Origin: Eledone cirrhosa
Taxonomy: Eukaryota
NCBI GenBank assembly: GCA_964016885.1
Contig: OZ024742.1
Location: forward strand, 66,154,001-66,218,000
Direction of reading: 5' to 3'
DNA: 64,000 nt
Shown: positions 1 to 64,000 of the stretch, piece by piece
Position numbering within the stretch: position 1 is the first letter of the stretch
How the letters are laid out: each line of letters starts with the position of its first letter
Position numbers and translations under genes: made by a program
The notes under the pieces: generated by a model
Told to the model about the DNA's origin: nothing
The model's database searches: none
Seen by the model: the letters and a program-made list of their open reading frames with translations, nothing else

Positions 1-784
1 TACGTATTTTCAGTTCATTTTAGGATGAGGTTTACGATTTAATATTTTGGCATGAAGATGACCATCATCTCAAGTTGCTCACATGATATTATCGGGGTAT
101 CAAATAACAAAGCACTGTAGGGGCAGTGTAGTCTCTTGTTTTGAAACAGACTGCACTCGATATAATACAAAGGCATATTTCTCAATGCGTCTAATATCAT
201 GAATGTTTACGCCGTTATAAATATATATATATATATATTTAACATATGTGAATTCGACATGGTCCCCACTGCATAGACCTTCGGGCATATGTGTGTTAAC
301 ATAATCTCAGGTCAGGCAAATCTTCGTAAGTGAAATTAGTGAAATTAGGTAGACGAAAAATGCTTAAGGAGCGGTCTAAATGCATGGTTTCTCGAATTCA
401 AAGGTGCAGGCTTGTAGCATTGATTCCTTTTAAGATTTATGATAGGTTACATGTATGTGAGTGAGTGTGTGTAGAATACCAGCAACTAATTAAAGTATTA
501 CACTGTTCGTATGCATATAGTGACACAAATTCATGCACACATTTGATTGTATCTGTGTCTCAATATCCGCTGTGAATATGTGTGTGTGCTTGTGTTTATG
601 GCTATGCCCCAGTCTCCGAATATTTCATTAAAGACTTTATGTTTTTTAATTAGTTTTTTTATAACCTCTGTCGACCATTAATTTTCCAAGGTCGATCGAC
701 GTTTCAAGCACATTACCGTCATATCGTCTGTATGAAACGTTTGTAGCGGTGACATTTATGACTTCTATTTTAATGATAAAGTAT

Positions 785-1100
<316 letters not shown>

Positions 1101-1911
1101 ACACACAACTATTCATAGCCTCCTGCAGAAATAATTCTGAGTTTATAACCCTATAGATAGAGAGCACGCACTGGTCTAACAGGGGAAGAGAAAGTATAAT
1201 GAATCGGATTAATTTTAGCACCATTTATTTTTAGTGCTGTCTCAACGAAGCAAATTCTCTGGGTGAAAGTGACAAATACGGAGGTAGAGATATGTAGTCA
1301 AATATATAGAGAAATAAAGAGGGCTAGGGTCATAGATAGATGAACAAGAGACGTATATAGAGAAAGGTTGATATGTGAATGAATCTATACAATTAATAGT
1401 TAAATTTCAGCTAACTATGCTTTGGACCATTACAGGCTTATGAAACCGACTCAGTCAAGCATTGACATCACAGTAACAGACAAAGGAGAGCGGAGAAAAT
1501 GTCAAAGGAAATGTGTAGTATTGTATGAGAAAAGTCACAAACATTAGTTAATTTCTAGCTAATATATTGAAAAGAGAATGTAGTAAATATAGATTTGGTA
1601 AATAGTTTTCGAGATGGGCCAATTAATTTAACATACATTACTTAAATCCATTAAAACCATATATTCAGCGCCGTTGTATCATAGACAAAAGGTAGCTCAC
1701 GGGTACAACGTTACATTTCACCCATTTCATGTTGTAGCATCTTAAAAATATTTTGGCTCACATGTGATGATGTAATTTAAAATACAATATACCGGGAAAT
1801 GGGAAAATAACTGACCAAAATGCCTTCTCTCCTGTTTCCCAGAGCTAGTATGAGGTCGGCTAGTTTGCTAGAAATCAAAGTCAGATCTCCCAGAAAACAT
1901 GCTACATTGTC

Positions 1912-2140
1912 TTAAACCTTTGGCATTTGCATTACTCTATTTATACTATTGTATTTTTGTGGTAAAGGCTTTATCTTATACAATTATCTCACATAATATC
2001 GAATCCATGAGCTTTTGATATTATTTATTTTGAGAACAATACCTCAATGTCAGTTTGAGAAGCCAGTTACAGCCGATTTGAACAGAAAGAGGTCAGGAAA
2101 TTCTGGCCAGATATGGCTGGTTTGCATGCTAAAGTGTTAA
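1912..2140. mobile_element. Degenerate piggyBac-type MITE
   Basis: TTAA at both ends; imperfect terminal inverted repeats TTAAacctttggcatt ... atgctaaagtgTTAA; no ORF. Confidence 0.45.
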
Positions 2141-3532
2141 CTATAAAGAGGCATACATTTGATGAATTAATTTAAGATAGCGAGTGGGTGAATATGAATA
2201 ATAACGGGGCGATGGCTAGAGGAATGCCTACATCTAGGTGTGTTCGATTATTCTCGAATAGATTGCTAACTAGACGATATTGAGGCTCTCGTAAGCCAAT
2301 TAGATGGAGGGAAATACATAACAGTTCATTGGCGCAGGAATCGTTGTAGCAATATTTGAAAATATAGTTTAGAGCTATAGTGTATTTCATCATGACTAAC
2401 AGTATGGCGAACGAGGAGAATAACAAGGCTGAAGAAAGGACAGCAAGGCCGCACTTTGAACATCTTTGATGATACATCCAACTCACTGAGGACTGAGCTG
2501 CATCAAAATAGCACCATATATACCTTTGTTAGTATCTCTACCACCACTAGCACTACTACATCCAGTTCAAGAAGGAGCCTGCTAGAAATAGAACGAAATC
2601 TATGTTTTCCGCAACTTAGTCACATGAAAGTAAATGACACAATCATTACGTAATATTAAATCATATATAAAAAATGAGATTTTCATAGAACGCATGTCTA
2701 TTCGTATGTCTACTCTATCAGGGCTGACCTAAGTCTACACAAGGACACCATCAACACAAGCAACAATAGTAGCAACAGCAACACAAGTAAGCGTGAATGA
2801 GAGCGTTCAACCTCATAAAATTATTAGTTGAATCTCTTCAAATTCCAACACGAACGCTTTATTAAAAAAGAGCTTATTAGATAACGTTTTTCTTTATTAA
2901 CTGTGACTGCATAACATATGAACTACCCTATTGAAACGTTTTTCATAGTACATTAGTTCGATTATGACTAACATTGGTCTAGACAAGAACACCAACGACA
3001 GAGCCAACATTAGGAATTATGAAAATTATGAAAATGATACTTTAGGTAAAATATTCAGAGACAGCAGAAACCAATAAAACATTCACCATGATGACGTCAT
3101 CGTCAGCATTAGTGTCCGCCATATTTCTGATCAAAGACATCACGTGTACATGTGTGCATATATGTGTATACGTGATCATATATGAATATGTGTGTACATG
3201 TGCGTGTCTACTTGTTCTTGTTCCTGTATGTGCATCTCAGGTTTAGTACTAATGCCCCAAGACATTTAGGTTGGAGCGTTGGGATGTGTGAACATATATG
3301 AGTTTATTTATTTGTGTTTTGTCTACATGAGAGTCTGTGATTATATTTAAGCCTGCATATTTGTGTGTACTTTCTATATTTGTCATTTTACCTGTACGTC
3401 TTTAGGTATAGTGGGAGTGTATGTTCTCGAAGATTCTTATTTAAGAATGTTTGTAAATATGCATGTGTAAATATGCTTCTCTCTCTCTCACTCTCTCTCT
3501 TTCTCTATGTATATACATATATATGTAGAGAG

Positions 3533-3608
<76 letters not shown>

Positions 3609-3669
3609 CATATATATATATATATATATATATAAATATATAAATATACATATACGTATATATGCATAT

Positions 3670-3721
<52 letters not shown>

Positions 3722-3756
3722 CACAGGAATCAAAGTTATGTTCAAACCATTTATTA

Positions 3757-3801
3757 GCTTACAATTGTTTCATCGAAACCGAGGCTTGGGTGCTTCGGAG
3801 C
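3757..3801 (-). ncRNA. Degenerate type I hammerhead (U4C core)
   Basis: RC: gct CCGAAGC ... GAAA caattg TA agc; A9 mutated; homolog of 45797-45841. Confidence 0.45.
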
Positions 3802-4766
3802 ATTTTTCAATGTTTGTATACATACATGTCCTCCTTTCCAACGCAAGAGACATACAGATGCATATGTATATATTGATGTACAGTGGGGTGACATATATTA
3901 TTTCTAAATGGCAATTTAAATTCAAAAATTAAAATCATATTAAAACAGAAACAAAGCAAAATTAAAATTAAAATACAACATCGGCAGTTAACGTAGATAA
4001 TGCAAGAGGATAGTTTGTTAGTCAGTTGTAGTAGTTATTGTATGCATTAGTTACACGTGGGGCATGCATGTGTGTCTTATTTATATCTGATTATTGTGCG
4101 ACAGGGTGTTATATGCAATACAAGCACTTTAAGCGGGTAATCAAGAGTATTATGGAGTGGTAAGGTATTTTTTGTGTATGATAAAGAAGCTTGTGTGCAG
4201 AGAAATAGTATAAATGAGAAGCAAAATAATGTTATGGTTTTTGTATACACCACCATTTTTACAATTCAGGAAACGTAATATATAGTTTATATGTCCTTCA
4301 CATAATTAACGATGATTCCGTATTGGATGTTTGATGTATTAAGTTAAATTGTTTTAGCTTGTTGCGGCTCAGTGTTCTTTAATCCAATTTTATAGAGCAG
4401 GTTGTTTCTGTTGCGAGAATTTACATCGTTTTATTATCCGGAAGTATGTGTGTGATTAAGGGGAGTTAATGCGTGAGGGAGGTAACTAGCTGATTCTATA
4501 ACTAAATTTATTAATCCAACATACATTAAAAGGTGTCTCAATTGAGTCCCTTATATATACGGTTATATGCAGTTACCAGATTTAAGTATCCTATCTTTAA
4601 TTACAGTCTACTCTATCATGAAGTATTAAAGGTACCTATATTAGAATGATTACTCCCTATCATAGAGTGCTACAACTGAATATTCCATACGAAGAGTCAG
4701 CTCTACATATCAAAGTTCTTTGTAAATGTAGTCTACTCACAGAACCTGTCAGGGGCCCTATTAGAA

Positions 4767-4868
4767 CCATGTCTATATAACCCCTGTTAAGCTCTGGGTC
4801 AGCGTATGGCTGATTAACCATGTCTATATAACCCCTGTTAAGCTCTGGGTCAGCGTATGGCTGATTAC
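4767..4868. repeat. Exact 51-bp tandem duplication
   Basis: accatgtctatataacccctgttaagctctgggtcagcgtatggctgatta occurs twice in tandem. Confidence 0.92.
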
Positions 4869-5515
4869 ATGGCAAAGTTAAATATCGCTAGTGTAGACCA
4901 AAAAACATTTCTCACTTACAATGTCATTAATCTATCTATCAAGTTATACATGTATGTATAACTCACATACCACTTATACATAATTCATTGTACTCAATAT
5001 ATAGGTTATACAGCTCTTATATGTTAATAAATTAATCCTCTATTTATCTAATGATAGCACTCCATACATACAACAACATTTGCACAAATAATACATTGCT
5101 GAATTCGGTGTCTAAAGTTTACATATAATTATATAGTGATATAATACAGTCTAAGTAATTGAAAGTAATTATACTAAAAGTAGGTGTACATGGGGATATT
5201 TCTAGGGTAAAAGGTTTTAGATAGATGGCACGAATTGTGTTAAGATAGGGTGGATCATTGAGTGTGGAGTTGTGGTGTAAGGTGTGCCCTTGAGGTGTGT
5301 TGCTAGAAGTGGTGATGGGTTCAAGCCTGACATTGCTATATATTGGGTTTAAAGTTTTGGAAGGAGTGTCGGAAGCGGTGCTGGCATGACGCGAACACTT
5401 CCGATTTTTTTATTAAGGAGGTTATGTTTGAGAAGATAATTGTATGGGTCTCTAGTAGACACATATATATATATATATATAAAAATATATATATGAATAT
5501 ATATAAATATATATA

Positions 5516-5556
<41 letters not shown>

Positions 5557-5868
5557 ATATAAATATATATATATGGGTGTGTGTGTATGTGTGTGTGTCT
5601 ATGTGGTGTGTATATATTTGTATGCATATATTATACGTCGATTGCCGGAATTAGTAGACTGTGCTTTGTGTGTATTTGCATATGTTTTTTTTTTTATAAT
5701 TGTGTGAATGTTTGCATCTCTGCTTGATTTTGGGCAGCTGTGTGTGGGAATGTTGATGTTATATGTCTATGTGTGCTTACCTATGTCTGTATATGTATGT
5801 ATCTGAAAGTATGTATGAATGTATGATTATATGCAAACTCTCTCTCTCTCACTCTTTCTCTGTGTATG

Positions 5869-5982
<114 letters not shown>

Positions 5983-6563
5983 CGTGTGTATATGTCTACT
6001 TATGTACATTTGATAGCTATAATAGTAATTCAATTTATTGATACATACAATCAACATGTTGTATTTCACCTGAAGCTCTATTCATCTCTCAAGAGGTTTT
6101 CTCCTTTATCTTAAAGTTTAAATTGTCTGAACTTACTCTCTAGAGAGAAGGCTCTACATGTTCATACTCTCTACTAGATCTAACAGTCAAATCTTAAGAT
6201 CCTACACTTAATTTGTTTGATATAAGTTAAGATACGTTTATAACTTCCTCGCCATAAAAGTGTTTGTTACATTCGTTAATTTTGCTGTGATTTTATGTTA
6301 CATCTTTGTGTGAAAAATACCTCCTACAATGCTAGGTGATAAAATAGTTAAGGGTAATGTTAAAAAGATTAAGAAGTCTATGACGTGCAATAAGATGAAA
6401 TAAAAAAAAAAATCAGCACCAATGAACATCGTTAAATTTCTAGTATTTCGACTGTAATAGTGAAAATATTTTCATATGTTTGTAGTGTCACATATTTGTA
6501 AAACCCATGACTGCATTAAATGTGTGTCTAGAGAAAAGGTTATAGAATCTAGTCTACAGAAAT

Positions 6564-6707
6564 AATTGTTTCTACTTTTGGCACAAGGCCAGCAATTACC
6601 CAGTGCATTGCTGGTACTTTATTTTATCGAACCCGTAAGCATGAAAGGCAAAGTTAACCTCGGCGGGATTTGAACTCAGAATGGCAAGGGCCGTAACTCT
6701 ATGCGTC
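6564..6707 (-). mobile_element. tRNA-derived SINE with Meta-type central domain
   Basis: RC has B box GAGTTCAAATCC, core GCCTTTCAT..GGTxCGATAAAATAAAGTACCAG and tail CCTTGTGCCAAAAGTAGAAACAATT. Confidence 0.85.
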
Positions 6708-7068
6708 TAATATGCATGAAATGACACTGACTATATGAGTATTAATTTAGGACTGTGATGCCTTATATCTTAATAAAACGTTACAACCTCAAGAATCTTA
6801 AGTTCAGGTGTTAATTGACGATGGTTGATAGGACACATGAAAAAAACTAATGAATGAAAGAAGTTGTAACGATGACCGTGTCATATACTGTGAATAAACC
6901 ACCGTTTTCTGAAAAAAAAAAAAAAAAAAGGATCTACGCTCACAAGAGTGCCAGCCAGATGCCACAATATAACCGTTTCAACGACAGTCTCACCAGGAAA
7001 TATACAACGAAGAGGGTAAAGGAATAGTAATTTATGAATTAAAATATAAAGGTAATGGCCATAGCATT

Positions 7069-7084
7069 TGTAGTAGTAGTAGTT

Positions 7085-7134
<50 letters not shown>

Positions 7135-7397
7135 TATAGTAGTAGTAGTAGTAGTAGTAGTAGTAATAGTAGTAGTAGTAGCTATCGGTAGAGGGTCGGA
7201 CGCCATGCTTTCCAGCATAGTTACGTCCCTTTACCATCTGAGTTCAAATCCCGCCGAGGTTGACTTTGCCTTTCATCCTTACGGGGTCGATAAAATAAAG
7301 TACCAGTAATGCACTGGTAATTGCTGACCTTGTGCCTAAAGTAGAAACAATTATTATTATTATTATTATTAGTAGTAGTAGTAGTAGTAATAGTTAC

Positions 7398-7434
<37 letters not shown>

Positions 7435-7452
7435 ACAGTGCTGGTGGTTGTT

Positions 7453-7493
<41 letters not shown>

Positions 7494-7705
7494 TGTAGCA
7501 GCAGTAGTAGTGACAGTGCTGGTGGTGGTGGTGGTAGTAGTAGAAGTATTAGTAGCAGTAGTAGTAGTAGTGACAGTGCTGGTGGTGGTGGTAGTAGTAG
7601 TCGTAGTAGTAGTAGTAGTAGTAGTGGTCGTGGTAGTAGTGACAGTGCTGGTGGTGTTGATGGTGGTGGTGGTGGTGGTGGTAGTAGTAGAAGAAGTAGT
7701 AGTGC

Positions 7706-7768
<63 letters not shown>

Positions 7769-7796
7769 TAGTAGTAGTAGTAGTAGTGGGTAGTAA

Positions 7797-7829
<33 letters not shown>

Positions 7830-7871
7830 AGGTAGTAGTAGTGGTAGTAGTAGTAGTAGAAGTAGTAGTAA

Positions 7872-7908
<37 letters not shown>

Positions 7909-7910
7909 CG
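7069..7910. repeat. Compound (GTA)n/(GTG)n microsatellite with a higher-order AGTGACAGTGCTGGTGGT unit (4 copies)
   Basis: Directly visible; source of the poly-S/V/T/L ORFs. Confidence 0.95.
7186..7370 (+). mobile_element. Meta-type SINE inside the (GTA)n tract
   Basis: tRNA-like head, GAGTTCAAATCCCGCC B box, GCCTTTCATCCTTACGGGGTCGATAAAATAAAGTACCAG core, (ATT)n tail. Confidence 0.9.
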
Positions 7911-8143
7911 TAGCAACAGCAGCATATGTTAGTTATTTTGTGGCGGTGCATATCTTTTTGTCCTTCAAATTGTGTTATAGTCCGTAACTGAACGGCTGAA
8001 CAAATAGAGACCGTATGAATAACCACGAAAAGTTTGAATCATCCGGATTGAGAGTAGTAAGTTATTGAAATATTTATAAGAAATGAAGATATGTATAGAA
8101 AAAAGAGAGATACGTTCAATATATTTATAATAGAGCATATTTA

Positions 8144-8353
<210 letters not shown>

Positions 8354-8354
8354 T

Positions 8355-8442
<88 letters not shown>

Positions 8443-8443
<1 letters not shown>

Positions 8444-9158
8444 AATATGGGTGAGAAGAATACTGCTGGTTGCACATGGATAACATGTTATAAAATGAGT
8501 CCCTCATCAGTGATTTACCAATCGATCATGGGTATTTCATCGCATTAAAAATCATATACCTCACGTTGGACCGATAATAACTAAAATAAGTTATTAGGAC
8601 AATAGAAACGCGTAAAGCGAGAGAGACAAGTAAACAACACAGGGGGAAGCTAACCGAAGATGGAAATAAACACAAGCAACATAGTTATTCTTTCAGCATA
8701 AGCTGTGTGAAAATATGCGCGAGTCTGAAACAGACCTTTCGCTAGTGAATTCGGTGTTAGAAAGAAGGAGAACCGTTTTCAGAGCGAACGGGAGGAAGAA
8801 AGAAGGGGAGAAACAGGGACTGGGTGAGTGGGAGTGCGAGGAAGAGGTCAGTAGAGAGAAAGTGTTAACTGACATGGCAGAGGGGACGAAAGAAAGTAAG
8901 AGAAACAGAGAGAACGAGGGAGCAGTAAGAGAGAAAGAGAGAAACACAGAATTGCAGTTTGGGTAAATATGGGTGAGAAGAATACTGCTGGTTGCACATG
9001 GATAACATGTTATAAAACGAGTCCCTCATCAGTGATTTACCAAACGATCATGGGTATTTCATCGCATTAAAAATCATATACCTCACGTTGGAGCGATAAT
9101 AACTAAAATAAGTTATTAGGACAATAGAAACGCGTAAAGCGAGTGAGACAAGTAAACA
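8443..9158. mobile_element. Non-coding unit with ~194-bp direct terminal repeats (period 522) in (TA)n; PLE pLTR or retrozyme-like
   Basis: 8443-8636 nearly identical to 8965-9158; related inverted fragment at 15281-15380. Confidence 0.65.
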
Positions 9159-9308
9159 TAGATATATATATATGTATATATTTTTTTTGGTATATTGTTG
9201 GTTGTTTACCGATACCTCAGTATGCAGATTGGAGCACTCGACCGGAGTAATGTAAAATAAAGTAATTAAGTCAAATATTTAAGATTTGGCTTCTTTTATT
9301 AAAAATGT

Positions 9309-9363
9309 ACTGCTACATATATTTCGGAGACAGCCATCATTGGCTGTGACCTCTTCAGGCAGT
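9309..9363 (-). ncRNA. Type I hammerhead ribozyme
   Basis: RC: actgc CTGAAGA ggtcacagcc-aatgat-ggctgtctcc GAAA tatatg TA gcagt. Confidence 0.85.
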
Positions 9364-9516
9364 TCGAATTGGTGTGGTAGAGACTGGTACTCATGAATCA
9401 TATGATTCCAGTTCCTCAGAGAAATAACAACCCAACCAGGAGCTGGACATATCGGCGTATTGATGGAGTAAAACATTTTAACAACATGAGTACCTGTCTC
9501 TTCCACACCAATTCGA

Positions 9517-9571
9517 ACTGCCTGAAGAGGTCACAGCCAATGATGGCTGTCACCGAAATATATGTAGCAGT
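9517..9571 (+). ncRNA. Type I hammerhead ribozyme
   Basis: actgc CTGAAGA ggtcacagcc-aatgat-ggctgtcacc GAAA tatatg TA gcagt; perfect stem I, short near-palindromic stem III. Confidence 0.88.
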
Positions 9572-9916
9572 ACATCTTTAATAAACGAAGCCAAATCATA
9601 AATATTTGACTTAATTACTTTATTTTATATATATATATATATATATATAATTAACGGCGATGAATTAGTTTTGCGAGGTTCTTTTATATGAAATCGTGTG
9701 TCGAAACAAATATTGTTATACTTGGGGAGGGTCATATTTGTGTAATATTGCCAGAATTAATAACAGAATACACTCACTGTTTGGTTGGTTTTCGCTTTTC
9801 GCTTCTGTGTCTTTTATATGGGTAACCTAATTTACTCGGTCCTCAATGTTGTCATTGACTGACCGACGGTCAAAAATAATACAGATACAATAAGACACAA
9901 ACACATATATATAGTT

Positions 9917-9960
9917 TATCATAAATCTTTCGTTGCACATCTGCAACATCGTCAGTGGTG
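9917..9960 (-). ncRNA. Minimal type I hammerhead in the PLE 3' region
   Basis: RC: cacca CTGACGA t gttgca-gatg-tgcaac GAAA gatt TA tgata; stem I is weak. Confidence 0.7.
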
Positions 9961-10205
9961 CTATTATTTCCTCCCGTTGTGTTGTATGTCTACGCCATTT
10001 TTATTCAGCCTGTCTATATGTTTATTTATTTATTTGCTTGTTTGCTTATTTTATTTTGTCTTCTTTGCGCATGCGTTTGCGTGTGTGTATAGTGTTTTGT
10101 TTGATGTGTGATGTGTGTTCATGATTGGGTGACTAGTGTGTGTTTATGTGCTTGTGTATGTATATATTTATTTATTTATTTATTTTATTTTATTTATTTA
10201 CTTAT

Positions 10206-11090
10206 TTATGCTTCTCTTAGGTCAGTGTTGTTTGTTTGGGTGTTGTTGTTATTCCATTCATTCTTTCTGTTTAGTCTTGGTCTTCTAAGTTCTATTTCAC
10301 TGGCCTCTCTGATTTGCCTATCTGCTGGGTCATTTCTATGTTTAGATATTATTCTAATTTCTATGTTGTCTATGTTACCGTCATGTTGTTGTCTGGCATG
10401 TTCGTATAGTACTGACCCGTTTTTTCGTCCTTTTAGTTCCCCCCAGTGTTGGTTTATCCTTTCACCTATGCTACGAGCTGTCTCACCTATGTATGTTGTT
10501 GTCATGTTTATGCAAGTACCCTCTGTACATCTTATGCTATAGACTACGTTTCTAGTTTTACAGTTTATCCGGGGGTTTACCTTACATATGATACATTTCC
10601 TATTGGTACAGTGGGTTTTCTTAAAAGTGTAGGTTTTGCTGATCAGGAATTTTATGGTGGTTCCTGGCTTTCCTACCACCTTAATTTTTAAGTGGGTCTT
10701 TCTCAGGGCCTTTCTACACTGGTTAGCTAATTTCCCTCCATGGGTAGCGTCCACAAACATGAGACTCTGGTATCTCTGGTTGTCGTACCGTGAGGTGGCT
10801 TTCCCTATCTTATGTCTAGCCCTATCTAAGCTATTCCATGATTTGCTCCTGTATAATGGGCAAATTCCTTTCATGTCCAGTTCTATGAGGGTCTTATACT
10901 TCTATGTGGCTCCTTCGTATACTCTGACTCTGTCTCTTTGGTTGTAGCCAGAGAACTGCATGCGGTTGATGAAGTGTTGGATGTGTCTTTTCATTTCTGT
11001 TGGGTCGCACATGCGGGACACATTCTTCATCACTCGTACCAAATCTGCGATCCGAATATTAAACTGAGCAGTACTGGACATTGCTGAGTT
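10206..11090 (-). pseudogene. PLE RT thumb, CxxxxCxxC linker and GIY-YIG endonuclease; one in-frame stop upstream of ORF 10206-10874
   Basis: HCTNRKCIIC; NVVYSIRC...YIGETARSIGERINQH; RQIREASEI..P.LN; upstream ADLVRVMKN..RMQFSGY. Confidence 0.9.
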
Positions 11091-11254
11091 TTTGAGTATC
11101 AGTCAATGACAACATTGAGGACCGAGTAAATTAGGTTACCGATATAAATGACACAGAAGCGAAAAGCGAAAACCAACCAAACAGTGAGTGTGTTCTGTCA
11201 TTAATTCTGGCAATATTACACAAATATGACCCTCCCCAAGTATAACAATATATA

Positions 11255-11295
<41 letters not shown>

Positions 11296-11303
<8 letters not shown>

Positions 11304-11420
11304 ATAGTCAGGACTCCCACGGCTGAGCTCCGGCCGTTTCGACAGCTAAATCCGAACATTTCGGATCTAACTATGTAAACGGTCGGAGCTCAGTCGTCGG
11401 AATCCCGACTCTTTTCATAT
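11296..11420. repeat. ~60-bp-arm hairpin; family also at 43783-43842, with its tail at 11436-11490, 42646-42700 and 43741-43780
   Basis: gaaaatagtcaggactcc..gagctccggccgttt..tccgaa versus ttcgga..aaacggtcggagctc..gactcttttc. Confidence 0.75.
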
Positions 11421-11658
11421 TAAACACTATACTAACCTACGTATTGAGTACTCTGGTACGTTATGGCCGAACTGGTATCTTAATACACTCTCTTTATATG
11501 CATATATTGAGTTGTAACATAAAGTCCCGCCGTTGTTATAAACCTTCTTAATAAGAAAACGGCGGGAATGTATGTTACAACCCAATATATATATATCATA
11601 CATACCCATATCCACACACACACATATATGTGTGTGTGAGTGTGTACATATGCCTCTG

Positions 11659-11775
<117 letters not shown>

Positions 11776-11812
11776 TAAAATAACAGTCTTCAAATTTATT
11801 ATTATTACTATA

Positions 11813-11851
<39 letters not shown>

Positions 11852-12131
11852 TTACACATGCGAACATTTGCCAAACAAGTTTTTGAGTTTGCTGACTGAA
11901 CGAATTGGTAACGGCTGGATCCAATAAAATATGAGACAAATGACTATATATTCATATATTCAGTCACGGAAAATGTGTCATATATGATTTCTGTTATAAC
12001 TCCAAAACCATTCCTCCGCTGAATAACAAATTGTAAGTGATGCATATGAGCATGCTTGTATATTCAGATAAGAAACTACTTTCCGAAATGATTTCATTTA
12101 ACTATCGTTCGCTTGTGTAACAATCAATGTA

Positions 12132-13035
12132 CTTCTTCTTCTCCGCCCACTTATTCCTGAGAGGTTCGTGGGGGCAGAGTCATCAAACACTTCTCCCAGG
12201 TGGTTCTGTCAGAAGCAAATGTCCCCAACTGATCCGGCTGTATCCCCAAGTTTGACCAGCTATGCTCATGAATGTTGTCCATTCGTCTTGCTGGGGTCTA
12301 CACATCGGTCTCCTGCGGATCTGTTTCGCCCATATAATCCGTCCAGCGATTCTTTCCTGAGGCATTCGAGAAAGTAGTGGCTCTACCTGGAATGACTCTC
12401 TGATATCCGAGCCACGCACTCTATCGAGTAAAGTTACTCTGAAGAGTCTTCGGAGGAACCTTATTTCGGCCGCTTTTATTCGCGATCGTATTATTTCGGT
12501 CATTACCCAAGATTCATAACCATAGGTAAGGTTTGGCACAAATACAGAAGTGAAGCGAGTTTGGCTTTTACAGCTACCTCTTTTCCACTGATTACTGAAT
12601 TTTGAAGCTGGTATATTACTGCAGCAGCTCCTGCAATTCTTGCACTTAATTCTCCTGCCTTCCACCACGCGTGATCTCGACACCGAGATACTTGAACTTC
12701 TCTACTGCTTCAGTGGAACTCCATTCACATGTAGCGAGCACCGCGCAGGCTTCCTTTAGAGGACGAGTGTCTCAGTTTTCGCCGGACTGATTTTCATTTC
12801 AGCCGAGCAGCAATAGGCATCTAACCTATCTAGTGTCAGTCGGAGATCACCATTTGTCGATTTAAGTAACTCCATATCGTCAGCAAATTCTAGCCGACTG
12901 ATTCTACACACCACAGTCATGATGCCCCTTCAAACCCGGCTGCGCATGTCAACCCTGTTCATGTAAATAATGAACAGGAGAGGTGACAGTACGTACTTTC
13001 AGTGGAGTCCAGATCCCACATTGAATGGTTTCGAA
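12132..13035 (-). mobile_element. 5'-truncated RTE-clade LINE (RT C-terminal half)
   Basis: FVPNLTYGYESWVMT..RIKAAEIRFLRR; RC contains LSPLLFIIYM, LEFADDM and FKYLG; (GAA)n tail; same family as 63379-64000. Confidence 0.88.
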
Positions 13036-14447
13036 TGACAGAGAGATGTTTCTGGCTTGTTATTCGTCATCGGTAACATTTACTTACATTGTACTGAAAC
13101 AAGAATAACCTGAAGCATAAACGAAATATTGTGTATGAAACAGTGGCTCTAGATGCTCTTCTGTATATAGTATAAATGTGACAGACTGAAATTAATTATC
13201 ACCATCAACGAATAAAGCGTGGCTTGTAATAGGAGTATATATGAAAGCATATACGATATGTTTATATATAATAAACATACAAGACTCCTCATATGAATGT
13301 TTTAAGTTTTGATCATATCACAAAATCTGAGGAGCGTATGAGAATGTCAGATTCTTGGTATTTATCCATCATTGGTGTACTGGGTTTTGTTTTGCGTATG
13401 AGACATCAGATAGAGATGCTCAATTTCATATAGTCTGGACATGACTGGTTAGAATTAATTAGCAATCGCACTACAATTTAGACATGCTTACCCGCTTATA
13501 ACACCCTTGTATGTTTATTATATGTAAACATATCGCATAGGTCGTCATATCGACCCTATTATTTTTCATTTTCTATCTAAATTAAATCTATAAAACTCAC
13601 ACTATAAATATCTTAAGCTAAGATCATATCACAGAATTCACAGTTGCAGTGTCAGAACGCGAGACACGCACGTCTAGATTTTCATCACCAAATGGGGTCG
13701 TTTGCAATAACATATCGTATATGCCTTCCGATAAGCCACTATCTATGTTTGCGGTATTTAATCTTAGCCGGTCAAGCACAGACTATATGCATTGGAGTAC
13801 CCCCGGTCCCTAGACGATATTTCTTGCTAAAAAAATCTTATAACCAATAGCTTATATTTCTCTCAGAAACACTTTACCAATGATAACATCCTGAAAGATG
13901 TGTCTGGCGTTCTCACACAACTTCTGAGATATGATCACAGCTTAAAACATTCAAAAAGAGTGCTATATATGTTTATTATACATAACTATATCGGGTATGC
14001 CTTCATATCCATCTCTATTAGACACACACAGGCACACACACACACAGACACAGACACACACACACACACACATATATGTATATACATGTAGTAGGGATCT
14101 CTGCATATATATATACTAACTAGACAACATGACGGCTGGAGCATGAAGGCATCCGCTGCCTCCATACTGGCGATTATTTTTTTTTTGGTACATTGTCTAC
14201 TGTTGAATGTATGATACGATAAGCTATTCTGGGTTTAGCAGTATAGACGGGTTGTCTTTGTGCTCGTAAATACCTTTGATCTGGAGTCAACTTGTTCACG
14301 TATATATTAGGGCACCCAGAAGACACATACACACCCTTCTTCCTAATTCCTTATTTCTCACAGGCTGGAGGAAATGGCGAGTATCTATCCTATTTGTGGA
14401 CAATAAAATCAACATCTATCTACCTGTTTTCTCTCTCTCTCTCTCTC

Positions 14448-14500
<53 letters not shown>

Positions 14501-14531
14501 ATATTATATATATAATTGGCATACCTTGTAT

Positions 14532-14603
<72 letters not shown>

Positions 14604-14607
14604 AATA

Positions 14608-14939
14608 TATATATATATAAAGAAGAAATTAAAAGATGGTTAAAAAAGTCCCATATATTTTATTATGCGCATTTCGAAAACAACATCATCTGTGTTCTCA
14701 TCAGATAAAATAAGGTAAGATGATATGAGGCCTAAAAACACTTGTGAACAAGAAAGTGTTCAGTCAACACAATTTTTGTCCTCGGATGATGTTGTTTTCG
14801 AAATGCGCATAATATAATATATGGGACTTTTTTAACCCTCTTCTAATTTCTTCTTTATATATACACTAGTTCTGCCAACTGTCGAGTGCTACTTATCTGA
14901 TATATGCATAGTTTTATTTTTCTACAGTATTACTCACCT

Positions 14940-14943
<4 letters not shown>
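14608..14943. mobile_element. Fold-back PLE pLTR-type unit, family B copy 1
   Basis: Inverted arms 14613-14691 and 14785-14862; shares arm and 3' tail (..ctcacctccta) with 54580-55025. Confidence 0.8.
14656..14712 (-). ncRNA. Type I hammerhead ribozyme
   Basis: RC: tattttat CTGATGA gaaca..tgttttc GAAA tgcgca TA ataaaata; 8-bp stem I, palindromic stem III. Confidence 0.88.
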
Positions 14944-15015
<72 letters not shown>

Positions 15016-15089
15016 AAAAAGAAAAAAAGATGAAATCGAAAATGCAACTGGAGTCTTATTGTTAAAAATATATATATATTTATTTGTTA

Positions 15090-15127
15090 ACTTTACCGGT
15101 TTCGCAGTTCTTCTGCTTTTCAAAAGT
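15090..15127 (-). ncRNA. Minimal type I hammerhead with U3-A8 covariant core
   Basis: RC: actt TTGAAAA gcag-aagaa-ctgc GAAA ccgg TA aagt; lies between inverted repeats 15023-15060 and 15159-15196. Confidence 0.8.
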
Positions 15128-15379
15128 AGAGTTGCGATGGAGGGTCTGAGGTTTTTAAAATGAGACTCCAGTTGCATTTTCGATTTCATCTTCTTTCCTT
15201 TATGCTTTCACTCGTGTAGGACACCTCGGTTATTTTTCATTTTGAAAAAAAAACTCACTTTCTAATATATATATATATATATGAAATACCAATGATCGTT
15301 GGCAAATCACTGATGAGGGACTAATTTTATAATATGTAATCCATGTGCAACCATGCAGTATTCTTCTCCCCATGTTTTT

Positions 15380-15424
<45 letters not shown>

Positions 15425-15860
15425 TGCATATATTCCTTTGACATCGAATATAAATGATATATGCCAATTTTTACAATATATAGGAAACAACATCTTAACT
15501 CTATGTAGAAAGCATAGACCGAAGTAGTTGTCACTTCTGATTTACCTATCACTGTTAAATTAATATTTTTATGCAGTTCTCTTTTTAACATTTTCCTCAG
15601 TTTTTGTTCTTTTCGAATTTTCCTTACAACGTGACTATTTGTCATTAGTATATAATAAGACGTTGGCAGCATCCATCATATGCAGACATTTATTAGCTTA
15701 AAGAAAAGGAATTGTTCAAGTCTGAAGGCAGATGGTAACCTACGTAATATTTTGAAATATCATATACAAATAAATTAAAACACGGTGGTGTTTATGTTAT
15801 GTATGTTAAGAGTGTTTTCTATTTATTTCTTAGTTTTTCATGTACACAAATACACGCAGC

Positions 15861-15891
<31 letters not shown>

Positions 15892-16137
15892 GTGAAAATT
15901 GCAAACTTGACTGTCACCACACATTATGAACCTGAAGATTGCGAAAGCATGAAAGTACTTGTTCAATTAACACTTAACATTTAATATTCTATCATACTAT
16001 TTCATTATAATACCATTAAACATTTTAAAGGATTGTAAATAAAACGAGTAAATCAGACAAAGTTGGAATTCCTCTTATTAATATAATCTTCTATACACAA
16101 TCATACACACCCGTGTATATTTATCTATCTATCTATA

Positions 16138-16170
<33 letters not shown>

Positions 16171-16217
16171 CTCTCTCTATATATATATATATAGATATAT
16201 ATATATATATATATATA

Positions 16218-16278
<61 letters not shown>

Positions 16279-16295
16279 CTATATATATAGATATA

Positions 16296-16366
<71 letters not shown>

Positions 16367-16449
16367 TTGTATTTTATGTGTGTATCTTTATGTACATACG
16401 TATTTACACACTCACTCCTCACACACATACACACACATATATATATATA

Positions 16450-16635
16450 TTGTTTCTACGTTTGGCACAAGGCCAGCACTTTCTCATTACATTACTGGTA
16501 CTTTATTTTATCGACCCCGTAAGGATGAAAGGCAAAGTCAACCTCGGTGGGATTTGAACTCAGATCGTAAAGGGACGTAACTATGCTGGAAAACATGGCG
16601 TCCGACTCTCTACCGATACTGCCAATCCACCGCCC

Positions 16636-16637
<2 letters not shown>
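16450..16637 (-). mobile_element. Meta-type SINE, full length
   Basis: Same head, core and tail as 7186-7370; head RC AGGGCGGTGGATTGGCAG. Confidence 0.88.
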
Positions 16638-16701
<64 letters not shown>

Positions 16702-18066
16702 GTATATAATTTACCTATTTACTTCTACATATGTATATGCATAAGACACATGCGTACCCGCGTACACTCATAAAGGGAAATCAATTATATATTGCGGTTA
16801 GACATTGTTTGAAATATAGACACACGTATGCGCGCACTCATAACCACACACACGCACACACATATAAACACACACACACAGACACACATATGTGTATATA
16901 TATATATATGTGTGTGTGTGCGTGTGTGTATTTGTGTGTGCGGTGTGCACAACCTTTCCTGAAGAGACACATGATTATATTGATCGATGATATATAGCTG
17001 TGTGTCAGTATGATAAAAATCGATTAGATAATCGATAAGAAAAAGAAGAAAAAAGGACAAGAGCAACAAATAATCTCAGCTGTTCTTATTCTGTCTGAGA
17101 CACACAGACAGACTGGCAGGCAGACATATAGTCCCACTAACTGACTGGCTGTTTCTAAAAATAGATGTCTTGCAGAGAATTACAGACAAACCACATAAGA
17201 ACGGAAAGACATCATTGAAATGTCTTTTGTAAATGGTTTTATATATAATGATTTGTTTTTGTTTTTTCTTTAAGATTTTTTATATGATGTTTGTTATCCT
17301 TCTAGGAAACGTAAGAACGTTGGTGTGGTAGAATAATGTACCTTTCTTTACTTACTGAGATCAAATCACATCGTCGCCAATTTTACCTTTTATTATTTCT
17401 TCGTATGTAAATTATGTTTAAGTCTGAAGTTCGTCTTAAGCAAAAAGGTTCATTTGCTCGGGGATCATCGCGGTTTCATGACGTAAAGCGACTGAGAGTA
17501 GAAGACTTCCTCATAGAGTGGTTTGGTATGTTTTAATGATAAGGTCCCCAATCTATCAAATCACAATTTTTCGGATAATTGGTAGCAGTAGATAAAACGT
17601 AGTGTAGTCCATAATAGGTATGTATATGAAGTTACATTATGAATCACTCATGTTTTTAAAATACACAAGAGTCTCGCGGTCAATATTTTAAGCTGTGATC
17701 ACGTCACATCTATCCGAGTGGCCGGTGAAAATGTCATATGCTCATTTCTGGATTTGTATCCAAATCGGTAACATTTACTCGCTCGGTAGTGAGGCAGTAA
17801 TCAGTAAAATCTTATAAGCTTTCTGCGTATGAAACATCGGCTTCAAGTGCGCATGCAAGTGTAATAGGATATATACTGGCTTATATTAATGGGTAGTAGC
17901 AGTTATATAGCTTGGTTTATAATAATGTAAATGACGTCGTGTTAGTGCTACGGGAGACACATGCACAATGTGACACGCAGGGCGGTTAAATCCAGAACAA
18001 TGTGGTTATGAAGCGAACGCTTTAATTAACCCCGTAATAATGAAGGCTCATGCATAAGCATGTAAT

Positions 18067-18098
<32 letters not shown>

Positions 18099-18899
18099 GG
18101 GGGGGGGGTGGTATACGTGTGTGTATGGACGTGCGTGTCACTCTGTGTTTATTTATTAATCCTCTTTACTGAATGACTGAAAAATAACTCATAATAAACA
18201 GTTCCACTAGACAATGTTCTCTTCAAAAGTCTTATTTTTCTGTCATTGTGTGTATCATCAAAATCATAGAATTCTAGTTTGTCTTTCTCTCTGATGTATT
18301 GCTAGATTCTTCCGCTCTTTCTTTAGGATGTTGAGGGAAAATAATCTAAAGAATCATCACCTTACCACCCTTTCACACTATTTTCGTTTTTCTTTTCCCC
18401 ATTGTTTAAGCAAAGTATACATTCTGAGGAATACAAAAGTGTTCAGTGTTAATTTGAGGTCATCCATGAAAGTCTCTTGCCCTTTATATAGATATTGTTT
18501 ACATATGTTATTGTCTAGTTACGTAGATATGCTGCGATCAATTTGTGCGGAGTAAAGAATAGGCTTGCAATATCACCTGCTTCAAATTTTGTTAGTATAT
18601 CTATTTGAATACTTGCTTATTGTTTATGAACGTTTGTTCATGGCTCAGCTGATAGCCAGATTGGTCCTACGCGTCACACCACGTATTCCACATAAACCCA
18701 CAAGTCAGCAATGCTGACCTGCCTCTCTAAGTGCCTAGCTACAAGCTTATTGATATTTCCTAGCTAAATTTTGCTCTTGGTATGGCTTCTCTCTCCCTGA
18801 GAGAGGAGCTGATAATCTGTGTGTGCTTGGTATTCGAAAACACTACGGTAGTGTCGTAAGCGTGTGTTGAAACAGAGAATATAACCAGTGAAAATCGCC

Positions 18900-21428
18900 A
18901 CTTCCGGGGTAGAAATTGAAACCTCTTGATGAAAGATTTGGAGTGATGAGAATACATACAAGGAAAATGTAGATTGGATTAAACGCACAGGAGAATCCTA
19001 CAAAAATTTCAAAGAACAAACATGGGAAGACATCTAATTAGTAGACATAAGTATGGTATTCACAAAAGCCTTATAACCGGAAATCGCGAAAACAGGGTGC
19101 CAAATTTCTGATTTTCATCGCTCTTGGTCGCACACAAAAAGATAGTCCAACCGTTCAATGTAATTATGAAAGATACTGAAATAGCTCTTGACTGGATAGC
19201 AACTGGTATTACTTACTACCAAATAATCATGAAACCAAATATACAAACTGTATATCTACCACATATAAATATAGGATTTTAACGGCTATATCTCATGGTG
19301 AAAACATGTATTTATGGAAGAGAACAATCTTTTCCTATTGAACAAAAAGGATGCCGACAAGGTATGTAATGAGCAACTCTTGATTAATCTTATGATATCC
19401 AAAACTGTCATAACAAGCGCAGAAATGTAAGTTCCATATAGATTGATAGCCAAAGATTCTGAAATGGCTGGATATTTCTCATTTCTGAAATATAATAAGT
19501 CCTTGTGGAACACGAATCTCCAATTTTAACATTACAATGTAGTACTATGTTCAAAGAGTATTATCTTCGACTGTGGCCTTTTCGAAGGCTGCCCACTTTC
19601 ACTTCTAATATTTTGCATAGGTCTAATGCACCTTACAACCGAACTTAACAAGACAAGTTACGGTTATAAAATTGACATCAGGAAAAGCAAACAAGACACC
19701 AATTGATATGGTTGATCTAAAACTATATGGAAAAGACAATGATGAACTTGAATGCCTTTTACATAGTGTGAATATTTTCAGTGATAACATCGGTATGGTG
19801 TTTGTTAAATGTACTACGGCCACGTTCAAGAAATTGTTAAGTTGAAGAATTTCAGTCGAACTGCATGTTGAAATATTTATAATGAACTTGAGCAGGAACA
19901 AACCTATAAATGCCTAGGTATGAATGAAGGCTCCGGCATTCAACATGCATGCACGAGATAGAACATAATGAAGAAATGTTATAGGTGAGAACGAGCAGTT
20001 ATGAAATCTGTGCTAAATGTATTTAACAAGGTATTAGCCATAAAATTATTAGAAGTTCGAGTTGTTAGTTATAGATTCAATGTGTTTGGCCTGGAATATC
20101 GGGGACATAAATAGAATTGACAAACACATTCATAAATTGCTGACTTTACCTTCCAAGAACTGAAAGAAGCTGAGGCTTGATCGAGTTACAAAAGCAACAT
20201 GATTGGACTCACCGAATATCTCAGAGTAACACAGGACTGGATGCTGAAACTCGTTGAAATATGTGAGAGGAGTAAGAAGCTGCATTCGATCTTGAAACAG
20301 AGCAAAATATTCGCTACGGATGTTATAACTAATATCCTGGCTTGACATAGCAAGTGAACTGCAGCAACTGCTATTGCAAAGCAAGCAAATTAATTGTTTC
20401 TACTTTTTGCATTACTGGTACTTTATTTTATCGACCTCGTAAGGATGAAAGGCAAAGTCAACCTCAGCGGGATTTGAACTCATGTCGTTAAGGGACGTAA
20501 ATATGCTGGAAAGCATGGCGTCCGACCTTCTACCGATACTGCCAATAAATTAATGGCGAAAAAAAGGGCATGGACAATATAACACAGAGATGGGAGCAGA
20601 AACCTCTGCATCACATATATGTGGTCCATAGCAAACAACTTGATGCTGAGGTACAGCCACTAGGAGCTACGTATCTGAAGGCAGAGAGTAGAGGCTTCAT
20701 ATTAGCTGTCTAAGGCCAAAGCTTATTAACTCGGAAGTTATTGTGATGAGAAATGGAGTAAACCCAAAATACCGATTCTTCAAGGATGCGGCTGAAACAG
20801 GGGACCACTTAATCTCTGAATGTAAGGTATTAGCAGCAGTACAGTACAAATCAAGTCAGGACAGTGTTGGCCAATATATACACTGGTTAATATATTTGTT
20901 TTGTGGTCTGAAAATGAAGCAAAAGGGTTCAACCATCACCCATATGCAGTAACAGGAGACGAGAACGTGAAAACCCTACGGGATTTCCCTGTTGTCACTG
21001 ACAGAACAACCAAGGCCAACAGACCTCATATAATTGTGAAGGACCTTAAAAATAAAATATGTTCTTTAATTGATATTAACATTCCATCAGATAGCAACAT
21101 CTCCTCGAAAGAGTTCGGAAAGCTCAGTAATTATAAAGAGCTATCAATTGAAATTGAAAAAAAATGTAGCATCTTAAGGCTTGTACAATAACAATGATAG
21201 TCGGCGGACATGGAATGATAAAAAGCGGAACTTACTGCCACTATCCATGTCGGAAGTTTATTTTCAAAAATATTTTTAGTAAGTTTGTGATTTTGTGACA
21301 TCATTCGTATAACAATTGATTGTAATATGTCTGTATTATTAAATTCTGCCTCAGGTGTCATGTTGACACTCAGTATGATTTGGTAAAGAAGCCGAATTCA
21401 AAGGAAGTTTCAAATAATAATAATAATC
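18900..21428 (+). mobile_element. Decayed R4/Dong-like RLE LINE ending in (TAA)n; 5' boundary approximate
   Basis: ETGDHLISECKVLA (zinc knuckle), LRDFPVVTDRTTKANRPHII..SLIDINIP (PD-D/ExK), RT remnants; many stops. Confidence 0.8.
20393..20545 (-). mobile_element. Meta-type SINE nested in the R4/Dong element
   Basis: Core and tRNA head match other copies. Confidence 0.85.
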
Positions 21429-21445
21429 ATTAAAAAAAAAAAATG

Positions 21446-21565
21446 ATTGTTTCTAATTTAGGCACAAGGCCAACAATATTTTGGGAAGGGGAAGTCGATT
21501 TAATCGACCCAAGTACGTTACTAGTGTTTTATTTTATCGACACCGTAAGGATGAAAGGCAAAGAT
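21446..21565 (-). mobile_element. Meta-type SINE (longer-tail subfamily), partial
   Basis: ttgtttctaatttaggcacaaggcc..gggaagtcgattt..tttatcgac..aggatgaaaggcaaag. Confidence 0.75.
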
Positions 21566-21579
21566 AAAATGATAACAAC

Positions 21580-22300
21580 TGCATCAAACCCTAATAGAGA
21601 AATCAATGGCTGAATGGAAAGTAGAATTGACATCAGCTGGAGAAAGATTAGGTGAAGTGAAGATAAAGCAGGGCATCTTGCAAGTAGACAGTTTCTCAGC
21701 AATTTTGTTTATTGTTGTTGTTCTTAAAATCGTGCCTATCGGATAAGGTATTGGGAAATATAGGAGCAATGTCAATCATTTGTTTTTTCTGCATGATTCA
21801 AAACTATACAGTCGTTATGTAGAAGAGCTAAACAGCTTCGTGCAAAGTAATTTCCGAAGGCATTGGGATAGAGTTTAGCATTCAAAGTGTACAGTGATAG
21901 AGTTGAAGCGTAGAGAGCTGGTAAGGTTTGATGGAATCGAACTAGCAAACGGTGAAAGAATTGAGTCACTGGAAACAGACGAAGAATATAAATATCTAGC
22001 TATGCTATAAAAAAAAATACAAAAAAAAAAACAATGAAAGAAATTGTCAGAAGATTGAGGACGATCCACAAGTCCAGTGTGAATGGTGGAAATAATACGC
22101 CGGCAATAAATCCCAGAGCTGTTTCATTAATTAGAGATGAGGCAGGTCTAGTAGAATGTTCAAAAGTAGAGTTGAAGGAAATGGATCGGAAAAAGGAATA
22201 TACACACTATCTATCATAGTATGTAATTACAAGGTGATGCAGACAGGTACTATTGGAAAAGAAAAGTGTGATGTATAGGATTGCTGAACGTATAGTATGC
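21580..22300 (+). mobile_element. RT fragment of a second RLE-type (R4/Dong-like) LINE
   Basis: WKVELTSAGERLGEVKIKQGILQVDSFSAILF; YKYL; AINPRAVSLIR..ELKEMDRK. Confidence 0.7.
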
Positions 22301-22319
22301 TATCAAAATAGAAGTAATT

Positions 22320-24015
22320 GGTATGGGCTTCACATTCTAGCAACCGGTGTTTGTGAGTAACCTCATTCCTGCTTATGCAGGCATTTCTGGCACCATACAT
22401 GAATAGTGGAATTTCCATCCTCCATCAAAAGCTACAGTATCAAAGCCACAGAATTTTACTAAGGAGACCCAGACTATATCCATTCGATGGCATCTAGCCG
22501 CATCCATTAGTTCATTCTCCTTACTTCTAAGGATGCTACATGTTTGAATTGTAATGCTACAGGTTTGAATTATCAAGGTTTGGTCCCTTCCGGGCCCTCT
22601 TTTGGGCCTCGAGATACACAATCTTTGCGCGTCCATCCCACATCTCCCAGGACAGGTCGCAGGACCACCGCCAGATTTTACGGCATGAAATGGAGATATA
22701 AATATATATTTTCGAACAGACATTTCTACATAAGGCCTGAACGCGTCGCTTATTAACACGTACGAAGTTCTATGGAGTATTCTTCTTTTTTATTCCTCTC
22801 ACTATACTGCAGTTGCAGTTTTTGTGGTCTTATTCACGCCTGTCACCAATCTGGTACTTTGTCAAATCCGCGAAGAAGAGGCTTTTTTAGAGGCTGCCTT
22901 TACTTGCCTCATCATAGCTACATCATTGGCTTGTAAGAGTTTTCATGGGAGCCCCAGGTGTCACCCAGTGCTCCATCCCCCTAGTAGTTTATCGATGTTG
23001 GTCCGCAGTTGCTTATTCGTCGGCTGGTTGCCTCTTTATATCGGAAGAAATCATATCTGGTACTCGTATCACTATCCGCCATCTACGACCCATTCTCTAG
23101 CAGAACAACTCTGTCAGAATGTGTTATGGATTGGATCCCATTTGGAGGAAGGATTTGCCTTTTGAAGTTTTGACTGAAATATAGGTTTCTGTGGGTTGTA
23201 AGATTTTATGCACCAAAGAAGGAGTCCAAAAACAGGTCCTACCTGAAGTCACTGCAGCGTTAGATGGAGTTAAGTCTGAATCATTTATCCCGATGGGAGA
23301 CTTCAATGCACATGTTAGCACTGATGACCTGACATGGAAATGAGTGTTTAGAAAGAATGGTAACTTCCGATCTAAATACGAATGGAGAGGCCTTATTAGA
23401 CATCTGTTCTATTAATAGACTTTATTATGAACACCTTCTTCCACCACAAAGACATCCATAAATATATATAGTATAGTGGAATCAGGGACATATATCAATA
23501 ATTGATTTTGTTATTGTATCCGATCTCTTCGATTCTGTGCTGGATGTTTGTGTTAAGAGAGGGGCTGAGCTGTCAACTGATCACCATCTAGTTATCTGCA
23601 AATTTAGACTACCTAAAGCCGAAGAAGCGCACAAGACTGGCAGATCCAGGGCGACTTACAGGATTATGTGGGAAGCATTGGTAGATAAGGAGGCCAGGAA
23701 GAGTTATGCAGATACTATTGAATTGAAAGTCAGAGAACTCCCTATGGAAACTGAGGGCGTTGCGACAGAGTGGAGTTTGTTCACAGTTTCTGATTCAGCT
23801 GTTAAATACTGCAGGCGAAAGAGGTTTGGTGTGATGCTGGATGACAGGAAGTGCCGTTGGTTCAATTAAGAAGTCAATGATTCCATTCGAGCAAAGAAGG
23901 AGACCTACAAAGCTTGACTTGGAAATACGTGCTCGTATTTTTACTTGCGGCACAAGCAGAGAAAGTAAGTGTCCAAAGTTAAGACATGGGATAACTTTAG
24001 GTTTAAGCTAGAATC
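22320..24015. mobile_element. RTE-clade LINE 5' part (APE domain) with internal inversion
   Basis: Minus 22320-~23200: putative 5'UTR and APE start (KENELM..MDIV..GWKFHYS); plus ~23240-24015: GDFNAHV, MNTFFHHK, KRGAELSTDHHLV. Confidence 0.8.
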
Positions 24016-24029
24016 CTAGCGTGATAAAT

Positions 24030-25440
24030 GTCTATTAAATCCTTACTTGTCTAGGGTTTTCCGTTCGTTGCTATTGTGTTCCAAACATAGACTTTCATCT
24101 CAATGTAGGCCAATACTGTGGTTGGGGAATCTACGTTTAAATATGTGAAATAGGAATAGTTCAACAAGATTAAAAGTATTGGCGCTGTCGTAGGACCCTA
24201 TCGGGACATCGAATGCATTCACATGGTAGGATCATTTTACCTAAGCATTAACGTTGTGAAACAAAAGGTTTCTTCGTGTCTGGTAGATTAGGTCTAACTC
24301 TTGGTTACTGATGTGTTCATATGTAAGGGTGAAGTCGAACGCCTTGTTTTATTGTGGTTTTGTAATAGAGGAGTACAAATCGGTTATATCGAACTGAGTG
24401 AATTTAGCCCTGTACTTAGATAGGATATTTTGGAAACACAATATAACAGATGAACAGGTAACAGGTTCATATTGTTGATGATTCGTATGGTGATTTCCCC
24501 TAAAATGTTATTACTAACGAGGCATAATTCTCTTTAAACTGGGTTTATGAACCTACAGGAATACCTGATTGTAAAATCAGTTTTGTGAGCCTACACGATA
24601 ATAGAAGCATCACGCTTAGCAAATAATTCTAGCCTATTGACAATCTGAACATTTTTAGCAAGATCTATGGCTTCGTCGTAAATTGAATTGTTTAACCCTC
24701 TGGTATTTATTTGTTATATTGTGCAGCATAAATTGTGCATATCAACCTGTATTCATCTCATATAGGTTCTTCGTTTTGTCAAAGATGACAAATATATTTT
24801 TTGACGATCTAAATTTCTTAATATCTTTTATGTGGGATTTTGGAAGGGACTATAGTACTTGATAATTTTGAAGTTAGTGACTAAATATAAGAGGTTCACT
24901 TCGGAATCCGCTAAATCCGTAAATCTCGGTAGATAATGCTGGACTTGAAATTGAATCTTTCAGTGGTAGGAGTGGACATTTCTCCGTCAAAAAGTAGAGC
25001 CTTCCATCTCAATCTTCGTACTATATCCTCCACGTTCTCCAGAAGCATGTTGGTGTTGGTATGTTCCTAGTGGAGTACTTCATCTCGTATATGGTCCTTA
25101 AGTTGTTGTGCCGATTAGAATAATTAAGATTGCAGGGTGCTCATCTATTCCGGCTCGTATATGCAAGCGTCTCTTACTATTATAAGAGACTTTGCCAAAT
25201 GCTCGTTATGTAGGAAATCCATTGATAAAGTACCAAGGAAAACAATGCTCAACCAAGTACAAGAGGGCTTCTTTAGTTTATATTAAATTTCATATACTTT
25301 ATATATATGCGTGACCTTTGGTTTGGAGATCCAGTTAGGGTTACCGCTGTAGGATGAAAGAGCCTTCTAAAACTGGCCACCCTCGTCAGGCGCAAGGACA
25401 GATTTAAAAAAAACCAGTACTTGTTTTTAACTCGAACTTT
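24030..25440 (-). mobile_element. Decayed Penelope-like element, 5' pLTR and RT
   Basis: RC gives HKTDF..CRFINP, DVPIGSYDSA..LVEL and IGLH*DE (cf. KDHK.NF..CRLINP, DVTMGSYDGAE, IGLYRDD). Confidence 0.75.
25308..25394 (-). ncRNA. Degenerate type I hammerhead upstream of the PLE RT
   Basis: RC: tgcgc CTGACGA gggt..ccagtt..aactgg atctc CAAA cc-aaa-gg TC acgca; G12 mutated. Confidence 0.55.
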
Positions 25441-25557
25441 TCATGAACTCTGACTTTGCCTCTTGGGCCTTTTAACTACAGATATCCTATATACACACAG
25501 ACACCCACATACACGCACACATTCACACACAGATATATTATCTATCTATCTAACTAT

Positions 25558-25646
<89 letters not shown>

Positions 25647-25746
25647 CAAAGTGATATTTAAATTGTTGGTAATTCAACAAATATATTTATAACAGATTCG
25701 AAGCACTCGACAAGTTTTCTGGAGTATTAATATCATATATATATAT

Positions 25747-25928
25747 AGTTTCTACTTTTGGCACAAGACCAGCGATTACCCCAGTGCATCACTGGTACTT
25801 TATTCTATCGACCTTGTAAGGATGAAAGGCAAAGTTAACCTCGACGGATTTGAACTCAGAACACAAAGGGCTATAACTATGCTGCAAAGCATGGTGTCTG
25901 TCGCTCTAGCGATACTAGCAAACCACCG
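25747..25928 (-). mobile_element. Meta-type SINE
   Basis: Matches the family head, core and tail. Confidence 0.85.
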
Positions 25929-26410
25929 TATTTCATTAACAAATTCCAACCACTACTTAATGCACTAAACTTCGGACTAAACTAAAACTGGAACGAACAA
26001 TGAAACATTTACAAATACATGTCTCTTTAAAGAGTTAACGCCCTCACACCCTAACTAATCCTTTTTCTTAAATAAATTAAATATCATCCAGCATTTCTCT
26101 CCCACCCTTAATTACCTTCCCCCGCATATTAACTCTCTAAAAAGAGAAATCATGTCAAACCCCAGTCCACCATTTGCCTCCACCATTGATCAACTAAGCA
26201 CTCTTGCTATATTTTGATCTGCTTATCTTCAAGAACTATGCCTGTAAATAACATTATTTTTTCTTTCACATTGTCTTATTATGCTCCACATTACGCCCCG
26301 TTATTTCTTTTTTATTTTCACTTCATAAACCTTGTTTGTAAATAACATTATTCTTTCTGCACCATTTCTTTAACATGTCCAACGCCACCATTCTACACCA
26401 ATACATATTA

Positions 26411-26456
26411 TTATCATTTGACAATGCATAAAAATGCTGAAACCGGTAATAGACAA
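26411..26456 (+). ncRNA. Minimal hammerhead-like motif with U3-A8 core
   Basis: TTGACAA t gcat-aaaa-atgc t GAAA ccgg TA; weak stem I; followed by AATAAA and later (TA)n. Confidence 0.55.
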
Positions 26457-26641
26457 TTATTAAATATATAAATAAATAAATAAATGCCATTGTTAATTAA
26501 TAAATAAATCAACTACTACACTTCACACAAAGTAAAATATTCGTTTTAATCATTTTCTAACCCAGAAAAACAGAGAGAAAATAATAAAAAGGGAAAAAGA
26601 AAGATTTTTCTTCCTCATAATCGTCTTTTTCTCCCTGCTTT

Positions 26642-26724
<83 letters not shown>

Positions 26725-26865
26725 AGTTTATGTTGGTTGTATACCAACACCTCAGTATGCAGGCTGGAGCACTCGACGAAGTGCGCAGGTTGGTTTGGTT
26801 ACTCCGGAGTAGTGTAAAATAAAGTTAAATAAAAGTCAAATGATTAAAATTTAGCTTCGTTTATT

Positions 26866-26920
26866 GCTGCTATATATATTTCAGCGACAGCCATCTTTGG
26901 CTGTGACCTCTTCAGGCAGT
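26866..26920 (-). ncRNA. Type I hammerhead ribozyme
   Basis: RC: actgc CTGAAGA ggtcacagcc-aaagat-ggctgtcgct GAAA tatata TA gcagc. Confidence 0.82.
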
Positions 26921-27066
26921 TTGAATTAGTATGGTATAGACAAGTACATATGTTGTTTAGGTGTCCCAGTGAATTAACAACCCAACAAGGAACTGGGCAT
27001 ATCAGAGTATTGACAATATCATACACCTAAACAACATATGTACTTGTCTATACCATACTAATTCAA

Positions 27067-27121
27067 ACTGCCTGAAGAGGTCACAGCCAAAGATGGCTGT
27101 CACTGAAATATATATAGCAGT
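27067..27121 (+). ncRNA. Type I hammerhead ribozyme
   Basis: actgc CTGAAGA ggtcacagcc-aaagat-ggctgtcact GAAA tatata TA gcagt. Confidence 0.85.
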
Positions 27122-27421
27122 AATAAACGAAGCTAAATTTTAATCATTTGACTTTTATTTAACTTTATTTTATATATATATATATATATGCGTGTATGAG
27201 TGTGTGTATGCTTTAATTCTTTCAAATCTTCATCAACACTCATTAACACCCCACCCCACACCGCAGACACATCCAAATCTCTCTTATATATAGAGTCACA
27301 CATCACAACACAACCTGAACTCAGTTTGACAATCGCCACCGACAAATGCGAGAAAGTTCTCCAAAGAAGTTAACCAGGAATCTTTAAAATTCTCCCCACC
27401 GAAGTTAACAAAGAACTTACT

Positions 27422-27590
<169 letters not shown>

Positions 27591-27759
27591 TGTGTGTATA
27601 TAATATCTGTGTATATGTATGCGTGTATGTGTGTGTATGGCTGTGTTTGTATGTGGGTAATCGTGGTTTCTAAAGCGGGGTCCTCCCCACATATGCAACC
27701 AACGGACTAGCCCGATTGTGAAATTAATGTGCAAATGACTAAACAGCTTGAAGACACAC

Positions 27760-27950
27760 ACAATCCTAAAAATCTCTCAGGGAAATTCAACCCGGCACAA
27801 GATGCAATAAAGTCGGTCTTTTGTATAATATGTACGACACATGATTTTTTTTTGCCAGCTGATTTGACTTGAGCAACATGAAATAAACGCCGGATTAACT
27901 CACTTACGAACTTTAAATCATGTACTGAACACTATAACCCGAATCCATGA
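27760..27950 (-). mobile_element. Decayed second SINE family (related to 32075-32190)
   Basis: gagcaacatgaaataa is similar to the RC of the taatttcacgttattc segment of the 32 kb copy. Confidence 0.4.
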
Positions 27951-28592
27951 CCATTGGTGTGTAAATATATTTACATATCAAAAGATACAATGCATCGTGA
28001 ATTTGATTACTTTCATAACAAAAATTTGCCGTACACTATAAGCAATGAGCTACGAGCATTCAAGCAAACGCATGCATATATATATATACACACGCCTGAT
28101 TAGAGTTAAATAGATAAATATATAAGTAACTATATATAAATTAATAATGGTATTTAAGTAAATGAATAAATATATAAATAATGAATAAATAAACAAATAA
28201 ATATATTAAGAGAAAATGAAGACATAAATAATGAAGTGAATTATGTGAGGGATTTCTAACTATGAATAGGTAACATCCCTTCGTCGGCAGGCATATAAAA
28301 AAAACACTAAGAAAACAATGTTTTCATTCTCAGCACCTGTCTGACGACAACGCATTTAGTTACTATTCGATGAAGATATTTCACTGACTTTGACATGTAT
28401 ATAACAGAGATGATACACGGACAATAAACTGAAATTAAATAATTAAAACCGTTTATTTTCTTCTTAATATGGATAGGCAGTCTGATACCTTATACGAAAT
28501 ACATTGTTACATATGACGTGGGATGCGTGTCATTGATTAAAATATAAACTGTTGATTACTTGGGTCAACCAACTCTAATTACGGAAACATGA

Positions 28593-28665
<73 letters not shown>

Positions 28666-28768
28666 TAGATAGAGAGATATATAAATATATGGACTACAAC
28701 AGGTATGATTATAATAAGACCCTGCAACATACTGAGGTATGCATGTGGAATCATTAAGTATATATAAC

Positions 28769-29090
28769 TGTTTCTACTTTTGGCACAAGGCCAGCAATTA
28801 TCCCTGTGCATTACTGGTACTTTATTTCATCGACCCCGTAAGGATGAAAGGCAAAGCTAACCTCAGCGAGATATGAACTCAGACCATAAAGGACCGTAAT
28901 TCTATGGTGCAAAGCATGGCGTGCGACCCTCTACCGATACTGCCAATCCTATATAATTGTTTCTACTTTAGGCACAAGGCCAGCAATTTCCCAGTGCATT
29001 ACTTGTACTTTATTTTATCGACCCCGTAAGGATGAAAGGCAAAGTTAACCTCGGCGGGATTTGAACTCAGATCGTAAAGGGACGTAACTA
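28769..29090 (-). mobile_element. Two tandem Meta-type SINEs
   Basis: Copies at ~28769-28950 and ~28955-29090. Confidence 0.88.
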
Positions 29091-29206
29091 TAATGTACCT
29101 TGGTTGCAGTTAATTACATAATGGTGTAATTACTGACTAGCAGTGAAAGTTGCCTCAATCTTCTAACAGCATACTGACAGATCAAAATCTCATTTTACTA
29201 AAATAA

Positions 29207-29354
<148 letters not shown>

Positions 29355-30000
29355 CATATATAAATAATAAGATAAAATAAAATAAAATAAAATAAACGAA
29401 TCACTGATCATAAAATCTGTCTTAGCAAATTAACATACAGATCGAACTATAGATATTGATTGGCTGATTCTTGTCGTTGTTAATGTTCTTTGTGAAAAAC
29501 AGTTTCATTTTTAATGTATTTTTTCGTGGGGATTGGGGGGGGGGGGGTAGTTGTTATTTTTCAGCTGTGTTCTTATTTAGTCTTTTTCATTTTTTCTATT
29601 TTTTTATTTTTATTTCTATTTTCTGTTAATTGTAAAGTTTATACTTTTGTCATTCTAGTAACTTTTTACGTGATTCAAAAAAAGAAAAATATTTAATGGT
29701 TTCTAGAAATGTTGTTATTCATATGGCCGATATTTTATAATTGTTATTATTGTTATGGAGGTTCTATGTTCTACGATTGTCTTGGTAAATTCTTCTATTC
29801 TTTTTCCTATTCTTTTCTTTCTCTTTCCTTTTCTCCTCCTTCTTCATTAGACTATTATTATTTGTTATTGTTGCTGTTGCTGGTTTGTTTGCGCTAGTAT
29901 TGATGGTAGTGTTGTTATGTTGATTTCGTAATTAAAGATTATGTCTATGTTCGTTTGTCAATTTTTTTCTGCCATTGTATAGATATCTAAAGGACTAATA

Positions 30001-30712
30001 ATGGTTTCTAATTTATACAAAAGGCCAATCATTTTGGGAGAGGGGAAGTCAATTAAATCGACCCCAGTGCGTTACTGGTACATTATTTTATCGACCTTGT
30101 AGGAATGAAAAGCGAAGCTCCCCTTGGTGGGTATTGAACTCAAAATATAAAGGGACGTAACTATATGATGCAAAACAGTGTCCGATACTCCACCAATACG
30201 GCCAATCCACCGCCCTCAAAGGCAACTCGAATAGCGACAATAATTTCTACTTTAGGGACAAGGCAAGTTATTAGGGAGCGTGAGACAAAGCTGATTATAT
30301 TGATTTTAGTTCTTTTCTGGTAATTTATATCATATTATCGACCTCAGAAGGGTAAAAGGCAATGTTGAACTAGAATTGAAAGAAATGTAATTAAATACCC
30401 CCAAAACATATTGTCCGGGGATTTAGCGATCCTGCCGACACACGGCTCCCAATAGTAATAATTGTTTCTGAATTAGACACAAGGCCAACAAGTTTTGAGA
30501 AAGAGGAATGTCAATTAAACCGACCCCAGTGCCTTACTGGTACTTTATTTTATCGACCTCGTATGGATAAATGGCAAAGCTAAACTCGGTGGGATTTGAA
30601 CTCAGAACGTAATTATAAAAATAATGGCTTCTATATTTGATACAAGGCCAGCAATTTGAAGGAGAGAGTCGATTAAATTGACCCCAGTGCGTACTTGGTA
30701 CATTATTTATCG
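30001..30712 (-). mobile_element. Cluster of four variably decayed Meta-type SINEs
   Basis: Repeated tttcta..acaagg..tatcga motifs near 30001, 30243, 30460 and 30625. Confidence 0.8.
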
Positions 30713-31076
30713 AAAAACGTTGCAACCGAAGAGAGACAGGAAGACGATACTTTGGTTCCTTGGTAAAGAACGGAAAAAGGCGAGGATAATACGTCATTAT
30801 TTGGAGCGGTGGGAAAAATTACATGCAAAGACAAAACCACGTTTATGGTATAAATGAAGTCCTAGACTAATATTCTATTTAGGCGTTTGGTGGAGACGTT
30901 CCCTGGCAATGAACGGAAAAAACGAAAATAATACGTCATTATGTGGAACAATGAGAACAATTACACGCAAAGACAAACCACGTTTATGGTATAAATGAAG
31001 TCGTAGACTAAAATTCTATTTAGGAAACCGAATGATTCTCGGCTTCAGATTTAAGAATGGTTGCAACGTTTTCCGA
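30711..31076. mobile_element. MITE-like element with ~17-bp TIRs and an internal ~140-bp tandem duplication
   Basis: cgaaaaacgttgcaacc ... ggttgcaacgttttccg; internal repeats ~30768-30883 and ~30911-31024. Confidence 0.6.
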
Positions 31077-31077
31077 A

Positions 31078-31362
31078 ATAATTACTTCTGCGTTCACAGA
31101 TTGATTGTTTTAGTTTCAGAAGACCCCGTTAAGGGTGAAAGCAGCGATTATTTGCTTAACCTTTAATCTGTTATTTTAATAAATATTTGCTCTACGGTTC
31201 TTATATATTTGATAGGATAAATATATATCAAATATATAAGAACCATAGAGCAAATATTTGTTAATATAACAGATTAAAGTTTAAGAAAATAATCGCTGCT
31301 TTCACTCTTAACAGGATCTTCTGAAACTAAAAAAATCAATCTGTAAACGCAAAAGTAATTAT
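31078..31362. repeat. Fold-back unit with ~125-bp arms next to (TA)n; third arm copy at 46114-46190
   Basis: aattacttctgcgttcacagattgatt..ggttcttatatatttgata versus its reverse complement at 31225-31362. Confidence 0.85.
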
Positions 31363-31377
31363 TAGTATATATATATA

Positions 31378-31419
<42 letters not shown>

Positions 31420-31467
31420 TATACATACATTAATAAATTCTTACATGCATACATATATATATCTATA

Positions 31468-31511
<44 letters not shown>

Positions 31512-31634
31512 TATAGATACATAAATGTATGTATGAATTTATTAAACAAAAATATATATATGCATATATATATATATAAATATATATATATATATTTATA
31601 TATATTGACATATATAGAGAGAGAGTGGCATTGC

Positions 31635-31684
<50 letters not shown>

Positions 31685-32074
31685 GAGAGAGAGGAAGAGA
31701 GATACAGAGAGGGAGAGAGAGAGGACGTTAAAAACCTGACCCCGACGCCTATCGGTTTTCACTTGTATTCGTCAAGCCTTTTCAAGTGTGTGCTTGCCGA
31801 AATCACTAGACGTCGCCGTCGGGGGCCTTACTTCTACATCCCACCTGCTTCTTCCCATGCATAGAACACTCTCCTGTTCTATGGTCGCTCAAATTTCCGC
31901 ATTACAGTCATCACATACTCACCCCCCATATGGATTTTCTAGGAGGATACCGTAGGCGGTGATCACCTACCACACGAAGTACCTGTGACACTGCCGAATT
32001 TTGCTGCAACCATCCTTCCAATTACACATTGAGTTCATACAACTTTATAAACCCCACTACATCCTGGTGGACTT

Positions 32075-32190
32075 TGAGTGGTAAAAGAAATGGATTCGCA
32101 ATCGCGAGGTTGTGAGTTCGATTCCCGAATCGGGCAATGCGTAATGTCCTTGGCCAAGACACTTAATTTCACGTTATTCTTTCTAACTGG
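32075..32190 (+). mobile_element. tRNA-derived SINE head, second family
   Basis: gagtggtaa A-box-like, GAGTTCGATTCCC B box, then tgtccttggccaagacacttaatttcacg. Confidence 0.7.
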
Positions 32191-32486
32191 AGTTGTTTGT
32201 GATCGGTAGATAGTATTAGCAATTGTTTCCTTGGTCCGAAAGTATAATATATCTGCTTATATCTCAGTTTTGTATCATAAACAGACACACGATATATTAA
32301 TATTCTACACAGTTCTGTATAATCTATACCAGATATCATTACTGTAGATAGTGAAATTCTTTCTACAGAGTTACCACATATCAGTAATATACACATTGCA
32401 GCTTCATCAAAAAGACGAAAAGGTCAGTAGTTTTCAGTGTAGTACCATCTGCATCAACTGTCAGTGCAGTACATTGTGTAGTACTA

Positions 32487-32676
32487 CAGACCTGCCAATC
32501 TTTAAAAACCCAAATGGGGAGTACCTTGAAAAAAGTGTCCCAAAACGGGGAGAAATTAAGGAAAAATGGGGAGATTTTACGTAATGAAAACTATACCCAT
32601 TTTCACACGAGAAGATATATCTCTTCCAGCCCGGGAGGGAGGGCACCCCGTCCGTCGGGGAGAGTTGACAGGTCTA
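32487..32676. mobile_element. 190-bp MITE
   Basis: TIRs cagacctgccaa / ttgacaggtcta; candidate TSD gtacta / gcacta. Confidence 0.6.
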
Positions 32677-32973
32677 GCACTATCAACAGACACACCAGAT
32701 ATCATTACTGGACACAATCATATACAATCTTCAGAATGATTAGACACAATATTAAACTGTAACTTTACGGAACCCGGAAAGATGAAAGGTAAACAAAACC
32801 ACGGCAGGATTTGAACCCAGAACATAAAGCGACATAATTGAATATCAGTAGGATATTATTCTGCTTTTTTTCTCCACTTCAGTTAAACAGTGCATATGTT
32901 CAAATTATTTACAAATAATAACATTTCTAAAATACAATTAAAATTAATAAATAACAATTGTTTAATCACTTAC

Positions 32974-33410
32974 CTCTCGTTGCCTATCACTTCCGCCGTT
33001 GCTCAGTACATTATCCGTAGCATCATACATACGAGGAATATGTCTTTTAGGTTTCAAGGGAGCTTTCTCAGCCATTTGAATAATCAACACCTGTGACTTC
33101 CGTATATCCAAGTGATCCATATTTATACTCTGTTTACCCTCATCCCAATCGATAACAGATCGATAGTTGTTCACATCGAATGTGTCCAAGTAACTATTTT
33201 GGCCATTTGCTGTTTTCCAATCAATAACAGGTGAATAGGCTCGAATGTCGATTGAATCCCATGTACGGCCATATGTTCCACACTCCATGTCTGTACGACC
33301 TGTATCCATGTCGCTCGTTACTAGATCAAATTCCAACCGACTCGAAATAATTCTCTTTATTTCTGTTTTAACTAATGTTGTTATTATTAGTACTGGTATT
33401 CTGGTTGTTA
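32974..33410 (-). other. Possible host exon or pseudo-exon of unknown product
   Basis: Non-repeat open frame with internal xVIDW repeats ending exactly at a consensus donor GAG|GTAAGT; upstream frame is disrupted. Confidence 0.35.
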
Positions 33411-34425
33411 TTGTTTACTTTCCTACAATTGCTGCGTGGAATATGCTCAGCTGCTATTTCATTACGAATGCAAGTAATCAGTTGTCGTTCGACTACTGTT
33501 TTCAAAGAACAGTCAATAGATCGAATCTAATCATTGTCAATCATATATATTCTTTGCAGAGAAGCATAATGTTTTTCAGTTCAGTGCTCATTTCAGTCTA
33601 TATGTACTTGTTGTATGTGTAATCCATTTGAGGTACGTAATGTAAGAATAGTCCATCCGGCACATATAAACACGTATAGTGATAAAGATTATTGCTGTCA
33701 CGAGCTGATGTAAGTAATACTTATAGGCAGGTACCACCTATTAATTGGACACATGCTCAGGTATTCTCCAGTCCAATTAATGGTTATTAGATTATATGAG
33801 TATCTATAATCCAGTAAATTGTTACAACCTGTTAATATTGATCTAACATTAGTATGTAGGTAGCATTGTCTTCTATAGTCCATCGTTTGAATTAGGCACA
33901 AAAGGGAGTTATATAGAGTTCTTGGATTAGTAAATATGTACCATGTAGGGATACAGTTACTTTAGTCTGAAATTTGAATATATATGGGAATTCAGAATAA
34001 ACTTAAGGAATGGTATATATTCTATAGAGTTGTAAATAGATGCCATAGGATGATGTGGGCTACCTCAGAGTAAACATACGAGAAAGAGGACATAGGGGTT
34101 ATGAAGCTGATCCTTGAAGAAGTGCAGTCAGTATGATTAAACTTTGGAAAATACATCGCCCATCTAAATGTCAATAATCTAAATGACAATCGGGGAGGAA
34201 AAATACAAATAATTACCAAAAAATCGATAATTAGTGGTGTATAGGGCTCATCACAATAAGCAGCTGGAACAATTTATGTATAATGGATGCCCTGTCCCCT
34301 AGCTGTGTTTTGCAGAGACCTCTATGGGTGTGCCGTATTGAGCAAGGATCAATTCAAGATGAAGGAAAATCATAATGGAAATACAATGCTAATTAAAAAA
34401 CAAATAAAAAACAAAAACAAAAACA

Positions 34426-34466
<41 letters not shown>

Positions 34467-34665
34467 ATGATAACGAACAAATAATATTTTGTCTAATTCT
34501 GTAGAAACGTGCTTATCAACAGTTAAAACGGCATCAAACAGAAATTTCACAGTGCTTCTTATTTGCATCAGGCGTTTGAAACATAATCCATCAGTCATTT
34601 GATTAGAGCCAAGCTGAACCACCACCTCAATGATGTCTAGTCGTTCATATTTAACTAAGTCGTTA

Positions 34666-34729
<64 letters not shown>

Positions 34730-35452
34730 TGTGAGTGTATATGTGTATATTCCTGGGTTCAAAGAATCAATTAGATTACGATCCTTTAATTATAGCAAGC
34801 ATATCATTTGTTTTTGTTTCATGAAAAACACATTATCTTAAATCCTGTATGTGGATTCAAGATTTAAAGAAACATCAGTTATCAACATGGTAAAATGGCT
34901 GACATCTACTTCTGAAATCATATATCAATTTTCTCGTTCAAGCGTTTGAAACCATCGGAATTATATCAAATGTAGCAACTAGTACTTGGAAGTTGAAGTC
35001 TTTAGGTGTGCACCAAAGTGTGGTTCTCTGAGTCATTCAATCAACAGCAGGGAGTAATCCATTTTATACTCCAAAAATATTGTGATGCAATCTAACTTTT
35101 TAAATTCTCAAGGTCCATATATGTATGATGTAAAAAGAAATTCCGTCCAGTGAATTGGTAAAAATAAGTTATTCCGCACGCATTTTATGCAATTACAGAG
35201 TGCAAGTTTGGATACATACGTATGAAGATATAGATGTGTGTGTATATGTATAAAGGGGTAATTATGATTTTACATACATATATCTGAATTGTAGTGTGTG
35301 TTAGTATATGGTTTCTTTTTTCTGTAGATATTGTTTTGATCGTGCATATATGATTGTGATTCCATATATTAATATAGTTGTGTGTTTGGGTATGTATAAG
35401 CGTGATAGGGTGATTGAGTATGAATGATATAGATAGTTAGAAATATATACTG

Positions 35453-35551
<99 letters not shown>

Positions 35552-35912
35552 ACGGGTGACACAGAGATGAATATCTAGATAGAGAAATAGATATGTGGGT
35601 TGCTGAATATATAGATATAGATATATAGGGAAGTATTTAAGTAGATAGATAGATGGTATATAACGTATCAAACAGAAAAATACATATATGGATAGATAAA
35701 GGGTGGAATTCAGGGAGGGTATGAGGGAGAAAGTATGATAAATCTATAGTAACAAATAACAGAGAAAATAAATAAATAGAAAAAGAAGATGTACCGGATA
35801 TTAGAAAAGGAGTGAGAGAAAACTGTTTGAAAGAAGATTCACATATAAACGATGGATAGAAAAAAAATGTGAAGCCGGTATGAGGTGGAATTGCGAAAAC
35901 ATATATTTATGA

Positions 35913-35951
<39 letters not shown>

Positions 35952-36749
35952 GGATTATAATATAGAAAATAAAAATGAGAGACAGATAATAGTTATATGA
36001 AGGTATACATAAAGAGATACATGAAACATAAAGAAGAAATAGAAAGGTAGCTAGAAATTGTATGACGATAGAAATAATTGTTAAAATAAGAGAAAGAAAT
36101 ATACATATATAGATAGGTGGTGGTAGTGAAAAAAAGAAGAGAAAGAAAGGGAATGAAAGAGAAGAAAAGGAAGGAGAGGTGTAAAATGATGGTGGTGTAA
36201 AATCCAAGAGCGTTCCGCTGAAATTATTGGCCGGTTATGAAAAAACATGTGTTATCCAGTCCTCCCGTGATAAACATGTCTTGCTATTTAGAATACCATC
36301 CAAACAACTAAGCTTACATACTTCTAGAACGGCACCTAGTAGTAATAATAGTAGTGGTGATGTTGATGGTGGTGGTGGGTAGATACTGAGAAGTGTGTTG
36401 GTTTGGGTAAATAATGAGATACAAATGTTGAGGGAACAACAGGTAGATATGCGTTTAAGTGGTTGGGAAAAAAGTTCTGTTATTTCATTGTTTGATAATG
36501 TTTTGAAAAAAAAATATATAGAAAATTGGAGGGGGAACCGAAACGCAATAGGGAAGAGGTTATATCAAAAAAACACACATACATTTCTGTATACATATAA
36601 TTGACAGAGAATCTCATGCACATATAAGCACGCACACAAACACATGTAGACGTCTGATAGTGTTTACATAGACTTGTTAAAAAATAGAGGGTTAGTGTTA
36701 AATAATTTGTCTGCCTGTCTGTTTGTCGGTATCTCTTTCTATCATTCTC

Positions 36750-36846
<97 letters not shown>

Positions 36847-37052
36847 TATATATGTGTGTGTGTATAGATATATATACTTTTCTGTATGTACGTTGATATG
36901 TAATGTATGTACACACAACACTTACACGGAATGAATAGAGCTTTTTGGTGAGTGAATTCAAATTGGGTGAAGTACGACAAAAATGTAAAAGACAAAATAT
37001 AATAGCAACAAAACCTGAAGAAAGAAAAACACATATACATACACATGTGTAC

Positions 37053-37095
<43 letters not shown>

Positions 37096-38349
37096 TACAC
37101 ACAGAGAGGGAGAGAGAGAGGGGGGGTACGGGAGAAAGATATCAAGAGTGATGAATGAGATGTGTCAGAGAAGTTGTATGTTTGTAGTTAGTAGTAAACT
37201 GACAGATAATGAGTTCAATACCCATTGATTCTATAGCTTTTAATTGTCATGTAATGATAGGTGAAACAGTACATGATGGTGATGGGGATATTTGTGATGA
37301 TCGTGGAGAGGGGAGCCATAGCTGGCTGGTGTTACTTTTGGTGGTGGCTGCGCTGGCAGTGTTTGTAGCTGTCGGCATGTTTACCATATAGAGAGTAAAG
37401 GTAGAGATAGAGTTATATGGCGGAATAGACAATGTTTGAAAGAAAACTGTAACTGCACAGAACAAAAGACGTAGTTCAATAAAATACATTTCCACACATT
37501 GAAGCGAATAGACACGGTGTGATGCTGCTGTAGGCGATTGCAGTGTTGATGTTGTTGGTGGTTGTGCCGTTGGTGCTAGTATTGTTGGTGATGGTGGTGG
37601 ATTTGTTTTTTTTTTTGTTTTTTGCCGTTGAACTGATTGTCATGGTTGTTTACGATGTTTTTGCGGTTGTGTTGATTCTGATGTTACTTGTGGTGTTGTT
37701 GCTGCTGGTAATACTGATGATAAGGCTTGTGGTGACGTCGGTGGTAATAGTGTTGGTATTGGAGTTTGAGATGTTATTAGTGGTGACAGTGATCGTGAAT
37801 TTGCTGCTGTAGTCGTTATTGGTGGTACTTACGTTGGTGATAATTGTTAGGGTATTTGCAATGTTGGGGTTGTTGTTACTGGTGGAAATGGTGGTGGTGG
37901 TATAAGATGTGATGGTGCATGTTGTTTTACCCATTGAGTTGATTAGCATGGTTTTACGTAGCGTTTGCTGTTCTGCTGATTCCAATGTCAGATGTGGCGT
38001 CGTTGTTAGTTGTGGTGGCTTGTAAAGGTAATTGTTTATATTTAGCCCAGATTGTACAAATCTATTGTCTGCCAAATGGATTCCTCTCTGGATAATATCG
38101 TCTGTTTACTGTGTGCAATATAGCCAAGATCACATTATACATTTTTTTAAAGTCAGTACAATATTATTTAAGATAGTTGGCTGCTATTTATGGCAGTCAT
38201 ATGGCCAAACAGGGACTCCATCACGAGCTTGCTGTAAAGGTGTTGAGCTCTGTGACTATTGAAACGCATGCATCAATAGCAATGGGAAACGTTGTCTGGA
38301 TATGGTGGTAAAATTATAGGTGTTGATGGTCGTGGTGATGATTATTGTA

Positions 38350-38812
38350 ATAATTGTTTCTACTTTTGGCACAAGGCCAGCAATTACTGGTACTTTATTT
38401 TATCGACCCCGGTAAGGATGAAAGGCAAACTTAACCTCGGCGGTATTTTAACTCAGACTGTAAAGGGACGTAACTATGCTTATTGATTATTGTAATAATT
38501 GTTTCTACTCTTGGCACAAGGCCAGCAATTACCCAGTGCATTACTGGTACTTTATTTTATCGACCCCGGTAAGGATGAAAGGCAAACTTAACCTCGGCGG
38601 TATTTTAACTCAGACTGTAAAGGGACGTAACTATGCTTATTGATTATTGTAATAATTGTTTCTACTTTTGGCACAAGGCCAGCAATTACCCAGTGCATTA
38701 CTGGTACTTTATTTTATCGACCTCGTAAGGATGAAAGGCAAATTTAACCTCTGCGGGATTTGAACTCAGAATGGCAAGGACCGTAACTCTATGCGTCCGA
38801 CTGCCAATCCAC
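38350..38812 (-). mobile_element. Three tandem Meta-type SINEs (local tandem duplication)
   Basis: Each unit includes the same flank tgattattgtaataattg; the first two share private variants. Confidence 0.88.
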
Positions 38813-39536
38813 CGTGAGTATTGTAATAATGAAAGACAAAATATACTTTTGGTTTTGGGGGCAAAGATAAGTTTTATTCATGAAAGAGGATACTGGTGGC
38901 AGTTGCGGTGATGTTGTTTTGACGATGATGTAACCATGATGCCAATGTGGGTGCCAATGGTGGGGAATCGTGATGGCAATGATGATGGTATTTATAATTA
39001 TGATGATGATGATAACGAAGAGGACAGTGAGGAGGATTACATTGAGGGAAAAGGAGAGATAATATAGACGATGAATAAATGTGGACAAAGTGTGAGTATA
39101 TATATGGTGAATTCGTTATACAAAATTCAGCATACGGGTGGGGAACATGGCAAATTTCCTTTTGCAAACAGTGCAGAGCATAAATGCGTGACAGACAAAA
39201 ATGCAGACAAGTAATGGAAGAAAAAATATATAGTAAGGAGAGGAAATAAGAAAATGTAAATTTAGAAAAAGTAAAGTAGATATAAAACCTGATGAAATTA
39301 TTAACTGCATCAACAAAAAGTTTAGAATGATAAAAATGTAATGTGGAAAACGGTCTTTAGAAAATTGCTGAAAGAGAAATTGAGGGAGTGAAAATTCTCA
39401 TCTTAAAATTCTAAATAGTGAATTAAGAGTATTTTAGACATATTTAGGATTGGTATGAAAAGATTGATTTGCGTCATATATTAACCACTTTGTCGAATGC
39501 ATAACAAATATCTATTTTTTTATATGTTTGACTGTG

Positions 39537-39618
<82 letters not shown>

Positions 39619-40189
39619 GGTTTATCGGTCTATCGATCGATCTATCTAAGAATGCAATACAAGAACAGTAAAGATATATCTTCTGATAAAAATAATTTCA
39701 TGATAACCCACACATCTCTACAGTACGTTTATTAAAATACTTTGGTCGTTCGCGCAAGCAATCAGATCCCTTCACAGTTTGCCAGTAAATACTTAACAGT
39801 TTAATCAAGCATTTTAATATTACAAAGGCATTTCAATCTTGACAAAACTTAATTTGCTGAACAATGTGAAACCATTTCTGCTCTCGGGAGATTGTTGGGT
39901 AAAAAGAATACATCTGTTTGAAAAAAATGAGAAGAGCAGCAACGATGCAACTGGAGTGGACGGCAGGAGGACGGATTATATTCGGTACGTCTACTAATCC
40001 GTATGCTGCAAAATTTAACTTTTGCAGTTAAACGTTGACTTTATACGGAAATCAAAATTCTCAGCATCAATTATAAAGAATTATAAGTTTCAATGTGATA
40101 ATCCAAATGAAACAGCTGCTTACTAAAAGTTTGAAAGTTCTGTTTCGATTTTCTAACACGTCTCTTTTGGGAAGGGATTACCAGCAAAG

Positions 40190-40690
40190 ACTGAAATGAA
40201 TGTCGCCGTATTACAGCTGGCTTTCCATCTCAACTGGAGCCAGCAAGCTTAGACAGCGGATATGGCAAACGCCCCGACGGAATGACCATCTTCCCATTCG
40301 AAGGAGGTAGATCCCTCATCTAGGACGCCACCAACTTCGACACGTTCTCCGCCTTTAACTTAGTCGCTTCGGCCACAAACCCGGCATCGCGGCCCACCTC
40401 GCAGAAGAACGTAGAATAAACAAATGCCGAGGTTTGTCCGGCCGCTTCTTCTTCGCACCGGTCACCGTCGAGACCTAAGGGGTACTTGGACCCCATACTC
40501 CCGAGCTTCTCCGCAAGATCGGAGCGTCGGCGGGTCTCACTAGCCATTGCCCGCGGGAATGCTTTTGCGGTCCTGTCCGCGGGCGCAGCCCTTCTGCCCA
40601 CATACCGTAGGCCCAAAGCCTAATCACCCTCTCCTTCACCTCTCCAATCTCTTCTGCGAGACCAGAGTTCTTTCCACCCCTCCCCTTCCA
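40190..40690 (+). mobile_element. 3' end (RLE domain) of a CRE-clade non-LTR retrotransposon
   Basis: Plus strand: GFPSQLEPASLDSGYGKRPDGMTIFPFEGGRSLI*DAT..DT..AEE..F.PVTVET*G.LG..VSLAIARGNA; GC-rich island. Confidence 0.85.
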
Positions 40691-41887
40691 GTTCCTTTTG
40701 TCTTTCTTTTTCTTTTTTTTTTTAAATATATTCCTATTCTTTTTTTTCTTTTGTTTCCTTTTCTTTTTTATTATTGTTGTCATTATTATTGTTGTTATGA
40801 TTATTGTTGTTATTATTACTGTGACTAGAAACCCACATACATTAACGGTATATATTTTGATTTCAAAGTGAGTACAGATTATTTGTAGTAGATTTCACGT
40901 ATTTGTAAACAGTTGTTGTCTCACATCGCTATCCAGTTTTCAGTGACATGTAGTCGTTCAGACGTCGTCAAATTACACACAGACACAGACACAGACACAT
41001 ACCACACACATACACAAACAAACATACACACATATAAGAAAAGGCTGGTTATGACGATGATGATTAATCGATTAAATGAACAATAATAGTGATAAGATTT
41101 CTGATGTAGCGACAGATTATCTATTGAAGCAAAATGGAGATATATCAAAAGACAAAATGTCTGACGTATGAATTAGAACGATGCAATTCCCTTCTCACTC
41201 ACATTCGTTTTCCTCCTCACACTCTTTATGCCGTTTTCTACCTTTTGTTATGCGCGTTTGTTTTCAGCTACACAATCTATTCACTTTCCATCTACAATCG
41301 CAAACAATCAAACACTTTTCAGGCAAATAAAACAACAAAACGCTTGCTGTTGCTTCGAATTAGTTATTTTTCAACTTTTATTTATTTTTCTATTTTTTAT
41401 CATTTATTTTCATGTTTTCTTGTACTTCCTTCACGTGATTCTTTATTTTTCTCTTCTTTTAACCCACCCAGCCCGGTATCACATTGATGGGTTCTTTGGT
41501 GATATTGTCGAATTCACGGGCACATTGTGTTTCATCAACATCATTATTATCAACAGCGGGAATCGTAGTAGTATAAGCAAAATACTTGACGTCACTACCA
41601 TCACAGAGACCATTACCAACATCTTCACTAACAGACACGCACACACACACATATATATATATGTGTGTGTATGTGCGCGCGCGCGCGCGCGTGTGTGTGT
41701 GTGTGTCCGAGATCAATTGAGGGTAACCACGTTTAGTAAGGTAATCAATATATTAGTAGAATATAAACATCATGTTTAATATAGAAATGACTTCTACAGG
41801 ATCAGAACTGTTTCATTCAAAAGGAAGTAGTAGGGATTCACATATTATTTAGCACCTAACCAAGTCCCTTATAACTATGTATATATA

Positions 41888-41924
<37 letters not shown>

Positions 41925-41928
<4 letters not shown>

Positions 41929-42237
41929 GTTTCTACTGTTGGCACAAGGCCAGCAATTACCCAGTACATTACTGGTACTTTATTTTATCGACCCCGTAAG
42001 TATGAAAGGCAAAGTTAACCTGGGCGAGATTTGAACTCAGAATTTATAATTGTTTCTACTTTAGGCACAAGGCCAGCAATTACCCAGTGCATTACTGGTA
42101 CTTTATTTTATCGACCCCGTAAGGATGAAAGGCAAAGTCAACCTCGGCGGGATTTGAACTCAGATCGTAAAGGGACGTAACTATGCTGGAAAGCATGGCG
42201 CCCGACCCTCTACCGATACTGCCAATCCACCGCCCTC
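41925..42237 (-). mobile_element. Two tandem Meta-type SINEs (second is full length)
   Basis: Family head, core and tail. Confidence 0.9.
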
Positions 42238-42254
42238 AGAATATATAATAAACA

Positions 42255-42508
42255 AAAGACAGTTACTTTAGTCCATCCCTATTTATTTTATTATACGTAT
42301 TTCGAAGATGTACGGCTTATGTATAACTTAAGTCAAAACATGTTCTCTTCAGTTAAAACCACATATATAGATATCATTTGATATGCAGGCGGTCAGACGA
42401 GCTAATTAACTCGGAAGAGAACATGTTTTGACTTATGTTATACATAAGCCATACATGTTCGAAATACGTATAACATAAATATGGATGGACTAAAGTAACT
42501 GTCTTTTA
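42255..42508. mobile_element. Fold-back pLTR-type unit, family C
   Basis: Arms ~42255-42350 and ~42414-42508, each with GAAA tacgta TA. Confidence 0.8.
42286..42358 (-). ncRNA. Type I hammerhead with long stem II
   Basis: RC: tttta a CTGAAGA gaacatgt..acatcttc GAAA tacgta TA a taaaa. Confidence 0.75.
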
Positions 42509-42709
42509 TCAATAATTATTATAACAAAACTGTGGATAAACATATACTGTTGAGTACTTGGCATCTGTTATATAAAAGTCGGCTGATTCAAAATCAACTA
42601 ACTCTCTTTAATTGAACAAAAAAAGAAAGAAAATATAAATATTACCCTACGTATCGAGTACTCTGGTGCGTTATAGTCCACCTGGTATCTTATCCCACAC
42701 CTTCTGTAT

Positions 42710-42740
<31 letters not shown>

Positions 42741-42849
42741 ATAGCAGGAAAATGCTTATTGTGATCCAGTTCGTGGTTAAGAAAGCCAGTTTCGTGGACG
42801 GTTTCAACGTACGGTTAGGGGTAACTCCACAAGTTTGTAAGAATATATT

Positions 42850-42905
<56 letters not shown>

Positions 42906-42918
42906 TAGATATATATAT

Positions 42919-43146
42919 ATTCTGTTACACGCAGGTTTAATTTAAATAGTGTGTATTTAATTTAGAGAACAACTAGAATAATAATCAACATAAGAAGCGT
43001 AAGATACATTTATTTTGTATCTGTATTAGTATGTGTGTATATAGTTACGTTTAATGGTGTTGTTTTCTGCACTTATTACCAAGCTATGCGTGTTTGTGTC
43101 TATGTCAGTATATATATATATATACATAGTATTTATATATGTATAT

Positions 43147-43178
<32 letters not shown>

Positions 43179-43212
43179 TTATATACATATATATATAAAT
43201 ATAAATACGTAT

Positions 43213-43273
<61 letters not shown>

Positions 43274-43468
43274 CGTATATATATATATATACTGACATAG
43301 ACACAAACACGCATAGGTTGGTAATAAGTGCAGAAAACAACACAATTAAACGAAACTATATACACACATACTAATACAGATACAAAATAAATGTATCTTA
43401 CGCCTCTTAGTTGTTCTCTAAATTAAATACACACTATTTAAATTAAACCTGCGTGTGACAGAATATTC
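42919..43468. repeat. ~190-bp inverted repeat enclosing a (TA)n tract
   Basis: 42919-43110 versus 43289-43468; symmetry extends into the microsatellite. Confidence 0.92.
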
Positions 43469-43840
43469 TACACACGTGTACGTACGACTTAAGCCTTAGG
43501 AAAAAATAGAATAACATGATAGGTTACAAAACTGTTCGTTAGAATGATAGATAATATCCGTTCGACGGACTAATCTAGCTAGTTTTACTCAATGTTTGCA
43601 CGCATAATATGTTATGGTAAACAAATATAAAACCGATGTCGAATCAAACATGGGTTACAATTAACTACTCGACAACGTTCCCACCACAAAGAAACACACA
43701 CACACACATACACACACACACACACACGCATATATATATATGGACCATAGTGCACCAGAGTACTCGATACTTAGGGTAATAGAGTTCGGACCTAGCTGTC
43801 TAAACGACCGGAGCTCACCCGTCGGAGTCCTGACTCTTTT

Positions 43841-43922
<82 letters not shown>

Positions 43923-44015
43923 TAGAACACTGGAAGGTAATATCCGTAGTGGTAGAGCAGTCAGTCCACGGGACGAGTTTGGTAGAAGTAGTAACACAAC
44001 AGTTAGTTCACCATA

Positions 44016-44056
44016 CCGTGAACAATTGTTTCACTTTATGCGGATCTTCAGCTCGG
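44016..44056 (-). ncRNA. Degenerate minimal hammerhead in a ~240-bp insert between (TA)n tracts
   Basis: RC: ccgag CTGAAGA tccgcataaagt GAAA caattg TT cacgg; stem II is poor. Confidence 0.55.
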
Positions 44057-44154
44057 ACTATATATAACATAGCCTTTTCTATATTAAATATTTATACTCT
44101 CCTTTGTATTGAGTACCTTACTTACTGTGGTTTCCCCCGATTGAACCCGGGATA

Positions 44155-44208
<54 letters not shown>

Positions 44209-44213
<5 letters not shown>

Positions 44214-44892
44214 GAAAATATAGAAATTATTGTGACCAAGAAGCCAACTGTATTTCATAATATATAAGTCACTATAACGTCAAAATGGAAAATAATTAAC
44301 GTAAGATATGGGAAAATAATTCAAACTCAATTAAAAAAAAAAAATCAAGACCGAGATTTTATCAACAGATTTTGTGAAATCCAGGGAAAAACCAATAGAG
44401 TCTTAACTCAGAATCAAATAAAGCTTAAATACTCATCCTTCAATTTGGAAAAACTACGAATGTTCTATATAGTCTTAAAAAGACTATTTCACGAAACTTT
44501 TCAGTGTGGATGGTCACGGTTGGAGTCGTTCATCAGTAGATCTCAAACACGATAACCCTATGGCACTGCCAGAATATGCCAAAAAGTGAATTTAAAAGCA
44601 GGCTAGTTCACCTCGTGCAGAATTATAAAAATAAACACACATGGGGAGACACGGCTGGTGACGCCAAAATGAGACGAATGTCTATTTACAAGAATCAGCA
44701 GTCAAAAACAATCCGAAAAAACTCTACAAAATGTAAGGAGTTCAGCAAAATAGCAATATTATCACGGTGTTTTTTTATGAAAAGACCGGGATTAGTCACA
44801 AATAATTTTAAGCACTCCAGGAAAAATTCCGAGAATAAATATAAATGAAAATATAGAAATTATTGTGAGCAAGAAGCCAACAGTATTTCATA
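44209..44892 (-). mobile_element. Non-coding HHR-bearing unit with ~50-bp direct terminal repeats (period 633); retrozyme or PLE derivative
   Basis: aatgaaaatatagaaattattgtga.caagaagccaac.gtatttcata at both ends; (TA)n flanks. Confidence 0.7.
44462..44542 (-). ncRNA. Type I hammerhead with fully paired stem III
   Basis: RC: gatcta CTGATGA acga..tcgt GAAA tagtctt-ttt-aagacta TA tagaac. Confidence 0.85.
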
Positions 44893-44899
44893 TATATAT

Positions 44900-46017
44900 A
44901 TGACATATTAACAGCTATACAATCCTTCATAACTTATACCTTGTCCAGTAATGAATAGATAACACTCTATAGAGACATTTAATGTATGATAGTAAATTAC
45001 ACTGTATTTAAAATCAGGTATAAATATGCAGCGTTATGTAACAGAGATCAAATGGTATCACATTATATTGTGTATTAGAACAAATAATTTTAATAACTGA
45101 ATTGAACTTAATTAGCTAGTTACCTTCCCTTACGCATTAGCTCCACTTATTCACTTCTGGAAATTAACGATTGAAAATGTAACGGTTGATCAAATATAGT
45201 TTATGAATATGAATTCATTAAGACTAATTTACAATCCATTGCTCTAACTAACTTAAAAGATTCAATATAAACATTAACTAAAATTTGATTCAACATATGT
45301 CATGGAAAAGTTTGCAAAAACTATGTTTCTCAACACACATTAATTCGAACACTATCAACATTCAATATCCACCATAGATTCTAATACATTAACATATTTG
45401 TTTAAAGTGCAGTATTTATTCATCTATATATGCATAATAGCCTTGCTTGTCTCCTTCTCATGTATATGACTTACTCAGTCACACTATCCACACGCCTGCA
45501 TATGAATTGTTAATGCACTCTTCCTTTCACAAAATACTTTCTCAATGCCTCTTTAATAATTGGACTATTCTCTTGTTTTATCTGTTGCATGTATTCCACT
45601 CCGTGCTTTTGATTTTAATTTAATTTGAATTTGAATTTGAATTTGAACTTGAATGTTTGTACAATTCTCGTAAAATATATCTCACATCCATTCCGCCCTG
45701 TAAATACGAAACTGTTGCTCACAAAATAAATTCATACGTATCTATATTATTGTTCAGTTGAATAGGAGGTTATTTATATGTGCAAACATTGATAATGCTC
45801 CGATGATACCAAACGAGAGTTTGGAAGAAACGATTGTCAGCTATTAAATGATTTGAACACAACTTTGATAATTGTATAATTTATTTATTTTCCCGCTCTG
45901 TAAAACAACTGATGTTCATACATTGAGCTATTTCTTTTACTGGTGATAAGGTAATAAGAAATTACTGAGCTTCCTGTTTATAGTTGTTTATACCATATAC
46001 ATAACTATAAATAGTAT

Positions 46018-46020
<3 letters not shown>
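44900..46020 (+). mobile_element. Highly decayed PLE 3' region
   Basis: NIVYEY (GIY-like) remnant, HHR-containing pLTR homologous to 3718-3835, ends at (TA)n. Confidence 0.45.
45797..45841 (+). ncRNA. Type I hammerhead with U4C core
   Basis: gct CCGATGA ta ccaaac-gaga-gtttgg aa GAAA cgattg TC agc. Confidence 0.65.
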
Positions 46021-46083
<63 letters not shown>

Positions 46084-46184
46084 ATAATAATAAATTTGAA
46101 GACTAAAATCCAAAGTTTCAGAAGATCCAGTTAAGGGTGAAAGCACCGATTCTCTGCTTAAACTTTAATCTGTTATTTTAATAA

Positions 46185-46384
<200 letters not shown>

Positions 46385-46473
46385 GGAAAAATTTGAACAG
46401 GGACAAAACAGAGAGGCAGTACAATGAATGCTTATTAATTTCACGCTCTGGAGAGTGGGGTGTTGGTGGGGGA

Positions 46474-46505
46474 CGACGTTTCGGGCATAAGCCCTTCCTC
46501 AGGCG
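46474..46505 (-). ncRNA. Minimal Penelope-type hammerhead in a short pLTR remnant (46383-46645)
   Basis: RC: CTGAGGA a gggc-ttat-gccc GAAA cg TC; stem I mostly lost. Confidence 0.7.
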
Positions 46506-46668
46506 AGAAGTGTGTGGGAACAGAGTTCAAAGGGTGTGTAGGGGAGTGGTGGAGAGACATATAGCGAAACGAAACGGTGCGATTGAAAAAAATAAAAATA
46601 AAAATAAAAATAAAGCATGATCAAAATACAAGGAATGAAATAAATTTAAATATATATATATATATATA

Positions 46669-49600
46669 TCTTAGTCTTAGTCTTAGCTCCTCTAGTTCCT
46701 TGTGGAACATTGGGCGACGAGCTTCCTCCACTCGATCCTGTCACTGGTGGCCCTTCTAGCACCTCTCCAGGTAATTCCCATCTCATCTCCCGCAGGTCCT
46801 CCCTGAATGTGCTCCGCCATGTTTTTCGTGGTCTTCCCCGTTCTCTCTTGCCACCTTCTGGTACCCAATCCATGGCAATATGTGCAGTTCGATCTGCCGG
46901 CAAACGAAGGATGTGGCCCGCAAACCGCCGTCTCCTTTTCCGGACAATGTCCCTTAATCACTCCAATCCTCACCTCCTCATCACTTGCTCGTTGCTAACT
47001 TGGTCTCTCCATGAAATTCTTAATATGGTCCGAATGCAACGACGGTGGAATACATCAAGCTTATTAGATACACTTTCCGTACTCTTCCATGTCTCACGGG
47101 CATATATCGCTGTAGGTACTACAATGGACATTTAAACACGGGATTTGACGGCGTTGCCGATGGAACACCTGGACCATACCGGACGGAGTCGCTGGAAGAC
47201 CGCCGCTGCTTTTCCCAGCCTTGTGCGCACATTCACCTCAGTATCGCCATCGTCAGAGATGTTGCTGCCAAGGTATTGGAAGTGGTTTACAGATTCAATA
47301 TTACGCTGACCAACCATGATGGGAGGATTTGGAGGGTCACCTGTCGACATGGTCTTGTTTTTTTCACAACTGATGCGCAGGCCAACTTTCTCTGCATTGT
47401 CATTTAGAACGTTTGTCATCTCGTGCAGGTCTTCTCGAGAATGGCCTATCACTGCGATGTCATCGGCAAAGTCCAGGTCGCTTAATATCCATCCATCCCA
47501 ACTGATAGCAAAACGAGGGTCACTCATTGTCTTCTTCATGATGAAATCGATGACAATGAGGAAAAGAAAAGGCGAAAGGATGCAGCCTTGTTGAACACCC
47601 GTCAAGATGTCAAACATTTCCGTGTTTCCGTCCTTTGTCCTAACGCAGCACCTAGAATGTCGGTACAGCGACATGAAGATGTTAATATATTTCTCTAGGA
47701 CACCGTAGAGTCTTATAATCTTCCACAATGACTCCCGATGAACACTGTCGAAAGCTTTCCTGAAGTCAATGTAGTTGACAACAAGGGACTTGTGGAACTC
47801 CCGACATTGTTCAATGATATTCCGGAGAGTGAAGATCTGCTCTGAACAAGACCTTCCACTGCGGAAGCCAGCCTTTTCGTCTCGAAGATGACGATCTACT
47901 TCTGCTCTCAGCCGGTTCAGGATGACATGTGCAGAATATCTTCCCTGGCACTGATAGCAACGTGATCCTTCTCCAATTGTTGCAGTCGCTGAGACAGCCC
48001 TTCTTCGGTAGTGGTACAATTACTCTATTTCCCCAGTCCTCCAGCACCTCCTCTTCTTGCCAAATCACATTGCATATATGGGTGAGCTGCTCCTCTATTA
48101 CATCCTTGCCGTGCTTCAGAAGCTCTGCAGGAATCTCATCCAGCCCTGCCGCTTTGTTATTCTTTTGGCAGCGGGTGGCCTTGGCCACCTCAGCTCTTGT
48201 GATGTCGTCTAGTTGTACATCCAGCCGGTAGCTCGCTTCCTCCCAGTCAAGCTCGAAGACTGTGTTGGGGGATGGCTGATTGAGGACCTCACGAAAGTGT
48301 TCGTTCCACCTCTGGGCCTGCTCTTCACTGGTTGTAAGCATCCGACCTTCTTTGCTCTTGATTGGCAAATTGCTTCCACTTCGTCCTCCAGTTAGCTCTC
48401 TGACGACACAGTACAGAGTCTTAGAATCATTTCGATCTGCTGCCACCTGTGCCTCTGCAGCCTGATCTTCTAACCACCGACGCTTGTCTTTTCTACAGCT
48501 CTTCTTTACTTCCTTGTCAAGACGTTTGTACTCTTGTCCACTTCCTTCCATTGCTGTCGAGTTTTGGTTTGATCTCTTTTGTCCTTAACACCCTTCCTCT
48601 CGTCAATGAGATTCCATGAAGTACTGCTGATCCACTGTTCCCGGTTGGTCCCCCTTCTTCTACCAATAACTACATCAGCACTCGCCCTGACCGCCTGAGC
48701 AAACATCTGCCACTGGTCCTCACGGTTCTGTGCGTGCTGTAGTTCTTGAAACTTATTCCTGACTCCGGGTAGACTCCCTCTGACGTGCTTTCGTCGTCCA
48801 GGCTTGCGACAGCATATGGCTTCACGGTCTTATTTGCTTTGTTCTTCTTCAACCGCCTATGGGTGAAGAATGTATTCCCGATGGAGAGGTTTCTGATACT
48901 GCTCAGGGACAACAACCGTTCTCCGTTGTTATTGGTGGAATCAGCTGAACCGTTGGGGCCAATGGCTGAATGCATTTCTCTCCTGTCTCCATCTAGCTTG
49001 ACATTGAAGTCACCCAATCACCAGCCTAATGTCTGACCTGGGTGTTTCCTCTAGGACATCCTGTAGTTGGATAAAGAAGGTATTCTTATCTTCATCTGAG
49101 CCAGCTTCAGTCGGGGTGTAGACTTGCACTACGGTCACCTTGGCTAAACTTGTGCTCAATCTGGCAGTAATAATTCGTTCACTCACTGGCCTCCATCCCA
49201 CAAGAGCCCATGATACATCTCCGGTGAGGATGATACCAACTCCGTGGACATGGTGGTCATCATCACCGGAGTAGAGAATAGTCATGTCTCCGCTGTCGAG
49301 TCCTACCCGTCTTGTCCACCTCGTCTCGTCTCGCTGATGCCCATGATGTCAAGGCGATATTCTCTCATCTCTTTCAGCACCTGCTCCATCCGCCCGCCCC
49401 GAAAGAGCATGCGGACATTCCAGGTGCCTACTTTTGTGTTTGATTTGGCGTTGAAGATAGGACTTATCCGCAGTCGGGCCTCCTTTCGGCTTTGACCCGG
49501 CCCCATCATAGGTGCATCCAAGGATGATGTGTCTTCTCTTTTCCGCCGCTGGTTATCAAAATGGTTTTTTCTCGTCGTTTCTGGAGCGGTGAAAAGCTTT

Positions 49601-49678
49601 TACGGGGGTAGGGCTGCTAACCCCACGCCCCAACCTCCTCCCTTCTCAACCGGGCTTGGGACCGGCTAATGCGGGTTA
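46669..49678 (-). mobile_element. Near full-length RTE-clade LINE (APE+RT), frameshifted with an internal deletion, inserted in (TA)n
   Basis: VGTWNVRML, GISE, GDFN, NTFF; NNWRRITLLSVPGK, GFRSGRSCSEQIFTLR, IDFRKAFDS, QQGCILSP, LDFADD, FQYLGS; GRPRKTW; (CTAAGA)n tail. Confidence 0.95.
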
Positions 49679-49759
49679 TATATATATATATATATGATAT
49701 ATATATATATATATATATGATATATATATATATATATATATGATATATATCATATATGT

Positions 49760-50800
49760 TTCACTATTTCATTTAATAGTATTCTTATGGATTAAAAAGC
49801 GAAATCAATGTGTGTTCCACCTTGTGCCTGCCTTTGAATTTAATCCCTATTTTTTTATTTTCTTTATTCTTTCCCCCCTTTCATTAATTCAATCATTCAT
49901 TTTCGTTTGATTCACAATATATATAGTTTCAAATATTTGCACTTATTCTTTTTAAAAGCATTAGGCAAGCAAAATACCCTATTTATCCAAACAAAAGACA
50001 ATTTATGCTACACTGCTGAGAATAATTCTCTCATGATACACTATAAATATTGATCCGTTTTTGTTGTTCTGGACACATCAATACTGGTCAATGTCAAAAT
50101 ATCAACGAATATGTTCTCCACTTGACCAGGCTCTCATTTATTAAAGTTTTCTAAAAGAAATTATTCAGCATCCGTGTCTAGGTATATTACTTGCGAGATA
50201 GGGTTTACAAAACAGTCTTTCATATTGTGTTTTTCCGTGCAATTCTTTCAATTTGTATTTTGATATTCATATCATATTCATTTTCTACTCTACCGACCTC
50301 TACCAGGGAATAACCTGCGCTTCTGTTTCAAATTCCTTTTTTGTTTCCAATTTACATCTTGTATAAGTATTACAACGATATTACTGAAACCTTGCCTTTT
50401 TGAATTCTGATTATGAATTGAGGTTTCATTTTCAGCGACAGCATAGAGGCCTATTCATAACCATAAGACGTACTATGCAACAACACCCGGCAAGTCATTC
50501 AAAACCTAGGAGGTTGTATGACAACAAGTTTCTAACACTAATATATTGTGTGAAGTTGATTGATAATTGCATAGTAGATGTGTGTATAAATCGGTAGCGT
50601 CAGCCAGTTTTGTAGTGGACCAGAATGAGTAGAAATGTTGTTTTTTTTATATCTATGCCTGAGGTGTGAGTGTTTTGGGATATACCATGGGAAAACAGCA
50701 ATTTTCTGAATGACGTTTAAGTAAATAGGTGTAGGATGTATTGCATTCAATATTTGTATGATAACAATTCTACAGTTAAAAATCTATATGTATTTCAGCT
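49760..50800 (-). mobile_element. Possible highly decayed PLE
   Basis: LNAIHPT resembles the PLE RT motif LNSIHPNIKFT; abuts (TA)n; otherwise unreadable. Confidence 0.3.
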
Positions 50801-53009
50801 GTTAGATAATTTGGTGGTGCCTATAATTTGGTGGTGCCTATCTATCTCTCCACGTATGGCTGGTTGCTCTTTGCGAGTCTCTTCTAACATGCTGCTCTAT
50901 ATCTAGTCCAGCTTTGGTGTCACACATCCTTTCTCCTCAGTTAAGTTGTTGCGATTGCTAAGGAAGTAACTACAAATCAACTGACTCTGGAACCTTATAA
51001 ATCTTTGAAAACTAGTGACCCCATCAAGAGAAAAATGTTATTGGAATTTGCATATCTCACGCGATTTAAATCCCTGAAGTGAGTAATACTACCACGAGTA
51101 TAATAACTGAAGCTTTGTTAATTTCATCGCTAGTTTTCTTGAATATGTTGCTGCATTTCAGACGGGAAGATACTCTGTAATGTTGCTGTTGCTTCAGGAA
51201 AACAAAATAGAATATGTTTTCTTGCGATCCCTTGAATCACAACATCTATTGCATTACAAATTTCGCAACAAACCATCGTGCGGTGCCACTGGCAATGACC
51301 CTGACGTAACCATGTATGTTACAGAATCATTCTGCGTACTATGAACCTAAGGACCGCCGTGTGGAGTTTTAATAGACTCATCCTCTTGTCTCATTCTCGG
51401 TATTGATGACCAGGAAGACACATCCATACAGCACCTTGCAATTTATGGAAATCATACCCTTCCAAGTATTAGACTATTCATTTAAGGCATGTGAAAACCT
51501 ACGATGTATAACAATTTAGATTCATTTTACCATACATTACATGCATTTTACCCGTATGTGTTCCTCGAGCAAAAATATACGTCTTTCATAAAACAGCTAT
51601 TACTTGAATCTATCCGTTTTCACACCGACTTATGTTCAGGCATTCTTTGTGGTTCACTACTCTAGTAAACAATTGATATTCCTTATTTCTCTCGCTTGTT
51701 GCATTTTTTAATGACGTTAGGTGTCTTTTATACTGCTTATCTTATAATATTTTAAAAAATCTTCTATACATTCTTGAATCTGAGGGGCGCTCTGTTTACA
51801 TTTTTATTATCACCACTGTTGCAACCACTTTAGAATTTTCCATACGACGCAGTTATCTTATATTTCTAGTAAATAATATTTTCTGATTATGAACACATAT
51901 AAATATTCAAAAACAAAATGTTATTGTTTTATCCAAGTTTACAAGTAGAGTTCGAAAATTTCCGGTGTTTTCTAGTATTCAAATTTATTTAAAGTTTCTT
52001 ACATATTGATGAAATCGAGGTTTGTTAAAATATGTCCGAAACAGAAATACGATAAGCATTTATGCATGGAATGGCATATTAAATTAGCTAGGACAAATGT
52101 AAAGTACGTATCAGCAGATTTCGGGAATAATCTTTGTGGTGAAAGAAATACACACAATAGTATTCTTTTAACTCACGCAGAATCATAACAAACAGAGCTT
52201 TAATGGTTCAAAGCTCGGTGGGTGATCATTCGAGAACTCTTAACTTTTAACCTTCGAAGGGAACATATGTATTGAAAGATATTACAACAGGTTAGATTCA
52301 GACATATGTAAGAGGGTGAGGTACTGGTTATTAAGCATTAGCAGAAAACTAAAATACAGCTAGTTAGTTGATTGTAAGTGACAAAGTGTCTTTTGGTAGA
52401 CTTATACAACAGCAAGTCATCTGTCAAGTGTATTGAGAAAGAGAGAGAAAGGAATACACAAAGAGAGGGATACTAACGTAGAACCATTAATAAATTGTCT
52501 ACAGAAGACTTGATTTAAGATCGAATGAATAGAAGTAAACATACACACACATGTACACCAAGTCGGAACACAAAGGAGCTGAACTACCACTGTAGTCGCT
52601 TCCGTCACCCTCCCCCTCCCCATCTCTCACTACTATGAGAAAATGGTGTTCCATGCGCTGGCCATGCCACGGCCCCGGCGGACAGAACTTACAGTAATAG
52701 CTATTTATATGACACACAAATCAAGTTCCACGGGTCATCCCAGTTAAATACTCATTCATATTTGGAATACTTGTAATGTAGGTGGTATCATAAGGGCAAT
52801 TGTCTTCTAATAAACATCCAGGCTCTGCAAAATATGAAGGTAATAATGTCCATGGTTTTCTCGTGTATGAAGAGTGTAACAAAGATTTATTGACACTTGT
52901 TTATTTCATAGTGATGGTGAAAACTGTAGATATAACAAGAAATATAAAAACGTTCAATAATGAAGAAGGGGATGATGATGATGACGATGGTGATAATAAT
53001 AATAATAAT

Positions 53010-53675
53010 TTGGCCAATATCTACACTGGGTAATATGTCTGAATTACAAAATCAAAGCTGAAGACAAGTGGTACAATCATCACCTTAAGACTGTAACTGA
53101 AGGAGAAAAAGTAACAATTCTTTGGGACTTTCCTGTTAATACAGACAGGACCATAAAAGCAAATAGACCTGACATCATTATAAAAGATCAACATAACAAG
53201 GTCTGTTTATTGATAGATATGAGCATCCCATGTGATCAAAATATCGCGTCAAAAGAATTTGACAACCTTCGAAAATATAAAGATCTGCTTATTTAAATTG
53301 ATAAAATGTGGCACCTCAAGGCCGTTACAATACCAGTGATTGTGGGAGGACTGGGAATGATCAAGAAACGGAACAGAACAATATTTGCGAATGATTCCTG
53401 GTTTACCCTCTCTGCATGAGGTGCAAAACATTGTTTTGACTGGTACTGCACACGTATTGAGAAGAGCACTATCTCTGTAAGATTGATATCCCTCCTTGTA
53501 TTTACATATGCATATGCACATGTGTATATATGTATACTGTGTTTTTTTGTTTTTGTTTAAATTATAATCAATGTGCTGTATTAACTGGCTTACCAATGCA
53601 CACTGTGAATTTATTTGCCCTAGGTATCAGGAGGACACTCGGTATATATCTCAGAAACAATAATGAAAGGAAGTA
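53010..53675 (+). mobile_element. 5'-truncated R4/Dong-like LINE (RLE domain and 3'UTR) in (TAA)n
   Basis: VTILWDFPVNTDRTIKANRPDIIIKD..CLLIDMSIP..KYKDL..IPVIVGGLGMI; TAA repeats on both sides. Confidence 0.9.
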
Positions 53676-53685
53676 ATAATAATAA

Positions 53686-53870
53686 TAATTGTTTCTACTT
53701 TTGGCACAAGGCCAGCAATTATCCCAGTGCATTACTGGTAGTTTATTTTATCGACCCAGTAAGGATGAAAGGCAAAGTTAACCTCCGCGGAATTTGAACT
53801 CAGAATGGCAAGGGCCGTAACTCTATGCGTTAAAACATAGCGTCCGACCCTCTACCGATTCTGCCAATCC
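53686..53870 (-). mobile_element. Meta-type SINE
   Basis: Family head, core and tail. Confidence 0.88.
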
Positions 53871-54101
53871 TAATAATAATAATAATAATAATGATTATTT
53901 TCTTGTATTTTTCAATCGCAAAAAGCGGATTTCCTAGCAAACTACAATATAGAATCTGATTTTGTGTTAAAAATGCAATTAGATAATGTAATAAAGAATA
54001 CACAATTTAACAGACACAAATACAAACATAATAAACTGAATCTTCTGTAGGTAGCCATGTAGAGAAGTAATATTTTCTTGCGCAGTTACAGAAAAACATA
54101 A

Positions 54102-54134
<33 letters not shown>

Positions 54135-54543
54135 GATAATAGTGAGTAGAATCGAAGTTGCAGCTGCGATCGATACCATTTTTCGAAATCAATCTTCAGA
54201 AGCTGGCACGAAGCTCTAAATGAGATGATAATACAAACAGGTTAAAGACGTACTTGGACCTAAATGATAGATAATATATAAATATCTTCGACTGGTTTCT
54301 GGGAAATCGAAAGCTACACTCCCACTTGCGTAATATGTAAGTCAGTAATGTATCCGAAGATGGAACTAGGATATACTTTTCTGAAGAAAAGAAGATTCAC
54401 ATCCGGATTTTGGTGGCCAAATTCAAAATTGTGAAAAAGGCATCTATTCATAGCCTCCAGGTAAGCTCTCGACTATGTTATCAAACAAACAATAAATAAT
54501 TAATCAATTAATTAATCACTTACTTAATTATATAGATTACATT

Positions 54544-54579
<36 letters not shown>

Positions 54580-54584
<5 letters not shown>

Positions 54585-55024
54585 AACAAAAGATGGTTAA
54601 AAGAGTTCCATGTATTTTATTCTGCGCATTTCAAAAACAAATATCATCATGCAATATTATTTGTGTTTTCATGAGATAAAACAGGAAGACAGGATATGAA
54701 GGTTAAAAAAACACTTGTGGATAGTTCAGTTTTAAATCAACGTATATTAAATCAACTGATATTAAATATATGTTGATTTAAAACTGAACTATCCACAAGT
54801 GTTTTTTTAACCTTCATATCCTGTCTTCCTGTTTTATCTGATGAAAACACTAATATTATTGTATGATGATATTTGTTTTTGAAATGCGCATAATAAAATA
54901 CATGGAACTCTTTTAACCATCTTTTGTTCTTATATATTATGTATACTCCAGTCCTACAAACTGTAGAGTGCTTCTTATCCGATATCTGCATTGCTTTATT
55001 GTACTACAATAAAACTCACCTCCT

Positions 55025-55025
<1 letters not shown>
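54580..55025. mobile_element. Fold-back pLTR-type unit, family B copy 2
   Basis: ~170-bp arms ~54580-54748 and ~54763-54935 with a short spacer, plus the shared 3' tail. Confidence 0.85.
54832..54898 (+). ncRNA. Type I hammerhead ribozyme
   Basis: ttttat CTGATGA aaaca..tgttttt GAAA tgcgca TA ataaaa; the mirrored left-arm copy has core mutations. Confidence 0.82.
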
Positions 55026-55062
<37 letters not shown>

Positions 55063-55110
55063 AATGTAATCTGAGTTATTCGAATAACATTCGATTCCTT
55101 TGCAATTTTG

Positions 55111-55161
<51 letters not shown>

Positions 55162-55438
55162 CATATATATATATATTATATATATATATATATATATACA
55201 GAGATATCCACGGTAAGTCGTGGGGTCTAGTCTGCATTGCTTTTGACAACAGCTGGTGATATGCATGTAAGTAAATATTCTCCTTATCTGATATTTTGTA
55301 ACTAATCTTATATAGATATCGATAACGAAGTATAGTTACGGTGTATTCTCATCACCTAGAAACGATCGTAAAGCAGTGAAGTATATCTCTAATGACTTGA
55401 TTCTTTATTTCATTGTTTTAACTTATATATATATGTAT

Positions 55439-55988
55439 AATAAATCTAATCTGAGTTTTTCGAATATTATTAATAACATTCGACTCCTTTGCAATTTTGC
55501 AAACAAGCCTCAATTTTATAGCCATGTCACTAGAATGAACACTTCATTCTTGCTCTTGTGTTGGCTTGCGAACAGAACTGCAGACACTAATGTTTCTGGG
55601 TATCACCATTCATCAGTACATCTCACTGTTCACCTGCCATACTGTCAGAGCTAGTGAAAATATATGCTATTTTCAAAAATATAAAATGACTGATCGGCCA
55701 GACTTAGCAGACTGGCTGATCAGTCAGATCTGCATATTAGAAGATTCACTGATCAGCCAGATTTGCATATCAGCAGACTGGCCATTCAGTTTCCTGTATA
55801 CGAGCGATAAATGGCCGGCTTTGCCAAATTCAAATAAAAAAGAAAACTTTGCTCTACATGGCTGAATACAATAAATGTAATCTGAGTTTTTCGAATATTA
55901 ATAATAACATTCGATTCGTTTTAAATTTTGCAAACAATCCTCAATTGTATAGCCATGTCACTAGAATAAACACTTCATTCTTGCTCTT
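55439..55988 (-). mobile_element. Retrozyme-like non-coding unit: 119-bp direct repeats, period 431, one HHR
   Basis: 55439-55557 similar to 55870-55988; partial third copy 55059-55113; internal self-complementary block 55690-55790. Confidence 0.72.
55579..55620 (-). ncRNA. Type I hammerhead with GUC cleavage triplet
   Basis: RC: tgta CTGATGA a tgg-tgatac-cca GAAA cattagtg TC tgca. Confidence 0.85.
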
Positions 55989-56011
55989 CTTCTTTCTATT
56001 TTATATATATA

Positions 56012-56129
56012 TATATGAAAGATGTAAAATAAGAAAATTTTAAAAATTAAAAATTAACTTACTTACTAAAATTAGTAAGTAAGTTAATTTTTAATTTTTA
56101 AAATTTTCTTATTTTACGTCTTTCATATA
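56012..56129. repeat. Near-perfect AT-rich palindrome (~57-bp arms)
   Basis: tatgaaagatgtaaaataag..ttactaa aa ttagtaa..cttattttacgtctttcata. Confidence 0.93.
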
Positions 56130-56233
56130 ATTGTTCTGCATCCCCCTGCATTGAACCACCTAGGTACTTTGACATAACTTATATATTTACTAGTATTAGT
56201 GTACATCTGTACGCATATGTTGGTAGATGTATT

Positions 56234-56315
<82 letters not shown>

Positions 56316-59031
56316 GCACATATGTTTATCTGTATCAATGAATGTAATGGTGCTCGAGTTTCTTTACACATGTTTTATTTTCAATGAGAATCTCAATGAC
56401 AATGAAAACCTGTTCTGTGAAGCAATTAATCAAGTCATTGTATTACATCTCGTCATTATCAAAGAGAATTGATGGAACTGATTTGTTTGAATGTCTGAAC
56501 CCATTCATCTCCTAGAACCCTCCCCTCTCCAACTCTATCTTCCTACCCTACCTACTTTACCTACCTACCCACCGACCTATCTAACTATCAGTCTCACTTA
56601 TTGTATTTCTCTTTGTTACTACACTGATTACTCTGTGTAGTAGTAGTATCACGTTATGAATGGAACCTTCACACGATTAGTAATTATCGTCGCGTGTTCT
56701 AACCCGAGAAATACACAGACGTAATGAATTAACCATTTAGAAAGCTCTCTATTATTTCAGTGTAATACTGTACACATTATCAAACGGTGTATAATTAATT
56801 TGTTCATTCACAAATTTATTCGTGACATGCTCTAAAGTGAAATTAATATATATAATAAATGTTTTATTTAATGAATGAAATGGTGTATTCGACTCATTAA
56901 ACGGAATTGCGAGATGGATTTGTCTTTCATAAAAAAAAAAAAAATGACTTAATTAACTCTGCTTTGAAATTTAACAGTGTTGTTAAATTTGATAAATGAC
57001 CTGCAAACATATATGCCTTACTTAACAATTCTGCAAAATTAAACTAAAACACATCTGAAAGATATTAATTATTTAACCATACTTCCAAATTGGGTTAAAC
57101 AACCTGGGTGGATCTGGTTTAATTTTGTAAGCAATATTCAACTTTCTTCAATATGATTCAACACAATTTTTCTTTTCCTCTGTGTATAATTTTCAATTCT
57201 TATGAAGTGACGAAAGGAATGTTTCATAAATAATTAATATTTGCGCTACGTTAAATTGTGTGCTCGGTTGAATGGTGCATTTTGTTTTAGATATAATGAG
57301 TATTTATTGATAATGTAATAAGAATTCTAAGACGGTGAATTGGTGAGTTGTTACATCTTCGGATAGAATAGCTTGCGGTATCACCCAAGGTTCAAATCCA
57401 ACCATGTCAAATTTGTTTAATTTATTACTTGGTGAATAAATTATCAATTAATTTCTGGCGTCGATTACTTATATCTATCTTTATCTCATTCGGTGACTTT
57501 GCTGTGTGAGAATTGTCGTGGGGGACAAATATTAGTGTCCCTTACCCCCAAATTGAGAGTAATCTCTTCTCTTACTATAAATACCAGGCAATAGCGGGAT
57601 ACTTGTGGAATTCTTAAGGCGTCACACCTGATGGTGTGTGATAAATGTTCCGGCTGTTTATGTTTTTAAAGATAACACCTGCAACGGCACTGGAGAACAC
57701 TGGTGTGATATGGCGAGAGAAGTATTTTATACATTGGACACCCCGCTGGGTCTTCAATATAATGCATTATACTAGTCTGTGCTATTTACAGGCTATATTC
57801 CAGATAGAGTTCCATAGTTGTATGCGAATTAAGAAGACGCCCCTCGGTATTCTGCTGTAAGTACAGAAGGTGAGTATGTAAACAAAGCGATTTAAACTTG
57901 CAGATCAACGACTTCAAGGAAGGTATGCGCAGGGAAGATTCTAGGGGGTGTGCACTTCTAGAAATAAAAAAATTCCTGTGCGTATTGGTTAGAAACAATA
58001 TAGCGTAAGAGAAGAATAGAAACCTGTCTGTAAGGAGTGACAAAATGGCTTGGCACGAATAATAGAGACCACTGCTATGACGTTAAAACTACCGATAGAG
58101 AGGAAAAAGTACATTAGTATGCTAGAGCTTAGACCGTACCTCTAAGGAAATGTATGCTTATCAGTCGATTGGGCTTTCTCAGGATGCAGAAAAATATATC
58201 TGTATGTAAAGCTGTAATAATGTCGCAGTTGCGACAAGAATAATCCATTGACGATTTTATTTGGACTTAGTAGAACGTTTGTAATTAATGGAATAATAAT
58301 TTAAATGCAGCTCACGTATGTAGTTTCGTATCTTACGTTCAAATCACGTCAAGGCAAACATTGCATTTCATCACTAACGGGCGGAACATGTTACAAACAA
58401 CTGAGTATTTGGTGATTCCAATCGATTATCACATTTTCCAGATTCGAGGCCTTATACATACGTTAGAAATCAATAGCTAGTATTCTAAAAATATTTTGAT
58501 GTACTGAAAGAAAAATAAATGCAACAGAATACCAAAAAAGATACAAAGAACATTTATGTAATGAATATTTAAATACATCCTTATAATTATTTATTGATTT
58601 TTCCTTTTAAATTCGTCTCATTTGGATTCTATAATTATGAGGCGTCAAGTTAATTTATCATTTATGCATTTCATATATGTTGGATCTTTCGTTTTCTTTT
58701 TTATTTCTATTGTTTAACTTGAAGACATACAGATTTGACAATTGGAAGAAACTCATCGACAAACAAGAGCTATCGTAGGTACATTACTATGCTTAGTCTA
58801 CTCACAAGATATGTTGAGAAGTTGCAGTGAATAGTTTCAAGTATCTCCAGGAAATACCGATTAAATATTTTTTCTCTACGAGACAAGTAGGTGACAAGTA
58901 AATGAGTTTCATTTTCAAACCTATAAACGACGTGTAATGCCATTATTGAGTTTAGTTGTTTTAATTTGTATAACCAAATCATTTACATGCAGATTTACAT
59001 ATACACACACACACATACATACATACATACA

Positions 59032-62000
59032 TTATACTGTCAACGGGATCAGTCGCATATTTTGGCGTGGGAGACTATTTATTAAATTTAAGATGAATAC
59101 TATCTCCGACAGTAATGTCACAACTACAGTCATGTTGAATAACTGGTTATTCTTCTAACTATATCTTCTGAAGAGACCTTTTATTCGAATTCTTAGAGAT
59201 GTCCGACTAAATACATAATTCATTTTACAAGGATTTGCTACAAACAGCATGGCTGAACACAACATCAACAACAAAATTAAGGAAGTTTCGAAGACAACCA
59301 ACAAGAAAGGTAAACAAATGTTATTCAGTTGTAGCTACAGAAGCGACCGAAGTTATAAATCGCATTTCTCTTGGAGTTGCGGACTTAATAATGATTTATT
59401 TAATTGTTATAAAATGGCAAAAAACAATCCCTCCATTGGCTATATGAACAGAATGAAGCTACACTGGGACGAAATGCACCCAGAGCTAAATTATTTCACA
59501 GCGAAACAATTACGCCAACAAGCGACGTTTGCTGAACGTAAAAATAAGGTAAATAGTATTAATTGTAAGTCCCCCACAACAAACATGGAATCGACAACAC
59601 GTGCTACAGATCGCCATGCTACTAGACTTCCTAGCAGCCAGGTCGATCAGCGCCTTGAAACAACTATGTCTGTAAGAAACTTGACACCACCTGTACCATC
59701 TAAGTCTATCTCGAATGCTGGGGAAAACACTATCAATAATAATAATAATCGAAGAAATTTGACACCACGTGTACCATCCGAGTCTACCTCGACTGTTGTG
59801 GGAAATACTATCGATAATGATAATAATCAAAAGTATTCCCTCAACGAAACCTTCCAGAGAGAAATTAACTCATGTATAAATATCCCTCTTGCTGAACGTA
59901 TTAAATCGACAATGTTTAATAAAAAACAAAATAATGAAATATTACGTGTTATTGACGAAATAGGGGATGAATATTTACGGCAGATAAAAACCCCAACATT
60001 TTGGCAAATCAACGCCTATTTATATGCCTTAGCAACGACAGTGAAGCATTATCTTGGTGATAGCAGAGATAATAACAAGAACAGAATACCACCAATAATA
60101 CCATCATATATAACTAAAATAGAACAAATAATTGCTGACGTACAAAAAACCATTATATGGAAACAAACACAAAAAACCTCACTCCTCACCAACAGAGAGT
60201 GAAAAATAAAATAGAGACCACGTTTGGTAATAGTAGAACGATAACTCTTCAATATAAGCTGATCACCCTCAAACAAGAATTGAGAACTGTTAGCGTAAAA
60301 CGCCGATACCTGAAGAAGACAGATGAGAGAAAAGTGCTTAATAAAAGATTCAGACGAAACCAAACATCAGTCTATAAAGATATGAAGAACAAAATAATAA
60401 GTGTCACTGAGGCCCCATCCCAGAAAGACATATATTCCTTTTGGAGCATAATATGGGGTGGAAAGAAGAGTTTCAACCAAGATGCAGTGTGGCTAAGAAA
60501 ATCCGAAAGAACTATTGCTCCTACACTACAACAAAAACATACGAAATAAGTGATGGGTACCCTTGAGACTGTGATAGGAAAACTCCAAGATAAGAAAACA
60601 TCAGGAAGAGACATGATTGTCGGCTAGTGGTACACAACACTGATATTATATCTGAGGTATCTTACTGACCTCTACCAACAAGTTCTTAAGGGAGATACAC
60701 TTATACTAGAATGGTTGACATTAGCACAAACATTACTGGTCCCCAAGAACAAAGACACCCACTTGGCAAAAAACTACCGACCCATTGCATGCCAGAACCT
60801 AATGTATAAGATGTATACAGCCTGCCTAAACCTATTCCTCCAAGATCACTGTGAAAATAATACCATCATCACAGATGAACAAGCAGCTGGAAAGAAAGGG
60901 GTTTGGGGATGTGCTGAACAACTCCTAATCAACAAAACTGCGATGTCGGAGGTGCAGGAGGAATATGGCTACAGTTTGGCTGGACTACAGGAAAGCTTTC
61001 GATTCTGTTCCCCACTTTTGGATGATAGAGGCCCTCCAACTTGCTAAAGTCCCATACATTATTGTCAGAGCCATAGAGAGGTTGTCTTCTTCTTGGGCTA
61101 CTATCCTAAGGTTAAGGACAGAGAGGAGGATTCTACTTTCACTGATAAAATAAAATATCGCAGGGGTATATTTCAGTGGGGCGGACTCTCTGTGATATTA
61201 TTTATCTTGTAAATAAACCCCTTGTCCTTTCTGCTCAAGAAATGTGAGGGATATATCATTGGCTCACGAACCTAACCCATCTGAAACTCTATACCAAGAA
61301 CATGGATGGGATGAAGAAAAATCTTGATCTGGTTACAACGTTCTCAAAGGATATAGGAATGGAGTTTGGCCAAGATAAATGCTCATACATGACTGTAAAG
61401 TGGGGAAAAACAACAACCCAATCTAGCAACATTGTCATCAATGGCCTAACTGTTTCACCGATATCTGATGAGGACTGCTACAGATAACTGGGGATAGATG
61501 AGAACATATCCTATAATGGTATCTGTAATAAAGAACGCGTAACCCGATTAAGAAAGATCTGGTCATCGGAACTCTCTGCACAAAACAAAACAGTGGCTCA
61601 TAGTGTGTTTGCTGTGTCTGTCCTAACACCAACGTTTGGAATACTCAATTGGACGATAGACGATATTCGAGTAGTTGATGTTGGAACTCGAAAAATACTA
61701 AACAACACCGGAAACTTCCACATCAACAGTGACATAGACCCCCTTTACTTGAAACGTAAGCACGGAGGTAGAGGCCTAACATCAGTCCAGACAACATTTG
61801 AATATCTCATCATATCTCTCCGACAACATCTACGAACCTCGAAGCGTAGGAGCCCGTTTCTCGAGCAAGTCTATCTGCATGAAACAGATAAGATCATGAG
61901 AGTTGGTAAGGAACTCCTCGGGAGGTATTCCCTGTGAGATAATCAAAAATTCACACCCAGGGATGTCGCTCAGCAGTATCGCAGTGAATCCATGGATGAA

Positions 62001-63045
62001 AAAGGCATGCTTATCATAAAAAAATCATGCTTGGATATGTTGCCAGGATGCTCCAGAGTGAGAGTAATATAGATAAGGAAAGTAGTCTATTTCAGACCAA
62101 CAACCACTATATTGGCTCCCACTTTGAAGGATACGCTTTTGCAATCCAAGAACAGGTGATTAACACGAAATACCTGATTCACAAAAGAGATAGGGATTCA
62201 GGAAAAACACCTAGATGTGATAACAAGTGCAGACTCTGCAGAACTAACATCGAGGATATCACTCATGTCATCAGCAGCTGTCCAAAGATGTCATCGCGGT
62301 ACTATCTACCTATGAGGCATGATGTAGTGGCCAGAACATTGTACAATGCGGTTCGTAAAAAAGATAGCCCCGATAATAAACACATTAAAAGCTACAGCAA
62401 TGTGGAAGACATCCATGTACATAATAGGAAAGAGTACTGCTGGAATGTTCCAGTGAAAACCCCAATAAAATGCAGGCATAACAGACCAGATATTAAGATA
62501 TGGCTCAGGGAGAAGAAAGCATGCACAGTAGTGGAAATTAGCTGCCCTGCAGATGCCAATATAATATCATAGATTAGCGAAAAGGAGAATATTTATGCAG
62601 AACTGATGAGAAATCTGCAGATACTCCACCCTGATTACACCTTCAGATTTATGCCTGTGATTATTGGGGCACTGGGATATGTTAGTAACTGCTTCAATAC
62701 AAAGCTTGGGAAGCTAGGCTTCACAGGAACAGAAAGAACACAACTAGTTAGGAAATTACAAGTACAATCCATTAATGGAACAGTAAAAATATGTAAAACA
62801 TTCCAAACATTTTGCATCTAATAACTGCATATACACATTTACAGATACAAAGCATATACACATGCGTACTTCCAACTCAAAACATACACATCCACACATA
62901 GAATAACATCCATATCTACACATGAATGCATACATCATCTACCTAGTTGATGTGTAAATTCCAATGAGAGAGTCTTGTGTCTATGTTAGAAAGCGACTCT
63001 CTCTTTATTGGGAAAAAGAAGTTGTGAAATTATAAAGCCAGAAGA
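59032..63045 (+). mobile_element. Near full-length R4/Dong-like RLE non-LTR retrotransposon, disrupted ORF 59249-62821
   Basis: N-terminal GYMNRMKLHWDEMHP..QLRQQ; NYRPIACQNLMYK, WLDYRKAFDSVPH, IGMEFGQDKC; CRLC..EDITHVISSC, RHD, RPDI..VEISCP, PVIIGALG. Confidence 0.93.
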
Positions 63046-63220
63046 ACATAAATAGATACATACATAAATACAAACATAGCTGGTAGCGAAAATGTAAAAT
63101 CCCGACAGTTCTAGCTGTTAGCGAATAAACAACACGAAAATCGTGTATAGAGAATGCCAGCGGACTTAGACTATGTGAAATAATGCAGTAGCAAGAAACA
63201 CGGAACACTTACGTATGCAT

Positions 63221-63300
<80 letters not shown>

Positions 63301-63378
63301 AAACCGTGGCTTAACTTAAACCCTAGTACTTTTTAGCCACGCATCATTTTTTCCTTTTTCTCAATCTCTAAACCTCGT

Positions 63379-64000
63379 TTCTTCTTCTTCTTCTTCTTCT
63401 TCTTCTTCTTCTTCTTCTTCTTCTTCTTCTTCTTCTTCTTCTTCTTCTTCTTCTTCTTCTTCGCCCAATTATTCCTGAGAATAGCCATCAAATACGCTTT
63501 TCAGCGAGGTCTCTCCGAGGCAAGATTCATTCCTTTGAAATTCTTGCCGCATGCCCATTGTATCGGAGCTGTGATCTCTCAATTCGGAGAAGTAGCGGCT
63601 CTACCTGGGGCGACTCTTTGATCCTCTGAGCTATGCACGCTATCAAGTAACGTTACTCCAAACACCCTTCGCAGGAACCCCATGTCGGCCGCTTTTATTC
63701 GCGATCTTATTCTTCCGGTTAGTACCAAAGAATTGTGACGATACGTAAAGGTTGGCACGAATCTCGAATTGAAGATAGCGAGTTCGTTTTTTAAATCTAC
63801 CTCCCTTGTTCCGCTTACTGAATGCTGAAGGGACGCATTACTGTACCAGCTCCTGCAATTCTTAAATTTAAGTCAGCATCCTGCCTTCCATCACTCGTGA
63901 AAACAGCCTCGAGATACTTGAATACCTCCACCTGCTTCAGTGGAGCTCCATTCAAATATTGTGTGCACTGCGCAGGCTTCTTTGAAAGGAAGAGTGTCTC
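63379..64000 (-). mobile_element. RTE-clade LINE 3' end with long (GAA)n tail, runs off the window
   Basis: Clear nucleotide similarity to 12132-12780 (cggccgcttttattcgcgatc; cgagatacttgaa; ctgcttcagtgga). Confidence 0.88.

What the first reader, a model, noticed from the sequence alone, without database searches (positions are those of the whole stretch)
9195..9630. Fold-back unit with intact hammerheads on both strands; hairpin apparently regenerated at each insertion
Seen: this locus and 26730-27172 are one family, each with two oppositely oriented intact HHRs. Arms share locus-private variants (ttcgaact/aatgat/tgtagcagtacat here; ttcaaact/aaagat/tatagcag there), and both turn a few nt after the same spacer motif (..catatc.g.gtattga). 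Known: PLE insertions often have an inverted 5' pLTR. Inference: a short non-coding RNA with a defined end is mobilised and the inverted arm is made per insertion, so transcripts from either strand contain an HHR and form ~150-bp dsRNA.
Basis: partly seen in the sequence, partly recalled or inferred. Interest (0 to 1): 0.78.

Follow-up and report, generated by a model that had tools for sequence, protein, structure and literature searches.

The report
Head-to-head Penelope stubs with hammerheads
These two 440-base DNA hairpins, each with a small hammerhead RNA motif on both strands, are most likely stubs of a known kind of jumping gene (Penelope-like) whose two halves were probably copied separately during insertion, so the feature is largely ordinary, although its lopsided anatomy would help test how such elements insert.

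Summary
The fold-backs are real: 143-150-bp arms, one type I hammerhead core per strand, and 27 variable columns grouping arms by locus against 0 by side. The anatomy is the described Penelope-like (PLE) insertion: (TA)n, a tail-less pLTR, a head-to-head junction, a pLTR with a 3' tail, (TA)n. At least three more families in the window repeat it. Three corrections. The 'private' variants are subfamily variants (9-49% of depth in other copies). The turn is not fixed: over 9 junctions the tail-bearing arm stops across 212 nt, while the tail-less arm starts within 28 nt, 100-128 nt upstream of the ribozyme core and not at its cut site. In a read-through RNA the hammerhead is predicted to be buried in the duplex (over 80 kcal/mol). 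Best model, inferred: both target strands prime cDNA at the two known PLE start sites and the cDNAs are joined. No autonomous partner, genome or RNA run was available. Known kind; the asymmetry rule is a testable refinement.

The parts
9195..9252 (-). Locus 1: 3' tail (58 nt), on this arm only; conserved tail core at about 9233-9241; ends in an AC-rich stretch
   Evidence: 27-nt deletion against locus 2
9253..9395 (-). Locus 1: tail-bearing pLTR arm, 5'-truncated 37 nt upstream of the hammerhead core
9309..9363 (-). Locus 1: type I hammerhead on the minus strand (C3 9358, predicted cut after 9314)
9396..9484 (+). Locus 1: 89-nt loop = 5' leader of the tail-less arm, colinear with the right arm; 14-nt palindrome 9395-9408 at the junction; stem 9408-9416/9438-9446
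   Evidence: the same leader start is the loose end of 22 X1 contigs
9485..9627 (+). Locus 1: tail-less pLTR arm ending directly on (TA)n
9517..9571 (+). Locus 1: type I hammerhead on the plus strand (C3 9522, predicted cut after 9566)
9626..9650 (.). (TA)n target run, right flank; a TA-rich run also lies at about 9160-9182 on the left
26730..26814 (-). Locus 2: 3' tail (85 nt), ending in a predicted AC-rich stem-loop
26815..26964 (-). Locus 2: tail-bearing pLTR arm with hammerhead (C3 26915, predicted cut after 26871), truncated 49 nt upstream of the core
26965..27022 (+). Locus 2: 58-nt loop = 5' leader of the tail-less arm
27023..27172 (+). Locus 2: tail-less pLTR arm with hammerhead (C3 27072, predicted cut after 27116), ending on (TA)n
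54576..55027 (+). Same architecture, family B copy 1: (TA)n, tail-less inverted arm, 8-nt loop, arm with hammerhead (C3 54838), tail, (TA)n
14620..14944 (+). Family B copy 2: long tail-less arm with whole hammerhead (C3 14704, minus strand); tail-bearing arm truncated inside helix II
11301..11492 (+). Family D copy 1: short symmetric fold-back plus tail; no hammerhead core recognised
43741..43841 (-). Family D copy 2: tail-less inverted arm ending on the same base as in copy 1, joined directly to a tail fragment with no arm overlap

Best explanation
Each locus is a head-to-head pair of short, non-coding repeat ends with a hammerhead motif, most likely a Penelope-like (PLE) insertion whose two arms were probably made in one event, when the element's enzyme would have primed DNA synthesis from both cut strands of a (TA)n target. 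Shown: one arm ends at the pLTR end on (TA)n and keeps the 5' leader; the other carries a 58-85-nt tail and stops at a variable point; arms of a locus are near-identical. Taken from the Anolis PLE in vitro (PMC11167929): both target strands are nicked and extended, and reverse transcription starts at two internal sites that bound the tail. Inferred: the cDNA started at the inner site (tail-less) runs to the 5' end of the RNA, probably the transcription start inside the pLTR; the cDNA started at the tail end follows on the same or a sister RNA and stops early; the two 3' ends are joined with little homology, sometimes with re-primed extra pieces. The finished hairpin is likely a dead end: the arm with the leader lacks the tail, the arm with the tail lacks the leader, and a read-through RNA is predicted to bury the ribozyme in a 143-150-bp duplex.
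For: Architecture matches the published one: inverted 5'-truncated copy and a tail at one end only (PMC8557442; PMC3846280), opposite-strand minimal hammerheads 100-700 bp apart (PMC4209133). Arms group by locus: 27 vs 0 columns in family A, 13 vs 0 in family B. Nine family A junctions (2 in the window, 7): the antisense arm stops over 212 nt, the sense arm starts within 28 nt. In-window pairs agree: family B tail-less 5' ends at -77 to -85 and -80 from C3 while tail-bearing arms are about 185 and 79 bp; family D tail-less arms end on the same base while the partner is a 61-bp arm or a bare tail fragment. In none of the 7 window insertions of families A-D is the tail-bearing arm the longer (4 shorter, 2 symmetric, family C undetermined). 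Junctions with no arm overlap (43741-43841; X24 joints at 26752 and 26766, the first with a repeated tail start) cannot come from one cDNA copying itself. X1 summed depth is about 9.3e5 at the hammerhead and about 5e5 at both tail and leader, as expected if most copies have two arms, one tail and one leader. The hammerhead is conserved between loci (3 of 54 differences) relative to the leader (23 of 91; Fisher p 0.003).
Against: No link to an RT/GIY-YIG gene was shown: no genome is held and none of 34 scanned ORFs (of 75 of 100 aa or more) hit GIY-YIG. Six of the 7 read junctions come from one RAD library that has ligation chimeras at AATT sites; 3 rest on 2 reads and one on a single start. 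Symmetric junctions are probably under-detected, which inflates the clustering. Summed contig depth is not a copy number and dips where locus 2 differs from other copies. Not all copies are hairpins: X1 record 8 has 5.2 kb of other sequence upstream of a lone arm. Loose-end letters upstream of the leader partly agree between X1 and X4, so some copies may extend further 5'. The tails (58-85 nt) are longer than the 30-40 bp described. Two families (B1, D1) have symmetric junctions.
Confidence: 0.6

Rival explanations
1. PLE insertion, but the inverted arm arises by self-priming: one nucleic acid (an antisense template, as proposed in PMC3846280, or the first cDNA) folds back at the junction palindrome and copies itself, and the tail is left on one arm by endonuclease resolution (suggested in PMC8557442).
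For: 14-nt palindrome at the locus 1 junction; symmetric 3-8-nt loops in B1 and D1; arms identical at birth follow naturally; it is the published reading.
Against: The loop belongs to the tail-less strand in A1, A2 and B2, so self-copying cannot supply the tail; junctions with a bare tail fragment and no arm overlap exist; locus 2 has no junction palindrome.
Confidence: 0.22
2. One reading: a dedicated short non-coding RNA (non-autonomous, retrozyme-like, about 310 nt from leader to tail) is the template. This concerns the template and is compatible with either priming model.
For: Defined 5' start; very high apparent abundance (2568 contigs laid in X1); animal retrozymes are reported to derive from PLE pLTRs (bioRxiv 10.64898/2026.07.22.740005); no ORF in the unit.
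Against: No head-to-tail joint (tail end to leader) among the 13 joints; the defined end is 145-172 nt upstream of the cut site, so the ribozyme does not make it; internal priming on the 5' part of an autonomous transcript gives the same stub; neither arm of a hairpin has both leader and tail.
Confidence: 0.3
3. The whole hairpin moves as DNA (a MITE-like element of TA targets), or descends from one long master palindrome, with arms kept alike by gene conversion and junctions varied by later central deletions.
For: Long terminal inverted arms and TA-run targets; conversion could make arms group by locus.
Against: Termini are not symmetric (tail on one side); 9 of 9 junctions differ; central deletion should shorten either arm, but the tail-less arm keeps the leader in every case where the side is known (A1, A2, B2, D2 and two read joints inside the tail); extra pieces at junctions look like re-priming.
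Confidence: 0.05
4. The hairpins are functional host or element RNAs: bidirectional transcripts that self-cleave and release a dsRNA for silencing or editing.
For: Predicted duplex of -260 to -279 kcal/mol; Penelope inverted repeats give siRNAs in transformed Drosophila (PMC3681739).
Against: The ribozyme fold is disfavoured by 81-83 kcal/mol in the full hairpin against 3-8 kcal/mol in a single arm; this hammerhead type is described as needing a dimer and cleaving poorly, and the two copies are on opposite strands; locus 1 arms have drifted 5% apart with no sign of conservation.
Confidence: 0.08

Closest known systems
Insertion structure of endonuclease-bearing Penelope-like elements (Arkhipova et al. 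2013, PMC3846280; Craig et al. 2021, PMC8557442; Schostak et al. 2008, PMC2377424)
   Same: About 200-bp pLTR, inverted 5'-truncated copy joined head to head, tail on one arm only, palindrome at the junction, microsatellite target, inverted repeats of variable size.
   Different: No ORF between the repeats; tail of 58-85 nt rather than 30-40; here the tail-less arm is the longer and has a clustered 5' end, a rule I did not see stated in the passages read.
[quoted passage not shown]
   Same: Type I topology, helix I of 5 bp, long helix II, 2-bp helix III with a palindromic loop; opposite-strand pairs 100-700 bp apart are reported there for Schistosoma mansoni.
   Different: No unpaired base between positions 9 and 10.1; G-U instead of G-C at 10.1-11.1 in locus 2 and in about two thirds of X1 depth; cleavage untested.
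Poseidon of Anolis carolinensis in vitro (Frangieh et al. 2024, PMC11167929)
   Same: Two end points bounding a tail, AC-rich tail end, AT-rich target.
   Different: That work did not address inverted arms in the text I read; the clade of the present family is unknown.
Animal non-LTR retrozymes (bioRxiv 10.64898/2026.07.22.740005)
   Same: Short, non-coding, type I hammerhead, related to PLE pLTRs.
   Different: Retrozymes are head-to-tail tandems with at least two same-strand ribozymes; these units are head-to-head with one ribozyme per strand.
L1 twin priming (recalled, from no call)
   Same: Both target strands prime cDNA, giving an inverted 5' segment joined by microhomology.
   Different: In L1 the two segments are mostly different parts of the RNA; here they overlap by up to 150-185 nt, which makes a hairpin.

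Membership tests
EN+ Penelope-like element insertion | Type I hammerhead with short palindromic helix III inside the pLTR | tested here: met
   4 of 4 arms
EN+ Penelope-like element insertion | Inverted 5'-truncated copy joined head to head | tested here: met
EN+ Penelope-like element insertion | Tail extension on one arm only, with an AC-rich end | tested here: met
   58 and 85 nt, longer than the 30-40 bp described
EN+ Penelope-like element insertion | AT-rich or (TA)n target | tested here: met
   TA-run loose ends before 26815 in 8 X1 contigs and 1 X4 contig
EN+ Penelope-like element insertion | Target-site duplication | tested here: inconclusive
   Both flanks are TA runs, so no duplication can be read
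EN+ Penelope-like element insertion | The same pLTR and tail flank an RT plus GIY-YIG ORF elsewhere in the genome | not testable with these tools
   No genome held; no exact 24-mer match in metagenome, prokaryote or viral contigs
Autonomous PLE | RT plus GIY-YIG ORF within the unit | tested here: not met
   Only short frames in the unit; the one open frame shows no significant synonymous excess (9 of 22 changed codons, p 0.07-0.28)
Non-LTR retrozyme | Head-to-tail tandem of two or more same-strand hammerhead units | tested here: not met
   Both loci are head to head; no tail-to-leader joint among 13 joints listed
Non-LTR retrozyme | Self-cleaved or circular monomer RNA | not testable with these tools
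   No RNA holder listed
MITE / TIR DNA element | Symmetric terminal inverted repeats and a constant interior across copies | tested here: not met
   Tail on one side only; 9 of 9 junctions differ
Active monomeric hammerhead ribozyme | Stable helix III and an accessible core in the transcript | tested here: not met
   Helix III is 2 bp; predicted fold penalty 81-83 kcal/mol in the hairpin; cleavage itself not testable

The most novel reading that the evidence does not exclude
The inverted pLTR of Penelope-like elements is the product of overlapping twin priming at the two internal RT start sites: the tail-less cDNA runs to the RNA's 5' end, the tail-bearing cDNA stops behind it, and the two are joined. 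This predicts a polarity rule (tail-less arm never shorter, with a fixed 5' end marking the transcription start) that several families obey in this one window, and it has seeded this genome with perhaps tens of thousands of 150-bp hairpins that record the mechanism copy by copy.
Probability: 0.45. Interest if true: 0.6.

Novelty: new member of a known kind. Interest (0 to 1): 0.33.

Why it matters
How PLEs form their inverted repeats is called an open question in PMC8557442. A very abundant, short family with marked ends would let the priming models be tested by counting: arm polarity, 5' ends and junction pieces over thousands of copies. It also warns annotators that such units look like MITEs or pre-miRNA hairpins, and it marks a likely large source of long dsRNA in this genome, although expression is not shown.

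Tried and rejected
Whole-genome copy collection: not possible, no genome held. Rfam at E up to 1: 109 matches, none over either locus. RNA evidence: no RNA holder listed; this says nothing about expression. Run X17 laid 0 reads and is no test. The three sharp molecule ends in X24 (26848, 26927, 26972) coincide with the 3 AATT sites of the laid stretch and are rejected as restriction artefacts; for the same reason the 534 X24 loose ends before 26967 were not used to define the 5' end. Listing in organisms B-M is not taken as species range: only X4 was laid, with 14 contigs at depth up to about 58, which trace DNA could give. Search for an autonomous partner: Pfam on 34 of 75 long ORFs gave a LINE-type RT but no GIY-YIG; exact 24-mer scans found 0 in metagenome, prokaryote and viral contigs; a tail-motif scan gave 3 loci, all without TA runs and inside unrelated ORFs, judged chance; the Atlas gave no usable hit for the 95-aa frame at 44268-44552. 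Coding of the leader-hammerhead frame: not significant. The 8-nt tail core is not over-represented by count alone (9 seen, shuffle mean 5.2, 17 of 200 shuffles reach 9); only its position in aligned tails is used. Host identity: the RT search gave only distant relatives (39-69% identity; the few named hits are mostly animal); 'octopus' is a recalled resemblance of the SINE-like repeat and is not shown. No paper holds a 17-mer of the hammerhead. Earlier-finding look-ups by sequence, by genome and by a long word list were empty.

Full report
What is there. Locus 1 (9195-9627) and locus 2 (26730-27172) are the only two members of their family in the window. Each has two inverted arms (139 of 146 and 148 of 150 complementary), a loop of 89 or 58 nt, an extra 58 or 85 nt outside the left arm only, and TA runs on both flanks. 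Each arm carries a type I hammerhead: 5-bp helix I (4 bp in the locus 2 left arm), the full core, a long helix II and a 2-bp helix III closed by a palindromic loop. The strict descriptor finds 6 in the window and 0 in each of 100 shuffles. Rfam does not report them. The ribozymes point outward, so the arms are joined head to head.

Reading the anatomy. The loop is colinear with the right arm and homologous between the loci: it is the 5' leader of the right arm, not a separate spacer. The right arm ends on (TA)n; the left arm continues past the same point into a tail whose end is AC-rich and predicted to form a stem-loop. This is the structure described for endonuclease-bearing Penelope-like elements: an inverted 5'-truncated copy, a tail at one end only and microsatellite targets (PMC8557442, passages); a tail on one of the inverted pLTRs, palindromes at the junction and head-to-head arrangement (PMC3846280, passages). 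Opposite-strand minimal hammerheads 100-700 bp apart are reported in PMC4209133 (parts 1-2 of 4). The window holds more such units of other families: B at 54576-55027 and 14620-14944, C from 42254, D at 11301-11492 and 43741-43841. Their tails align around one conserved core, although that 8-mer is not over-represented by count alone.

Are the arms made per insertion? Of 34 variable columns in family A, 27 group arms by locus, 0 by side, 0 crossed, 7 are single; in family B 13, 0, 0 and 5. Shared variants therefore show a common template lineage and do not alone exclude a mobile hairpin with conversion. The junctions do more. Of the 13 joints, 4 join an antisense arm to the leader (from 26752, 26766, 26840, 26900); table 5c adds 3 more with 2 reads each (26879, 26898, 26921). 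I set aside 6 rows that are the leader running on into the arm (one of them, 26931-27028, ambiguous), 1 deletion, 1 go-back and 1 ambiguous strand switch inside the leader (26967-26988). With the two window loci this gives 9 junctions, all different: the antisense arm stops over 212 nt, the sense arm starts within 28 nt. Nine uniform points fell within 30 of 230 nt in 0 of 2,000,000 trials, but that ignores a real bias: symmetric junctions amplify and assemble poorly, and 6 of the 7 come from a RAD library with chimeras at AATT sites. The joined letters are not at such sites. The window pairs are free of this bias and agree: tail-less 5' ends lie at -126 and -107 from C3 in family A, at -77 to -85 and -80 in family B, and on the same base in family D, while the tail-bearing partners differ. 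In 4 of 7 insertions the tail-bearing arm is shorter, in 2 the junction is symmetric, in 1 (family C) it is undetermined, and in none is it longer. The turn itself differs by 12 nt between the two loci and by far more elsewhere.

Abundance. X1 summed depth is about 9.3e5 at the hammerhead and about 5e5 at tail and leader, against 8.5-10 for the two long flank-bearing contigs. The tool warns this is no copy number; as a rough inference it suggests 5e4-1e5 arms and a typical copy with two arms, one tail and one leader. Lone arms also exist (record 8). The hammerhead differs between the loci at 3 of 54 positions and the leader at 23 of 91 (p 0.003), so the motif was constrained in the source elements.

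Mechanism. PMC11167929 (parts 1-2 of 4) shows for an Anolis PLE that both target strands are cut and extended, that reverse transcription starts at two internal sites bounding the tail, one in an AC-rich stem-loop, and that ribozyme cleavage is not needed. PMC2377424 (passages) places the Penelope transcription start inside the pLTR. Joining these to the anatomy, I infer twin priming: one strand primes at the pLTR end and copies to the RNA's 5' end, the other primes at the tail end and stops early, and the two cDNAs are joined. Junctions in which a bare tail fragment meets a tail-less arm (43741-43841; joints at 26752 and 26766) favour this over self-copying, and the repeated tail start between 26752 and 26967 looks like re-priming. 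Published self-priming remains possible, above all for the symmetric junctions. Whether the template is a dedicated short RNA or the 5' part of an autonomous transcript is open: no genome is held and no partner was found. The defined end lies 145-172 nt upstream of the cut site, so the ribozyme does not make it.

RNA consequences. A read-through RNA of either strand folds into one long duplex (-260 to -279 kcal/mol). The antisense arm comes first in both directions, and forcing the hammerhead costs 81-83 kcal/mol, against 3-8 in a single arm. This ribozyme type is described as dimer-dependent and weak. Small RNAs from Penelope inverted repeats are known (PMC3681739, passages). No RNA run was available, so cleavage, small RNAs and editing are untested.

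Novelty. The kind is known. I did not find the twin-priming reading or the polarity rule in print: 'Penelope + twin priming' gave 2 papers, a second combination 1, a 2023-onward search 30 of which 20 were listed, all judged from listings only. The library lacks most subscription papers, including older Penelope structure papers that I only recall, and I read no supplements (one listed). I also saw part 1 of 5 of the retrozyme preprint and part 1 of 3 of an Octopus repeat paper. The host is probably an octopus, from a recalled resemblance of the SINE-like repeat only; one search did not settle it. Earlier notes of this scan describe similar mini-insertions in other genomes; they are unchecked leads. 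Verdict: real, new member of a known kind, interest 0.33.

Noticed in passing
window 54576-55027 and 14620-14944: Second hammerhead-bearing fold-back family (B) with a perfectly palindromic helix III; same tail-on-one-arm architecture in TA runs. The tail-less arm of the 54.6 kb copy has mutated core letters.
   Followed up: yes
window 42254-42620: Third fold-back (C) with a hammerhead on the tail-less arm, a damaged core on the tail-bearing arm and a homologous tail; followed directly by a bare family D tail at about 42640-42710.
   Followed up: partly
window 11301-11492 and 43741-43841: Family D: tail-less arms end on the same base in two insertions; no hammerhead core recognised. The 5' end might be a ribozyme cut site, which I could not test.
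   Followed up: partly
window 25640-25745 (minus strand): A bare tail, homologous to the A and B tails, sitting alone between TA runs.
   Followed up: partly
window 9233-9241, 26768-26776, 54964, 14883, 42551, 11445, 42655, 43766, 25709: The tails of otherwise dissimilar families share a core of about 10 nt at the same position; a candidate protein-recognition signal.
   Followed up: partly
window 31077-31363 (partial copy 46114-46179) and 11496-11596: Two more fold-backs next to TA runs (127 of 138 and 34 of 39 complementary) with no hammerhead found.
   Followed up: no
window 44213-44900: About 630-bp unit bounded by 55-bp direct repeats beside a TA run, with a hammerhead-like motif with a long helix III on the minus strand (44536-44468) and two short open frames on the plus strand; no Atlas hit for the first, no Pfam hit for the second.
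   Followed up: partly
window 47135-49682 (minus strand): Broken LINE with an RVT_1 domain (E 3e-26); a weak twister-P1 match (49629-49682, 28.7 bits against a cut-off of 67.2, E 0.049) lies at its 5' end next to a TA run.
   Followed up: no
window 59219-62572 (plus strand): Frameshifted non-LTR element; the last frame has a weak zf-RVT hit and motifs that recall a restriction-like endonuclease (recalled, not tested).
   Followed up: no
window 9710-9862 and 11099-11251: 153-bp inverted repeats, 97% complementary, 1236 nt apart, starting 80 nt from locus 1; possible young DNA transposon derivative.
   Followed up: no
window 6561-6700 and at least 14 other places; tandem at 38339-38797: Abundant SINE-like repeat of about 140-190 bp, with head-to-tail doublets and a triplet.
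   Followed up: no
window 8443-8630 and 8965-9152: 188-bp direct repeat, 98% identical, ending just left of locus 1.
   Followed up: no
window 9426-9570 and 26976-27120: One reading frame stays open for 48 codons across leader and hammerhead in both loci, with an ATG in loop II 24 nt before the cut site (the Anolis element has its start 26 nt before); synonymous excess not significant.
   Followed up: yes
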